From positions 34,038,001 to 34,102,000 of the forward strand of contig OX597824.1 of the NCBI GenBank assembly GCA_951406725.2: a stretch of 64,000 nt of DNA, written 5' to 3'. Positions 1 through 64,000 of this stretch are shown piece by piece (within the stretch, counting starts at the first letter, position 1; the number at the start of each line of letters is the position of its first letter). Made by a program: the position numbers and the translations under genes. This DNA comes from Octopus vulgaris (lineage: Eukaryota). The notes beneath the pieces were generated by a model, which saw only the letters and a program-made list of their open reading frames with translations, did not search any database and was not told the origin of the DNA.

Positions 1-581
1 TTGTGAAGACCTGTTGAGGCAAGTGAAATCGAAATCAAATTCGATGACTGGCATCCGTGCTAGTGGAGCGCTAAGAGTACCATATGAGTGAGATCGTTGC
101 CAGTGCTACAAGCTGGCCTTCGTGCAAATGGTATGTAAAAATACACCATTTGAGTGTGATTGTTATCTGCGTCGCCCTACTGGCACTTGTGCTGGTGGCA
201 TGTGAAAAAACATTCGAGCGAGGTCACTGCCAGGGCCGCTGAATGGCTCCTGTGCAGGTGGCACATAAAAAGCACCATTTGAGCAGGGGTGTCTATGTGT
301 GTGTATAAATATAGATATATGTGTTTGGCACAATTCTTTCCAGGATCTTCAAGATGTATATAACTGCATACCTCTCCTGCCTGACTGGCCTTCATGCCAG
401 TGGCACGTAAAAGCACACACTATACTCTCGGAGTGGTTGGCGTTAGGAAGGGCATCCAGTTGTAGAAACTCTGCCAGATCAGATTGGAGTCTGGTGCAGC
501 TATCTGATTTGCCAGACTTTAGTCAAATCGTCCAACCCATGCTAGCATGGAAAGCAGACGTTAAACGATGATGATGATGAC
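1..581 (+). mobile_element. RTE-LINE 3' tail / RTE-related SINE ending in (GAT)n, interrupted by a CR1-type LINE scrap (~321-381, minus)
   Basis: Ends with GTCCAACCCATGCTAGCATGGAAAGCAGACGTTAAAC(GAT)n, which recurs through the window. A related sequence directly follows the RTE ORF end at ~30135. Confidence 0.7.
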
Positions 582-614
582 TCTATATATATATGTATAT
601 GTATCATATACATA

Positions 615-653
<39 letters not shown>

Positions 654-683
654 GCGAGAATGAAGCAACAAGAATGGATAGGT

Positions 684-774
684 TTTTAGTACAATCGTTT
701 CATACAAGGACAGGCTTTATTAAAAGTTGCAAAAATTACAGCATATAAACGTGTCCCGTACTCATCAGCTAAAA
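684..774 (-). ncRNA. Type I hammerhead ribozyme motif, mirror copy
   Basis: Reverse complement of 1363-1453 in the left palindrome arm. Confidence 0.85.
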
Positions 775-1362
775 TACATGTGAGTTCTCTAGACATCCTA
801 GTGGTTGAGGCTATACTCATGAAGTAATGTAGATAATTAAGTAACATAAACAGATATCAAAAGTTCATTAAAGTTCTTTAAAGATGATGTACAGTCTTAT
901 CACAGAATTTTAAAAAGTTTTAATAGCCTCACAGAGAAGGTGACCTAATCCATAGTGCACATATGAATTTCCAGAGATATGATGAGGGATTACATACTCA
1001 CAGAAGACAAATTTATCCATTGTTAATTACAACGAGGTGGGTTTCAATTCCTGCTTATTAGCATTACAGTAATGCTAATAAGCAGGAATTGAAACCCACC
1101 TCGTTGTAATTAACAATGGATAAATTTGTCTTCTGTGAGTATGTAATCCCTCATCATATCTCTGGAAATTCATATGTGCACTATGGATTAGGTCACCTTC
1201 TCTGTGAGGCTATTAAAACTTTTTTAAAATTCTGTGATAAGACTGTACATCATCTTTAAAGAACTTTAATGAACTTTTGATATCTGTTTATGTTACTTAA
1301 TTATCTACATTACTTCATGAGTATAGCCTCAACCACTAGGATGTCTAGAGAACTCACATGTA

Positions 1363-1453
1363 TTTTAGCTGATGAGTACGGGACACGTTTATATGCTGTA
1401 ATTTTTGCAACTTTTAATAAAGCCTGTCCTTGTATGAAACGATTGTACTAAAA
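1363..1453 (+). ncRNA. Type I hammerhead ribozyme motif (C3-G8 core)
   Basis: TTTTAG-CTGATGA-GTACGGGACA..39 nt..TGTCCTTGTAT-GAAAC-GATT-GTA-CTAAAA. Stem I 6 bp, stem II ~10 bp with one bulge, minimal stem III, GUA cleavage triplet. Confidence 0.85.
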
Positions 1454-1599
1454 ACCTATCCATTCTTGTTGCTTCATTCTCGCTTATAATCACCCCACAT
1501 TACTGTATTGTTAAATCAGTATAGTTTTTTTTGGTGCATCTAAGTTAGGTACCATATTCAAGTAAATTCATTTAAATTAACTTGAATCTTTATTGCTTT

Positions 1600-1635
<36 letters not shown>

Positions 1636-1704
1636 GTATTACATATATGTGTACGTATTATATGTATGTATATGTATTATATATGCATGATGATGATGAT
1701 ATCA

Positions 1705-1854
1705 TGGTTGTGTGGTAAGTAGCTTGCTTATCAACCACATGGTTCTGGGTTCAGTCCTACTGCATTGCACCTTGGGCAAGTGTTTTCTACTATAGCCTCG
1801 GGCCAACTAAAGCCTTGTGAGTGGATTTGGTAAACGGAAGAAGCCCATCGTATG

Positions 1855-1894
<40 letters not shown>

Positions 1895-2143
1895 CATACA
1901 GTGGGCTTCTTCCGTATACATATACATATATGTGTGTGTATGTTTGTGTGTCTATGTTTGTGACCCCATAATTGCTTGACAACCGATGCTGGTGTGTTAT
2001 GTCCCCCGTAACTTAGCAGTTTGGCAAAAGAGACCGATAGAATAAGTACTAGGCTTACAAAGAATAAGTCCTGGGGTCGATTTGCTCGACTAAAAGCGGT
2101 ATTCCATCATGGCCACTGTCAAATGACTGAAACAAGTAAAAGA
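1705..2143 (+). mobile_element. tRNA-derived SINE family A with internal TA/TG microsatellite
   Basis: Head with A-box-like GTGTGGTAAG and B-box-like GGTTCAGTCC; tail AATGACTGAAACAAGTAAAAGA. More than 12 related copies in the window. Confidence 0.8.
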
Positions 2144-2326
2144 GTATATATATATCTATGTGTGTGTATATATATATATGTATATGTATCATGTATATGT
2201 GTGGATATATATATATATATGTATCATATATATGTATATATATATATATATGTATCATATATATGTGTATATATGTATATATATATATATATATGTTGGT
2301 ATATAAATGTATATATATATATATAA

Positions 2327-2383
<57 letters not shown>

Positions 2384-2395
2384 TATATAGATATA

Positions 2396-2972
2396 TTGGG
2401 CCTCATGGAAGCATAGTGGCCGAGTTCCTTTCAAGTGTTGGGCCCCATGGACGCATAGACTAAGACTTTTGGCATCGTGACGTTCTTGAGAAGAAGATCC
2501 ATCAAGCCGAGCAAAATGGCAGTCATGGCAGATAGTGGTGTCATGAAAATGACACCCATGCTGGTTGTTTAGTGTTAGAAAGGGCATCCAGCCTTAGAAA
2601 ATCAATGCGAAATCAGACTGGAGCCTGGCGCAGCCTGCCAGTCCAGTCTAACCATTTAACCTATGCCAGCATGGACAACAGATGTTAAATGATGATGTTG
2701 ATATATCATCATCATCATCATCATCATTTAGCGTCCGTTTTCCATGCTAGCATGGGTTGGACGGTTCAACTGGGGTCTGTGAAGCTGGAAGGCTTCGTCA
2801 GGCCCAGTCAGATCTGGCATGTTTCTACGGCTGGATGCCCTTCCTAACGCCAACCACTCCGTGAGTGTAGTGGGTGTTTTTTACGTGCCACCTGCACAGG
2901 TGCCAGACAGAGCTGGCAAACGGCCACGAACAGATGGTGCTTTTACGGGGCCAGGCGATGCTGGCAATGGAC
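2396..2972. mobile_element. Two RTE-tail SINE copies, tail-to-tail
   Basis: A + copy ends in GATGATG at ~2700; a minus copy starts with (CAT)n at ~2706. Confidence 0.7.
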
Positions 2973-3016
2973 ATATATGGATGAGGACATGCGTATGGAT
3001 TAGAACATTCAGATGA

Positions 3017-3018
3017 TA

Positions 3019-3053
<35 letters not shown>

Positions 3054-3554
3054 ATATATGTATGTATGTATGTATATATGTATGTATGTATATATGTATA
3101 TATATATGTATATATATATATATGTATATATATATGTATGTATGTATATATGTATATATATATGTATGTATATATGTATATATATATATATGTATATATG
3201 TATATATATATATATGTATGTATGTATATATTTATATATATATATATATGTATGTATGTATATATGTATATATATATGTATGTATGTATATATGTATATA
3301 TATATGTATGTATGTATATATGTATATATATATGTATGTATGTATATATGTATATATATATGTATGTATGTATATATGTATATATATATGTATGTATGTA
3401 TATATGTATATATATATGTATGTATGTATATATGTATATATATATATATGTATGTATATATGTATATATATATATATGTATATATGTATATATACATATA
3501 TATATATGTATGTATATATGTATATATACATATATATATATGTATGTATATATG

Positions 3555-3588
<34 letters not shown>

Positions 3589-3850
3589 TATATATATGTA
3601 TGTATATATGTATATATATATATGTATGTATATATGTATATATATATATATGTATGTATATATGTATATATATATATATGTATATATGTATATATATATA
3701 TGTATGTATATATGTATATATATATATGTATGTATATATGTATATATATATATATGTGTATATATGTATATATATATATATATGTATGTATATATGTATA
3801 TATATATATATGTATGTATATATGTATATATATATATATGTATGTATATA

Positions 3851-3883
<33 letters not shown>

Positions 3884-3906
3884 ATATATATATATATATG
3901 TATGTA

Positions 3907-3957
<51 letters not shown>

Positions 3958-3961
3958 ATAT
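3017..3961. repeat. ~0.95-kb compound (TG)n/(TATG)n/(TA)n microsatellite
   Basis: Directly visible; source of the spurious YI-rich ORFs in all frames. Confidence 0.97.
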
Positions 3962-4268
3962 GGATGTGGACATGTGTATGAATTAGAACATTCAGAACCA
4001 GAGATGACAAAACCATGATGGTCCTCTGGAGGACATTCGTCCTCAACCATCTGGATTACAACTCACAACCATGGTCACCCACCAGTGTGAAATTAACAGT
4101 GGACCTTGAAGCAATCCAGAGAAGATTCACAAAGAAGATCGTCTCTTTGCAACTGCTCACCTACTGGGAAAGGTTGAAACAGCTAAGACTCTACTCCCAG
4201 AAGAGAAGGCAGGAGAGGTATGCAGTAATATACATCTGGAAGATCCTGGAAGGAATTGTGCCAAACAC
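3962..4268 (+). pseudogene. CR1-group LINE ORF2 C-terminal fragment
   Basis: [19 protein letters not shown]...LEAIQRRFTK...YWERLKQLRLYS..RRQERYAVIYIWKI, homologous to the C-terminus of the 18074-19573 ORF. Confidence 0.85.
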
Positions 4269-4320
4269 ATATATGTATATTTATACACACATATAGACAC
4301 CCCCACATATATATTTTTTA

Positions 4321-4927
4321 ACATGTTTCCTTAGTGTGATTTTAAACATTGAAACTTGTGCTTATAAACGTTTTATGAAACCAAACTCAGGGGTGACATA
4401 TATTAATATATCCTACTATCATCCACCAATGGCACTTAGGAACTTTGTTTAGGGTATCAGCTGAAAAATATCTAGCCTGTGTTAAAATAAAGAGATCCTG
4501 TATTGCAATTAGGCCCTTGAAATGAGCAGGTTTAAGAATAAGATTAGTATCATACTCAAACCTAGCTCCATGAAGAGAAAAGTTTTGTGGTTCACATCCC
4601 CTTTTCCCTGGATATTGAATTTGTGCGGTAAGATTTTCTCTAGTTTAGTGGCTAAACACCTCCCCAAATGCATAGGTTCAGAAAAATATTTAATAGACAT
4701 AGCTTCAGTGTTTCTTTTAGCTGTGCACCTAATATAAGCAAACTCTTAGAAGGTAGGCCCATACCTGAGACAGAGACAGGATGTTTGTGCAGAGGCAACA
4801 CTCCATATTTACTTAATGGCCAATGAAACACAGACAGTATTGTATATGAGGTGGAGGTGATATCAAAAGATCCAAATGAGCAGTTAGATCTACAGAAATA
4901 TGTGGGCATGACAGAAGGTTCATTCAT
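4321..4927 (+). pseudogene. Decayed Penelope-like element ORF: RT C-terminus, Cys linker, GIY-YIG endonuclease start
   Basis: Manual translation across frameshifts: FLSVILNIETCAYKRFMKPNSGVTYINISYYHPP / KRKVLWFTSPF..GKIFSSLVAKHLPK / KIFNRHSFSVSFSCAPN..CLCRGNTPYLLNGQ*NTDSIVYEVEV..KYVGMTEGSF. Resembles PLE motifs (KPN..YIN..HPP, WFNPP, KIFNR..YSC.PN, VY..YIG.TE). Confidence 0.8.
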
Positions 4928-5077
4928 GCTTTATTGACAATTCTCTGTCAACAAATCACTCTGGACTCATCACCTTCAAAGGGAAGTTTTTGTTCAGTCT
5001 AGCATGTAAAAAATGAATTGGCCCATATATATGTATGTGTGGACACATATATTATTTATACACACACATCTCTCTCC

Positions 5078-5440
5078 CAATTGCTTCCCAACCACATTGT
5101 TCTGGGTTCAATCCCACTGTACAATACCTTGGGTAAGTGTCTTCTATTATAGCCTCAGGCCAACCAAAACTTTGTGAGTGGATTTGGTAGACAGAAACTG
5201 AAAGAAGCCTATCGTGTGTGTGTGTGTGAACATGTGTGTATCTTTGTGTCAGTGTTTGTTCTCCCATCACCACTTGACATCCAGTGTTGGTGTGTTTATA
5301 TCCCTGTAACTTAGCAATTTGGTAAAAGAGACCAATAGAATAAGTACTAGTCTTACAAAATAAAGTCTGGGGTCAATTTGTCAACTAAGACTCTTCAGTG
5401 TGGTGCTCCAGCATGGACACAGTCAACGAATAAAAGGATA
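5078..5440 (+). mobile_element. SINE family A copy
   Basis: Similar to 1705-2143. Confidence 0.75.
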
Positions 5441-5472
5441 TATATATAAAAGAATAAATGAATACACACACA

Positions 5473-5684
5473 TGAGGGGTTGTTAGAAAGTTCTTGGCTT
5501 TAAGGGTATAGCAAAGATCCTTGTTGGAGGCCCAACCTTCCAAGTTCTTTTACAGGGTTAAGAAAAACTGAAGGACCACTGCAATAAGTGTGTAAATCTG
5601 GGAGGGGAATATATTGAATAAAATCATAACTAATCCTCCTGTATTTTCTTTTACCCAAAGTTAGGTTCTTTAGAACAACCCTCA
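5473..5684. mobile_element. Small mariner-type MITE
   Basis: Imperfect TIRs TGAGGGGTTGTTAGAAAGTTCTTGGCTTT / AAAGTTAGGTTCTTTAGAACAACCCTCA. Confidence 0.5.
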
Positions 5685-6229
5685 AATATATAAAGTAACT
5701 AAATGATACAGTACAGCAGCTTGAATTTCATTGGTCCACTTTGATTGAAAACTAGAACTTGTTCACCCCTACCAATCATCAGGCTGGCTTGTGAAATGGT
5801 GGTGGAGTGGAGGCGAGGGTGCGTGTAATTGACAAATCTTTCTGTACTTGTGAAAATCTTGCCTGAAAATTGAAATCGAAGGGAGGTAACATGTTTAGAC
5901 ATAGGTTGTGCCCCTTGAACTACTAATAATCAGAAGTTTTTTATAGGATAGGATTTTAAAATGCTTATGAAGTTTCATATTGGAAGTGTGCCCGCAAATT
6001 GGGTGATGGTGTATGTTCTTATGAGCAAACTAAAAAGGAATATGAGTTGAAGGTTAGCTTATTGGGATGTTGATACTTTTATAATAGTCATCATGTTGCT
6101 TGTGGCATACGTTTTAAATGCTTGGATAGCTGGAAGTAGGTGGTGTTTGTGCCAAGCAAGATCTATGTGATTTTGTGAGCTAATTTAGCATTCGTTGAAT
6201 CTTTCATTTAAATAAAAACAATCTATCCA

Positions 6230-6585
6230 CATACATACACTTAGTGAACTCATTCTTGTATTTTGTAGCATGTCAGAACTCTTTCATTTAAGTAGGATAT
6301 ATATTCTTTCCACTAGGCAAAAATCGTATTTTCTCAAAACTTTTATGTCTATCTTCTCTTGGCCACATGCTGTTTATAGTCAGTATTTAGATCATTCATT
6401 TTCCGGGTGTGATTAGCTAATACTGTTGTGGTCTTTTTGTTTGTTTGAATGATGACTGATGGTTGTAAAACTTGGTTTTAATGTCACCTCACACATGCCT
6501 GTATAACTTTTCTCACCCATCATTTAGTTCAATGTGATTGCAGCAAATTCAGTTTTGTACATTATCGAATTTACTTTGCATGAAT
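6230..6585 (-). pseudogene. Second decayed Penelope-like GIY-YIG endonuclease domain
   Basis: Minus translation with frameshifts: SCKVNSIMYKTE..EKSYTGMCE / TKFYNHQSSFK / TTVLANHTRKMNDLNTDY / KYDFCLVERIYILL. Resembles the PLE endonuclease (IVY..YIG, R.YNH..SF, T.LS.HIW.L, C.LCL.EK..I). Confidence 0.7.
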
Positions 6586-6984
6586 GTTAAGATCAATGTA
6601 GAAAAAAAAGTTCCTGCCCTTATAGATAAATATTTCTATTAGAGTCATAGCTACAGAAAAATCATTTGTAGTCTTTCTGTGGAGATAAGCTACAGCTGTA
6701 GTCACCACTTGGTACCAATTATCTTAACAAACCCACAGAATTTCCAAATCCAGAAATCCAGAAACTTATCTGAGATATTGGCAAATGTAAATAAGTTGTG
6801 TATGATGGGGATGAACATGTATGAGTATACCCTTTCAACTTCTTTGTATTTTTATATTCATGGGAATAAGGCAACAATTGTTTGCTCTCACTAAACAGGT
6901 CTTTCTTGGTACTATTTCTTCTCTTTACTAAATATTTATGTAGATAATTTTTGATTGTTACTGCAGTTGGATTTATCTACAATT

Positions 6985-7830
6985 CAAGATGTCTGGAAAG
7001 AAGCCATCAAATGAAACTGGAGACAGTTGAGGGAAAAGAAACCATAAAGGGATACACTGGATACTAAAAAAGCTTGAAAGCTTGATGTGGAAGAATAAAA
7101 TCAGCTACCCTGCCAAAAGATTAAAGCTTCTAGTATCTGCAGTGGAAACAGGATATGACAACAGAGAGAAAATTAAGTTCTTAAGAAGCTACTCATTTAA
7201 CTGCTCAAACCTTATTTTTCATGTAATCTGATGTGATGCTTAAAATGGCACAGCCCTTCAATGTATAGATTAAGGATCAAAATTGACATAATGTGCTGAT
7301 GAGCATAATAGAAATTCAAAGAAAAGCAAGAGCCAAATTTTATATAACGATTTGCAGAAAAAGGAAGGTGAAACTAATGAAAATCTCTTTTTGCTTGTGA
7401 AGACTGATTTGAAATGTTTAAGAAGCACTTCAATTTATACAACAATAAAATCAAAGGAGCTGTCAATGCTGCCATAGAAGCTGCAACTAATTATCCGGAA
7501 CAGCTGAAGAAAATGATTTCTGAAGAGCAAGTATACAATGTTGATGAAACTGTACTTTTCTGGAAACACATCCCTGCTAGAACTTATACCTTGAGAAGAA
7601 AACTCAATACCAGGATTTAAAACTTCCCAAAATCATCTTCTAGGAGGAAATACCACCAGTGACATGAAATTAAAGTGGCTTTCAAGGGTTACATGAAGTT
7701 TAATCTATCTGATTTAGCATTCAAATAAAAAGACATGGATGGCAGAGCTTTTTTGAAGAGTGATTTACAAACACTTTTTGTCTTGTATTTGGGATTACAT
7801 GGAGGCAGAAATCCATCAAGTAAATTGCTT
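6985..7830 (+). pseudogene. Tigger/pogo-family transposase relic
   Basis: FKKHFNLYNNKIKG..EAATNYPEQLKKMISEEQVYNVDETVLFWKHIPARTY, a pogo DET-LFW motif. Boundaries approximate. Confidence 0.8.
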
Positions 7831-8131
7831 CTGTCATTCAAATGGTACAGCTTTTCTCACATATTTTGTCAAAAATTTTGCCTGAAAATTTGTTGAGGGT
7901 ACAGTAATATCTGTGGAATACTCAGCCACATACTCATTAATTCAGGAAGATCATTCAGTTGATTGAACAACTGGGTCCTCAATGTGGAATGACAGAGACT
8001 ACCACTCTGTGTGTGTGTGTGTGCATATTATCAGTCAGCTGTCCATAAACCAGAAGAAACCTCACTCAGTATAAAAAATAGAACAGGTATAATAGAATAA
8101 GTGGAGCAAGAGCACACACGAAAACAGAAAG

Positions 8132-8176
8132 TGTTGCTGAAGAGGTCACGGAGGTGTGACGAAAGATTTCCGGACA
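8132..8176 (+). ncRNA. Minimal type I hammerhead motif
   Basis: TGTTG-CTGAAGA-G-GTCAC-GGAGGT-GTGAC-GAAA-GATT-TC-CGGACA. Intact core, perfect stem II, imperfect stem I. Confidence 0.7.
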
Positions 8177-8699
8177 ATGAACATGAGTTAGAATAAGAAC
8201 AGTATTAAATGAGTGAAGAACGAATATCTAGTGCATATTTTTATTTGGCAAAAGACAAAAAAGAATGACCATCCTGAAATACAACAATAGTTATATTTTT
8301 ATACATCATCTAACACTATATTACTGATTATGAAATATTACTGTTAGTTTCATGCTGACTATTGCACTTAGGTAATGTTGGCAGTTCCTTAGACATACTT
8401 ACTAGTAGCCCATAGCTCTCTTTTGGTTGAGGTATATATAGATTCTGTGTGGCTTAGTGTTGGCAAAAAGAAATGAAAAAGAATGTGAAGAAATTAAAAC
8501 ATTTTTCTGGGAGGAAAGGAGTTATTTTTCATGGATTAGTATTAGCCATGTTGAAGTAGATAGTGTGTGTATGTGTTTGTGTGTGTGTGTGTGTGTGTGA
8601 TACTCTGGTCCAAAACTGGACAGAATCATATCACCAAAATGAACTTCCCCTCATGAGGGCAGCATCTGAAAATTTTGCTTTCAGAGTTAAAGAAAGCAC

Positions 8700-9528
8700 C
8701 CAGGACTGTTGCCATAGTAACGAAGCTAAAGCATAGTGTGAAGCTGGTTGGCACAGATTGATCTCAAACAATGCTGTGCATGCACACTAAGTTTTCACAT
8801 CCTAGCTCACTTCTGCTGTTTACAGCAGTGCTTTGAAGGAAGGTGTGTAGTGTGTGTTATCGTCGCATTGACCATGACAGAAAAAGTGATTATGACGATA
8901 CCTGCTCAGAGGCCTATGCAAAGTTGCAGAAAGTGTATGGAGAGGAGTGTACAAGTGGTTCAGACGTTTCCAAGATGCCCCCCAAAATGTCAATATTGAC
9001 AAGCGTTCTGGGAGACCCACAATCAGCAGAACTAAGAAAAACATCACAGATGTGTGTGCAGGGTGAGGGGAAATCAGAGTTATCAGAGGATGTGCCGATT
9101 AGTTATATAGTTCAGTTCAGTCCATTATCACTGAAGATTTGGGTATGAGATGCATATCTGCCAAAACTGCTTTCAGCTGACCAAACAGACACTCAGGTTT
9201 CAGTTGCACAAGATCTTGATTGCGTCGAGAATGATGAAAACATTTTGAAAACTTTGCATAGGCCTCTGAGTAGATATCACGAAGCTTTCGGCAAAATTTG
9301 ATGCAGATTCTCTGCTCAACTTTCTCTATCATTGTCAATGTGATGATCACACACTACACACCTTCCTTCCAAGTACTGCTGTAAACAGCGGGAGTAAGCG
9401 AGAATGTTAAAACTTAGTGTACATGCATAATAGAGTTCAAGGTCAATCTGTGCCAAGCAGCTTCACTCTCCATGCTTTAACTTTGTTACTATAGCAACAG
9501 TCCAGATACTTATTGATCAGACCATGTA
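8700..9528. mobile_element. Mariner-derived element made of two convergent 5' halves
   Basis: ~8703-8890 is an imperfect inverse of ~9318-9503. The minus ORF has EKVEQRICIKFC (mariner N-terminus) and the right end reads TA|CATGGTCTGATCAATAAGTATC on the minus strand. Confidence 0.75.
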
Positions 9529-10158
9529 TGCCCTCTTTGCCCTGCTCACTATATCACTGCTTTCCCCCACCACATTTTTATACCCAGGATTTTGTAAGTC
9601 ACAGCAATCCCCACTCCCTACTTGCACCTTCATAGCAATACGTGACCATATATATCATGACCTCTGTACTTCTCTCTTCCTTACTCTATCATCACATCTA
9701 TGCTCCGATCCTTGTTACTTGTGAGTATACCCTGCCACTTCACCATTTCTCTCCTGCTCTCTCTTGCACTTTTGCTGTTTCCCACTCTCTCTCTCTTTCC
9801 CTTGCTCTTCCCTCTGGCTGGGTAGCCATGTATCTCCTCTACAGCAGCACACCTGTTTCTGTTGTATTTCTTGATCTCTCTCTCTCTCTTTCTCTCCCCT
9901 TCTCTTGCTTTTCATTCTGACTAGGTAACCAAGAATCTTTTTTACATCAGCACACCTGTTTCTGTCCGCTGGTACCTCTCTTTCCTCCTCTATCTTCTTC
10001 TCTCTCTCTCTTTCTCTCCCTCTCTTTGTCTCCTCTATCTCTCCCCTCTCTGTCTGTCTATCTGTCTCTGTCTGCCTGTCTGTCTCTCTCTCTCTCACAA
10101 TCGCACTGGGTAACCATGTACCTTCTCTATAGCAAGTTACCTGTTTCTGCCACTCTAT

Positions 10159-10483
10159 TATATTAACATGGAATAAAATACAATATGTATAAGAAGTGCC
10201 TACACATGTTTCAATCCGGTCACTATGTAAACAGTGCTTCGGAATATTTAAACCATGTTAATAGTTTTAGATGTAAAAATTAACAACAAATATGTAAAAT
10301 ATGTAAAAGCATTAGCTTTTTGAATAAGATAGCCCTGAAGATATCTGTACACTTGATGTTATTTTTTACATCTAAAACTATTAACATGGCACAAATATTC
10401 TGAAGCATTATTTACATAGAGACCAGATAGAAACATGTGTAGGCACTTCTTATACATATTGTATTTTATTTCACGTTAATATA
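10159..10483. repeat. Diverged inverted repeat (arms ~10159-10289 / 10353-10483) of a hammerhead-bearing element
   Basis: For example AATAAAATACAATATGTATAAGAAGTGCCTACACATGTTTC versus GAAACATGTGTAGGCACTTCTTATACATATTGTATTTTATT. Confidence 0.9.
10332..10444 (+). ncRNA. Type I hammerhead motif with long loop II
   Basis: GCC-CTGAAGA-TATCTG..76 nt..CAGATA-GAAAC-ATGT-GTA-GGC. Confidence 0.75.
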
Positions 10484-10780
10484 TCTTTATTTACATTTTA
10501 TTTGTATTAAACTATTTGCTATGTTCATATTGTGATACTAATAAAATAAGTATCCGCAATATTTTTTCTCCTTTTTCTTATAGTAATAATTGTATATTAG
10601 ACTGTTTATTCCTATATATTGAGAAAATTCTCCCAATATATCATTGATAACACCAGTTGATCTCTGGATTTTATAATCCCTAAAAAGGACACTATATCCT
10701 CAACTGACTATGTTGATTCGCTAGCCTCTGCACGCATATTTTTTTTCTCTCCTTCTTTCTGTGTTTTTTTTCTCTGTGTA

Positions 10781-10818
10781 TCTTTCTGTTGAAGAGCGTA
10801 GGCTCGAAACGTTAAAGA
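10781..10818 (+). ncRNA. Atypical minimal hammerhead-like motif (A6 replaced by U)
   Basis: TCTTT-CTGTTGA-A-GAGC-GTAG-GCTC-GAAAC-GT-T-AAAGA, in an element ending at (TA)n at ~10950. Confidence 0.55.
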
Positions 10819-10945
10819 CTTGTTTTATTTATATTTCCTGAGCGCCATACTAATACAATTGTTTGTTTGTATTCCACCTGCCTTTGTCTTTTGTTTATTT
10901 CCGTAAACCTGCCTTCGTCTTTTGTCTATTTTCATAAAGCTTCCC

Positions 10946-11025
<80 letters not shown>

Positions 11026-12012
11026 TGTATATATATGTATATACATATACATATGATGTTTTTGCAGCTTTAATAATAATAAAGCATATTACTCTACCTC
11101 CAGTATTCGAGTACTATTTTTCCCACCTTGTTTCACATTTATTTGCTCACTTTGGTATATATATTTATATATGTGTGTGTGTGTGTGTGTGTGTATACAC
11201 ACACATATATACACATATATATGTGGATACATACATAGACATATGTGTTCATAACTATGTATGTGTGTGTTTGTGTGCATGCATATCTGTGTATCTGTAT
11301 GTAATCTATATGTATGTATAGGTGTTAACTTAATATAAAAATGAATGTAAAATATTGTGATTTAACACGGTCTTTTTTTACAAAATCAGTTTTTTAAATG
11401 TATTTCTCCTAAATTAAATACTTAAAAAACATGTTAATATAGTATACTTTATAACCCACACTGGCCATATATATGTATATACCCCCATCCCTTATTCCTT
11501 TTTATCTTCATAGTTCTTTTCCCTGATCCCCCTCACAATATCTTGACCACCATCTACCACTCCTTTTTTCATTTTGTCTTCCTTTTTCTTTCTTCCTTCA
11601 TTTCTTTCCTCCCCTATTCCTTTTGACCAATACCTTTCTCCTCCTTCTAACATGCATACCTATTCTCTTCTCTCTATCTACTTACCCCTACCAGTACATT
11701 CTCAAAATTTCATTCACACCTGAATACCCTTTTGAATGAACAGCACATGGAATTTATTTCTCCACTCTATTCATTTGTAATATCAAAATATGAACTGCTA
11801 TTGGAATTTACATACCATTGTCAGGAAACATTTCTACTCATTCTACACAGCAATTCCTTGGATAATGGAACTGCAAATGTAATATCTTACATATATTTTA
11901 ATTTTTACTTTTATTCTCTTATTTGTCTTTATATTTCCTATATCCATCCTTTTCCAAAATAACACCCTATATTGAACTCTACTATTTCCATCTATTTAAA
12001 ACTCTCATATAA

Positions 12013-12058
12013 TCTCTGATGATTGCATATCCCTAATATTCCAGAAACTGTTGTAAGA
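12013..12058 (+). ncRNA. Degenerate type I hammerhead motif
   Basis: TCT-CTGATGA-TTGCATAT-CCCTA-ATATTCCA-GAAAC-TGTT-GTA-AGA. Core intact, stem II has two mismatches. Lies downstream of a long pyrimidine-rich tract (~11480-11730). Confidence 0.65.
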
Positions 12059-12449
12059 CTAGCTTTCTGGTTATGCATGTCCTGAAAATACAGTATAGCC
12101 CTGGCTTTGTTGTATCATTTTATTTAACACACACACACAAACATACATACATATATAGCATCATCATCATCATCATCGTTTAACATATATATATATGTAT
12201 GTGTGTATATGTATGTATGTGCATATATATACATATGTATGTGTTTATATATGTATGTGTATATATATGTATGTGTATATATATATGTACGTATGTATAT
12301 AGATGTATATATATGTATGTATATAGATGTATATATATGTATGTATATATAGATGTATATATATATGTATGTGCATATATATATATATATGTCTATATAT
12401 ATGTATGTGTATATACATATGTATATATGTATATATATATATATATACA

Positions 12450-12858
12450 AATTGCAGATGTGTTACCAGTGCCGGTGGCATGTAAGAGAACCTTCCGTTT
12501 CACGACCGTTGCCAGCACCGCCCCGACTGACCTCGTGCCGATGCACGTAAAAAGCACCATCCGTTCGTGTCCATTGCCAGCCTCGCCTGGCCCTCGTGCC
12601 GGTGGCACATAAAAAGCACCATCCGTTCGTGGCCGTTTGCCAGCTCTGTCTGGCACCTGTGCGTGTGGCACGTAAAAAGCACCCACTACACTCACGGAGT
12701 GGTTGGCGTTAGGAAGGGCATCCAGCCGTAGAAACACTGCCAGATTTGACTGGGCCTGATGAAGCCTTCTGGCTTCACAGACCCCAGTAGAACCGTCCAA
12801 CCCATGCTAGCATGGAAAACGGACGCTAAACGATGATGATGATGATGATGATGATGAT
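12450..12858 (+). mobile_element. RTE-tail SINE with internal ~60-65-bp imperfect repeats
   Basis: Repeated GGCACGTAAAAAGCACC-like motif and a (GAT)n tail. Confidence 0.75.
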
Positions 12859-12866
12859 ACATATAT

Positions 12867-13711
12867 ATCTAATATAGGATAGAATTTTTGAAAATATTTT
12901 ACGAATGGCCAGCATATTAAAAAAATACTTTTAAAGGTTAAATTTATAAACAACTTATAAACAACGGCAAAAGAAAACAATTTCAATGCCAAATATGCCG
13001 AAATAGACTTAATCGTCAATAACCACATAATTTATTACTATAAGCATGCGTCTCGAAAGCAAGCCAATAGAAATTTCTAAAAAGATTTCATTATTGTCGG
13101 ATCAGTCCCAATTTCTGAGTTAATTTATTTAGACTTTTCTTGTCATCAGCAATAAATATGATAAGAAAATAAATGAGATACTTACTTGTACCCATGGAAG
13201 AAGTAAACACTAAGTCATGAGCACACTTAAGTACCCCAAATATATCCAAAATAGAAATTCCACAGCATACCTCGAGACACGTGTGATCGGACTAAAAATT
13301 CTCATAGAGTGAGAGAGTCCGGAAGTGAATAGTATTAAATTTACATCTAATATAGGATAAAATTTTTGAAAAAATTTTATCAATGGCTTGCTTTCGAGAC
13401 ACGTGCTTATAGTGATAAATTATATGGTTATTGACAATTAAGTCTATTTAGTCTATTTTCGGCATATTTGCTATTGAAATTTTTTCCTTTTGCCCTTGTT
13501 TATAGGTTGTTTATAAATTTAACATTTAAAGGTATTTTTTTAATATGTTGGCCATTGATAAAATTTTTTCAAACATTTTATCCTATATTAGATGTAAATT
13601 TAATATTATTCACTTCTGGACTCTCTCACTCTATGAGAATTTTCAGTCCAATCACATGTGTCTCGAGGTATGCTGTGGAATTTCTATTTTGGATATATTT
13701 GGGGTACTTAA

Positions 13712-13713
<2 letters not shown>
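12867..13713. mobile_element. Tandem (478-bp period) plus inverted-copy element between microsatellites, PLE pLTR-like architecture
   Basis: ATCTAATATAGGATA occurs at 12867 and 13345. 13385-13711 is the inverse of 12867-13066 plus 13226-13387. Confidence 0.7.
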
Positions 13714-13754
<41 letters not shown>

Positions 13755-13755
<1 letters not shown>

Positions 13756-14373
13756 CAAAGTAGAGATGTGGGTTATCGCACGAGTGGAATTATATACGAA
13801 AGAAGGTTTGAAAATGCAATTTAAAAGATGTTTATATACTTAACCGGTTTCACTCTTTGGAAAAAGATTGTCAAAAGTAACATAGAATATTATGAATTCA
13901 AAAAAGTTGTTTACATAATTGCCACATTACATGTATATATACAGTCTTTGGTAACAGGGACATGTTAAGGACATAAAGAAGTACAACAGTGTGATGAGAA
14001 TATTTGAAGAAATGGGCAGAAAAGAATAAAACAAATATATTATTGGAAGTTTGGTTGCGTTAATTATTGGTTGTTGCAAATTGCCAATAATTTGCAACAA
14101 CCAATAATTAACGCAACCAAACTTCCAATAATATATTTGTTTTATTCTTTTCTGCCCATTTCTTCAAATATTCTCATCACACTGTTGTACTTCTTTATGT
14201 CCTTAACATGTCCCTGTTACCAAAGACTGTATATATACATGTAATGTGGCAATTATGTAAACAACTTTTTTGAATTCATAATATTCTATGTTACTTTTGA
14301 CAATCTTTTTCCAAAGAGTGAAACCGGTTAAGTAAATAAACATCTTTTAAATTGCATTTTCAAACCTTCTTTC
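13755..14373. mobile_element. Palindromic hammerhead-bearing element flanked by (TA)n
   Basis: Arms 13798-14082 / 14089-14373 (285 bp, one mismatch seen, 6-nt spacer). The minus arm extends to 13755. Confidence 0.85.
14291..14335 (+). ncRNA. Minimal hammerhead motif, U3-A8 variant
   Basis: TTACTT-TTGACAA-TCTTT-TTCC-AAAGA-GT-GAAAC-CG-GT-T-AAGTAA. Stem III is the palindrome ACCGGT. Mirror copy at 13836-13880 on the minus strand. Confidence 0.7.
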
Positions 14374-14395
14374 ATATATATATATATATATATAG

Positions 14396-14716
14396 CCTTT
14401 TATTCTTCTATTTGTCTCAGTCATTTGACTACGGCCATGCTGGAGCACTACCTTTAGTCAAGCAAATTGACCCCAGGATTTATTCTTTGTAAGCTTAGTA
14501 CTTATTCTATTGGTCTCTCTTGCCAAACGGCTAAGTGACGGGGATGTAAGCACACCAGCATCAGTTGTCAAGTGATGTTGGGGGGGACAAACACAGACAC
14601 ACTAACACACACACACACACACACACTCACACGCACACACACATATATATATGACGGGCTTCTTTCAGTTTCCATCTACCAAATCCACTCACAAGGCTTT
14701 GCTCAGCCCGAGGCTA
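14396..14716 (-). mobile_element. SINE family A copy (5'-truncated)
   Basis: Reverse complement of the family A body and tail. Confidence 0.75.
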
Positions 14717-14832
14717 TGATGATGATGATGATGATATATGTATATATATATATGTATATATGTATGTGTATGTTTAATTATATATATGTATATATGTTTG
14801 TGCATATATATATATATATATATATGTATATG

Positions 14833-14872
<40 letters not shown>

Positions 14873-15189
14873 TGTATGTGTGTGTATATATATATATTGT
14901 TGTTGTTTGTTCCTTCTCAAGCCATGCCTGACTCATAAGGGCCAGTTTCCATATATATGTATATATATGTATATATATATTTATATGTGTATATGAATGT
15001 ATGTGTGTATATATATGTGTGTGTGTATATGTATGTATATTTATATATATATCTGTATGTATGTATGTGTATATATATATATATTTATATATGTATATAT
15101 ATATTTATATATGAATATATATATATGTATATATATATATTTATATATGTATATATATATTTATATATGTATATATATATTTATATATG

Positions 15190-15236
<47 letters not shown>

Positions 15237-15880
15237 AGATAGAGATATACATATATATATATATATATATATAAAGATAGAGATATACATATATATATTT
15301 ATATATGCATATATATATATATATCACACATATATATATATTTATATCATATTTAAGAAGTATACTTACATATGGATACCCAAAGATATATTTGTACTTA
15401 TACATTAAGTGTAAATGCATTTATGTGCATACACGTGTATGTATGTGTGTGTGTGAGAGAGAGTGTGTGTGCATTATACTTAAGTGTATGAGAGCACTAG
15501 CAGGGGTCTCTTTGTACCCTAATTTCCTTATTAACACATTCTACACTCCCATCCTGCTCTAGCTTTCCTAACGCACCCTAAATTTAGACTGACTTACAAG
15601 CTAACATGTACACATATGATCATACACATTGATCTCCTGCCAACAATTGACATCTTTAGGTCTTTGCTATTTGTTATATTAAAACATATGCTGAAGCAAA
15701 AAGCAGCTTTTTTGTTTTCTTAGTGAAGCATAAAGTGTAAGGAAACATTTAAATATTGAATTACTCGCAAAATCTCTCTACTTATATTGGAGACAGGTTT
15801 ATATCATTTGTAGTTAACTAAGCTCTAGGATTAAAGTTACCTGTACCAATGTGCATATATATACAAACATACATACATAC

Positions 15881-15977
<97 letters not shown>

Positions 15978-15980
15978 TAT

Positions 15981-16640
15981 AAATCCTTAAATCCTTAAAT
16001 CCTTAAAAATGTTTTAGCCCGAAGGCCGCGGCCATGCTGGGGCACCACCGCTGAATGAGCTACACTAGTTTGTGAATCCACCTCTGATACATGGCACTTG
16101 ATCAACAAGGGAGTTCGATGCTGCTGCCCGCATCCATGTCTCCTGTCGTGAGGTAGGTTCATCTGGGACTCCCAACAAGAAGAGATCCAGTTTAGTTTTA
16201 AAGAAACCCACATCCACACCATGTAAGTCTCTCAGGCATTTAGGGAGGATGTTAAAGAGCTGTGGTCCTCTGAAACCCAAGCTGTTGCAGTATCTGGACC
16301 TGTATTTTGATGGTGATGTTGGAATCCTTGGCACCACGCAGCGGCGCCCGTTCTGCGGTTGGAGTAACTTTGAATGCCAAAGTTTGGGACAAGACCCTCC
16401 AGGATTTTCCAGATGTATATCACTGCATATCTCTCCCGCCTCCGCTCCAGGGAGAAGAGGTTTAATACCTTCAGTCTTTCCCAGTAGCTGACATTTTGCA
16501 TTGAGACGATTTTTTTTGTGTAGCTTCTCTGAGTTGCTTCGAGTTCTGCTGTTTGTTTTATATTGTGTGGTGACCAAAGTTGGGAGCAGTAGTCCAAGCG
16601 GCTGAGGACAAATGTTTTCCATAGGACCATCAGTGTCTCC
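15981..16640 (-). pseudogene. CR1-group LINE 3' end with (AAGGATTT)n tail
   Basis: [40 protein letters not shown], then frameshifted GPQLFNILPKCLRD..FKTKLDLFL..PDEP. AAATCCTT x3 at ~15981-16005. Confidence 0.85.
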
Positions 16641-16654
16641 TTCTCTCTATATAT

Positions 16655-16737
<83 letters not shown>

Positions 16738-16789
16738 TATATATATATATACACACACATATATATATATATATACACACACATATATA

Positions 16790-18000
<1,211 letters not shown>

Positions 18001-20325
18001 TTTGATAGGTTTCGGCCATTATTGGCCCAGGCCATGTCCAACTTAATAGCACCACCTGGTGAAGTCTTTCAAGTCAGAATTTGGGCACTATGGCCCACTC
18101 AAGTAGAGAGTTATTGTTTACAGAGACATATCCGGGTGTAGGGGGTTTATCCGGGATTTCTTGAAGGAATCTGTCCAGAGACTTCTTGAACCCTATAGGG
18201 TCAGTTTCTGTTTTAATGTGTTTTGGTGTAATGTTAAAGAGAGCGGGGCCAATTGAGGTGAAATAATTGTGCCGTATTGTTGTTATGAGATGAGAGTGCG
18301 ATTTTTGTTTTGGGCGGATGGCACGGGGCCCAAGCCTTGGATGTACCTTAAAGGTGATGCCAACATCATTTGGGCAATGCTGATGGAATATTTTCCACAT
18401 CATGCAGATGATGTAGCGCTCACGACGACGTTGGAGAGAATAAAGTTTTAGCTTTTCTAGTCGACCCCAATAGTCGAGGCCTGTCATGCCTTCTATCTTT
18501 TTTGTGATTGCCCTTTGAGGTGCTTCAACTTTTATGATACCTTTTATTGTGTGGGGAGACGACAGTGGACAACAGTATTCAAGGTGGGGTCGGGCAAAAG
18601 TGGAGAAGAGAAGGATAATGGTGTGGATATCTCTCGACTGGAAAGTTCTGAGAATCCAGGAACACATTCTGCGGGCCATGTCAACTTTGGTGTTTATATG
18701 AGTGGCCCAGCTTATGTTGTTGTCCACAATTACTCCCAAGTCTCTGATGTTGTTGGACGCCGCGAGAGTTTCACCTGAAGGAAGGGAGTATGGGAGTTTC
18801 AGGGCATCCTCTTTTCCAAAGTTGATTAACTCAAATTTATCCTTGTTCAGCAGCATATTGTTTTTTTCTGCCCATTGGATAACAGCCAGTAGATCTGACT
18901 GAAGGCATGTCTGGTCACTCGCCTCATTTATGACCTTCTGTAGCTTGGAATCATCTGCAAAGATTTTTATGTTGCTGTGCTTGATGATGTCATTAATGTC
19001 ATTAATGTAAATGATGAAAAGAAGTGGGCCCAGCACAGTGCCTTGCGGAACACCACTACTGACTTTGGCTGGGCTTGATTTTACCCCTTCAACTACAACA
19101 TGTTGAGATCTGTCTGTCAGGAAACACTTGATCCATTTCAGTAACTTTCCAGAGACACCAATGTTGGATAGTTTTTTCAATAGGATCTTGTGATCGACCC
19201 TGTCGAAGGCCTTACTGAAATCAAGGTAGATGACATCGGTGTTGGAGCCCTCTCCCAAAGCTCTCAAAATGTCATCAAAGTGATGCAGGAGCTGCGTTAG
19301 GCAGTCCCTTCCATTACGGAACCCATGTTGGTTAGAGATCAGCCGTCTGTTGCTTTCCAGAAATTGGGTTATTCGAGATCTCACCACCCTCTCAAATACC
19401 TTGATGATATGAGAGGTGAGTGAGATCGGACGGTAGTTCACTGCAAGGGACTTGTTTCCCTTTTTGAAAACTGGGACAACAGACTGGGACAGAAGGTTTT
19501 TTGGAATATAGCCAGCATCCAGTGAGTTTCTCCACAGATTAGCAAGGGGAGGTGCAAGTTGGTGTCGACACACCTTCAGGACACAAGCAGGGAACCTATC
19601 GGGCCTACTGCTGAATTGTGTTTTATTTCGTTTATCGCCACTAAGACATCAGGGGCACTAAACGTTATGTCCGATATAGTGTGTTGGGGGTTGACATCAC
19701 TGATACAGCCCAGATCGGCCATATCAGGATTGCTGAAAACAGAGCAGTATTGTTTCTGCAGTATCTCGGCCATGGATTTGGCATTATCTTGAAGAGTGCC
19801 AGTTTCATCAATTAGAGGGCCAACAATGGAGACAGTGACCCTGCGTTTCCTCGCAAATGAAAAGAACACTTTGGGGTTGAGTTTGATTTTTTCAATGGCC
19901 CACTTCTCCTCAGCTGATCTTTGGTTATTGATGAGGGTCTTCATGCATTGTTGGAGGTTATATTTTTTGGATTCAAGCAGTGCGATAGCCGTCGAATGTG
20001 TGTGTTGCTGTTGGCAGTACTTTAGTTTGTTAATTTTTTTGTTTGTTCTTTTTATTTTTCTGATAATGGTTTTCTGTTTTGGGGGATTCTGCACTTTTTG
20101 TTCACAGGTCTTGGTGGGGAGTGTTTTGCACATATGTCTGTGACGGTGTCTACAAAGATCTGCCAGGATGTTTTATGGTTGGTGGAGATGTGTGTATGTG
20201 TAAAGGACCAGTCAACATGTGATAGCTCGTTCCTGATTGCATCCCAGTTGGCATTATGGAGATCCATGTTGTCAACTGGGTGGGCTGGAGGGAGGTCACT
20301 AGGATTAGCTTTCGGCTGGTGGAAT
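18001..20325 (-). mobile_element. 5'-truncated CR1-group LINE; ORF2 reverse transcriptase open over 18074-19573, frameshifted upstream
   Basis: NYRPISLTS, QHGFRNGR, YLDFSKAFDRV, SGVPQGTVLGPLLF, FADDSKL, RDLGV, LEYCCPL. Flanked by (TA)n on both sides. Confidence 0.93.
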
Positions 20326-21722
<1,397 letters not shown>

Positions 21723-21723
21723 T

Positions 21724-22005
<282 letters not shown>

Positions 22006-22008
22006 ATG

Positions 22009-22039
<31 letters not shown>

Positions 22040-22085
22040 ATGTATATATATATACATATATATATGTATATTTATATATATATAC

Positions 22086-22134
<49 letters not shown>

Positions 22135-22261
22135 CTCTTTTACTTGTTTCAGTCATTTGACTGTGGCCATGCTGGTGCACCTTCTTTAGTCAAGCATATC
22201 GACCCTAGAACTTATTCTTTGTAAGCCTAGTTCTTATTCTATCGGTCTCTTTTGCTGAATA

Positions 22262-25200
22262 TCCTACCTAAATAAGATCTGTATGAACCATCATTATTAG
22301 GCCACATCTACTGTGGAACGAGCTGTTCATCCAGTCTATATCAGTCTACTAGGTTATAGCTCCCTAGTAGCCTTTTAAGGCCAGGACTTCCCCTTCTATC
22401 TATCAAGTCAACACTATCCACACATGCGTCAAGAATAGTGTTAAAATCTCCTGCTAAAACTAGATTTTATGACGTTACCAGAAAGCTCTCCAGGTCTTAA
22501 AAAACCCAGCTTATCTACACTCACTAGGAGCGTAAACAGCTACCAGCCTGAAGGAGTTCTCACTTGCGTATGTCACATTTAGGACGATCAGCTTACATTC
22601 TGTTTCCAGAAAGACTGTACTTACCTGTACGTCCAAGTTTTTCTGAACAAGACCATCACGCCCCTGCCTCCCCGTCGACTAGGAGAAATAAATTTCTCAA
22701 AGCCATTTAGAAGAGGTAAGAACACCTGTGGCCTGTTCAACTTGCACTCAGTCACCACACGTATCAATTTCTAGTGACCTGAGGTCATCCAGGAGACAAG
22801 TTTGCTTCCATTTCAACCCTAGGCCACAAACATTTATACAACCTAACTTAATTTCCATGGTAAAAATAAGAAACTTACATTTTGAACATGGGGAGGGGCT
22901 GCACGAATTCACCAGCTTCCCCTTCCTTTTCTTTCTGAGGTGTAGCCGCTGGGCTAAGCACAAGTCGTTTATTGGCCATCTCTTGGTTAACATCTTGTAT
23001 GTCCTGTGAGTATATCATTTTAGATTGTTCAAATAAGTCTGCTTCTATCCTTGCCAACCGTATATTCGGTGGCATACCTTGTATTGTTCATAAAATATAC
23101 AATTTTTTATGCACAGTTATTATTCTCACAAGAACATCATTTTTCTCATTGTACTTCGAAATCCTTTCTCTTAGAGCATTTTTGGAGCGGGGTGGTTGGT
23201 GACGGGTTTCAACTTGGGGGTGGATTGGGGAGATTTTTTCTGTGTGTTTTGCATTGTGTGTAAATATTTTCTTTGTCAGGGGAGGGGAGTCTGGGGCATG
23301 GGCTTTTTTTTCTTTTATGTGAAATCACTGTGGTAAATTCCATTTCCTCTTCGGCTTCCTTCTGTTGTGTGTTTTCTACATTTTGTTCATCCCTTTCTTC
23401 GGCTTTTTCTGTGACGCTTTCTGTGATGCTTTCCATTGCTTTCTTGTTATTTTCTTTTTTTCTTTTTTTTTTTTTTTTATTTTTTCACAGTCCAAGCGAA
23501 TGTACCCTTTTTCTCCACATTTAAAACATCTGGCTCTATGTCCCTCGACTGATACTTTAGCGCTTAGTCCCTCCTCTATAAAAATGCGGTCTGACCTTGA
23601 TTCAAGCACATCATTTGAGGCTTGAACCACCATCTCAAGTGCTTGGCCTTTCCAGTTTAGAGCCTCTCTCTTTTTCATCTGGAGTATTGTTATCTCCCCC
23701 TCTGCATCATAAATTACAGCCGCTGCCATCCATGTTATGTCTTAACCAGCTGGTATTTCCTCTATAGTTATTTTTGTAGTTCTCCGGCCTAGGTAGGTCG
23801 GGAGCAACATTATCTCATCACTTTTTAGAGTTTGGGTCGATATTTCTTTTGCTATTTCAGCGTTCTCAAATTGTGCCTCAACAGTGGTGCTTCTTGGTCC
23901 TCGACCGACATAGGTAATTTTTCCCCATATGGGGGCAAGGCACTTTTCTACTATTTCATTCCTCACAGGCATAATTCTTTTTTCCTTCTGGTTATATTAG
24001 GTTGTCAAGAAAGTTCTTGTGGAATTTTTAATTTTGGTTTTAAATGTTGTATTTTCAAATTAAATTTCATTAAATTACTTTGACTTTATATATCATTTTA
24101 AACCCCATTTTTCGCTCTATTGAATCATGCTACTCTTTTTCTTTTTGAATAATTAGGCCATTTTTTCCAGAACGTTGACTACAACATGGACAAAGAGCAA
24201 ATTCACACAATTTTCTTATTTCAGTTCAAGCTAGGGCAAAAAGCTGCTGAAACAGCTCGCAATATCAATGATGCATTTGGCCCAGGAACCACTCATGAAC
24301 GTAGTGGTGATGAGAGTCTTGAAGATGATAAGCGTAGTGGTCAGCCATCGAATGTTGACAACGATCAACTAAGAGCCTTAGTGGAAGCCAATTCATGCAC
24401 AACTGTTCGAGAGCTTGCTTCTGAATTAGACGTAATGTATACAATTTCCAGCCACTTGAAAGAGATTGGAAAAACAAAAATACTTGAGAAATGGGTGCTG
24501 CAAAAATTGAACAACAACCAAAAAAAAAAACGCCATTTTGAAGTGTCATTTTTTCCTACTTTTATGCAACAAAAACAACCTGTTTCTTAACCGGATTGTG
24601 ACTTTCAATGTAAAGTGGATTCTTTACAACAATTGGCAATGCTCAGCACAGTGGTTGGATGCCGACAAAGCTCCACGGCACTTCCCAAAGCCAAAGTTGC
24701 ACCAAAAGAAGGCCATGGTGACTGTTTGGTGGTCTGCAGCCAGTTTCATCCATCACAGCTTTTTGGATCCAGGAGAAACCATTATGGCGGAGAAGTACTG
24801 TCAGCAAATGGATGAAATACCTAAGAAACTCCGACAGCAACAGCCAACATTGGTTAATAGAAAAGGACCAATTCTTCTCCATGACAACACTCAGCCACAC
24901 GTCGCACAACTGACCCTGCAGAAGTTGGGCAAATTGGGCTATGAAACTCTGCCTCATCCACCATACTCACCAGACCTCTCGCCTACCGACTACCACTTTT
25001 TCAAGCATCTCGACAACTTCCTGCATGAGAAATGCTTCAAAAACCAAGACGATGCCAAACACGCCTTCAATGACTTCATCACCACCAGAACACAGGATTT
25101 TTACACTACTGGCATAAATAAACATGTTTTGTGTTGGCAAAAGTGTGTTGATTCTAATGGTGCTTATTTCAACTAATAAAGTTTTGTTTGAGCTGAGATA

Positions 25201-25800
25201 TGTGCATCTGAATTCAAAGGTTAAAAACCACAAGAACTTTCTTGACAACCTAATATATTTTATAGACTACCGTTCTGGCAGCTAAGTTTTGTAACATATC
25301 CTGTGGTGGCAACAGTTTTGTTTCGTTGCCACTTTTTTCGATGAGGTTTCGTAATTTAAACAGTTGTTCCTTTGACACCTCCAATTCACAAAAATTACCA
25401 TTAGCAGCAGCAGAGAAACTGGGTTTTTCCTTTTCTTCCTGGTTACCAATTTGGTTACTTTCTTTCATTACCGAGAAATCCTCGTTTGAGAACAGAATTC
25501 AGTATTTGAAAGCAAATTTGATTCCATTTTTACAATTGGCTTCTGAATTCCAAAGAAAAGCATAAATATTTTTGTCAAAAATGACAAAAATTAAGTTTTT
25601 ACCCTGCAACAGGTACAAAACATTCCAAAAAAGTTGTGCAAAAAACAATTTTCTGCCCCAAACAACAACAGTTCAATTTCAACATGAGCTCAAATATAAT
25701 AATTTCAACAGATAAATCAACAACAAAAATATATTAACCAAATAAATTCACTGAGCAACAACAACCGAACACAGAAGAGTGACACACCGGTTGATGATGG
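22262..25800 (-). mobile_element. L1/Tx1-like LINE 5' half (ORF1 with zinc knuckle, ORF2 AP-endonuclease start), interrupted by a mariner
   Basis: ORF1 pieces include RARCFKCGEKGYIRLDC (degenerate CCHC). ORF2 starts MEIKLGCINVCGL and later reads FRLVAVYAP and LVLAGDFN. Contains stops and frameshifts; outer limits approximate. Confidence 0.8.
23997..25253 (+). mobile_element. Full-length defective mariner (DD34D, Hsmar1/cecropia-like)
   Basis: Perfect 26-bp TIRs TTAGGTTGTCAAGAAAGTTCTTGTGG and TA target duplication. Transposase 24186-25176 has a frameshift near 24530 and motifs LLHDNTQPH and YSPDLSPTDYHFF; the first catalytic D region is mutated. Confidence 0.95.
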
Positions 25801-26850
25801 GAAGTGGTTTTCAATGCAAATATATATATACTTTTTCCAGTGATGGAAAGTCACTGATCTCAAAAAAGTGGGACACAAGCAATAATAAATCTCTGAGCAA
25901 GGTATAAACAATAGCTGCACGACATTGTGAAGTATATTTGCTACCTAAATGTGGCTAACCCTTAAGGGTCAATGCTACTGTAGCTTGTAGCCCCAGGAAG
26001 ACATCTCCTTCAGCTGGCTATTGACACACTTTCTGTGTTTTATTCAAATTAAGCATGCAAACTGTGTATTTCTATTGAAAATATGAATAGATGTTTAAGA
26101 TCTACACTAATTAAATATCAAATAAAATGCCTAAGCACACAACTAAGAAAATCACAAAATTCACTGAACAAAATATCAATGCCCAACCTTTCACATTGAA
26201 TCGTTTTCAGTGACTAATGAGGAAACAGCTGATACTGCTCAAGCTTATAGAGTTTGGTGCACTAACTGCACCAGAATTTGAACTGACTTAAGTTTTGTTT
26301 CTTACTTCTAAAAGTGTATTATTAGTTTTAAAAACAAATTAAGATCAAAGTTATATGATGATATCGTAAGAAAAAATTATTGTAAAAAAAATTAGCTCTG
26401 CGTTAGAAATTTTGAATTAATTTAAATGTACAATTATTGTAAGAAAAAATTAGTTTTAGTTTAGGAATTTTAAATTAATTAAACCGTACAACTTCTCGCC
26501 ATGAAAATGAGCATGCAACCATGCAGTAAAAGCTGTCGCTCACCCTTCACCATCGATTTTTTGCCTTTCTTCCATTATCCTACAATACACCTGGTACCAT
26601 ATAATGATACAATGCACTGTGAGGTGTGCAGTGTTATTTCAGGACACCCACCACCAAATTTCAAACAGGGGTACAACAAAAAATTTCCATTATGATATGT
26701 GATTAAATTAATGAATAAGGTTAATATTTATAATGAATTTGGTATTTTCAATGAGTGTGCAGTGCACACCTAACACACCCAGAATATACGCTCCTGATAT
26801 ATATGTGTGTATACATATATATATTTTAAAGTTAGATAAGGCCAGTTTAT

Positions 26851-26898
26851 GGGATCACCTTAGGTTTCATGTCCATAAAGGGTTTGTCATTAGATCCC
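26851..26898 (-). ncRNA. Decayed hammerhead motif (same family as 29131-29389)
   Basis: GGGAT-CTAATGA-CAAACC-CTTTATGGACAT-GAAAC-CTAAG-GT-G-ATCCC. The 5' strand of stem II is missing. Confidence 0.55.
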
Positions 26899-27057
26899 AA
26901 AATCTGTTGGCTAAAGGCTTCTCAGGAGAGATATACACCATAATGTTACACCATGACGAAACACCATAAAGCTCTATAACTTCTTTTTTCAGATTAGTGT
27001 TTATGGATGATTGAGATATATATATATCACCTGCCACTTCAATGTGACAACTTGTTT

Positions 27058-27116
<59 letters not shown>

Positions 27117-27507
27117 CATATATGTATATGTTTGCTCTTTTCTATTTTCAATTATTTGAATTCTTTTAGTAAGGAAGGAGCTGGTTTCTAACAAATATAC
27201 AAACTTCCTTCTTTGGAAAGCATATAACAAAAAGAAATTCATGTTTAAAACTTGAGAAAGGTTTTGTATATTCTTACTGTTTAGCTTATAAATTCTGTTT
27301 GTAATGGGCAAATTAGCTGGTTAATTTCTTTTTCTGAAAACACTAACTTTTGTAGATTGTTATTCATGCATCCAAGTGCACTATTTATTATCAGTATTTA
27401 GTATAAAGGTAAATTTATAATCTGAGCATAGAAGCTGGAGTTTTCAAATCAGCTGTCCATAGTCATCCTCTTTTTCTTTGCTTTTTGAAGAGGCATTGTA
27501 TATATAC

Positions 27508-27561
<54 letters not shown>

Positions 27562-27577
27562 CTTTTTGTGTGAATAC

Positions 27578-27608
<31 letters not shown>

Positions 27609-27700
27609 TGTGTGTATGTATGTAATGTACAAATGTATGTATTCGTATGCTATATGTTAAAATGTGATAAATAACAGATGTACATTTTTTTTCTTTTCAG

Positions 27701-27763
27701 AAAAATTTAATGCAAAGCTACGTCAGGATATTTTAAAGCATAACACTTTAGAAAACTATTCAG
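27701..27763 (+). CDS. Candidate 63-nt host-gene exon (phase 1-1), product unknown
   Basis: Strong acceptor TTTTTTTTCTTTTCAG and donor CAG|GTGAGC. Open frame KFNAKLRQDILKHNTLENYS in non-repetitive context. Confidence 0.5.
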
Positions 27764-28103
27764 GTGAGCCTTTGGACAGAAGCCTATTACCAGCAAATGA
27801 ATTCAGACTCAGTTTAGCTGAGTAGATTTATTTGATTGAAAATATTAGAAAGAAATCCTTCGTTATGCGGAATAAATATTTAATTTATATATTAGAAATA
27901 ATTCATGGTTATGACTGGGGAAGTAGTTGATATTACTAAGTGAACAATGACAATGGTATACTGAAATATTTAGGTGAGGACATTCCTGAGATACTTTTTA
28001 TGTATAGCTCAGGAAAGTAAAGGAAATTTTTTAGATCACATTGGGATGTAGATTGGCATCGTTTCCATGTACCTCTGCATTTCAATAAAATCTAGATATC
28101 AAA

Positions 28104-28141
<38 letters not shown>

Positions 28142-28146
<5 letters not shown>

Positions 28147-28454
28147 TGCAGCGTGGAAGGTGTTTGTAAGCCATTTAAGAAACACACAAAAGCCATTCGA
28201 TTCATTTCAACATTTAAGTTTAATTTGTCAAAATATTTTCATCGCTTTAAGACCGTGACCTGTTCACAGACAAAAATCCGTGCTGCATCTTAAAGCGACA
28301 AAAATATTTTGACAAATTAAACTTAAATGTTGAAGTGAATCGAACGGCTTTTGTGTGTTTCTTAAATGGCTTACAAACACATTCCACGCTGCAATTGTTA
28401 TCGTTCCAGCACACGATCTCAGATCAAATCACTTGCTATGCGAGTACATCTCCG

Positions 28455-28457
<3 letters not shown>
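28142..28457. mobile_element. Inverted-repeat hammerhead element in a (TA)n tract (same family as 41553-41756)
   Basis: Arms 28142-28252 / 28288-28398. G3-C8 hammerhead motif on the minus strand at 28224-28274. Confidence 0.85.
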
Positions 28458-28514
<57 letters not shown>

Positions 28515-28524
<10 letters not shown>

Positions 28525-28792
28525 TTAGAGATAAAACCACTATTATGCAACTCAAACAGTGATAGACATAAACCAATACATAAATAACAAATAATATATA
28601 TTTTTATAAGTTATAAGTTATATGTTTTATAAAAATATATATTATTTGTTATTTATGTATTGGCTTATGTCTATCAATGTTATAGTACATAATAGTGGTT
28701 TTATCTCTAATTTATATTTTATATATTTATACTGTGAAATTCGATTTAATACTCAATTGAATTTTCCCCTGTAAGTTTGGAGTTATACTCCC

Positions 28793-28800
<8 letters not shown>
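28515..28800. repeat. AT-rich inverted-repeat element between (TA)n tracts
   Basis: Arms ~28515-28609 / 28627-28720, with the + arm extending to ~28800. No ribozyme core seen. Confidence 0.8.
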
Positions 28801-28842
<42 letters not shown>

Positions 28843-29096
28843 CAATTGAGGATAAAATCTTTAAAAGAAATTATCAGTAGTTAGCGTGAAAAACCTCGTA
28901 AGAGGTTTTGCATTCGGTAAAATTTTGTTTATTTTAGTAGTTTTGACCGCATTGGTCCCTCTTAGCGTGTGGTATCTACGAATAGTAGTACCCTCAATAT
29001 AATATATATATATATATATATACACGTATACATGCATACACACACACGCACATGCACACACATACATTAACACGTGCATGCACATACACACACGCG

Positions 29097-29130
<34 letters not shown>

Positions 29131-29131
<1 letters not shown>

Positions 29132-29389
29132 TAAAAATGGGGAAGGCCAGTTTATGGGATTACCTTAGGTTTTCTGTCCATAAAGGGTTTATCATGAACA
29201 TATTTAGCTTGTCCATAAAGAGCTACACCTGTACATATTTACAGAAACCATGGGTCTCTCATAAATATGGAGCAATTTGAAGTCAGCTACTCCACTTTTT
29301 ATTGGGATCTGATGATATGCCATAAAGCTAAACCCTTTGTGAACCAGAAAAATAAGGGAATCACATAAAGTGACCTTTCCTGTTTTTAA
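29131..29389. mobile_element. Old inverted-repeat element with decayed hammerhead at 29304-29364 (+)
   Basis: Arms ~29131-29191 / 29329-29389. GGGAT-CTGATGA-TATGCCATAAAG-CTAAACC-CTTTGTGAACCA-GAAA..ATCAC. Confidence 0.65.
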
Positions 29390-29596
29390 TATATACTGCT
29401 CTACATCTTAGAGTATGCTTCTTCCCATCAGATTTATGTTTTCTACAAATGATATATATACATACATACATACATATATATATACAGAGATATATACCAT
29501 TCATACATATATATATACATATACATATACATATACATACATATATATATATATATATATACATACATACATACATATAGATATATATATATACAT

Positions 29597-29649
<53 letters not shown>

Positions 29650-29685
29650 TATATATACACATACATACATACATACATACATATA

Positions 29686-30420
29686 AATGCTGGTGACAAA
29701 GGGATTCTCACTCAGAGTAAAAGGTAGACTGAATGACACATATGTGCAAACGGCCATCCTACATGGCAGTGAAACATAGGCCGTGACTGATGAGGGCATG
29801 CATAAGCTCGCAGGGAATGAAACTAGATGTGTAATGTTAGTGTGCATACATGACAGAATGTAAGTACCTTGAGAGAAAAGTTGGACATAAGAAGCATCAG
29901 ATGTGGTTTGCAAGAGAGACAACTGCACTGGTATGGTCATGTGTTGCATATGGATGAGGACAGCTGTGTGAAAAAGTGTGACATTCTAGCAGTAGAAGGA
30001 ACCTGTGGAGGAAGTAGACCCAGGAAGACCTGGGATGAGGTGGTGAAACATGACCTTCAAACATTGGGCCTCACAGAAGAGATGACAAGTGACTGAGACC
30101 TTTGGAGATATGCTGTGCTTGAGAAGACCTGGTAAGCCAAATGAGACTGTATCTGTGGCATATGCCAATGCAGCATAACTGGCCCATTTAAGAGTACCCT
30201 TCAATCATTGGGCAATAAACTGTGCTTGTGAATACCTGTTAAGTCAAGTAAAGTCATTGCCATGGCTGATGACAGTACCGCCTGCTTGGCACCTATCTGG
30301 TGGCAGGTAAAAAGCACCATTCAAGTGTGGTCAATGCCAGTGTCATCTGACTGGTCCCATGCAAGTGGCATGTGAAAAGCACCATTTGAGCATAGTCGTC
30401 ACCAGTGCCACCTAACCTTG
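29686..30420 (+). pseudogene. RTE-clade LINE 3' fragment and tail
   Basis: [43 protein letters not shown]. Confidence 0.85.
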
Positions 30421-32143
30421 TAATAAGAACAGGTCCCATATTTTATGGTTCGCCCTGCTCTTCTCCATAAATGTTAGGATTATATAGGTAGAAGATTCTT
30501 ACACTTATTAGATATTCACTTCCCCAGCAGCCACAGGTATAGAAGGATATTTAATAGGTACACAGTTAAAATCACATTTTCTTGCCTCCTAATGTGATGG
30601 CTTATATCAGTAAACAACCAATGTCTCAGACCTGTCCTGGATGCACATGTGGAGATAAATTTAAATGTCCTCTAGGGCAGGCATATGACATATCTTCCAT
30701 TGTTTATGAAGCACAGGTCTCAGCAAACTATCATTAATGGCCAGACCAAGACCATTATACTGGATCAGTGGAAGGAAAATGTAAATCTAGATATAACAAC
30801 TATATTTCAACCTTTAGACACGTGGAAAAGAGAAACTGACATTTAACAACTCTCTCGGCATTAATTTAGAGACTAAAAGATGAGAACATCTGCTACAACA
30901 TCAAATGGAAGATCCCTTCTAAGTCCAAACCCTAAATCAATTGGTCTAATGATGTTCCATATGCTCACTTGAACAACTGTATTTGTTAAAAGACTTAAGA
31001 ACCCCCAATAACTGTGTAAATACCAGGAGCAAAATTTTTTCTTTATGTCCACATTTCACAAAATACATCTTAGCAGAATATAAGGATAAACTACTGGACA
31101 CATTATGCCAATTATATTTACTGTGAAGTTATTTACGTCCCCTCAGTCTACTTCCCAATGCATGTGTTCATTCAAACATTAATTGCATTGAATGCAGTTT
31201 ATAAATCATCTTGTTGTTTTAACAGCTTGATAAATGGCAAAATAAATTAATATTTCAGCCAGGAAACCCTGGGTAGCTGTGTGTGGCCTAGTAGTTAAGG
31301 TTTTGTACTCAAGATCTTGCAATCATGGTTTTGATTCCTGGACTGGGTAGTGCTTTGTATTCTTGAGCAAAACATTTCGTTTCACATTGCAGGGTTACTC
31401 ATTTTCAGTTGAGATGGATTGGGGAAATGGACTGGCATCCTTTTCAGGGAGAATGTTGTGTTCTTAGTCACTTATACTCTATGGAAACCAGATAACCACC
31501 CCTGTGAGTCCTAGGGGGCCAAGACAGTACAGGAGGGAAGATATAGTGAATTTAATTGGTCATAGTTGTTGTCTGATATTTTGAATTTTTTATTGACTCT
31601 GGAAACCTGAAAAGCAGCGTCAGTTTTTGCAGGATTTCAATTTAAAACATAAATGACTATAACTAAACATTGCAAAGCCAAATTTCTCCAGCAATCCACC
31701 ACCATTACGAAGTTTCAATAGTAGTATGATACTTTGAAATTCAAAAGTTGTGTGGTTAAGAAGCTTGCTTTGTAACCACATGGTTTCAGATTCAGTCCCA
31801 CTGCTTGGCACCATGAGTAAATGTATTCTGTAATAGCCTTAGGTAAACAGATGTGAGTGAATTTGGGAGGAACCTGTGTGGAAACCTGGTGTGTGCATGT
31901 GAGAGTGTGTGTGTAATAATGAAGGCAGGTATGTGCAATATAAAACCAAAAAGGAAAAATTCAGTTATGACTGACGGTGCAGGTTAACACCTACATTGCT
32001 AGAAATAAGAGTTAAAAACCCTTAGAGCTGCAAAAAACTACATGTTTATCTGGTTCTCTCCCCTGTCAGTGCATAGACATGTGCTTTTTTTATTTCTAAC
32101 AATGTAGATACTACTCTGCACCATCAGTCACAATCAATGAGAC

Positions 32144-32196
<53 letters not shown>

Positions 32197-32444
32197 TGTG
32201 TGTGTGTGTGTGTTTGTCCCCATTGCATAGCAGTTTGACAAAAGAGACCTTAAAAGAAATAAGTGTCAGACTTTAAGTAAATCTAAGTACATTGAATCGA
32301 ATTGTTTGAATTAGAATCCTCCAATGTGCTCCAGTATGGCCACAGCTTAATAAGTGAAACAAGTAGACAGAAAAAGATAAATACTGAAATTATTTTTAGG
32401 GTCATAAGATATTGAAATAGTCTTAAACTTTAATATTATTATTT

Positions 32445-32865
32445 TATTCTTTAACTTGCTTCAGTCATTTTACTGTGGCCATGCTGGAGCACTGCCTTAA
32501 AGGTTCTTTTTTAGTCAAAGAAATCAACCCCAAGATTTATTCTTTGTAAGCCTGATACTTATTCTATCAGTCTCTTTTGCCAAACCACTAAATTAAGGCA
32601 GGTAAACAAAATTGGTTGTCAAGCGATGTTTGGGGAACAAATGCAGACACAAAGACACACACACATAAATAGATAGATACATAGATACATAGATACATAC
32701 ATACATACAATGGGCACCTTTCAGTTTCCATCTACCAAATCCACTCACAAGGCTCTGGTCGGCCCTAGGCTATAGTAGAAGACATTTGCCCAAGGTGCCA
32801 CACTATGGAACTGAACCTGGAACCATGTAGTTGGGAAGCAAGCTTCTTACCACACAGCCATGCCT
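32445..32865 (-). mobile_element. SINE family A copy (partial + copies nearby at ~31748-31910 and ~32196-32380)
   Basis: Reverse complement of 1705-2143. Confidence 0.8.
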
Positions 32866-33557
32866 AGTATTATAATAATTAAATATTTTTTGCGAACTCA
32901 AAATATTTATTTCACAGTTACAGTCATGTAAATTTTACGCTGTTTTTGTCAGTGTATTTGAAGAAATTACTTTGTTCAGCTTGTACAGGACATAATTCTT
33001 CTTACTTGATTTAACTGCTTTTATATCCAGTCGGGGGTGCTGCACTCATAAATGTGAGATTGTGATTTCAATTCTTACACCAGCTGTACATTGTGTTCTT
33101 GAGCATTGCTCAGTCCACTCAGCTGTAAATGAGTAACCCTGCAATGGTCTAGCTTTCCAATTGGGAGAATGTTGGCCTGCTTGCCTTGCCAGGGGGCTGG
33201 TATCATTCGAAAGCTCAAATAATGCAAGTAAGTGTATTGTGACCAGCAATGTATAACAACATCCGATAATCTGGTTGATACTGTAATACCTTGATATTTA
33301 ATTAGAAGAGAGAAAGAGTAATATCTATGATTATTGTCATACAGACTGATTAAGTTGATCTTCCACTTAAACTTCTATGGCTGATGCCTATAGTAAAGAA
33401 GTTCCAAGGAGATGATGTTGCAACATGAATGAAACCAAGTATTTAGTTTGAGCTTTAATAAGAGGTCACCAGGCAAGATGATATGCAGAGGGGAGGTAAG
33501 TGCATCATGAGGATATGTAATATACACATTTGGATTGATTCACAGGATTGGTTACGT

Positions 33558-33974
33558 CAGAGCTGGCCAACCTGAGGCCCACAGACTTTTATCTTGATGT
33601 CCAACCCATGCTAGCATGGAAAGCGGACGTTAAACGATGATGATGATGATGATGATGCAGCCCACAGACTTTTATCTTGTATGCAGCCCATAGACTTTTA
33701 TCTTGCAGCCCGCTTGATACTTTCTTGAATGGGTTTATTTAAACAAACATTTTTAAAATTTCATCAAAAATTAAAGACTGTGATGAAAGGTAATAATGGA
33801 AGATATTATTTTTGCAAAGATAATATTTCATGTTGAATCAATGATCATTCATTCATTATTGTAATAATAGCATGAGAAAGTAAAATGCTTTCAATTCTGT
33901 CAGTATACAAGTCGTCCTCAAAAACTTTCTGTGATTAAAGTGGCCTGCAATGTAATTCAAGTTGACCAGGCCTG
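33558..33974. mobile_element. hAT-type MITE with an inserted RTE-tail fragment (33597-33657)
   Basis: Ends CAGAGCTGGCCAACCTG / CAAGTTGACCAGGCCTG. CCCACAGACTTTTATCTTG is repeated around the insert. An 8-bp TSD is not clearly preserved. Confidence 0.55.
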
Positions 33975-34499
33975 GCTATGATAGTGTCTATTCTCAGAGA
34001 GTCTGCAAAAGCCATTGGCTTTTGTCCCTGTTTGCACACTAATAATAAAAATCAAAAAATTTACAGGTTAGTAATTGTAGTAAGCTGGTAATAAAATATT
34101 TATTAATAACCTCAGTGCTTACTATACAAGGTAGTCTCAGATATTTAACACATATAACAGTGTCATTGTCCAGTGGGTTAATGAAGGCACTTGGCTTAGT
34201 GATTAGGGATAGTTGGCTCACAATCATAAGGTTGTGAGTTCAATTCCTGGTAGTATGTTATGCACTTAAGCAAGGCACTTTATTTCACATTGCTCCAGTC
34301 CGCTCAGCTGGCAAAAATGCATTGTACCTGTAATTCAAAGAGCCAGCCTTGTCACATTTTGTTATGCTGAATCTCTTTGAGAACTACGTTACTCTAGAAT
34401 ATTCAGTCACTTGCATGTTAATTTCATGAGCAAGCTGTTCTGTTGATTAGATTGACTGAAAACCTCATCCTTGGAACTGATGATGCCAGTTTTTTTGTC

Positions 34500-34882
34500 T
34501 TTGATTCTTTTATTTGTTCCAGTCATTTGGGCCATGCTGGAGCACTGCCTTTAGTCGAAGAAATTGACCCCAGGACTTATTCTTTGCAAGCCTAGTACTT
34601 ATTCTATCAGTCTCTTTTGCTAAACTGCTAAGTTATGGGGACGTAAACACACCGACAGCAGTTGTCAAGTAATGGGGGGGGGGCAAACACAGACACACAG
34701 ACAATATATATATATATATATATATATACAATAAGCTTCTTTGAGTTTCCACCTACCGAATTCACTCACAAGGCTTCAGTTGGCCTGAGGCTATAGTAGA
34801 AGACACTTGCCCAAGGTGTCACACAGTGGGACTGAACCTGGAACCAAGTGGTTGGGAAGCAAGCTACTTACCACACAGTCAT
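34500..34882 (-). mobile_element. SINE family A copy
   Basis: Reverse complement of family A. Confidence 0.8.
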
Positions 34883-35916
34883 GTGGGTTACAATTATATT
34901 TTATAGGGAAACAGAACAAATGTTTTCTCTTCCAAAGAACAAACCTAAGCTTTGGGATACAAATGTATAGTGACCACGAAACATCATGAGAAATTGTGAG
35001 GATCAGTATTTATAGAATCCTTGAGAGTCTTGGCTGTGTAATGTCCATGTGTTGAGAGAATATGTGGCATTGTGAGATTTATTCATTAATATGAATAATG
35101 ACTGCTTTGGTTCTGAATAAGAAATCTAGATTTTCATTGAACGATGTTTTTGAGACCAATGTTTATAGTTATTTTAGTATGTTGCAGGAAAGAATTGCAA
35201 GATGGGTTCTTCGAGCCAAGCCAACTGACCAGAGACCTAGGAGTAGACAAATAATAAGATGGTTGGATGATATCCAGTCTGTTGGTTGCACTTGAGAATT
35301 CAGCCAGAAAGTGTAATGAAGATTGTTTCTAATATGACCCTTTGGAGAAGACACCTGTGGACTCTGTCCTCACAAACCCTCCCAGGAATAGGAGCAGAGA
35401 AAATGAATGAACAGATGGGTGTCTAGGCTACTTGATATGAAGTCTAGCTTGCATTTTCATGAGAGTAAAGTGCTTGTGACACGAGGTGTGAGGATTACAT
35501 GCAGAATGTTAAAGGGTGGTAAAGGCTGGCCTCATCTGCAATCAAGTGTGACAGGTTAAAAGAAACAGCAACTGGATCATTAATGTGCAGACAAGTGTGG
35601 AAGACATAATCAAACCTTATAGAGCTAGCTCCTACTAAACTATTCAATCTCCCTCTTTCTGTTCAAGGATAATCCCAGCCTTTGGAAATGCATGATATGT
35701 ATCCCATTCCCAGGAAAGTTAACACCTTTGACCATTCAGTAATCACTCTAACATGTCTAAGATGACAGAAACAGCTATCAATAACAACCTTCTCCAACAC
35801 CTTGACTATTTTCCCTTCACCAACGAATAGTAATACAGATTCCATAAAGCAAAATCTACGGAAAATCTATTCTCTTATGTTATATACCAGGAGGTAATTG
35901 GAAAATTTTACACTCA

Positions 35917-36056
35917 ACAGCAACAAAGCATTTGATTACATCTGGTATACAAATCTCCTTAGCAGGCCACCTTTGACCGCCATCCACAGCAGCAAAGCAT
36001 TTGATTACATCTGGGATACAAATCTCCTTAGCAGGCCATCTTTGACTGCCATCCAC
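35917..36056 (+). repeat. 69-bp tandem duplication within a decayed LINE RT relic
   Basis: CAAAGCATTTGATTACATCTGG at 35924 and 35993; translates to SKAFDYIW. Confidence 0.75.
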
Positions 36057-37064
36057 CGCTGTCAGTCACTTCCTACCAAATTTCCCAAGAAAAATATTTA
36101 AAAATTGTTCAAGATTAAAAAGTCAAAATTTTTTTTTTTTAATGGAAAAGGGATACAGAAGAAAGATGCAGGCTTAAAAACCAGGATAGAATGTTATACA
36201 ATTATTGAAATTATTTCTGCTTCCAGGAATGGTAGAGCAGGGATGAAAAGCATAATATTGGTATAAACATGATACAAAAGTAGAAGCGAAATGGTCAATG
36301 GAAGGAGAAAGCTAAAGTAGTTTTTAAAAAATTTTTATTATTGACAATAAAGCAAATACAAGGAGAGAGGAAAACAGCACAACATGAGGATGGGTGCATA
36401 CATGGGTGCTTACTGACTGTGGAGTTACATATATGTTGTATGCATGCAGACGGGTATGTCATCATCTTCATCATCGTCGTCAGCAGCAACAGCATTTAAC
36501 GTTCATTTTCCATGCTGGCATGGATTGGACAGTTTGGTTGGATCCTGTGAGACACAGGGCTGCATGAGTTCAACACCTGAATGCCTTTCCTAACACTAAC
36601 AACTTTGCAGTGTGTATTGGGTGCTTTTTTTTTAGCAGCACCAGCATTAGTGAGGTGACCATGTAATTTGAAAGACAAAGTAAAGAAAGGAAAAGGAAAA
36701 AGATCCCTTCAACTGAGTGGAAGTGTATTTGAGAAATAGGGAGTTGGCTTTCTACCAGGTGTAGAAAGGCTGAAGTGTTATAGACAGGCAAGCACAGACA
36801 TTTTGCTTACTATAGAAGTGATCTGTGGCTAGCTAGCATTATGCAAGGATGAGTGAGAGTAGATGGAAACAAGATAAAGATGGTGGTGACAGGGTACCAG
36901 AGCATACTCACAGGTTGCATAAATCCAAATACAAGGAAGAATATAGAATGGATCAGGAGGGAAGGAAAGGAGGTAGGTAATTTCATAAGAGTGGAGGAAG
37001 AAAGTGACAGATAGAGATGGATGTAGTGGGTAATGAAAAAGACTGGAAATGTAGTTGATGGTAA

Positions 37065-37285
37065 AGGCGGTGAGCTGGCAGAAACGTTAGCATGCCGGGC
37101 GAAATGCGTAGCCATATCTTGTCTGCCGTTACGTTCTGAGCTCAAATTCCGCTGAGGTCGACTTTGCCTTTCATCCTTTCAGGGTCGATAAATTAAGTAC
37201 CAGTTACACACTGGGGTCCATATAATCGATTTAATCCGTTTGTCTGTCCTTGTTTGTCCCCTCTTGTGGGTAGTAAAGAAATAGG
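37065..37285 (+). mobile_element. tRNA-derived SINE family B
   Basis: GGCGGTGAGCTGGCAGAAACGTTAGC..TTCTGAGCTCAAATTCC..GTCGACTTTGCCTTTCATCC. Related copies at ~39636, 39975-40360 (minus, two), 49200-49760, 50585, 54450 and 57700-57892 (minus). Confidence 0.8.
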
Positions 37286-38640
37286 TAAATATCAGTATGG
37301 AGGTGGGGTTGAAGTGAGAGAAATAGAAGTGTCCCAGGAAGGAGGAGGTAACAAGCAGTGGCACAGGAATGGAGAGCAGCAGTATCACATATCTGCGAAC
37401 AGATCAGAAAGTAAGGAGATTATGTGCAGGTGCCTTATAGAGGAGATACATAACTGAAGAAGATAAAAGGGAGGTAGTAATTGGGTGCTAGAGCAAATTC
37501 TCAAACAACAAGAAGGTGAGCATATGAGAGGATATGGACAGAGGGTCATGGGAGCAGATGAGAGAGTGGATAATTTCTTAAGAATGTGACAGGAAGAGTG
37601 ACAGAGGGTTAAAGAACGGGATAGAGGTGAATATAGTAAGTGATGAACAAGGATGGAGGTATGGTTGAAGAGGAATACTAGTATAGAGAGAGGTAAAGTG
37701 TGAGATACAGGAATGGTTGAGGGAGGAGAATAGATGAGAAAGTAGGGGAATAATGTGCAAGGTGTACAGCAGTGAAGAGGGAGATATAGAGGTGCATATG
37801 GGCATGATGATAGCAGTACATAAAAGGGCATTGGGAATAATAGTTGACAAGAGAAGTGTTAAGATTGGAGTATAGCAGAGGAAAGAGAGCAATGGCAGAA
37901 GGCACAGTAAGGAAGTGCTTGGTAGAAATAGTGCAGGCAGAATGATAATGAGGAATGGAAGTGGTTCCAGGGAGGGTGAGGGGAGGAAGGATCGAGGTTG
38001 GCTGGAAGGGAGGGAACGTAATATGTGTTCATTCTGCTTTCAGGTGATTACAGTAGCTGAGTAGTACCATAGGTAGGGGTGTAATAAGTGTTAGGAGATG
38101 AGAATCAGTTGGGTGGGGTGGGGGTAATGCTTGATATGTCAGATAGAAAAGAGAGGGGGCTAGATCCATACCCCATCCCCTCCTGCATGTACAAGTTTAG
38201 CAGGGTGGTTTTAAATAAATGTATGTCTATATATATGTGTGTGTGTGTGTGCATACATATATGTAAGCATACATACATGTGTGTATACATATATCTATAT
38301 ACAGAGATAATGATGTAAATAAATAAACTGCTTCGGTTAGATATATAAAATATGCATATGTATTTACATCTTTATTCAACCAAAACCACTTAGTATGTAC
38401 TAAGCAATCTGAGTGGGGAAGGATGTATATATGTATATTTTATATACCAAGTGCAAGCGGTTTATTTATTTGTTTATTTGCATCATTATCTCCATATCTG
38501 CTCACCCGGATTCCTCTTATAGTCACTTTTTACTCTGCAGACTTAGTCCTTGATAAGGACTTTGGAGTGTAAGTTCCAATCATTTGAGCGCTACTAAGTG
38601 TTCGCTATATTGAGCATCTCTGGATCTCATCAACTGACTT

Positions 38641-38737
<97 letters not shown>

Positions 38738-39974
38738 GTGTGTGTATGTGTGTTTGTACATATGTAAATGTTTATATATTTATCTTATTGTATATATATA
38801 GGGAACAGCTTTTTTTTCTACATGCTTCATTAAATACATGACTATGTTCAAGTTTCGTCTTTTTTATTTTAGATCTTTTTCCTATTTTTTTCAACATTTC
38901 CACGCCTTCACAATCTCATTTTCAAGAAACGAATGTATTTGGTGTCTGTGTTGTTTCTTTATGCTGGTTGAATTATTTTTTGACTTCTCTGCCAAAGGTC
39001 TTTTGATCATTAGCTTCATGCCTCAGCAGTCACATGAACTGTTTGCTGCAATCAAATTTTAACCATTAATAGCCACATGTTCATTTTTTTAATGTGTGTA
39101 TTTGTGTGTTAATTTTGGTAATGTATTGTAACATGAGTGTTTTCCTTAATCTTCTATTTTTAAGTGGAATTTTATGAAGTACTTAAGTATTTTCCTCTAG
39201 TATTTTCTATTCAAGTTTGTTTTGTAGTGTAATGTTATGTAATGGTCAAGTACATGGTGAGCCTATTTGAGAATGTTGTACTCTGTCCAAAGTAAGAGCT
39301 AAAGCCTTCAAGTTGGTAACTTTCAGTTTTACAGTCAAATTTAAATCTCATGTTGGTCATCTGCAATTGTTCTTAAACTCATGTTTGTGGTGTGTTATGA
39401 ATGAGGAGGTTTTTGGTTTTGATGCGTTTGTAGGATATTATTAGCTTTGAGACCAAAGTTGTTATGGGTACACTTAAGGGACAGACTAAACAAATATCAC
39501 AAGGCATTTTGTCCAACACTTTAAAACGATTCAATCAGTCCAACGCCCTAAACAGGCACTAGATCAGAAGTTTTATTTTTCTTTTTTGGAAGGGCAGGAG
39601 TTGATAAATCAAACTTCAGGCTTTGCACCCATTTAGGGCGTTGGAGTGGTAGAACTGTTAGAGTAACAGGCAAAATACTTTGTGTTATTTATTCCAGTTC
39701 TTTTAAATCTGAATTGAGATCCCATCTAGATCAATTTTGCCTTTCATCCTTTTGGGAACTGTAAAATAAATACCAGCTAAGCACAGGTGTGTTGCTGTAA
39801 ATGACTATCCCCAACCTCCTAAATTTGCTGCACTTGTATCTAAATTTGAAATTATTATGCTTGTTCGTAGTAATGTGCTATATATAGTACAGGGTGACAA
39901 CGCTAAGTAATAATGTGTGCAAAGATACAAACTTTTTACTAGTTCAAATGCTTGAAGCATATTCTTTTTTATTC

Positions 39975-40360
39975 TAGGCCAAGGCTCGAAATTTTGGGGG
40001 AAGGGGCGATTCGATTAGATCGACCGCAATACGCAACTGGTACCTAATTTATCAACCCCGAAAGGATGAAAAGCAAAGTCGACCTCGGCAGAATTTGAAC
40101 TTAGAACGTAAAGACAGAAGATATACCTATTTCTTTACTACCCACAAGGGGCTGAACACAGAGAGGACAAACAAGGACAGACAAACGGATTGAGTCGATT
40201 ATATCGACTCCAGTGCGTAACTGGTACTTATTTAATCGACCCCCGCAGGGATGAAAGGCAAAGTCGACCTCGGCGGAATTTGAACTCCGAACGTAAAGGC
40301 AGACGAAATACGGTTACGCATTTCGCCCGGCGTGCTAACGTTTCTGCCAGTTTGCAGCCT
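39975..40360 (-). mobile_element. Two adjacent or nested SINE family B copies
   Basis: GGATGAAA(A/G)GCAAAGTCGACCTCGGC occurs twice. Confidence 0.8.
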
Positions 40361-41552
40361 TATGCTTCAGGCATATTAGAACCCATTCCGATATAATCAT
40401 TGACTATGATATCTAAAAGGTATTTGTAGAAAATTTCCCAACGGCAAAATACAGTGAATGGCTTTCTTACAGGTTCGAATATATCTTTGAACTGGTAACA
40501 AGTCTGTACTATATATAGTAAGCCATACTTAGAGAAGAGTTAGCTATATGAATATATTAATGATTAGTTTACAGGTTTGTTTTATTTTAAATCAAGTTCT
40601 GATGGACATGATTTACTCAGTACGAAAGTTGAGATAGTTAAGAAAGATGGAAAAATAAAAGAAACACATTTAAAAAGAAATGAAAAAGCGGAATGACAAC
40701 AAAAGCTTAAAGGTAGGAAGAAATATTTGGCCACAGGAGTGGATACGTTTAAAAAGTCGGTCCGTTAATTAAGAGGAGAAAACCAGTCTTTGAAGTGCAG
40801 ATGATGCATACCAAATAAGGAAGCGCGATGTGCAAACCTAAAGGAAACGAGAAGTTGTGGACGAGATAAAGTTGGATAAGCCAGAAGTAATCGTAGTAAA
40901 CAATATATGATAATATCAAAATTATAAGAGAAGAAAAATTAGTAGAATATTATAATACGGCGATACGACAACCGAAACGTTGCCTTATAATACATTAATA
41001 AGACATTAAAAAAATGATAGTAGAATTATAGAGATGATTAAAAATAAAGACGATTATAGAAGTGTTTCTATCCGGTTGAGTGTCAACATTAATAGCAAGG
41101 TGAGAGAAAGGAAGAGAGTATGAGATGAAAGAGAAGTGTCGAAGAGAGAGAAAAAAAGTATTAAACAAAATGGTTGCATAAGCTTGTGGGGGAAAAAAAA
41201 CAGAATCTAGTTAGTTGGATGCAGGGAGAGATTTTGTATGATCCATAGGCTTTATGATAGTATCATAAAGAAGATTAATATAAAGATTACTAAAAAATTC
41301 AGTGAAGCGGGGAGTAGAAGTGTTTATATAAAGGGAGATAACTCTCAACGTGCTTCTGGTGTGTCTTTGTAGATCTAATCATTGGTAGTACATATGTACG
41401 AAGGGGCAAGAATATACATATATACACATGCCTGAACGCCCACACACACACACACATATAGGTATAACTATATAGGTGTTCCCCACCACATCGAATTTGT
41501 TTCCTCATAACTTTCAGAAAAATGGATTTTTAAAAGAAATATTCTACAAATA

Positions 41553-41756
41553 CAACAGCACGGATTTTTGTCAGTGAACAGGTCGCGGTCTTAAAGCGAC
41601 GAAAATATTTTGACAAATTAAACTTAAATGTTGAAGTGAATCGAACGGCTTTAGTGTGTTTCTTAAATGGCTTACAAACACCTTCCAGGCTGCAATTGTT
41701 TTCGTTTCAGCACACGATCTCAGATCAAATCACTTGCTATGCAAGTACATCTCCGT
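41553..41756 (+). mobile_element. ~204-bp hammerhead-bearing non-autonomous retroelement with 15-bp TSD
   Basis: AATATTCTACAAATA at 41538-41552 and 41757-41771. Body nearly identical to the 28142-28457 family. Confidence 0.88.
41567..41617 (+). ncRNA. Minimal type I hammerhead motif, G3-C8 variant
   Basis: TTTGTCA-GTGAACA-G-GTCGC-GGTCTTAAA-GCGAC-GAAA-ATAT-T-T-TGACAAA. Stem I 7 bp, stem II 5 bp, stem III palindrome AATATT. Confidence 0.8.
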
Positions 41757-42495
41757 AATATTCTACAAATATCTTTTAGATAATGTACAGGGTGGTCCGA
41801 AAGCCTCGTCGCCACCTGTAAATATTGTTTTAATTTTCTATCATCAAGGAGAGAGTTTCACAAGAGCGATACCAGAATAAATAACAGTTGAAAGACGCTG
41901 TTTCAGCAGCCTTTGCAGCAATCACCAAAGCACTGCTTCATAAAATATCACACAGGACATAACGCCGCATCATTTTGTGCCTCGAAATGATGGTGTTCAT
42001 ACAGCTCTTCTCGATGTGTGACAGTGTCAGTATCAATGAAAGGGAACATACTAAAACCAGCACATGTGTTTGATATTATTATATTGTTCTTCTATTGTTC
42101 TTATTACTTTTCGGTAGAGGGTGGCAAAGACTTTAGGACCACCCGATAGATTGCGATTATGTCAGAATTTGATATGGAAAAGAGAAGAAAACAAAGTTGG
42201 TGCCCACGCACAGATACATACTGTCGCATATCGCGTATATATCCACAAAATGAAAGTTGAAAATTTGTAGACATATACGTGATATGTATCAGAATGCATG
42301 TGTGAGCTCCTAACTTTTTTTTTACATTAAATTTTAATACAGTCGTTGACTACACCATCTGAACGGTATTTGTAGAATATTCCATTAAAAATTCTCGATT
42401 TTTCTATAAGTTATGAAGAAACAAAGTCAGAGGGCACAGTTATGTAGATTTGCCATATATGTGCGTATTGTTAGCTCTTGGTTTTATCATATCTA

Positions 42496-42623
<128 letters not shown>

Positions 42624-42965
42624 CTACAAAATGAGAAAATGGAGAAACATACTTAAATCAATCAATCATCAACCATCAGATAATACCCAATCAATACTTT
42701 ATTACACCATTACATAACAGCAATGACATTATACATAATATATTGCAAATATAACTAGACATGGAAATAGAAATATAAAATACAATTACATCATATCTGA
42801 CAGCTGTTTTATATATTATGTTCTAAGATTTTGCTAAGAGACCAATAACCCAGTGTAGAACTCATTATATGTATGTTTCAGAACGAAGTTTTGGCTGAAT
42901 ATAGAGCAGTAATAAGAAAGAGAGATGACAAAGGAATTAATGATTATTTTATGAACTTGATTAGC

Positions 42966-43041
42966 TTACAGGTGTTTCTGCTATAAGACGCAGTGGACTC
43001 AACTACAAGTCCTCTACATCTTATAGCAGAAACAGCTGTAA
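42966..43041. repeat. Hairpin whose arms are hammerhead 3' halves
   Basis: TTACAGGTGTTTCTGCTATAAGA..TCTTATAGCAGAAACAGCTGTAA; GAAAC-AGCT-GTA on + and GAAAC-ACCT-GTA on minus. Confidence 0.7.
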
Positions 43042-43057
43042 CCTTATATATATATAG

Positions 43058-43392
43058 TGCTGCCTCGACTGGCTCCAGTGCCGGTGGCACATAAAAAAAG
43101 CACCCTCCGAACGTGGCCGTTGCCAGCGCCACCTTGGCTGGCTTCCGTGCCGGTGGCACGTTAAAAGCTCCAACCGATCATGGCCGATGCCGGACCCCCC
43201 TGGCACCTGTGCAGGTGGCACGTAAAAAGCACCCACTACACTCACGGAGTGGTTGGCGTTAGGAAGGGCATCCAGCCGTAGAAACTCTGCCAGATCAGAC
43301 TGGAGCCTGGTGCAGCCCCTGGCTTCCCAGACCCCCGTCGAACCGTCCAACCCGTGCTAGCGCGGAAAACGGACGTTAAACGATGATGATGA

Positions 43393-43395
<3 letters not shown>
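43058..43395 (+). mobile_element. RTE-tail SINE
   Basis: Same family as 12450-12858, with a (GAT)n tail. Confidence 0.78.
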
Positions 43396-43423
<28 letters not shown>

Positions 43424-43874
43424 ACTGAATAAGAGCTAACATTAATTCTTCCACAAAATAACACAGTTTGACAGAGTAAGAAAAAAACTACTATGTAGAA
43501 GGATTGCCTATACTTCCATAATATGCATAGTCACACCTATACACATTGAGATTCATGAAGCATATCTTTAAATTTAAAAAAAAAAAGTAATAAAACTGAC
43601 ATATCAGATTGGCAAAAATGGTTTCTTTTTTCACTGAATGTGCCTGATGATAAAACTTCTTCATTCAAAATCTCACTAGTAATTTCTCATTTTAAGTCCA
43701 GGGAAAACATAATAAAATTGGTAGATTTAAATGTCAGTCATTGTCCAAACCCGAAAAAAGTCATCAACATCAAATTCAATAAGTATGATTTCAAAGGAGC
43801 AGTTCTCCTTCTCTCTTTTCTCTCTACTCTTGCTCAGTATTATGCTAAGTTCTTTGATCACTTGAAAAGAAAAC

Positions 43875-44258
43875 AGGTGCAGGTATGGCTGAGTGGTAAG
43901 AAGCTTGCTTCCCAACCACATGGTTCTGGGTTCAGTCCCACTGTATGGGCACCCTGAGCAAGTGTCTTCTGCTATGGCTTCAGGCTGATCAAAACCTTGT
44001 GAGTGGATTCGGTAGATGAAAACTAAAAACAGCCCACCATATATTCGTGTGTACCTTTGCATCTGTTTTTGCTTTCCACCACCACTCAACATCCGGTGAT
44101 GATGTATTTATGTCCCCATAACTTAGGGGTTCAACTAAGGAAACCAATAGAACGAGTACCAGGCTTAAAAAATTAAGTTCTGGTGTCAAATTGTTTGACT
44201 AAAATTCTTCAAGGCAGTAACCCAGCATGGCTGCAGTCTCATGACGGAGACAAGTAAG
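43875..44258 (+). mobile_element. SINE family A copy
   Basis: Full head-to-tail similarity to 1705-2143. Confidence 0.8.
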
Positions 44259-46539
44259 CAGTTCATCTTCCCTCGTGATAATTGTTTGTAATGACCCAAG
44301 AGACTAGATTACTGAAAAGCAGTCTTTACACAGTTAATGTATAAACATGATCATGTCCTTTCCTATGTGGTCTGATCCAGAAATTGGTGGTTTTTGCCCT
44401 CAACATCTTAAACATAGTATTTCCCTATAAGCCAGTTATGCCAAAATCAAGCTTTTGGAACTCTCAAACAGTTCTTCAACAAACTTTCTTTACAGAGTAA
44501 GTTTTTTACATGCACCCTCCATTATGTGGTGTTGAGCTATTTGCTTTCCCTAATAATATCTAGTAGTTAGGTGTACTTTGAAGACCCTCACGCCAAAAGT
44601 CTGTCTTTATTTTTTCTGCTGCTTCTCTGAAATTCATATGTATTCAGCTTGGGGTTGGCACTAAAGTAGGGTTTGAAGTAGCTTTTTACATTGCATAAGT
44701 ATCCGAGACCCTCATAGTAATTCTCAAACTCATTTTAAAGATTGCCTTCAATTCAAGCATCAGCTGTCATGTCAGTCTTAGCTCAATGAATGAGAGGGCT
44801 CCAAAGCTCTCCCACTTTGTTTAGCTGGCTTATCAGGAGCCCTTATATCTGTAACAGCATGTATTATAATAATTGTTGTAGCCAGCAGTTACCAATTGTA
44901 ATGGATGTTGATGTTGCAGATGTGCAAGATGAAAGAAGAACAGTGATCGAAGTTGTAAGCCAATATTTATTACTGTAACTGTGTATACAGCCAAACCATG
45001 ACAGGCTGGTATGTATAATATAAGTCATAAAGTATGTGAGGTAAAGAGAGATATCATAGGTTTCCCTTGTATAGTTTGTTTGTGTCATTCTAGCAGCAAG
45101 GACAAAGATAGATAGAGTGATGTTGTAGAGAAAAGAAAGCGAGCTAGAGAAAGTGACAGTGATGAGACAAAACAACTGCTTTGTTGGTGAGTTACCATAG
45201 TTGTCCCTCTGTGCCTTTTCATTCAGAGACAGCATTTTGTTCAGCTGGTCAGCCAGCTTCCCCATTAGTCAGTTTTCAATAACTTATTTCTTTATTTGTC
45301 AATGAATGGCATACAGAGAGGGGACAATACAAAACATTTAGGTTGGGTAGTTATGACTCAATGGAAATTGGAAAAATGAAATCGAGAATCATATAAAAAG
45401 AAACCGGAAATGTGTGTGTGCTTGTACATGTCTTGTGTGTGTGTGTGATTAAAGAGTAAAGTTTTCATCTATTCATTCATGCCAATGTTTTAAATATTTA
45501 AAGTTATTTAAGAAAGGTTATGTAAAAAAGTAAACTAGCACTTAAATTATCTATTAGCATAAAGCTTCAATCCATTTAAAAAGATTATAACCTGGTAGAA
45601 TTGTTCATGCTTTCAATCACCACCAGGACGATAAAAGGATCAATTAGTTCAGTTTTCTCACTACTTTCCCCAACTTTGAAACAGGTAAGAAGAGTATTAT
45701 CATTTTCAGAAAAAAGAATCCAAAGCTTAAGCTGAAAATCAAAACCGAAGTGAGCAGCAAGGAATGTCATTGTTATTTTGATTGAAAGTATGAATAGTCT
45801 AAGTGAATGACGAGATGACCCATTCTGAACAAATTTTCTATTTCCCATGTCTGTCTGTTAGTCAGTATAAGAACACATTTTCTCAGCTTTGAAGTGATAT
45901 TGAAAACGAATATCACTTTCAAGTGATATTCAAAATGAAAATTAATTGTATAGCTGTTACAAGTGAAGGTGTAATTAAGCCAATGATATAAAAAAAAAAG
46001 CCCCCAGCATTTGTTGCTGTTATGTTTGATGAGACTATGGTCCTCCGAATGAAATCTTAACTTTCACATGTTTTGTGATTTGTTGATGAGAAGAAAGGTT
46101 TAGGGGATAAGTCAATGTCAGTATAGACAGAAAAGCTGCATCTCTGAAAGATGTTGTACATTGTTATACCCATTCACTTAATTTGGTACTCTATCAATCA
46201 GCTTCAAGAGTTCATGAATGTTGAATTTTCTTCCAAACTTTAAATAGAATTTTGACTTATTTCTCAAAGTTGAAGGGTTGAATAGCCCCTGCTGGATGAA
46301 AGTGATTTCCAAAGTTATATGCATATTTCTCATGTCCTATTGACTACTTCAAAACGATGCATCGTAGGTGGGGAAACTATTTTCATTTTCAGACTCCCCA
46401 TATCTCAAAGCATATATAATACTACATTTTCACGGAGAACGAGGAAGGTAGAACACTCAGAACCCCCACCCCCAATCTCAGTGGGGGATGGGGGTAAACT
46501 GCATAAACTAGTTTCCTAATCACCCTTCACCACTGATAT

Positions 46540-47249
46540 ATATATATGTACATATAGGTACAGGACATCAAAAAAACGGTGAACACAATGAGAAACAAAA
46601 ACATAGAAAACTAACTTTTTTCGAACAACGAAAAAACAGAGAAACGAGACATTCAACATAAAGAATATTCCCCTTCATCAGTTGTCCCTGTTTCATCTAC
46701 TCCACATTTCGACGGCAAGGACAATACGCGACTTCATTGAAACAGTCCTTTCCACAAAGCAAAGTAAATAAAATTTGGGATTTTTTGCAGAGGGTGAAAG
46801 TGGTGACAAGAACAGAACAGTGAGAACAAGACAGTAAAAACAAACCATGAGGGCTGTTAAGCCAAGACGATAAAAAAATTATTATGAACGCTAGGACGAG
46901 GAGCTTATGAGAGGAGACAGGTATAAGCACGTCTTGTCATTAGGAAAGAAATGGGCAGAAAGATAGATTCTCTTTCGTCACATGTCAGCAACGAGAGAGT
47001 CAAGGAGGAAGAGTGAGACAGAGGGAATGGTGAAGAGGAGAGGAGAAGAATAGGGAAGGGTGGGAGAGAAAACCAGACAGGATGAAGGACAAGAGAGGGA
47101 GAGAGATAGACAGAGAAGAGATAGAAGAGTGCGCATCGTAATTATTAAGATAGAACTTGGAAAAGGGTATGAGGCATTCGATAATATGATAATATAAATA
47201 ATATATAAATATATGCATATATACATAGATATATGTACATACCTACATA

Positions 47250-47289
<40 letters not shown>

Positions 47290-47757
47290 TATGGGTACAG
47301 GACATCAAAAAAAAAACGTTGAACACAATGAGAAATGAAAACATAGAAACAAAAACATAGAAAACTAACTTTTTTCAAACAACGTAAAAACAGAGAAACG
47401 AGACATGCAGCATAAACAATATTCTCCTTCATCAGTTGTCCCTGTTTCAAGTACTCCGTGTTTCGAAGGCAAGGACAATATGAAAGCGTTAACAAGAACA
47501 GGACAGTGAGAACAAGACAGTAAAAACAAATAGTGAGGGATGTTAAGCCAAGACGAAAGTAAAATTATTATGAACGCTAGGAGGATGAGCTTATGAGAGG
47601 AAGCAGGTATAAGCACGTGTTGTCTTTAGGAAGGAAATGGGCAGAAAGATAGATTCCCTTTCATCACGTGTCAGTGACGAGAGAGTCAAGGAGGAAGAGT
47701 GAGAGTGTTTTTCGTTTCTCATTGTGTTCAACATTTTTTTGATGTTCTGTACCCATA

Positions 47758-47808
<51 letters not shown>

Positions 47809-47906
47809 GTATATGTAGGTATGTACATATATGTATGTATATATGCATATATTTATATATTATTTATATTATTATATGATCGAACGCCATGCATCCTTTT
47901 CCAAGT
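46540..47906. mobile_element. Tandem (~737-bp period) plus inverted-copy element, PLE pLTR-like architecture
   Basis: CAGGACATCAAAA at 46561 and 47298. 47707-47906 is the inverse of ~47155-47345. Confidence 0.75.
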
Positions 47907-48667
47907 AAATTTTATATTTATATATCTATATATATGTATATGTATATATGTGTGTGTGTAAATGTATATGTGTGTATGTGTGTATATCTGTATATATATA
48001 TATATGTATATGAGTATGTATTTGTATATGCGTATGTATGTGCACATATACTTTCTCCACATAAAAATAATTAACGTACACACCCTTCATTTCTGCTTTA
48101 TTTGATTGTTTCCTGAGAATACTTTCTCAGAGATCCACAATTATTTCTCACTGACAAGAACAAGTCAGAATGGGTATGAAATTCAAAAATTCTTTTCAGA
48201 GAAAAATGTTTTCATCTATAGTTATGAAATACAAACAGATATTCAGAATTTAGTGATGCCTACATGAGATCCTAAGTTTGTGTTTTTTTCACAAGCAGTG
48301 AATTTTGTCTTTAATTCACCTCAGCCAAACAAAAAACACATTATATCATGTTGTATGGAGCCCACCAACCCTGATCACCACCCATGAAATTACATAGAAA
48401 AAAAAGAAGGTGCACCCCAGTAACTGTAAATGCTAAAGAAACAAGGTAGGTGGTTTGATAATACAATGTGTAGATCAGAATTAATGTACTGAAAGAGGTT
48501 TAGGAATGTCTTCTATTGATAATGAAAAATGACATTGCATAAAACATGATGTATTATAAAAAGTGTTCGATTATAAAGTAATAAAATGAGTTGTGACAAT
48601 TTCCAAAAGAGATCAGTGACATGTTGAATATGTAATATCTAATGTAGTGAAGATATGTGCAAAAAAT

Positions 48668-49050
48668 AAGTAGGTATGACTGTGTGGTAAAAGGCTTGCT
48701 TCCCAACCATTTGGTTTCAGATTCAGTGCCACTGCATGGCACCTTGGACAAGTGTCTTCTGCTATAGCCTCAGGCCAACCAAAGCCTTGTAAGTGGATTT
48801 GATAATATATATACATACATACATATGACCGTACGTGTGTGTCTGTGTCTGTGTTTGTCCCCCACCACCATTTGACAATGTTGGTGTATTTACATCCCTG
48901 TAATTTGGCAATTTGGCAAAAGAGGCCAATAGAATAAGTATCAGGTTTAAATAAGAAAACTAGGTACTGCGGTCGATTAGTTTGAATAAAATTTCTTAAA
49001 GGTGGTGCCTCAACATGACCATAGTTTAATGACTGAAACAAATAAAAGAT
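48668..49050 (+). mobile_element. SINE family A copy
   Basis: Similar to 1705-2143. Confidence 0.78.
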
Positions 49051-50104
49051 TTTTAAAAATGATAGAAAATCAAAGGACTTGATGTCTTAAAATAGGAGAA
49101 AACTCATGTTATAAATTGCTCATCAGATTGAATGACAAAATTTATTTCACTGTTGACTTCATAATTCCCACCTTTTTCTTGTTCTTATTATTATAATTAG
49201 GGCAATGAGCTGGCAGAATTGTTAGCATACTTGGCAAAATGCTAAGTGGCACTTTGTCCATCTTTATGTTCTAAGTTTAAATTCTACCAAGACTGACTTG
49301 ACTTTGCCTTTCAATAAAATAAGTACCAGTTGCCCCGCTTCTATAATTATGGCCATGTGCCAAAATCTGACATCATTATTATTATTATCATTCCCGACAA
49401 GGTCAAGTTTGCCTTTCATCCTTTTGGGGTCAATAAATTAAGTACCAGCGAAATACTGGAGTCAATGTAATTGACTATTCCCTTCCCCAAATTTCCGGCC
49501 TTGTGCCTTTAGCAGAGAGGATTATTATTATTATTATTGTTTTTCTCAGGCCCAAAGACTGGTAAGGCTGGAAACTTGATTTCCATGGTGTATATGTAAC
49601 CCAGATCACAACATTTCCCCAAAAAGACTTTGCCTGTCATCCTTTCAGTGTCAATGAAACAAGTACCAGTTACACACTGGGGTCGATGTAATCAACTTAA
49701 TCCCTTTGTCTCTCCTTGTTTGTCTCCTCTATGTTTAGCTCCTTGTGGGCAATAGAAAACAAAATGTATGTATGTATATATGTATGTATGCATCTGTGTA
49801 TGTATATGTTTATGCTAATATCTTTGACACCACTTGTAAAATGATACTCTTTTGGTTAGCAGTTCAACAAAAGTAAATACCAGACTTAAAGATATAAGTA
49901 CTAAGATTGTAAGTTTTGACTAAAACCCAGCAAGGCAATGCTGCAGTATTGCTGCAGTCCATTGCCTGAAATAAATAAAAGAGTTTAAAGGGACTAAGTC
50001 ATAGGCACAATGGCTGACATAATTTTTACAGCAAATGTTACCTGAAGAATATTTCCCCCAGAAAAGTATTGAATTTTTGGAAAATTATTTTTTATTTACA
50101 TGCT

Positions 50105-50308
50105 CTTTTACTCTTTTACTTGTTTCAGTCAGTTGACTGCGGCCATGCTGGAGCACCACCTTTAATCGAGAAACTCGAGAGCGGCACTTATTCTTTGTAA
50201 GCCTAGTACTTATTCTATCGGTCTCTCTTGGTGAACCACTAAGTGACGGGGACATAAACACACCAGCATCGGTGGTGTGTTTAAGGGGACAAACAGACAC
50301 ACAAACAT

Positions 50309-50372
<64 letters not shown>

Positions 50373-50536
50373 GACGGGCTTCTTTCAGTTTCCGTCTACC
50401 AAATCCACTCACAAGGCTTTGGTCGGCCCGAGGCTATAGTAGAAGACACTTGCCCAAGGTGCCATGCAGTGGGACTGAACCCGGAACCATGTGGTTCGTA
50501 AGCAAGCTACTTACCACATAGCCACTCCTATGCCTG
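50105..50536 (-). mobile_element. SINE family A, well-preserved copy
   Basis: Reverse complement of family A. Further minus copies at ~51255-51657 and ~51890-52060. Confidence 0.85.
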
Positions 50537-50822
50537 TATTTAAAAAAGGATTGCTGCAGTTGTGATAGTTAAAGGTGAAAGTTGTGAGCTGGCAGAATTG
50601 TTAGCAAGTAGGACAAACTGCTAAGCAGCATTTTTTCAGGCTCTTTTTGTTCTGAGTTCAAATCTTGTCAAAGTTAACTTTGCCCTTCATTCTTTTGGAG
50701 TTGATATAATAAAATACCAGTCAATTACTGGGATCAATGTTATTGACATTTGCCTTTTCAAAATTGTTGGTCTATTGTAGGATCCAAGACCAACAATTTT
50801 GAAAGGGCAAATGTCAATAACA

Positions 50823-51215
50823 ATTCATGTAAGAGTCTGACGGTCCCTGTCTGAAAGCTTTGGTTTTCTTCATGAGTTTTGTATCGATGAGGAGGTTTTC
50901 CCTCTTTCTCAAAGGCTGTCATTACTTTTGAGACAGTACTTCTTGATAAACCAAACATTTCAGCTGTTTTCATTATGCTAGTGCCTGCCATACGAGCACT
51001 AACAATTTGACACCTTTGTCCGATAAATCTGTCATTTTAATGAATTTTAATTACCTTTTTCTGATGATATCTGAAAAGAAACTGCAATTTTAACAAAATA
51101 TATTAAGCAACACTAATAATAATCAAAAAACATAAAAATAAACAAGCTTTTGACAGTTTTATAGATATTTCAAAATTATGATACTAGGTGTTTCTATTAT
51201 TTTGTCCAACCCCTG
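50823..51215 (-). mobile_element. Tc1-like transposon 5' fragment
   Basis: TIR-like CAGGGGTTGGACAAAATAATAGAAACA and an HTH-like segment GTSIMKTAEMFGLSRSTVSKVMTAFEKEGK. Confidence 0.75.
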
Positions 51216-51462
51216 TGTATATATATATATATATATATATACTCTTTTTTTTTTAATCTTTTACTTCTTTCAGTCATTTAATTGTGGCCCTGCTAGAGCA
51301 CCGCCTTTAATTGGACAAATCGACCTCAGGACTTATTCTTTGTAAGCCTAGTACTTATTCTATTGGCCTCTTTTGCTGAACTGGTAAGTTACAGGGATGT
51401 AGACACACCAGCATCGGTTGTCAAGCAATGTTAGGGGGAGAAACACAGACACACAAACATAT

Positions 51463-51507
<45 letters not shown>

Positions 51508-51655
51508 CATATATATATGTATGTATATATACAATGGGCTTCTTTCAGTTTCTGTCTACCAAATCCACTCACAAGGCTTTGGTCGGCCCGAGGGACTGAA
51601 CCTGGAACCATGTAGTTCGTAAGCAAGCTACTTACCACACAGCCACTCCTATGCC

Positions 51656-51745
<90 letters not shown>

Positions 51746-54022
51746 CACACACATATACATACATATATACTTGTATACATCTATATACATATATAAATAT
51801 ACATCTATATATAATATACATATATATACACACACATACATATATACAATATATAGATATACATATATACATACATATATATAAACATATACGATAGGCT
51901 TCTCTCAGTTTCCATCAATCAAATCTACTCACAAGACTTTAGTTGACCCAAGGCTATAGTAGAAAACACTTACCCAATGTGCCATGCAGTTGGACTGAAC
52001 TGAGATCCATGTGGTTCGGAGACTATTGCAGAAGACACTTGCCCAAGATGCCATACCATGGGACGAAACATGCAAACCAAACGGTTTCACAGTGACCTGC
52101 TTAACTTTGCAGCATTCCTTAATATTTCACATTTTATTAAATATTTGAAAAGTAAATTATATAACACTGCAGCCCTTTCAGAATTAAATCAAAGCCTATA
52201 TTTTTTGAAGTATCATCATAAGAATAGAAAGTAAGTCAATATTTAGGTCAGGAGAAAGAAGCGGGAAATAACCGATTTTAAAAGAGTTGGGAAAAGTATA
52301 AGCAATGCATACTAGATTATGTAACAGCACTTTGTAAATTCAAATCATTGAATAATGTTGATGATGATGGATGATTGAATGAATAAAAATACCGTGTGTG
52401 CCGGCATATTTTAATGAAATTAGAGCTTTTAAAATTAGTACATAAATGTAAATATTGACAAGTTCATTCTTAAAGGTTGTCATCTTGCTTCAGCTATGCA
52501 ATCTATCACATACTTTCTAATGAAAAGTAAACTACTTCAGAGCTGGATATAATCTCATTCAGGTTCAAAATGTTATAGGTGTACCACACTTCTTTAAAAA
52601 TACGTCCACTGACCTACTGCTGTACGCTATGATATTTTAATGAGCCAATCCTATTTGTATTTCTGGTATGCCAGTATATCTACTTTCAAACCTGTTTCAT
52701 GAAACAACTCACACATTCAGAAAGGTGGTTATTAAAAGAAAAGAAAACAGTTGGTGTCAGAAGATAAGAAGTATTAACTACAATAATTTACTAACATTTT
52801 TCTCTGATTAGACGATTTCACCTATGATTATGGCAGATGTATAATTGTTATTCAGGTGATATGGATGGCTACAAGAGTACCACAATAAAATAACATAAGC
52901 ACTTTTTATGAGTGCTGGTGTAACAATAAAACAGCTTTAGTTTTTTTTTGTTTTGTTTTTTTTTCATTAATGGTAGCCCTAACATGCTCCTGGTTTCACA
53001 CTATCAGTTGGCCATTGAGTGCCCTTAACAAAATTCCTCTGTTGATAGTATTCTTACCAAGCTCCAGTTTTGATGATAATGTAGTCACTTGGTACCCTCC
53101 GGACAGTTTCAATAACAATTCATCAAACCCATAAAGTATTTTTTTTGATTTCCTCCAATACAACTCTTAAAAAAAGATAAAAGACTCAACATCAATAAGA
53201 GTTATTTAACTGCCACAAAGCCATTGACATTTTCCCCCTTTTATACAGGATATATTCGACTGTGAAAGTATTTCTCATTGCTATAAAAGCACATATAGTC
53301 AAAATATTTTCTATTGTATTGAATAAATTCTTGATCTACACTCAACATATTTATCAGCTGATGATTCATACATGCATTACCAATACTCTTAAATTAATCA
53401 GAACATACAGGATGCTCTTTCAAAGGATGCAGTCAATCTTCAGCCAATCAAGGCATTATTAACAATGATATACTGTGACAGTAGAGAACATGATATCTAA
53501 ATACATATCAATGTGAAAGATAATTTATTTTATCTTTATTTTTTTTTCTTGACCAATCATGTGAAGTACTTTAATTCATTATTTTCTCAATTTTATTTGT
53601 TTAACAAATGATTACAAGAGTTATAACTGAAAAAAACTTGTCAGTCTGCCTCATGGAAATGAAAAAGGTATTGCCCTGAAGGATGGCAAGGGAGCCATAC
53701 TGAAACAGCCTCTCCAACTCATGGGACATGCACTTGTGGAAAGCTATCTCTGCCCCAATAGGAATGAGCAGGAACATAGTGCAGACCCAAGAATGCTGGA
53801 GGTCTCTACTGCCACAGGCTCGACCACAAATCAGTCAGAGAGTGACCAATGCTTTGACAATTTTCCCTTCTCAGCTGGACAAGCACTGAAGCCTGGGCTG
53901 GCAACCAAACACATCAGATTGCTGCCAGAGAAGGTGTCACAGTATGTGGTATTCCAGTCTATGAACATGGAACAGAAAAACTGGCATGCCATCTGGCCTT
54001 TTACCATCCCCTCTGTCAAGCC

Positions 54023-54059
<37 letters not shown>

Positions 54060-54066
54060 AATATAT

Positions 54067-54113
<47 letters not shown>

Positions 54114-54720
54114 AAAAATGAGTAGAGATCACTTTTTGCGAGGAATAATTTTTATTTTAATCTTAATAATAATGTTTACAGTGAGTGTTTGATAGTAATT
54201 CTACATTCCTAGATGAGTCTGATATAAACCTTCAGAAATTTACCAGGTACATTCGAGTAGAATTAAAATTGTCCCCCTAAAAAAGCCATGTCTACTTGTT
54301 TTTTCAAATATATATAATACTGTACCAAGAACTTTTTTTATTATTCTACTATATATATATGTATATATGTATGTGTGTATGTATGTATGTATGTATGTAT
54401 GTATGTATGTATGTATGTATGTGTGTATGTATGTATGTACACATGCATAGGGTGACAGTCTGGCAGAATCGTTAGCACACTGGGCGAAATGCTTAGCAGT
54501 ATTTCGGCTGCCGTTACATTCTGAGTTGAAATTCTGCCAAGGTCGACTTTTCATTTCATCCTTCGGGGGTTGATTAAATAAGGACCAATTAAGTACTGAG
54601 ATCGATGTAATCGATTTAATCCCTTTATCTGTCTTTGTTTGTCCCATCTATGTCTAGCCCCCTATGAGCAATAAAGAAATAAATATATATATGCATATAT
54701 CCAACATATCTATCAATCTA

Positions 54721-57088
54721 TCTATCTCTTATGATAAAAGGCAGATTTTCTCTGCCTCCCAAACCGCTCATTTTTTATACAATTGTACAATATAGAATTT
54801 CTTCAATTGGAATTTACCTATCATTTTTCCAAGTAGATTCCATTGAGTCATGGCATGTAAAGTTTTTTCAATTTCACCCCCAATTAAGCAAAAATTCGAG
54901 AAAACTCAATATTTTACGATTTTCCTCTTTCATTTCAAGTGCTTCACTCCTACAATTACCACTACACTTTCTCCTCCTTTCTCTTTGCAAGTGTGCAACA
55001 ATTAAAGGGAAAGTATTTATATAAAAGGGATGAGCAATTAATACTGGTCATCCTTTTTGCTAGAGGAAGATCCGCTATGGTCTTATATGCTACACCACTG
55101 GTTTTCAATTCATATTAATCAAATAAATATTCAATTTTTCACCCTTATTATGTGTGTGTGTATTAGCAATTCGTATAAAATTGCATCAATGACTTGAACT
55201 TGAATAAGTGGTTTCACATAAATGGGGATACATTAAAAAGGTTTGTTGTTATTATTATTACTGTTTGACTATTGTAATCATGTTTGTTGGTTCCTCGTCA
55301 GGGAAACGTTGTTGCGTTGCATTTGTTAAATAATTGTAAACCGTAATCCTCCCCCTTTCGGAGAAGGGGCTTTGGTTATTGTTTTAAAATTGAATTGTGT
55401 CCCTGTTTGGGGAAATTGACAATATTTTCACCGTCTTTACGGAAGCATTTTTGTTAAAATACCTTCGATAGAAGAAAGTCCAAAAATAAACTTCGCTGCA
55501 GCCGTACACTTTTATACAAGAGGGAGGACAAGATACAATTGATCGAAATTGCAAGAGACGGGCCTACAATTCCAGTCTGTTATATATTTTGAGTATTGTT
55601 ATCACTAGCGATATCAAGATATAACTTTCTAGTTTGTATTTTATGTGTAGATGTATATATATATAGATGTACATGTAATATGTACACATATATATATATA
55701 CACATATATACATGCATAATATATCTACCCATACACACACACGTATACACACACACACACACATACATAGGGGCAGGTGTGGCTGTGTGGTAACAAACTA
55801 CGTTCGAAGATACTGTACTTGATATGGGTGGTAGTGCCTTGCCGGTCTATGGCCTACCTTCAACAAACCGGGAAGGTACAAACACTCTGTCTTCACATTT
55901 GCTGCGTGAGACATGTTTTAATGTTGACGAGCTTGCCGAGTACATAGCCGACAATGAGCCAAAGCTCCTTCCAGAACAGAAGTTTGCTTACAACTCCGTT
56001 GTTAATTCAGTCCGGGCCAAAGCTGTAGGGATATTTTTCCTGGACGCTGGGAAAACTTTTCTCAACAAATTAATATTGGCTGAGATTAGGCGAACACAAG
56101 GCATTGCCCTAGCTGTGGCATCATCTGGAATTGCGGCTACTTTGTTGCCAGGCGGCAGGACAGCTCACTCCACTTTCAAGCTTCCGCTTGACTTAGCGAA
56201 GACTGAGACACCAACTTGCAACATCAGTAACAGCTCCGATCAGGGAGAAGTCTTCAGACGATGCAAGCTTATCGTTTGGGATGAATGCACGATGGCCCAC
56301 AGAGGTGCTCTTGAGGCACTAGATAGATCTCTCAGAGACATCAAACACTCTTCAGCTCCCATGGGAGGCATAACACTTCTTCTTTCAGGGGACTTCCGAC
56401 AAACACTTCCCGTTATTCCCAAAAGGACTAGAACTGATGCAGTAAGTGCGTGTCTTAAGTCATCCACATTGTGGCCACTGGTGAAGACTCTCAAACTTCA
56501 CACCAATATGCGTGCTCATATGTGACGTAATATCACATCAGCAGCATTTTCTCACACCCTCCTTGCACTTGGCGAAGGCAAAATACCAGGGGATGAAAAT
56601 GGTAATATTGCCATCGATTCCATTTGTACCATTGTTAAAATGCCTTCTGATCTCAGAGATGCAGTGTTCCCAGATGTACAAGCTAATTATCAGAATATGG
56701 ATTGGATTGGCCAAAAGGGCTATTCTGGCCCTGAGGAATAAAACTGTTCACCATATTAATGATGAAATGCTAAAACTCATTCCTGGGGATGTCTATGTAT
56801 ATAAGTCTATCGAGGACGTCATCAACTATCCAATAGAGGTAATCAATTCCTTTGAGCCCCCTGGACTACCACCACACATTCTCAAACTTAAAGTTGGTGC
56901 TCCTATAATGCTCATTAGAAATTTGGTTCCCCCAAAACAATGCAATGGCACACGTTTGATCGTTAAGTCCTTATCTCCCACCGTAAACTTATATCAATAT
57001 TTGCCTGAATAATCATCATAATTCAGTGCAATCATCAACAGTACTTTCAAGCAATTCAGCCCCGAGCATCGCCGGGCAATTCTGCTTG
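54721..57088 (+). mobile_element. Internally deleted Helitron
   Basis: Putative 5' A|TCTATCTCTTATGATAAAAG, PIF1 helicase relic, and 3' hairpin CCCG..CGGG (57061-57076) followed by CTTG|T (degenerate CTAG). The 5' boundary is less certain. Confidence 0.7.
55824..56985 (+). pseudogene. Helitron PIF1-family helicase pseudogene
   Basis: FFLDAGKTF (Walker A missing PGGT), AVASSGIAATLLPGGRTAHSTFKLP, IVWDECTM, GDFRQTLPV, GLPPHILKLKVGAPIMLIRNL..CNGTRL. Frameshifted. Confidence 0.92.
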
Positions 57089-57996
57089 TCTATATATATA
57101 TATATGTATATATGTATGTATGTATATGTATGTATCCAATATATAAATTCTTTCACTGAAAGGACAAGGAAGAATGTAAAAAGATTATTCTTCCTTTCTG
57201 AAACCTGTTTAAAGTAAATATACACAGAATGACAGCAAATATTCATTTCTTAGATTAACGCAAGGCTACAGGTATACAAAAAGGCAGGGAAAAGGAACAG
57301 CATTTATCACAATGCACAAGCAGTACCTATTTTATTTGCTCTTGAAAGTAAAAATTTTTATAATATAAATTCAGGTCAGCGCTCCATCATTTCTGCTTAT
57401 TACCTATTTATCCTTTTGTCCACTTTTGCCACCCAGTATTCTGAAACACTTTTCAGGGTCCCAAAACACTTTTCCATACCTGTATAGGTAGTAAATGTTA
57501 AACTAACCAGATTGCAAAATAAAGCATGATGCCCTGGTAGCTCTATATACTCCACACAGAAAAATCATTGCATGATAGCTTTGTTCCAAATCAGATTGTA
57601 GTATAACATAACAATGTTGTCAGTAACTTGTTTCAAAAACAGGTAAGTTTATTTTAATATGGAGGCAACCTTTTTTTCTTTAAAGAGATGAATGATATTG
57701 GTTTCAAATTTTGGCTCAAGACCAGCAATTTAAGGGGAGGGGTAAGTCAATTATATTGACTCTAGTGCTTGACTGGTACATATTTTATTGGCCCTGAAAG
57801 GATGAAAGGCAAAGTCAACAACGGAGGAATTTAAACTCAATGCCACTAAGCATTTTGTCTGGTGTACTAACATTTCTGCCAGCTTGCCACTTTACATAAA
57901 GATGAATAACATTAGCATAAACTTATTGATACAATACAATGAGATTATTTAAAAAAATGGTCATACTGTTATTAATACAATCCTATGATTTAGCAA

Positions 57997-58380
57997 CATC
58001 ATCATCATCATCATTTAACGTCCGCTTTCCATGCTAGCATGGGTTGGAAGATTTGACTGAGGACTGGTGAACCAGATGGCTGCACCAGGCTCCAATCTGA
58101 TTTGGCAGAGTTTCTACAGTTTCATGCTCTTCCTAATGCCAACCACTCCGAGAGTGTAGTGGGTGCTTTTATGTGCCAACGGCACAAGGGCCAGTCTGGC
58201 GGTACTGGCAACGGTCACGCTTGAAATGGTGTTTTTTACGTACCACCTGCACAGGAGTCAGTCCAGCGGCACTGGCAACGACCTCGCTCGAATGTTTTGT
58301 TCACGTGCCACCGGCTTAAGTGCCAGTAAGGCAATGCTGGTAACAATCATGTTCAAATGGTGCTTTTTACATGCCACATG
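57997..58380 (-). mobile_element. RTE-tail SINE
   Basis: (CAT)n followed by TTTAACGTCCGCTTTCCATGCTAGCATGGGTTGG. Confidence 0.78.
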
Positions 58381-59624
58381 ACCAACAAATATAACAAGCT
58401 AAGTTGAATTAGCAGAAGAGTCGACAAATTTGAAAAAGTGACCACTGAGGAAAATTAAAGGGTTCCAGTTGATCTGATCAATAGAACAGCCTGCTCTTGA
58501 AATTAACATGCAAGTGGTGGAGCACTCCTCAGACACACGAACCCTAAAAGTAGTTCTCAGGGAGATTCAGCATGACACAGAATGTGACAAGGCTGGCTCT
58601 TTGAATTACAGGTACTACTCATGTTTGTTAGTTGAGTGAACTAGAGCACTGTGAAATAAAGTGTTGCTCAAGGACACAATACATGGCCAGGAATTGAACT
58701 CACAACCTTATGATTGTGAACCAAATACCCAAACCACTAAGCCGTGCACCTTCATGTAAGTGTAAATATCTAGCACAAGAGCAAGCTCAGAGCAAGGGAT
58801 TTTAATGTATCTGGTGAATTTCTGAAGCTGTATATCAGACTCATCTAGGAATGCAGAATTACTATCAAACAGTCTCTATGAATAAAACTATTTTTTATAT
58901 TTTTATCTCAACTCAAAGATATCTCCATCAATATTCAGCTCAGACAACAAAAAAATGAGATTTTTGGAATAAGGATTTATTTGGCAATTAATTGGGAAAA
59001 AATGTTCAAGTTTAGGCTCTAAACACAAAATGTCTTTTGAACAATTTATTAACAATATATTTGAGTTTATTTCAAGCAAAGCTAACAAAAAAGTTTGCAG
59101 TTAATTAAATAGTAACAAAAATAAAAATAAACAAATGTAAATAATCAATATGAGTATATAACAGAAACATGTTAAGTGAAAAGAACAAGTTTGGTTTGAT
59201 GTGTATAGTTTGTTCTGGCACATGTGACCAACATTTTTTCTAAAAGCCAAATTTTAGCTAAAACAGACAAATTTTCTAAATATTTGAATTTGTACCATTA
59301 ATGGTCCTAATGGTTGAGAGTAAAAATATTGTTAATACTTGACTCATCTCTGGACCTCTTTTTTCACAAATGATGAATCAACTTGAGTGAAACAGAAGCA
59401 CAGTTTAAAAGAGGATTCCAGCCATTTCAGCCAAACTGTTATGGATTTCTCTTTATTCTTGTTGTTGAGGAACAGTTGCTGAGTAACAGAAAGCTTTGAG
59501 TTTGGATGGATAAGTCTACCTTTAAATTATGTAAACTTCCATTAGTCTATCTCTTGAACTGATAGTCATTCAGGTAAAATGATTTACCCTCTTATTTCAG
59601 TAATTTAACCTAAAAATGCTTTGT

Positions 59625-60005
59625 AGGTGCAGGCATGGATGTGTGGTAAGAAGTTTGCTTCCTAACCATATGGTTCAGGGTTCAGTCCTACTATATGGCA
59701 CCTAGGGTAAATGTCTTCTCCTAGAGCCTCACATCAACCAAAGCTTTGTGAATGGATGTGGTAGACAAGAACTGAAAAAAGTCCATCATGTATACACACA
59801 TGTTGGTATGTGTTTGTTCCTCACCACTGCCCTACAACCGGTGCTGAAGTGTTTAACTTAGCAGTTAGGCAAAAGAGGTCAATAGGATAAATGCCAGGCT
59901 TAAAAGCAAAAATAATTGCTGGGGTTGGTTCATTCAATTAAAATTTTTCAAGGTGTGCCCAACTATGGCTGCAATCTAATGACTGAAACAAGTAAAAGAT
60001 AAAGA
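59625..60005 (+). mobile_element. SINE family A copy (another at ~62230-62530)
   Basis: Similar to 1705-2143. Confidence 0.75.
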
Positions 60006-60225
60006 TAGTATTATAAGGGTTCATTGTATAAATGCATATAACTTATCAAACCAGTTATTGAAAAGAAATCATAATTATTATCTATGACTTTGTTCCTTTC
60101 ATAGAATTTGTCAATACTTAACCAGACAATTTTCTTCCTTACTTTTGGAACAACTAATCAGCTGAGAGATTACATTTATATAAAAGTATTTTTAAACTTG
60201 TAAATTATTATAGTTCGGGGAAAAT

Positions 60226-60700
60226 ACAAGGTGTGTTCCAGAAGTTTTAAGACTTCTTCAGGAGACACATTTATTAATTTCAGAGAAATACAAAACAGTA
60301 ATCGCCATCAGAATAGGATCCTCTCACGTCAATGCACTTATTGTAGTTCTTTGGCCATTTTGTGAAAGCCCCATGGAAGTCCTCCAAAGTGAAAGTGCCC
60401 AGGATCCTTGTCACAGCCTTCTTCATATTTTATGTCTTCTAGGCAACTGCCTCCTGAGATTCTCCTTTGGCTTGTGAACAACCAAAAGTCACAGTGAGCA
60501 AGGTCTAGACTGTAAGGAGGGTTAGCTTCTACATAGTACTCTTTGTGGACTGTCTGGCCCAGTGGATGTAGATGATGCCCTTGCTGTTGAAAGAGGGAAT
60601 CATTATGAGCTCCTCAGTGGACTTGCTTTGCCTGGCCTTCTTAGCTCTAGGGTAACAAGGATGCTTTCACTAGACACTCTGGATCATAGCAGTAGATCCA
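60226..60700 (-). pseudogene. Mariner 3' relic
   Basis: Minus translation PPYSLDLAHCDFWLF (YSPDLAP.DF motif); TIR-like TACAAGGTGTGTTCCAGAAGTTTT at ~60226. Confidence 0.7.
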
Positions 60701-62712
60701 ACTGTCACCACAAGTCACCAGAAACTCAAGTTCTCTTGGATTGGAAGTCATGGGCTCAACCACCTCCCTGCTGCCACCAACATGTCTTTCCTTCTGATCA
60801 TTACTGAACACTTGTGGTGGTGGTGGTGGTGGTGGTGGTTTTGGTGAGTAACAACGTGGCAGCTACATTAATAACATTGTGGAGATTTGCTCACCTTTAT
60901 TTGAAACAAAGGATTTTTTCTCCTCATATTGAAGGACAAAGAATATTAGGTATTTGCTAAAATTGGGATATTGTAGAATAGTGACATGTGTAAAAATGAA
61001 TATGGAAAGTCTTCAGGTTAATTCAAAGTATGTTATGGAAATAGCTGAGGAATTAAAACACGGAAAGAGGTATGCCAATGGCACAAGTAGGATATGAACT
61101 ACAAACTTATGATACTTGCTATATAAAGGTTTATCTCTAGACAGTGTTCCTAAATTCATTTGTACTAAATGCTGCACATCCAATGAATACACAATTAATT
61201 TCTTCTGATAATAGTGTAACCTCTAATTCTATTATACAAGTTTCATTGCTGTTTACTATCACCACCAATGAATCCTAACAACTATGAACTGTAACTACCA
61301 TTTATCTACCTCTGGAACTAATTGTAACATTCAGACAATATCATTTATTTATTCCAATAATTCAACCAAAAAAGTCCTTAGCATTAAATGCTCATTATAT
61401 AAGTGCATATACCTTACCAAACCAGATATACAACACAGACATGCATTAAAAGCCTGGGTGGTAATGCATAATGCTAAAAATACTATTCAAATACTGCTAA
61501 TGAGTCAACCAAATAATCCAAATGGATCACACATAAACCAGCTTAAGACAGACATCACAAGGCAAGAGACAGTGCAGAAATGTTGCCAGAGATAATACTA
61601 ATCTATAATAAAATGCAACATCTTATTCAGAACAAGTTGAAGTAAAAGAGTGTTCTGTTTGTTCCACCTATGATTTTTAGAACTATGGACTATGGTTATG
61701 ATGATAAATGTAAAACAGTTGTTCAATAAATTCCCTCTACTGGCTTGATATTTTTAATAAATGATCTTTTTTAATAACTGATAAACATATCCCTTGTTTG
61801 TCTATATGTAATTATTTAATGGCAGCTTGAACTTGATTGTCAAAAACAAATATCTAGATTCAACAACCCATCTATCTATCTATATATATAAAGATGAGAA
61901 TGTGTGTCTCTCTGTCTGTCTGTGTGAAACTCTAAAACTTGAAAACTACACAACCAATTTCATTCAAATTTTACACATGCCTTACTTAGGGTCCATGTAG
62001 TGTCATAGGCCCCAAAAAGTTTTAATCTCTTGCCTAGTGTGAGCCCAGAGTAATATCATATCTTCTCCACTATTTCAGTATTACATGTCAAAGTGAATAA
62101 TATCTATCTATTTTAATGTCAGATATTTTCACTTTAATACTGAAACTATTAAAGTGAAACTATTATTTCACATATATACAGGCATACATACATACATATA
62201 TACACCCATACACACACACAGAGATACATAGGTGCAGGTGTGGCTGTGTGGTAAGAAACTTGGTTCCAAAATACATGGTCCTGGGTTCTGTCCCACTGTG
62301 TGGTGACTTGTCATGTGTCTTCTGCTTTAGCCTCAGACCAACCAAAGAGTGGATTTCGTAGACAGAAACTGAAAGAAATCAATCGTATATATATGTAAGT
62401 GTATGTGTGTATCTTTGTCTCAGTGTTTCTCCCTCATCACTGCTTCACAGCTGCTGTTCGTTTATTTACATCTCCATAACTTACTGGTTTGACAAGAAGA
62501 AACTGATAGAATAAGTACCAGGCTTATCAAAATAATAAAAAAACACTTGGCAGTGTCTCTTATTTTTGTTTGCCCACTCAGTTGTATCTATCAATTTATC
62601 TTTTTTTTGTGTGTGTATGTGTGTGTGTATGTATATATGTGCAGACATCAGTATATATATAATACACTCACACACACATATATATACATGTATGTGTATG
62701 TGCATATTCATA

Positions 62713-63635
62713 TCTATTATATAAATGTCAATGTCTTTATGTGTGTTTGTGTGTTACTTATACATTCGAAAACTATTGCACCGATCCTAATGAAATTTGG
62801 AACAAAAAATCCAAGCCTAGATAGAAGGGTAATCCTGTGTGTTTCATACAATTTCATGGAGCAAAATTACTGAATGGATCCTTATGATATTTGGATGAGT
62901 GACTGGTTATTCAAAGACATTTATAGATTGTAAATTTATTCTATCCTGTTACCTATCAGTATAGTGGTCAGTTGCAAACTCCAGAGGTGACACTTTCATT
63001 TCTCCTTAGCCCTCATGTCACACAATTGTTAATGTTTATTTGAATTGGGTCATGCCCTTCCAATTGCTATAGATCCATAATGCATCTTACGGCTGTGCTT
63101 GTCATCTGTATGGTGAGGAATCCTACATTGAGAGTGGTACCAACTAGGGTAGGATAGCTGACTGTTTATTGTGATCATTTGTCTTTTGGTTTCCTGTAGC
63201 TTTGCTCTCTTTTACAAACCCAGTGAACATACATATATTTCCTATTTCAAACAAGTTCAAACAATAGATATAAGACCCAAGTTAAAAAGATTCTTAACAA
63301 TTCAACTTCTCTGATTGACATTAAGACACCCACACCCAATAGGGGCCTTAATCCCACATTTTAGAGCTCCATGACCTCCATTTTTCAGGAGCAAAATCCT
63401 TTTAACATGTTCCATAAGACTGAAATTTTGGAATCTGCACATAAAGATAAGTAGTATGGGATACATGTATCATGAATAGAATTTTTTTTAGGGTGTGTAA
63501 AGAGGGAAAGAACCCTCATCTACAATTTTGATGAAATTCAAATGATAGGTATTCCAGTTCATTAGAGAAAATATAACAGAAAAGTCTAATTCTTCAATTG
63601 CATGTAACACGGGCAACGCCAGGTATCTCTGCTAG
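62713..63635 (+). mobile_element. Non-autonomous Helitron
   Basis: 5' A|TCTATTATATAAA.. and 3' ACACGGGCAACGCCAGGT hairpin followed by CTAG|T. A similar 5' end (TCTATCTATATATATAAAG) at ~61875 has no matched 3' end. Confidence 0.7.
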
Positions 63636-64000
63636 TAGCAAATAATTTTCATATTTTTTCTCTCTTACAATATTATTTAGAATAACTATTTTAAAGCTAT
63701 GAAGATTTTTAAGTATGAGCTGTTCTAGTTTGTGTTGCTCTGCTTCATTTCACAGTGTTTCTACTACAGGAAGATGAAGCAAGTCAGTAATTATCTTTCT
63801 ATTTATTCTTCTTTCTCAAACATTCCACTCTACTTTGTCACTCAAGCATACTTGCACTCTAAACTATGCCACATGGTCAAAACCAATGACTACAACTTTC
63901 TTCTTAGTTGCTCTCCTTATTTTATTCACTTTTATTTTTTTTTATCTGCTGGTCTGAATTAGAAGACTAATGCTGACATCCTCTTCCATATTTCTCATAT

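Follow-up and report, generated by a model that had tools for sequence, protein, structure and literature searches.

The question raised by this locus is how a near-perfect palindrome with an outward-facing hammerhead ribozyme motif in each arm came to stand between two (TA)n microsatellites in the genome of Octopus vulgaris, and what the ribozymes might do there. We analysed it within a window of 64,000 nt, a term that denotes the whole stretch of DNA under study. The reading that we favour, with a probability of roughly 0.8, is that of a recent, ORF-less insertion composed of two head-to-head, 5'-truncated 3' ends of a Penelope-like element (PLE), probably of Hydra type, which likely arose from a cut in a (TA)n tract, both ends of which would have been primed; that the palindrome is of PLE origin at all we regard as very likely.

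Base-by-base comparison of the two halves placed the arms at 13798–14082 and 14089–14373, 285 bp apiece, with a sole mismatch (13836/14335) and a 6-nt spacer (14083–14088), so that the palindrome of the preliminary description was recovered as such. The left arm, whose element sense lies on the minus strand and which appears to be a 5'-truncated 3' end of the element, extends 43 unpaired nt beyond the reach of the right arm (13755–13797, minus strand). The inner end of this tail (13791–13796) reads TATATA and is mirrored also by the right-hand (TA)n, which leaves 36 nt strictly one-sided if this TATATA is discounted together with the base next to it; reading the tail as a TATA-box/initiator was set aside, since DNA so rich in A/T would readily offer such a match by chance. 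The right arm is untailed, has its element sense on the plus strand and stops directly before the element's internal (G)TATATA. Surrounding the palindrome are TA runs of 40 nt (13714–13753) and 20 nt (14374–14393): the left microsatellite, annotated at 13714–13754 with a boundary uncertain by 1 nt, is the likely insertion target, whilst the right one (14374–14394) heads a common SINE-like repeat. The left (TA)n is itself abutted by a MITE-like element of 487 bp (13226–13712) with 162-bp terminal inverted repeats (96 % alike), a more diverged relative of which lies at 12858–13091. No further copies of the palindrome's family were found by blastn in the 64-kb window.

The divergence between the arms amounts to 1/285, or 0.35 % (95 % Poisson interval 0.01–2.0 %). 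As 2 % is the threshold for recent activity used in PMC13282606, which for O. vulgaris counts 31 Penelope-like families as recently active, the earlier designation of the palindrome as young holds with respect to this limit, although its age is read from arm identity only, and conversion between the arms or polishing of the assembly could lead us to underestimate it.

The hammerhead motifs, proposed beforehand for both arms, were confirmed at starts +14297 and −13874, both facing outward with their cores 423 nt apart. Each is of type I, with the core UUGACAA (U3-A8), GAA, a 16-nt stem-II region, a palindromic 6-nt stem III and U17. The right motif (14291–14335, plus strand), which lies 44 nt from the arm end, comprises stem I (14291–14296/14330–14335), the core (14297–14303), the stem-II region (14304–14319), GAA (14320–14322), stem III (14323–14328) and U17 (14329). 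The left motif occupies 13837–13879 on the minus strand, with its core at 13874–13868 and its predicted cut at 13842/13841, 87 nt from the element end. As already suspected, the single arm mismatch falls at the edge of stem I, where it takes the outermost pair, such that this stem has 6 bp in the right arm and 5 bp in the left. In the general hammerhead numbering, the motif conforms to the type-I core (N3 U4 G5 A6 N7 N8 A9, a Watson–Crick 3-8 pair, G12 A13 A14, A15.1-U16.1 and H17). It is without the G10.1-C11.1 closing pair of the metazoan PLE consensus, a pair that is conserved and not universal, and closes stem II either by U.U followed by C-G or by U-A with a 2-nt bulge.

A broad descriptor allowing any Watson–Crick 3-8 pair matched only 10 of 2000 shuffled arms, and its six sites in the window compare with an average of 0.42, and never more than 3, over 100 local dinucleotide shuffles. 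These six represent four independent motifs, as four of the sites are the arm pairs of the palindromes at 13755 and 654. A U3-A8 descriptor, tightened after the motif had been seen, matched none of 5000 shuffled arms and none of 300 shuffled windows. Rfam at its gathering score returned no match in the 64-kb window and hence recognised no hammerhead there; at E ≤ 10, positions 13700–14450 gave 36 matches, none to a hammerhead family, and these sub-gathering matches, mostly to miRNA-like hairpin models, were rejected as generic. Rfam thresholds, as well as descriptors restricted to CUGANGA, overlook motifs such as these.

Stem II can be drawn in two registers, the first with 5 bp and 2 nt bulged before GAAA, and the second, free of any bulge, closed by a U.U mismatch that is followed by 5 bp (C-G, U-A, U.G, U-A and U-A) and a 4-nt loop. 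The preliminary description had considered the motif slightly non-canonical on account of two unpaired nucleotides, a view that is not supported as it stands. The bulged register is favoured in the isolated hairpin (0.65 versus 0.15 for the U.U register) and preferred in the dimer by 1.8 kcal/mol; in the context of the core, however, the bulge-free register is nearly equal (−1.9 versus −1.7 kcal/mol for the bulged one). Closure of stem II by U.U is the commonest pattern tabulated for the Hydra clade in PMC8557442 (14 of 25 families, the 26 rows of that table including one family listed on both strands and counted here once); U.U followed by C-G, as in the present motif, occurs in four of the 25, and U17 in ten. 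Given that the U.U register is free of bulges and that U.U closure is common in the Hydra clade, the motif can be taken as an ordinary PLE hammerhead without assuming that bases were lost, and a family consensus of ACTCTTT/AAAGAGT for stem II, which had been envisaged earlier, is not required.

Turning to the identity of the element, to which the preliminary description assigned no class, the locus shows the hallmarks of a PLE: a type-I hammerhead close to the 3' end or within the pseudo-LTR; a 5'-truncated, inverted head-to-head copy, its orientation read from the hammerheads; and a one-sided tail. Inverted 5'-truncated copies, tails of 30–40 bp that are often present at one end only, and (TA)n targets have been described for PLEs, and in Penelope-13_HM a truncated copy lies inverted, so that either strand bears a hammerhead (PMC8557442). 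The (TA)n on both sides hides any target-site duplication, as has likewise been noted for other PLEs. Insertion into (TA)n, a trait of the Hydra clade, is found here and is shared with Naiad and Neptune, and so is not diagnostic. Of the insert, at most 334 nt belong to the element, and they hold no recognisable ORF: two open frames of 53 codons in the arms matched none of the Pfam families, and a comparison of one arm frame with 1.84 billion proteins yielded just one match, weak, repetitive and in five stretches (E = 4.6 × 10−4).

The Hydra clade (for example Hydra-1_Obim and Penelope-13_HM; Craig et al. 2021, PMC8557442) offers a close set of likenesses, namely a (TA)n target, an inverted 5'-truncated copy, presence in Octopus, frequent U.U closure of stem II and U17, and a hammerhead about 40 or about 90–115 nt from the 3' end with TATAT at the short end. 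In our palindrome the distance from the predicted cut to the end of the element is 44 nt on the untailed side (51 nt if the shared TATATA is counted) and 87 nt on the tailed one. Amongst six Hydra consensus 3' ends, counted by hand, three end 36–47 nt after the cut, two of those in ATATA or ATATATT, whilst the other three end at 88–116 nt and have an internal TATAT 23–45 nt after the cut. In disagreement with a Hydra assignment is the observation that all 25 tabulated Hydra families have C3-G8 and none has U3-A8 (PMC8557442); furthermore, unlike the Hydra elements described there, our copy is ORF-less, and its hammerhead sequence is unlike that of Hydra-1_Obim. PLE membership is thus read from architecture, and placement within the Hydra clade is probable.

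Several other systems resemble the palindrome in part. The minimal PLE hammerheads of Cervera and de la Pena 2014 (PMC4209133), including the U3-A8 family Cercyon of Schistosoma mansoni, are likewise of type I with a short palindromic stem III and occur on opposite strands 100–700 bp apart; the U3-A8 variant of the core exists there as a covariation (2 of 56 aligned motifs, and about 1300 matches in S. mansoni). Unlike these, the present motif has no G10.1-C11.1 pair and an A/U-rich stem II of only 5 bp. The Poseidon element PAc of Anolis carolinensis (Frangieh et al. 2024, PMC11167929) shares with the palindrome an AT-rich target and a pair of 3' end points that differ by a tail, with one end about 87 nt past the ribozyme cut; in contrast, the PAc ORF starts inside the ribozyme, where our locus has only an overlapping 20-codon frame, and PAc initiates without target homology, whereas the inner end of the palindrome has homology to the TA repeat. 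The inverted pseudo-LTRs (pLTRs) of Penelope elements in Adineta vaga (Arkhipova et al. 2013, PMC3846280) are similarly head-to-head, with palindromes at the junctions and an optional 31-bp tail, but as a rule border an ORF and come with target-site duplications; our copy is ORF-less, and its (TA)n surroundings hide any duplication. Lastly, animal non-LTR retrozymes (bioRxiv 10.64898/2026.07.22.740005) are non-coding, carry a type-I hammerhead and have a proposed origin in PLE pseudo-LTRs. They are described as head-to-tail tandems with ribozymes on one strand, and a retrozyme identity was rejected for the palindrome, which is an inverted pair with one motif per strand.

As such, the architecture, the tail, the (TA)n target and the U3-A8 core variant are all already described for PLEs, and the palindrome as an object is ordinary: one more truncated PLE insertion, of a family not matched to a published consensus. 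Four short probes from the element, including its tail (seven probes in total), had no match in the supplement of Craig et al. 2021 (PMC8557442), a text in which line-wrapped FASTA may hide matches. The family is probably uncatalogued, and the O. vulgaris repeat library of PMC13282606 may contain it.

Several such palindrome families lie within these 64 kb of octopus DNA, and three kinds of 3-8 pair (C-G, U-A and G-C) occur amongst the hammerheads. The palindrome at 654–1482 has arms of about 414 bp that differ by one homopolymer indel, a 1-nt spacer, and C3-G8 hammerheads at +1369 and −768 with a 60-nt stem-II region; its short end lies 35 nt past the predicted cut, and its tail has a 7-nt A/C-rich motif in common with the tail at 13755. 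The preliminary description was correct both in assigning the two palindromes the same architecture ((TA)n on both sides, one arm longer, ribozyme motifs outward) and in calling them unrelated in sequence, as blastn found no match of ours inside 654–1482 and 13 of 200 shuffles aligned locally as well.

A solo U3-A8 type-I hammerhead at 31222–31280 (plus strand; core at 31227, stem I of 5 bp, stem III of 4 bp, A17) lies about 100–130 nt downstream of a decayed ORF (about 30570–31120, plus strand) that contains CxCX5C, CxxC and CxH. A CxCX5C linker with CxxC and CxH, and no CCHH, is the pattern given for the Hydra-clade endonuclease; the motifs lie at about 30640–31100, and we recognise this element, by eye and by motif, as a putative degenerate, 5'-truncated PLE with Hydra-clade endonuclease motifs. 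About 50 of 121 aligned residues match Hydra-1_Obim in a hand count; in a word-indexed protein search with 30570–30965, none of 30 candidates reached E ≤ 1 × 10−5, and Pfam gave no identification. The element belongs to a different family from the palindrome, with 41 of 200 shuffles aligning as well; it nevertheless ties a U3-A8 hammerhead to a Hydra-like frame inside the window, a link that we count in favour of a PLE origin.

A further element at 41556–41761 (plus strand) carries a hammerhead at 41567–41617 with a G3-C8 core, a 5-bp G/C-rich stem II, a palindromic stem III, U17 and a 7-bp stem I. It is a single-orientation, 5'-truncated copy of a family that also has a palindromic copy at 28142–28454, with which it shares a 3' end and in which the hammerhead core has decayed. 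Judged from the solo copy, the centre of the 28142 palindrome (28142–28398; centre roughly 40 nt) is sense sequence of the untailed arm. G3-C8 is absent from the 56 motifs of PMC4209133 and the 25 Hydra families of PMC8557442, and a search of the literature for a natural G3-C8 hammerhead found none; this motif is arguably more unusual than the palindrome at 13755. Adjoining the 28142 palindrome is another, (TA)n-flanked one at 28515–28792 with one arm longer and arms about 95 % alike, in which our hammerhead descriptors found no match. An older palindrome at 10159–10483 (arms about 88 % alike) has a degenerate GAAAC-containing motif in each arm and no intact hammerhead core, and short, imperfect palindromes of about 85 bp are present at 50738–50822 and 42960–43047. 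The presence of C3-G8, U3-A8 and G3-C8 cores across the families of the window speaks for selection on the 3-8 pair in active elements, with the caveat that cleavage was dispensable in vitro for one PLE (PMC11167929).

How, then, could the two arms have been formed? Given a PLE origin, we lean slightly towards separate priming at each end of the target. Under this model a GIY-YIG/RT protein, supplied in trans, would cut both strands of the (TA)n tract. The left end would prime cDNA at the outer site, 87 nt past the predicted cut, to yield the tailed arm, and the right end at the inner site, 44–51 nt past the cut, to yield the untailed one; the inner site, GUAUAUA, is complementary to a TA-repeat primer by six Watson–Crick pairs and one G.T. 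Both cDNAs would then halt once they had run some 200 nt beyond the ribozyme, on its upstream side, and be joined via self-complementary AATT, leaving the 6-nt spacer, on either side of which AATT is indeed found as a possible junction microhomology. Consistent with such a scheme, a PLE protein has been reported to cut and extend both target strands in vitro, to have two internal RT start sites a tail apart, with the preferred start 85–92 nt past the ribozyme cut, and to be a predicted dimer (PMC11167929). Against pairing with the target is the report in the same source that PAc initiates at sites non-homologous to the cut DNA. The TATA match at the inner end varies between palindromes, being weaker at the short end of the one at 654, longer at 28515 and only 2–3 nt at 28142. 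Also against priming from both ends is the near coincidence of the arm ends (6 nt apart here, 1 nt at 654), for which a single cDNA folding back on itself is the easier explanation.

Such a fold-back is the strongest competitor and, if a PLE origin is granted, falls somewhat short of even odds. A single cDNA, begun at the outer site with the left (TA)n end as primer, would fold at AATT with a 6-nt loop and copy itself as far as the internal TATATA, which would anneal to the other (TA)n end; weighed against every reading of the locus, this sequence of events retains a substantial minority chance. A variant of it invokes self-priming on an antisense template (Arkhipova et al. 2013, PMC3846280). 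Beyond the close meeting of the arms in both palindromes, the near identity of the arms speaks for a fold-back, as does the spacer when read on the minus strand, where it forms an 8–9-bp inverted repeat with 14101–14109 that resembles the palindromes found at the 5' end of rotifer pLTRs, junction palindromes having been read as a sign of self-priming (PMC3846280). Read on the plus strand, however, the same spacer continues a series of short direct repeats (14084, 14101 and 14125) belonging to the untailed arm, and a tail cannot arise by copying an arm that has none. Moreover, as the centre of the 28142 palindrome is sense sequence of the untailed arm, neither of its arms is a plain copy of the other; this asymmetric centre could, nevertheless, reflect a later deletion.

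Extending the model of separately primed ends to other loci, we tentatively suggest, at somewhat less than even odds, that ORF-less palindromes are fossils of twin-primed integration, in which a dimeric PLE protein primes on both ends of a cut (TA)n, at the tail end of the RNA and at an internal UAUAUA paired with the target repeat, and the two cDNAs are joined head-to-head. A literature search for PLEs and 'twin priming' returned only an unrelated review, and the idea may still be published; inverted copies are not discussed in the passages of PMC11167929 consulted here. The origin of PLE inverted repeats is listed as unresolved in PMC8557442. Young two-ended copies record both integration junctions as well as the centre and, were twin priming true, counts of octopus junctions could settle how PLE inverted repeats and tails form.

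With regard to the ribozymes, a transcript of either strand meets the antisense arm first. Folding of read-through RNA gave a long hairpin (about −500 kcal/mol) with a probability of about 1 × 10−18 for stem II, and the 285-bp hairpin is predicted to bury the ribozyme fully. With antisense sequence leading in either transcript and the ribozyme expected to lie hidden in the duplex, the hammerheads are likely inactive at this locus. They may instead be passengers, perhaps acting in the RNA of the parent element: in the model preferred above, the hammerhead would ride along from the element's pseudo-LTR, a second copy in trans would complete stem III, and the element's protein would probably also be needed.

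We consider it improbable that the palindrome is instead an active ribozyme cassette, in which promoters in the arms transcribe outward and the resulting RNAs dimerise in trans and cleave, so that transcripts of the host are processed or terminated. The palindromic stem III permits a dimer, pLTRs can act as bidirectional promoters (PMC3846280), and for RNAs starting inside an arm the predicted probability of stem II was 0.5–0.65 at five of six start points; for the same RNAs, however, that of stem I was at most 0.02. In addition, the fold with a double hammerhead lies 8–10 kcal/mol above the best dimer (5.2 kcal/mol for the motif at 41574), in nearest-neighbour energies that leave out tertiary contacts of the core; in the best predicted dimer, U17 lengthens the palindromic duplex. 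Minimal PLE hammerheads have also been reported to cleave weakly or poorly in vitro, as dimers, and the PAc ribozyme to need its protein, to leave no cut reads in RNA-seq and to be dispensable for insertion in vitro (PMC11167929). Searches of the literature for the U3-A8, G3-C8 and C3U/G8A hammerhead variants yielded no usable cleavage rates. In this single sequence the pairings for three helices round the core exist, stem III being completed in a dimer, and the predicted minimum fold differs from them.

Amplification and assembly are known to create near-perfect palindromes artificially; we judge a library or assembly fold-back very unlikely here, as the mirror ends at defined points with unrelated flanks beyond (score 16, where shuffles average 18.9), the palindrome has a tail, a spacer and a mismatch, and older, decayed palindromes of similar layout (83–90 % self-identity) occur in the window. 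Least probable of all is a MITE or fold-back DNA transposon inserted at TA with a hammerhead-like motif by chance, which would fit the long inverted repeats and TA targets typical of Tc1/mariner-type MITEs, in a window that holds a mariner transposase remnant and the element with 162-bp inverted repeats, but which is at odds with ends made asymmetric by the 43-nt tail on one arm rather than symmetric terminal repeats, with the rarity of the motif in shuffled arms (10 of 2000), and with the matching relative position of the hammerheads in two palindromes of unrelated sequence, those at 654 and 28142.

Transcription of any such locus would yield about 285 bp of perfect double-stranded RNA, on which RNA editing or small-RNA silencing might act in a cephalopod. 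The window as a whole is A/T-rich and microsatellite-rich, and contains remnants of LINE, mariner and PIF1 type. Of these, the mariner-type transposase, which is frameshifted, lies at 24153–25176 (plus strand), and a PIF1-like, Helitron-like helicase remnant at 55794–57012 (plus strand). On the minus strand, at 18077–19648 and 19576–20172, we found a LINE in which the reverse transcriptase frame is open for 523 codons (Pfam RVT_1), with large microsatellite blocks interrupting it upstream; amongst the 120 matches listed for this reverse transcriptase, the best identity was 63 %, to a protein of Argonauta hians.

What the first reader, a model, noticed from the sequence alone, without database searches (positions are those of the whole stretch)
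41538..41771. ~204-bp G3-C8 hammerhead element with a 15-bp target-site duplication
AATATTCTACAAATA flanks the insert on both sides, and that sequence belongs to the host MITE's inverted end (inverse at ~42368-42382), so the empty site can be reconstructed. The element is a hammerhead plus a ~140-nt tail. Its 5' start (CAGCACGGATTTTT) and 3' end (CATCTCCGTAA) coincide with those of the 28142-28457 copy, implying a discrete mobile unit inserted by target-primed reverse transcription (inference).
Basis: partly seen in the sequence, partly recalled or inferred. Interest (0 to 1): 0.85.

Follow-up and report, generated by a model that had tools for sequence, protein, structure and literature searches.

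The report
Penelope retrotransposon tip with swapped hammerhead
This 204-base insert is an end-piece of an abundant Penelope-type jumping gene; it carries a predicted self-cutting RNA (hammerhead) with two core letters swapped and was likely copied from the start of the element's own messenger RNA, not from an independent mini-element.

Summary
In detail: an exact 15-bp duplication flanks a 204-bp insert, and 19 of 19 other host-repeat loci lack it. The insert is not a stand-alone unit. It is the terminal repeat plus 'tail' of a young Neptune/Nematis-type Penelope-like element (PLE): 5' UTR, minimal type I hammerhead, and exactly the first 30 codons of the RT + GIY-YIG ORF. The genome has 3,583 exact hits to its 3' end. 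Its ends fit the published internal-priming mechanism of PLEs: two start sites inside the ORF (+33, +90). Inverted pairs use one of each (31 of 41, never two alike). 5' ends pile up at AGATG, often behind an extra G, which suggests an uncleaved, capped RNA template. Short and long copies interleave on a tree, so there is no separate SINE lineage. New details: a natural G3-C8 core (85 of 95 copies, none C3-G8; a sister family has C3-G8), which my searches found in print only as an engineered mutant, and multi-unit arrays under one TSD that look like nascent retrozymes. Cleavage and expression are untested. Verdict: new variant of a known kind, moderate interest.

The parts
41538..41552 (+). Left copy of the target-site duplication (host sequence)
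   Evidence: Exact 15-mer match to 41757-41771
41553..41555 (+). CAA, three bases not in the parent (parent has ATG here); probably untemplated junction bases
   Evidence: Comparison with parent copies; origin inferred
41556..41756 (+). PLE pseudo-LTR plus tail: the element-derived part
   Evidence: 92-96% identical to ends of ORF-bearing copies; 196/201 to a copy that continues into the ORF (L277)
41567..41617 (+). Predicted minimal type I hammerhead with G3-C8 core; predicted cut after U41610
   Evidence: Sequence and fold; pair counts in 95 copies; activity untested
41667..41756 (+). Start codon and first 30 codons of the PLE ORF
   Evidence: Same frame continues into the ORF in L119 and L227; that N-terminus matches a sister PLE, 35% over 182 aa, E 1e-35
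41700..41756 (+). 57-nt tail between the two inferred RT start sites (about 41699 = ORF +33, and 41756 = +90)
   Evidence: End tallies
41757..41771 (+). Right copy of the TSD; first 3 nt (AAT) also match the parent's next codon
41493..42428 (.). Host foldback repeat (356 bp once both inserts are removed; arms 67% complementary); carries the inverse of the TSD motif at 42367-42381
41788..42146 (.). Second nested insert in the same host arm: 359-bp element with imperfect terminal inverted repeats and TA on both sides (Tc1/mariner-like, label recalled)
   Evidence: Sequence; host motif resumes across it
28142..28290 (-). Second window copy, inverted arm: from AGATG to the upstream RT site; decayed hammerhead
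28288..28457 (+). Second window copy, forward arm ending at the tail, in a (TA)n tract; 3-nt overlap with the inverted arm

Best explanation
The insert is the terminal repeat plus tail of a Penelope-like retrotransposon (5' UTR, predicted G3-C8 minimal hammerhead, first 30 codons), likely made when the element's own RT primed inside the ORF at +90 and copied back towards the 5' end of a probably uncleaved mRNA. [quoted passage not shown] (2) Inferred: the mRNA starts at AGATG, 5 nt upstream of 41556, and is capped. (3) Inferred from Frangieh 2024 and the end tallies: the GIY-YIG domain makes staggered nicks in AT-rich DNA and RT starts at +90 or +33. One nick extended gives a plain copy like this one; both nicks extended, one per site, give inverted pairs like 28142-28457. 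(4) Shown: repair left a 12-15 bp TSD. (5) Inferred: the hammerhead does not define either end of the insert and would cut only as a dimer or with protein help.
For: Unit found with 9 of 9 ORF-bearing family copies fetched, 8 of 9 with the tail. Unit runs into the ORF in L119 and L227. GIY-YIG above the Pfam cut-off. Of 90 copies picked by their 3' 25-mer (first 90 of 3,583): 0 continue into the ORF, 35 abut microsatellite, 48 have an inverted arm, and 37 of those 48 arms end at the upstream site. TSD of 7 bp or more in 31 of 55 non-microsatellite copies against 4.6% of 2,970 mismatched flank pairs; 10 bp or more in 22 of 55 against 0.4%. In loci not picked by their 3' end, 31 of 41 inverted pairs have one arm at each site, none has two alike, and 10 have one or both ends elsewhere. 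5' ends within -3..+5 of the ATGCAGC start in 18 of 35 plain short copies; only 2 of 90 start within 3 nt of the predicted cut. Base before AGATG: G 942 against A/T 617, where T includes a parent variant and A was 24 of the first 100 listed; after four A/T bases, G 195 against C 59. Upstream of that G nothing is shared in 30 of 30 loci. Copies primed 11-216 nt further into the ORF exist, one 196/201 identical to the window copy. Frangieh 2024 (PMC11167929, parts 1-3 of 4 read) showed two internal RT starts in the ORF, both strands nicked and extended, and unprocessed RNA as the dominant template.
Against: No RNA data show a start, a cap or a cut. In roughly half of the 30 G loci the G could be templated by an adjacent inverted arm, and I did not count direct A/T joins in the AT-flank context. 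The sequence just upstream (CTAAC, pyrimidine tract, CAG) also looks like a 3' splice site. This copy itself starts 5 nt short of AGATG with CAA, so it carries no G. The tail (57 nt) is longer than the 30-40 nt in print. A short copy cannot be assigned to the upstream or downstream repeat of its template. Variation within the family is decay with essentially no compensatory pairs, so it does not support the fold.
Confidence: 0.82

Rival explanations
1. The short copies are a self-propagating non-autonomous family (SINE-like, or a non-LTR retrozyme) derived from the PLE end, transcribed from short copies or arrays and mobilised in trans, possibly through circular RNA.
For: Most copies are short: 83 of 90 lack the upstream parent sequence. 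L003 has five units with (TA)n spacers under one 12-bp TSD in a non-microsatellite target; L008 has four units with a likely degenerate TSD and the start codon lost in all four. If the promoter is internal, as in Penelope (PMC2377424 passages), short copies could be transcribed. Li et al. 2026 (bioRxiv, parts 1-3 of 5 read) derive animal retrozymes from pLTRs.
Against: Short and long copies interleave; the window copy groups with a parent-linked copy (a 199-column tree with little resolution). The AA-CAGCAC start is in 9 of 33 best-hit units but 1 of 50 unbiased units and is not one clade. None of the 90 unbiased copies was scored as a direct tandem. Ends do not map to the predicted cut. Units within L003 differ in a mosaic way, which a single circle would not give.
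Confidence: 0.1
2. The copies are ordinary 5'-truncated products primed in the downstream repeat of a long RNA; the pile-up at AGATG marks a splice acceptor or an RT stall at the hammerhead's base, not a transcript start.
For: 448 exact hits carry an acceptor-like upstream stretch. In D. virilis Penelope the intron end maps to the 5' side of helix I (PMC4209133). The two ends of the unit can pair.
Against: A spliced template would bring shared exon-1 sequence; none is seen in 30 of 30 loci. A stall does not predict a G excess over the templated C. Copies that start at AGATG and run further into the ORF exist (L275, L270, L271).
Confidence: 0.2
3. The hammerhead-like fold is a catalytically dead relic; G3-C8 is tolerated because cleavage is not needed.
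For: Hammerhead mutants did not affect insertion in vitro (PMC11167929). The inserted base after A9 is G, outside the published H consensus. The sister family has C at position 9. Eight of nine retrozyme dimers tested by Li et al. did not cleave.
Against: A two-base swap that keeps the 3-8 pair is fixed in the family (85 of 95, none C3-G8). The sister family keeps the same architecture with different paired bases. The engineered double mutant partly restores cleavage.
Confidence: 0.3

Closest known systems
Poseidon PLE of Anolis carolinensis (Frangieh et al. 2024, PMC11167929)
   Same: Hammerhead at the pLTR-ORF junction; genomic ends at two sites inside the ORF with the tail between them; AT-rich targets; template apparently uncleaved.
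   Different: Here the hammerhead lies wholly in the 5' UTR (cut 56 nt before ATG); sites are +33 and +90 rather than about +111-118 and an adjacent site; the ORF has a Cys linker (Neptune/Nematis type); G3-C8 is natural, not engineered.
Minimal type I hammerheads of metazoan PLEs (Cervera and De la Pena 2014, PMC4209133)
   Same: Extra base between 9 and 10.1, G10.1-C11.1, palindromic stem/loop III, U-rich 5' and AU-rich 3' flanks, mostly solo copies.
   Different: Core pair G3-C8 instead of C3-G8 or U3-A8; the extra base is G; stem I is longer (7 bp).
Neptune/Nematis PLE clades (Craig et al. 2021, PMC8557442, passages)
   Same: RT, CX2-5CxxC linker, C-terminal GIY-YIG; pLTRs, inverted 5' copy, tail at one end only, (TA)n preference.
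   Different: Tail 57 nt against 30-40 nt; clade not placed on a reference tree.
Animal non-LTR retrozymes (PMC7761336 passages; Li et al. 2026 bioRxiv 10.64898/2026.07.22.740005)
   Same: 150-300 bp hammerhead-bearing unit related to a pLTR; tandem arrays exist at L003 and L008.
   Different: The window copy is a monomer with a TSD; most copies are dispersed; spacers are (TA)n; no circular RNA shown; the autonomous parent is identified directly.

Membership tests
Penelope-like element (EN+, C-terminal GIY-YIG) | Single ORF with RT and C-terminal GIY-YIG endonuclease | tested here: met
   1025-aa open frame in L117; PF01541 25.4 bits over cut-off 22.6. RT motifs (DKSG, SLYPSI, YSRYVDD, LPVLD) read by eye, labels recalled; Pfam RVT_1 did not hit; relatives named 'reverse transcriptase domain'
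Penelope-like element (EN+, C-terminal GIY-YIG) | pLTR repeated before and after the ORF, carrying a hammerhead | tested here: met
   L119 units at 5225-5425 and 9486-9682 flank the ORF
Penelope-like element (EN+, C-terminal GIY-YIG) | Tail at one end only; inverted 5' copy; variable TSD; (TA)n bias | tested here: met
   31 of 41 pairs one site each; 48 of 90 inverted; TSD 7-14 bp; 35 of 90 abut microsatellite
Neptune or Nematis clade | CX2-5CxxC linker between RT and EN; two Cys between GIY and YIG | tested here: met
   CQSNCAVC and VYQIKC...C...YIGET in L117; feature from PMC8557442
Neptune or Nematis clade | RT phylogeny with named reference elements | not tested
   No named reference set was at hand
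Minimal type I hammerhead | Stems I and II, base between 9 and 10.1, G10.1-C11.1, GAAA, palindromic III, UH at the cut | tested here: met
   two copies cofold with intermolecular helices; features from PMC4209133
Minimal type I hammerhead | Core CUGANGA (C3-G8) | tested here: not met
   G3-C8 in 85 of 95 hits, C3-G8 in 0; Rfam no hit. Watson-Crick 3-8 pair is kept
Minimal type I hammerhead | Self-cleavage | not testable with these tools
   Needs an assay
Non-LTR retrozyme | Two or more consecutive hammerhead-bearing units | tested here: inconclusive
   Not met at 41553 (monomer) nor scored in the 90 unbiased copies; met at L003 and L008
Non-LTR retrozyme | Circular RNA intermediate | not testable with these tools
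   Only contigs of uncertain library type were available
Independent SINE-like family | Short-only lineage with its own diagnostic changes and fixed 5' end | tested here: not met
   Tree and variant table, limited to copies held and weakly resolved
MITE (host repeat) | Terminal inverted repeats | tested here: inconclusive
   Whole 356 bp is a 67% foldback; arms occur one to five times per locus in both orientations
MITE (host repeat) | Own TSD and defined termini | not tested
   Boundaries not resolved

The most novel reading that the evidence does not exclude
This family carries the first natural, active G3-C8 hammerhead, fixed in thousands of copies beside a C3-G8 sister family. Its insertions record the PLE mechanism in the genome: a capped, uncleaved mRNA as template, and a protein dimer that uses a different internal RT start site for each nicked strand. 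Its multi-unit arrays under one TSD are retrozymes in the making.
Probability: 0.3. Interest if true: 0.62.

Novelty: new variant of a known kind. Interest (0 to 1): 0.42.

Why it matters
Short hammerhead-bearing PLE fragments are known, so the insert itself is ordinary for such a genome. Three things would interest specialists. (1) A natural G3-C8 core would be missed by the usual CUGANGA descriptors and was missed by Rfam here, so hammerhead censuses may undercount; it is also a natural version of the classic rescue mutant. (2) The role of PLE hammerheads and the origin of tails and inversions are open questions. This young family gives countable predictions (RNA start, two RT sites, one per arm) and near-intact ORFs to test them. 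(3) Arrays under one TSD link PLE ends to retrozymes within one family.

Tried and rejected
Rfam gave only microsatellite-driven miRNA noise on the window and no hammerhead on 41500-41800. The repeat finder was swamped by microsatellites. A 69-bp DNA search of the genome returned nothing because common words are skipped; a pattern search replaced it. The 67-codon open frame across the whole unit is not the ORF: it has stops in the parent and no Pfam hit. The 30-aa peptide alone gave no BLASTP alignment to the sister family; the longer N-terminus did. My generic hammerhead pattern found nothing, even the known site, because of a script flaw, and the pair table was one base off; one search is the corrected one. 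The four-way alignment cut off the sister's 5' half and is uninformative for it. The idea that AA-CAGCAC is an inherited 5' end was rejected as ranking bias. The idea that it is a spliced junction found no shared upstream exon. Expression: no RNA holder listed; the runs are contigs whose RNA status is a guess, and they show no start, end or strand, so they are not used as evidence. Earlier scan notes: nothing shown. Print searches for natural G3-C8 returned only engineered mutants and natural U3-A8; octopus plus hammerhead returned nothing relevant. Lunse 2017 and Arkhipova 2017 could not be read, one supplement file of PMC4209133 was not searchable, and bioRxiv supplements are closed; any of these may list a G3-C8 variant.

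Full report
Observation. The 15-mer AATATTCTACAAATA lies at 41538-41552 and 41757-41771, with its exact inverse at 42367-42381. The 204 bp between fold into a minimal type I hammerhead shape: stem I 41567-73/41611-17, core GUGAACA with G3 at 41574 and C8 at 41579, an extra G, stem II 41582-86/41596-600, GAAA, a palindromic A-UA-U and U17 at 41610. The whole insert folds at z = -2.0, with 6 of 200 shuffles as stable. Rfam does not recognise it. I fetched 19 other loci of the host repeat out of 57 matches listed; none holds the element, and most arms read through the motif unbroken. The insertion and TSD are real. The host is a 356-bp, 67% foldback that also holds a second, 359-bp TA-flanked insert; I did not establish that it is a MITE.

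Family. The genome is 2.8 Gb in 227 contigs. The closest named protein relative of the parent ORF is from Octopus vulgaris, so an octopod host is likely. A 25-mer from the 3' end has 3,583 exact hits and its reversed control none. Some copies share upstream sequence (448 exact hits). [quoted passage not shown] Of ten long loci fetched, nine belong to this family and all nine carry the unit or its tail-less form, eight with the tail, about 1 kb after the stop; the tenth is a sister family (51% identical over the C-terminal query) with no DNA match. In L119 the unit also runs straight into the ORF. The ATG is 41667 in the window copy, and codon 30 ends exactly at 41756, the insert's last base. 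The N-terminus is 35% identical over 182 aa to the sister's. So the insert is the pLTR plus tail of a PLE with Neptune/Nematis features (PMC8557442, passages). Clade placement on a tree was not done.

Ends and TSDs. I analysed the first 90 listed of the 3,583 hits, all on one contig. None continues into the ORF, 35 abut microsatellite, 7 extend into upstream parent sequence and 48 have an inverted 5' arm. In the 55 remaining after dropping the 35 microsatellite-flanked copies (which include the 7 long ones), 31 have a TSD of 7-14 bp against 4.6% of 2,970 mismatched flank pairs; 24 have none that long. There are two 3' ends, at ORF +33 and +90. In four sets of loci not chosen by 3' end, 31 of 41 inverted pairs have one arm at each site, none has two alike, and 10 have an end elsewhere. 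The few sister-family ends seen fall at about +26 and +73 to +85. Frangieh et al. [quoted passage not shown] That accounts for the 3' end without a separate element. Of 22 exact unit-to-ORF junction hits, the 15 I measured stop 11-216 nt further on; one is 196/201 identical to the window copy. Three loci are near full length (L119, L227, L289).

The 5' end. 18 of 35 plain short copies start within -3..+5 of ATGCAGC, and 24 of 48 inverted arms reach -2..+6; only 2 of 90 forward arms start within 3 nt of the predicted cut. The base before AGATG is G in 942 hits and A/T in 617; T includes a parent variant, and A was 24 of the first 100 listed. After four A/T bases the counts are G 195 and C 59, although C is the parent base. 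Upstream of the G nothing is shared in 30 of 30 loci, but in about half the G could come from an inverted arm. In L1, an extra G at full-length 5' junctions is read as the copied cap (PMC11702581, passage). I infer a capped RNA start at AGATG, about 58 nt before the cut, and so an uncleaved template. The context resembles an initiator (recalled) but also a splice acceptor; Penelope has both an internal promoter and an intron there (PMC2377424 passages; PMC4209133). No RNA data could decide. The window copy stops 5 nt short and has CAA instead.

Hammerhead. In 95 hits from 73 of the 90 loci, the 3-8 pair is G-C in 85, G-U in 4, other or unread in 6, and never C-G; the 11-base core is intact in 66. 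Within-family changes are decay, not covariation. The sister family has, about 100 nt before its ATG, a similar fold with C3-G8, the same extra G, a stem II with one G-C to A-U swap, G-C at 15.2-16.2, and C at position 9 (read by eye). The features listed by Cervera and De la Pena 2014 (parts 1-2 of 4 and supplement passages) are met apart from the core swap and the identity of the extra base. Natural U3-A8 is in print. G3-C8 appeared in my searches only as an engineered double mutant with partial activity. Lunse 2017 and Arkhipova 2017 were not available, so first report is not established. A repeat annotation of O. vulgaris lists active Penelope families and has no occurrence of 'hammerhead' or 'ribozyme' in its main text (PMC13282606, passages).

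Independent element? On a tree of units at least 93% identical, short and parent-linked copies interleave and the window copy groups with a long one; resolution is low. Against this, L003 holds five units with (TA)n spacers under one 12-bp TSD, and L008 holds four with a likely degenerate TSD. These meet the tandem criterion for non-LTR retrozymes (Li et al. 2026, parts 1-3 of 5; PMC7761336 and PMC6765202 passages). They do not prove ORF-free mobility, because an array upstream of a full element would give the same product.

Verdict. Real insertion, real TSD, known kind of element. It is a PLE terminal fragment by membership, and it works like the lizard Poseidon element as far as genomic ends can show. 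The natural core swap, the strict one-site-per-arm rule and the cap-like G are the new, testable points. Interest 0.42; new variant of a known kind.

Noticed in passing
window 41788-42146: 359-bp element with imperfect terminal inverted repeats (starts CAGGGTGGTCC) and TA on both sides, nested in the same host arm as the PLE fragment; Tc1/mariner-like by recalled end motif.
   Followed up: partly
L003 1501-2647: Five units separated by (TA)n spacers of unequal length, bounded by one 12-bp TSD in a non-microsatellite target; units differ in a mosaic pattern.
   Followed up: partly
L008 729-1705: One parent-linked unit plus three short units, all with the start codon changed to ATA, and a likely degenerate TSD around the whole block.
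   Followed up: partly
L120 3442-7377; L147-L166: Very young sister PLE family with many 1310-1312-aa open frames, a C3-G8 hammerhead-like fold with C at position 9, an Asn-rich insertion in the ORF, and the same two-site end pattern.
   Followed up: partly
L119 about 4380-5200: The PLE's 1-kb 3' region is largely (CATA)n/(CA)n microsatellite, so the element spreads microsatellite as it moves.
   Followed up: no
window 18074-19648 (-): LINE-type reverse transcriptase frame, Pfam RVT_1 E 6e-31.
   Followed up: no
window 55794-57012 (+): PIF1 helicase in two overlapping frames (PF05970, PF21530), probably a Helitron remnant.
   Followed up: no
window 24153-25176 (+): Mariner-type transposase pieces in two frames (PF17906, PF01359).
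   Followed up: no
window 40391-40437: Short further match to the host foldback arm.
   Followed up: no
window 10196-10446: A 250-bp near-palindrome, seen only as a below-threshold Rfam miRNA match; probably another foldback element.
   Followed up: no
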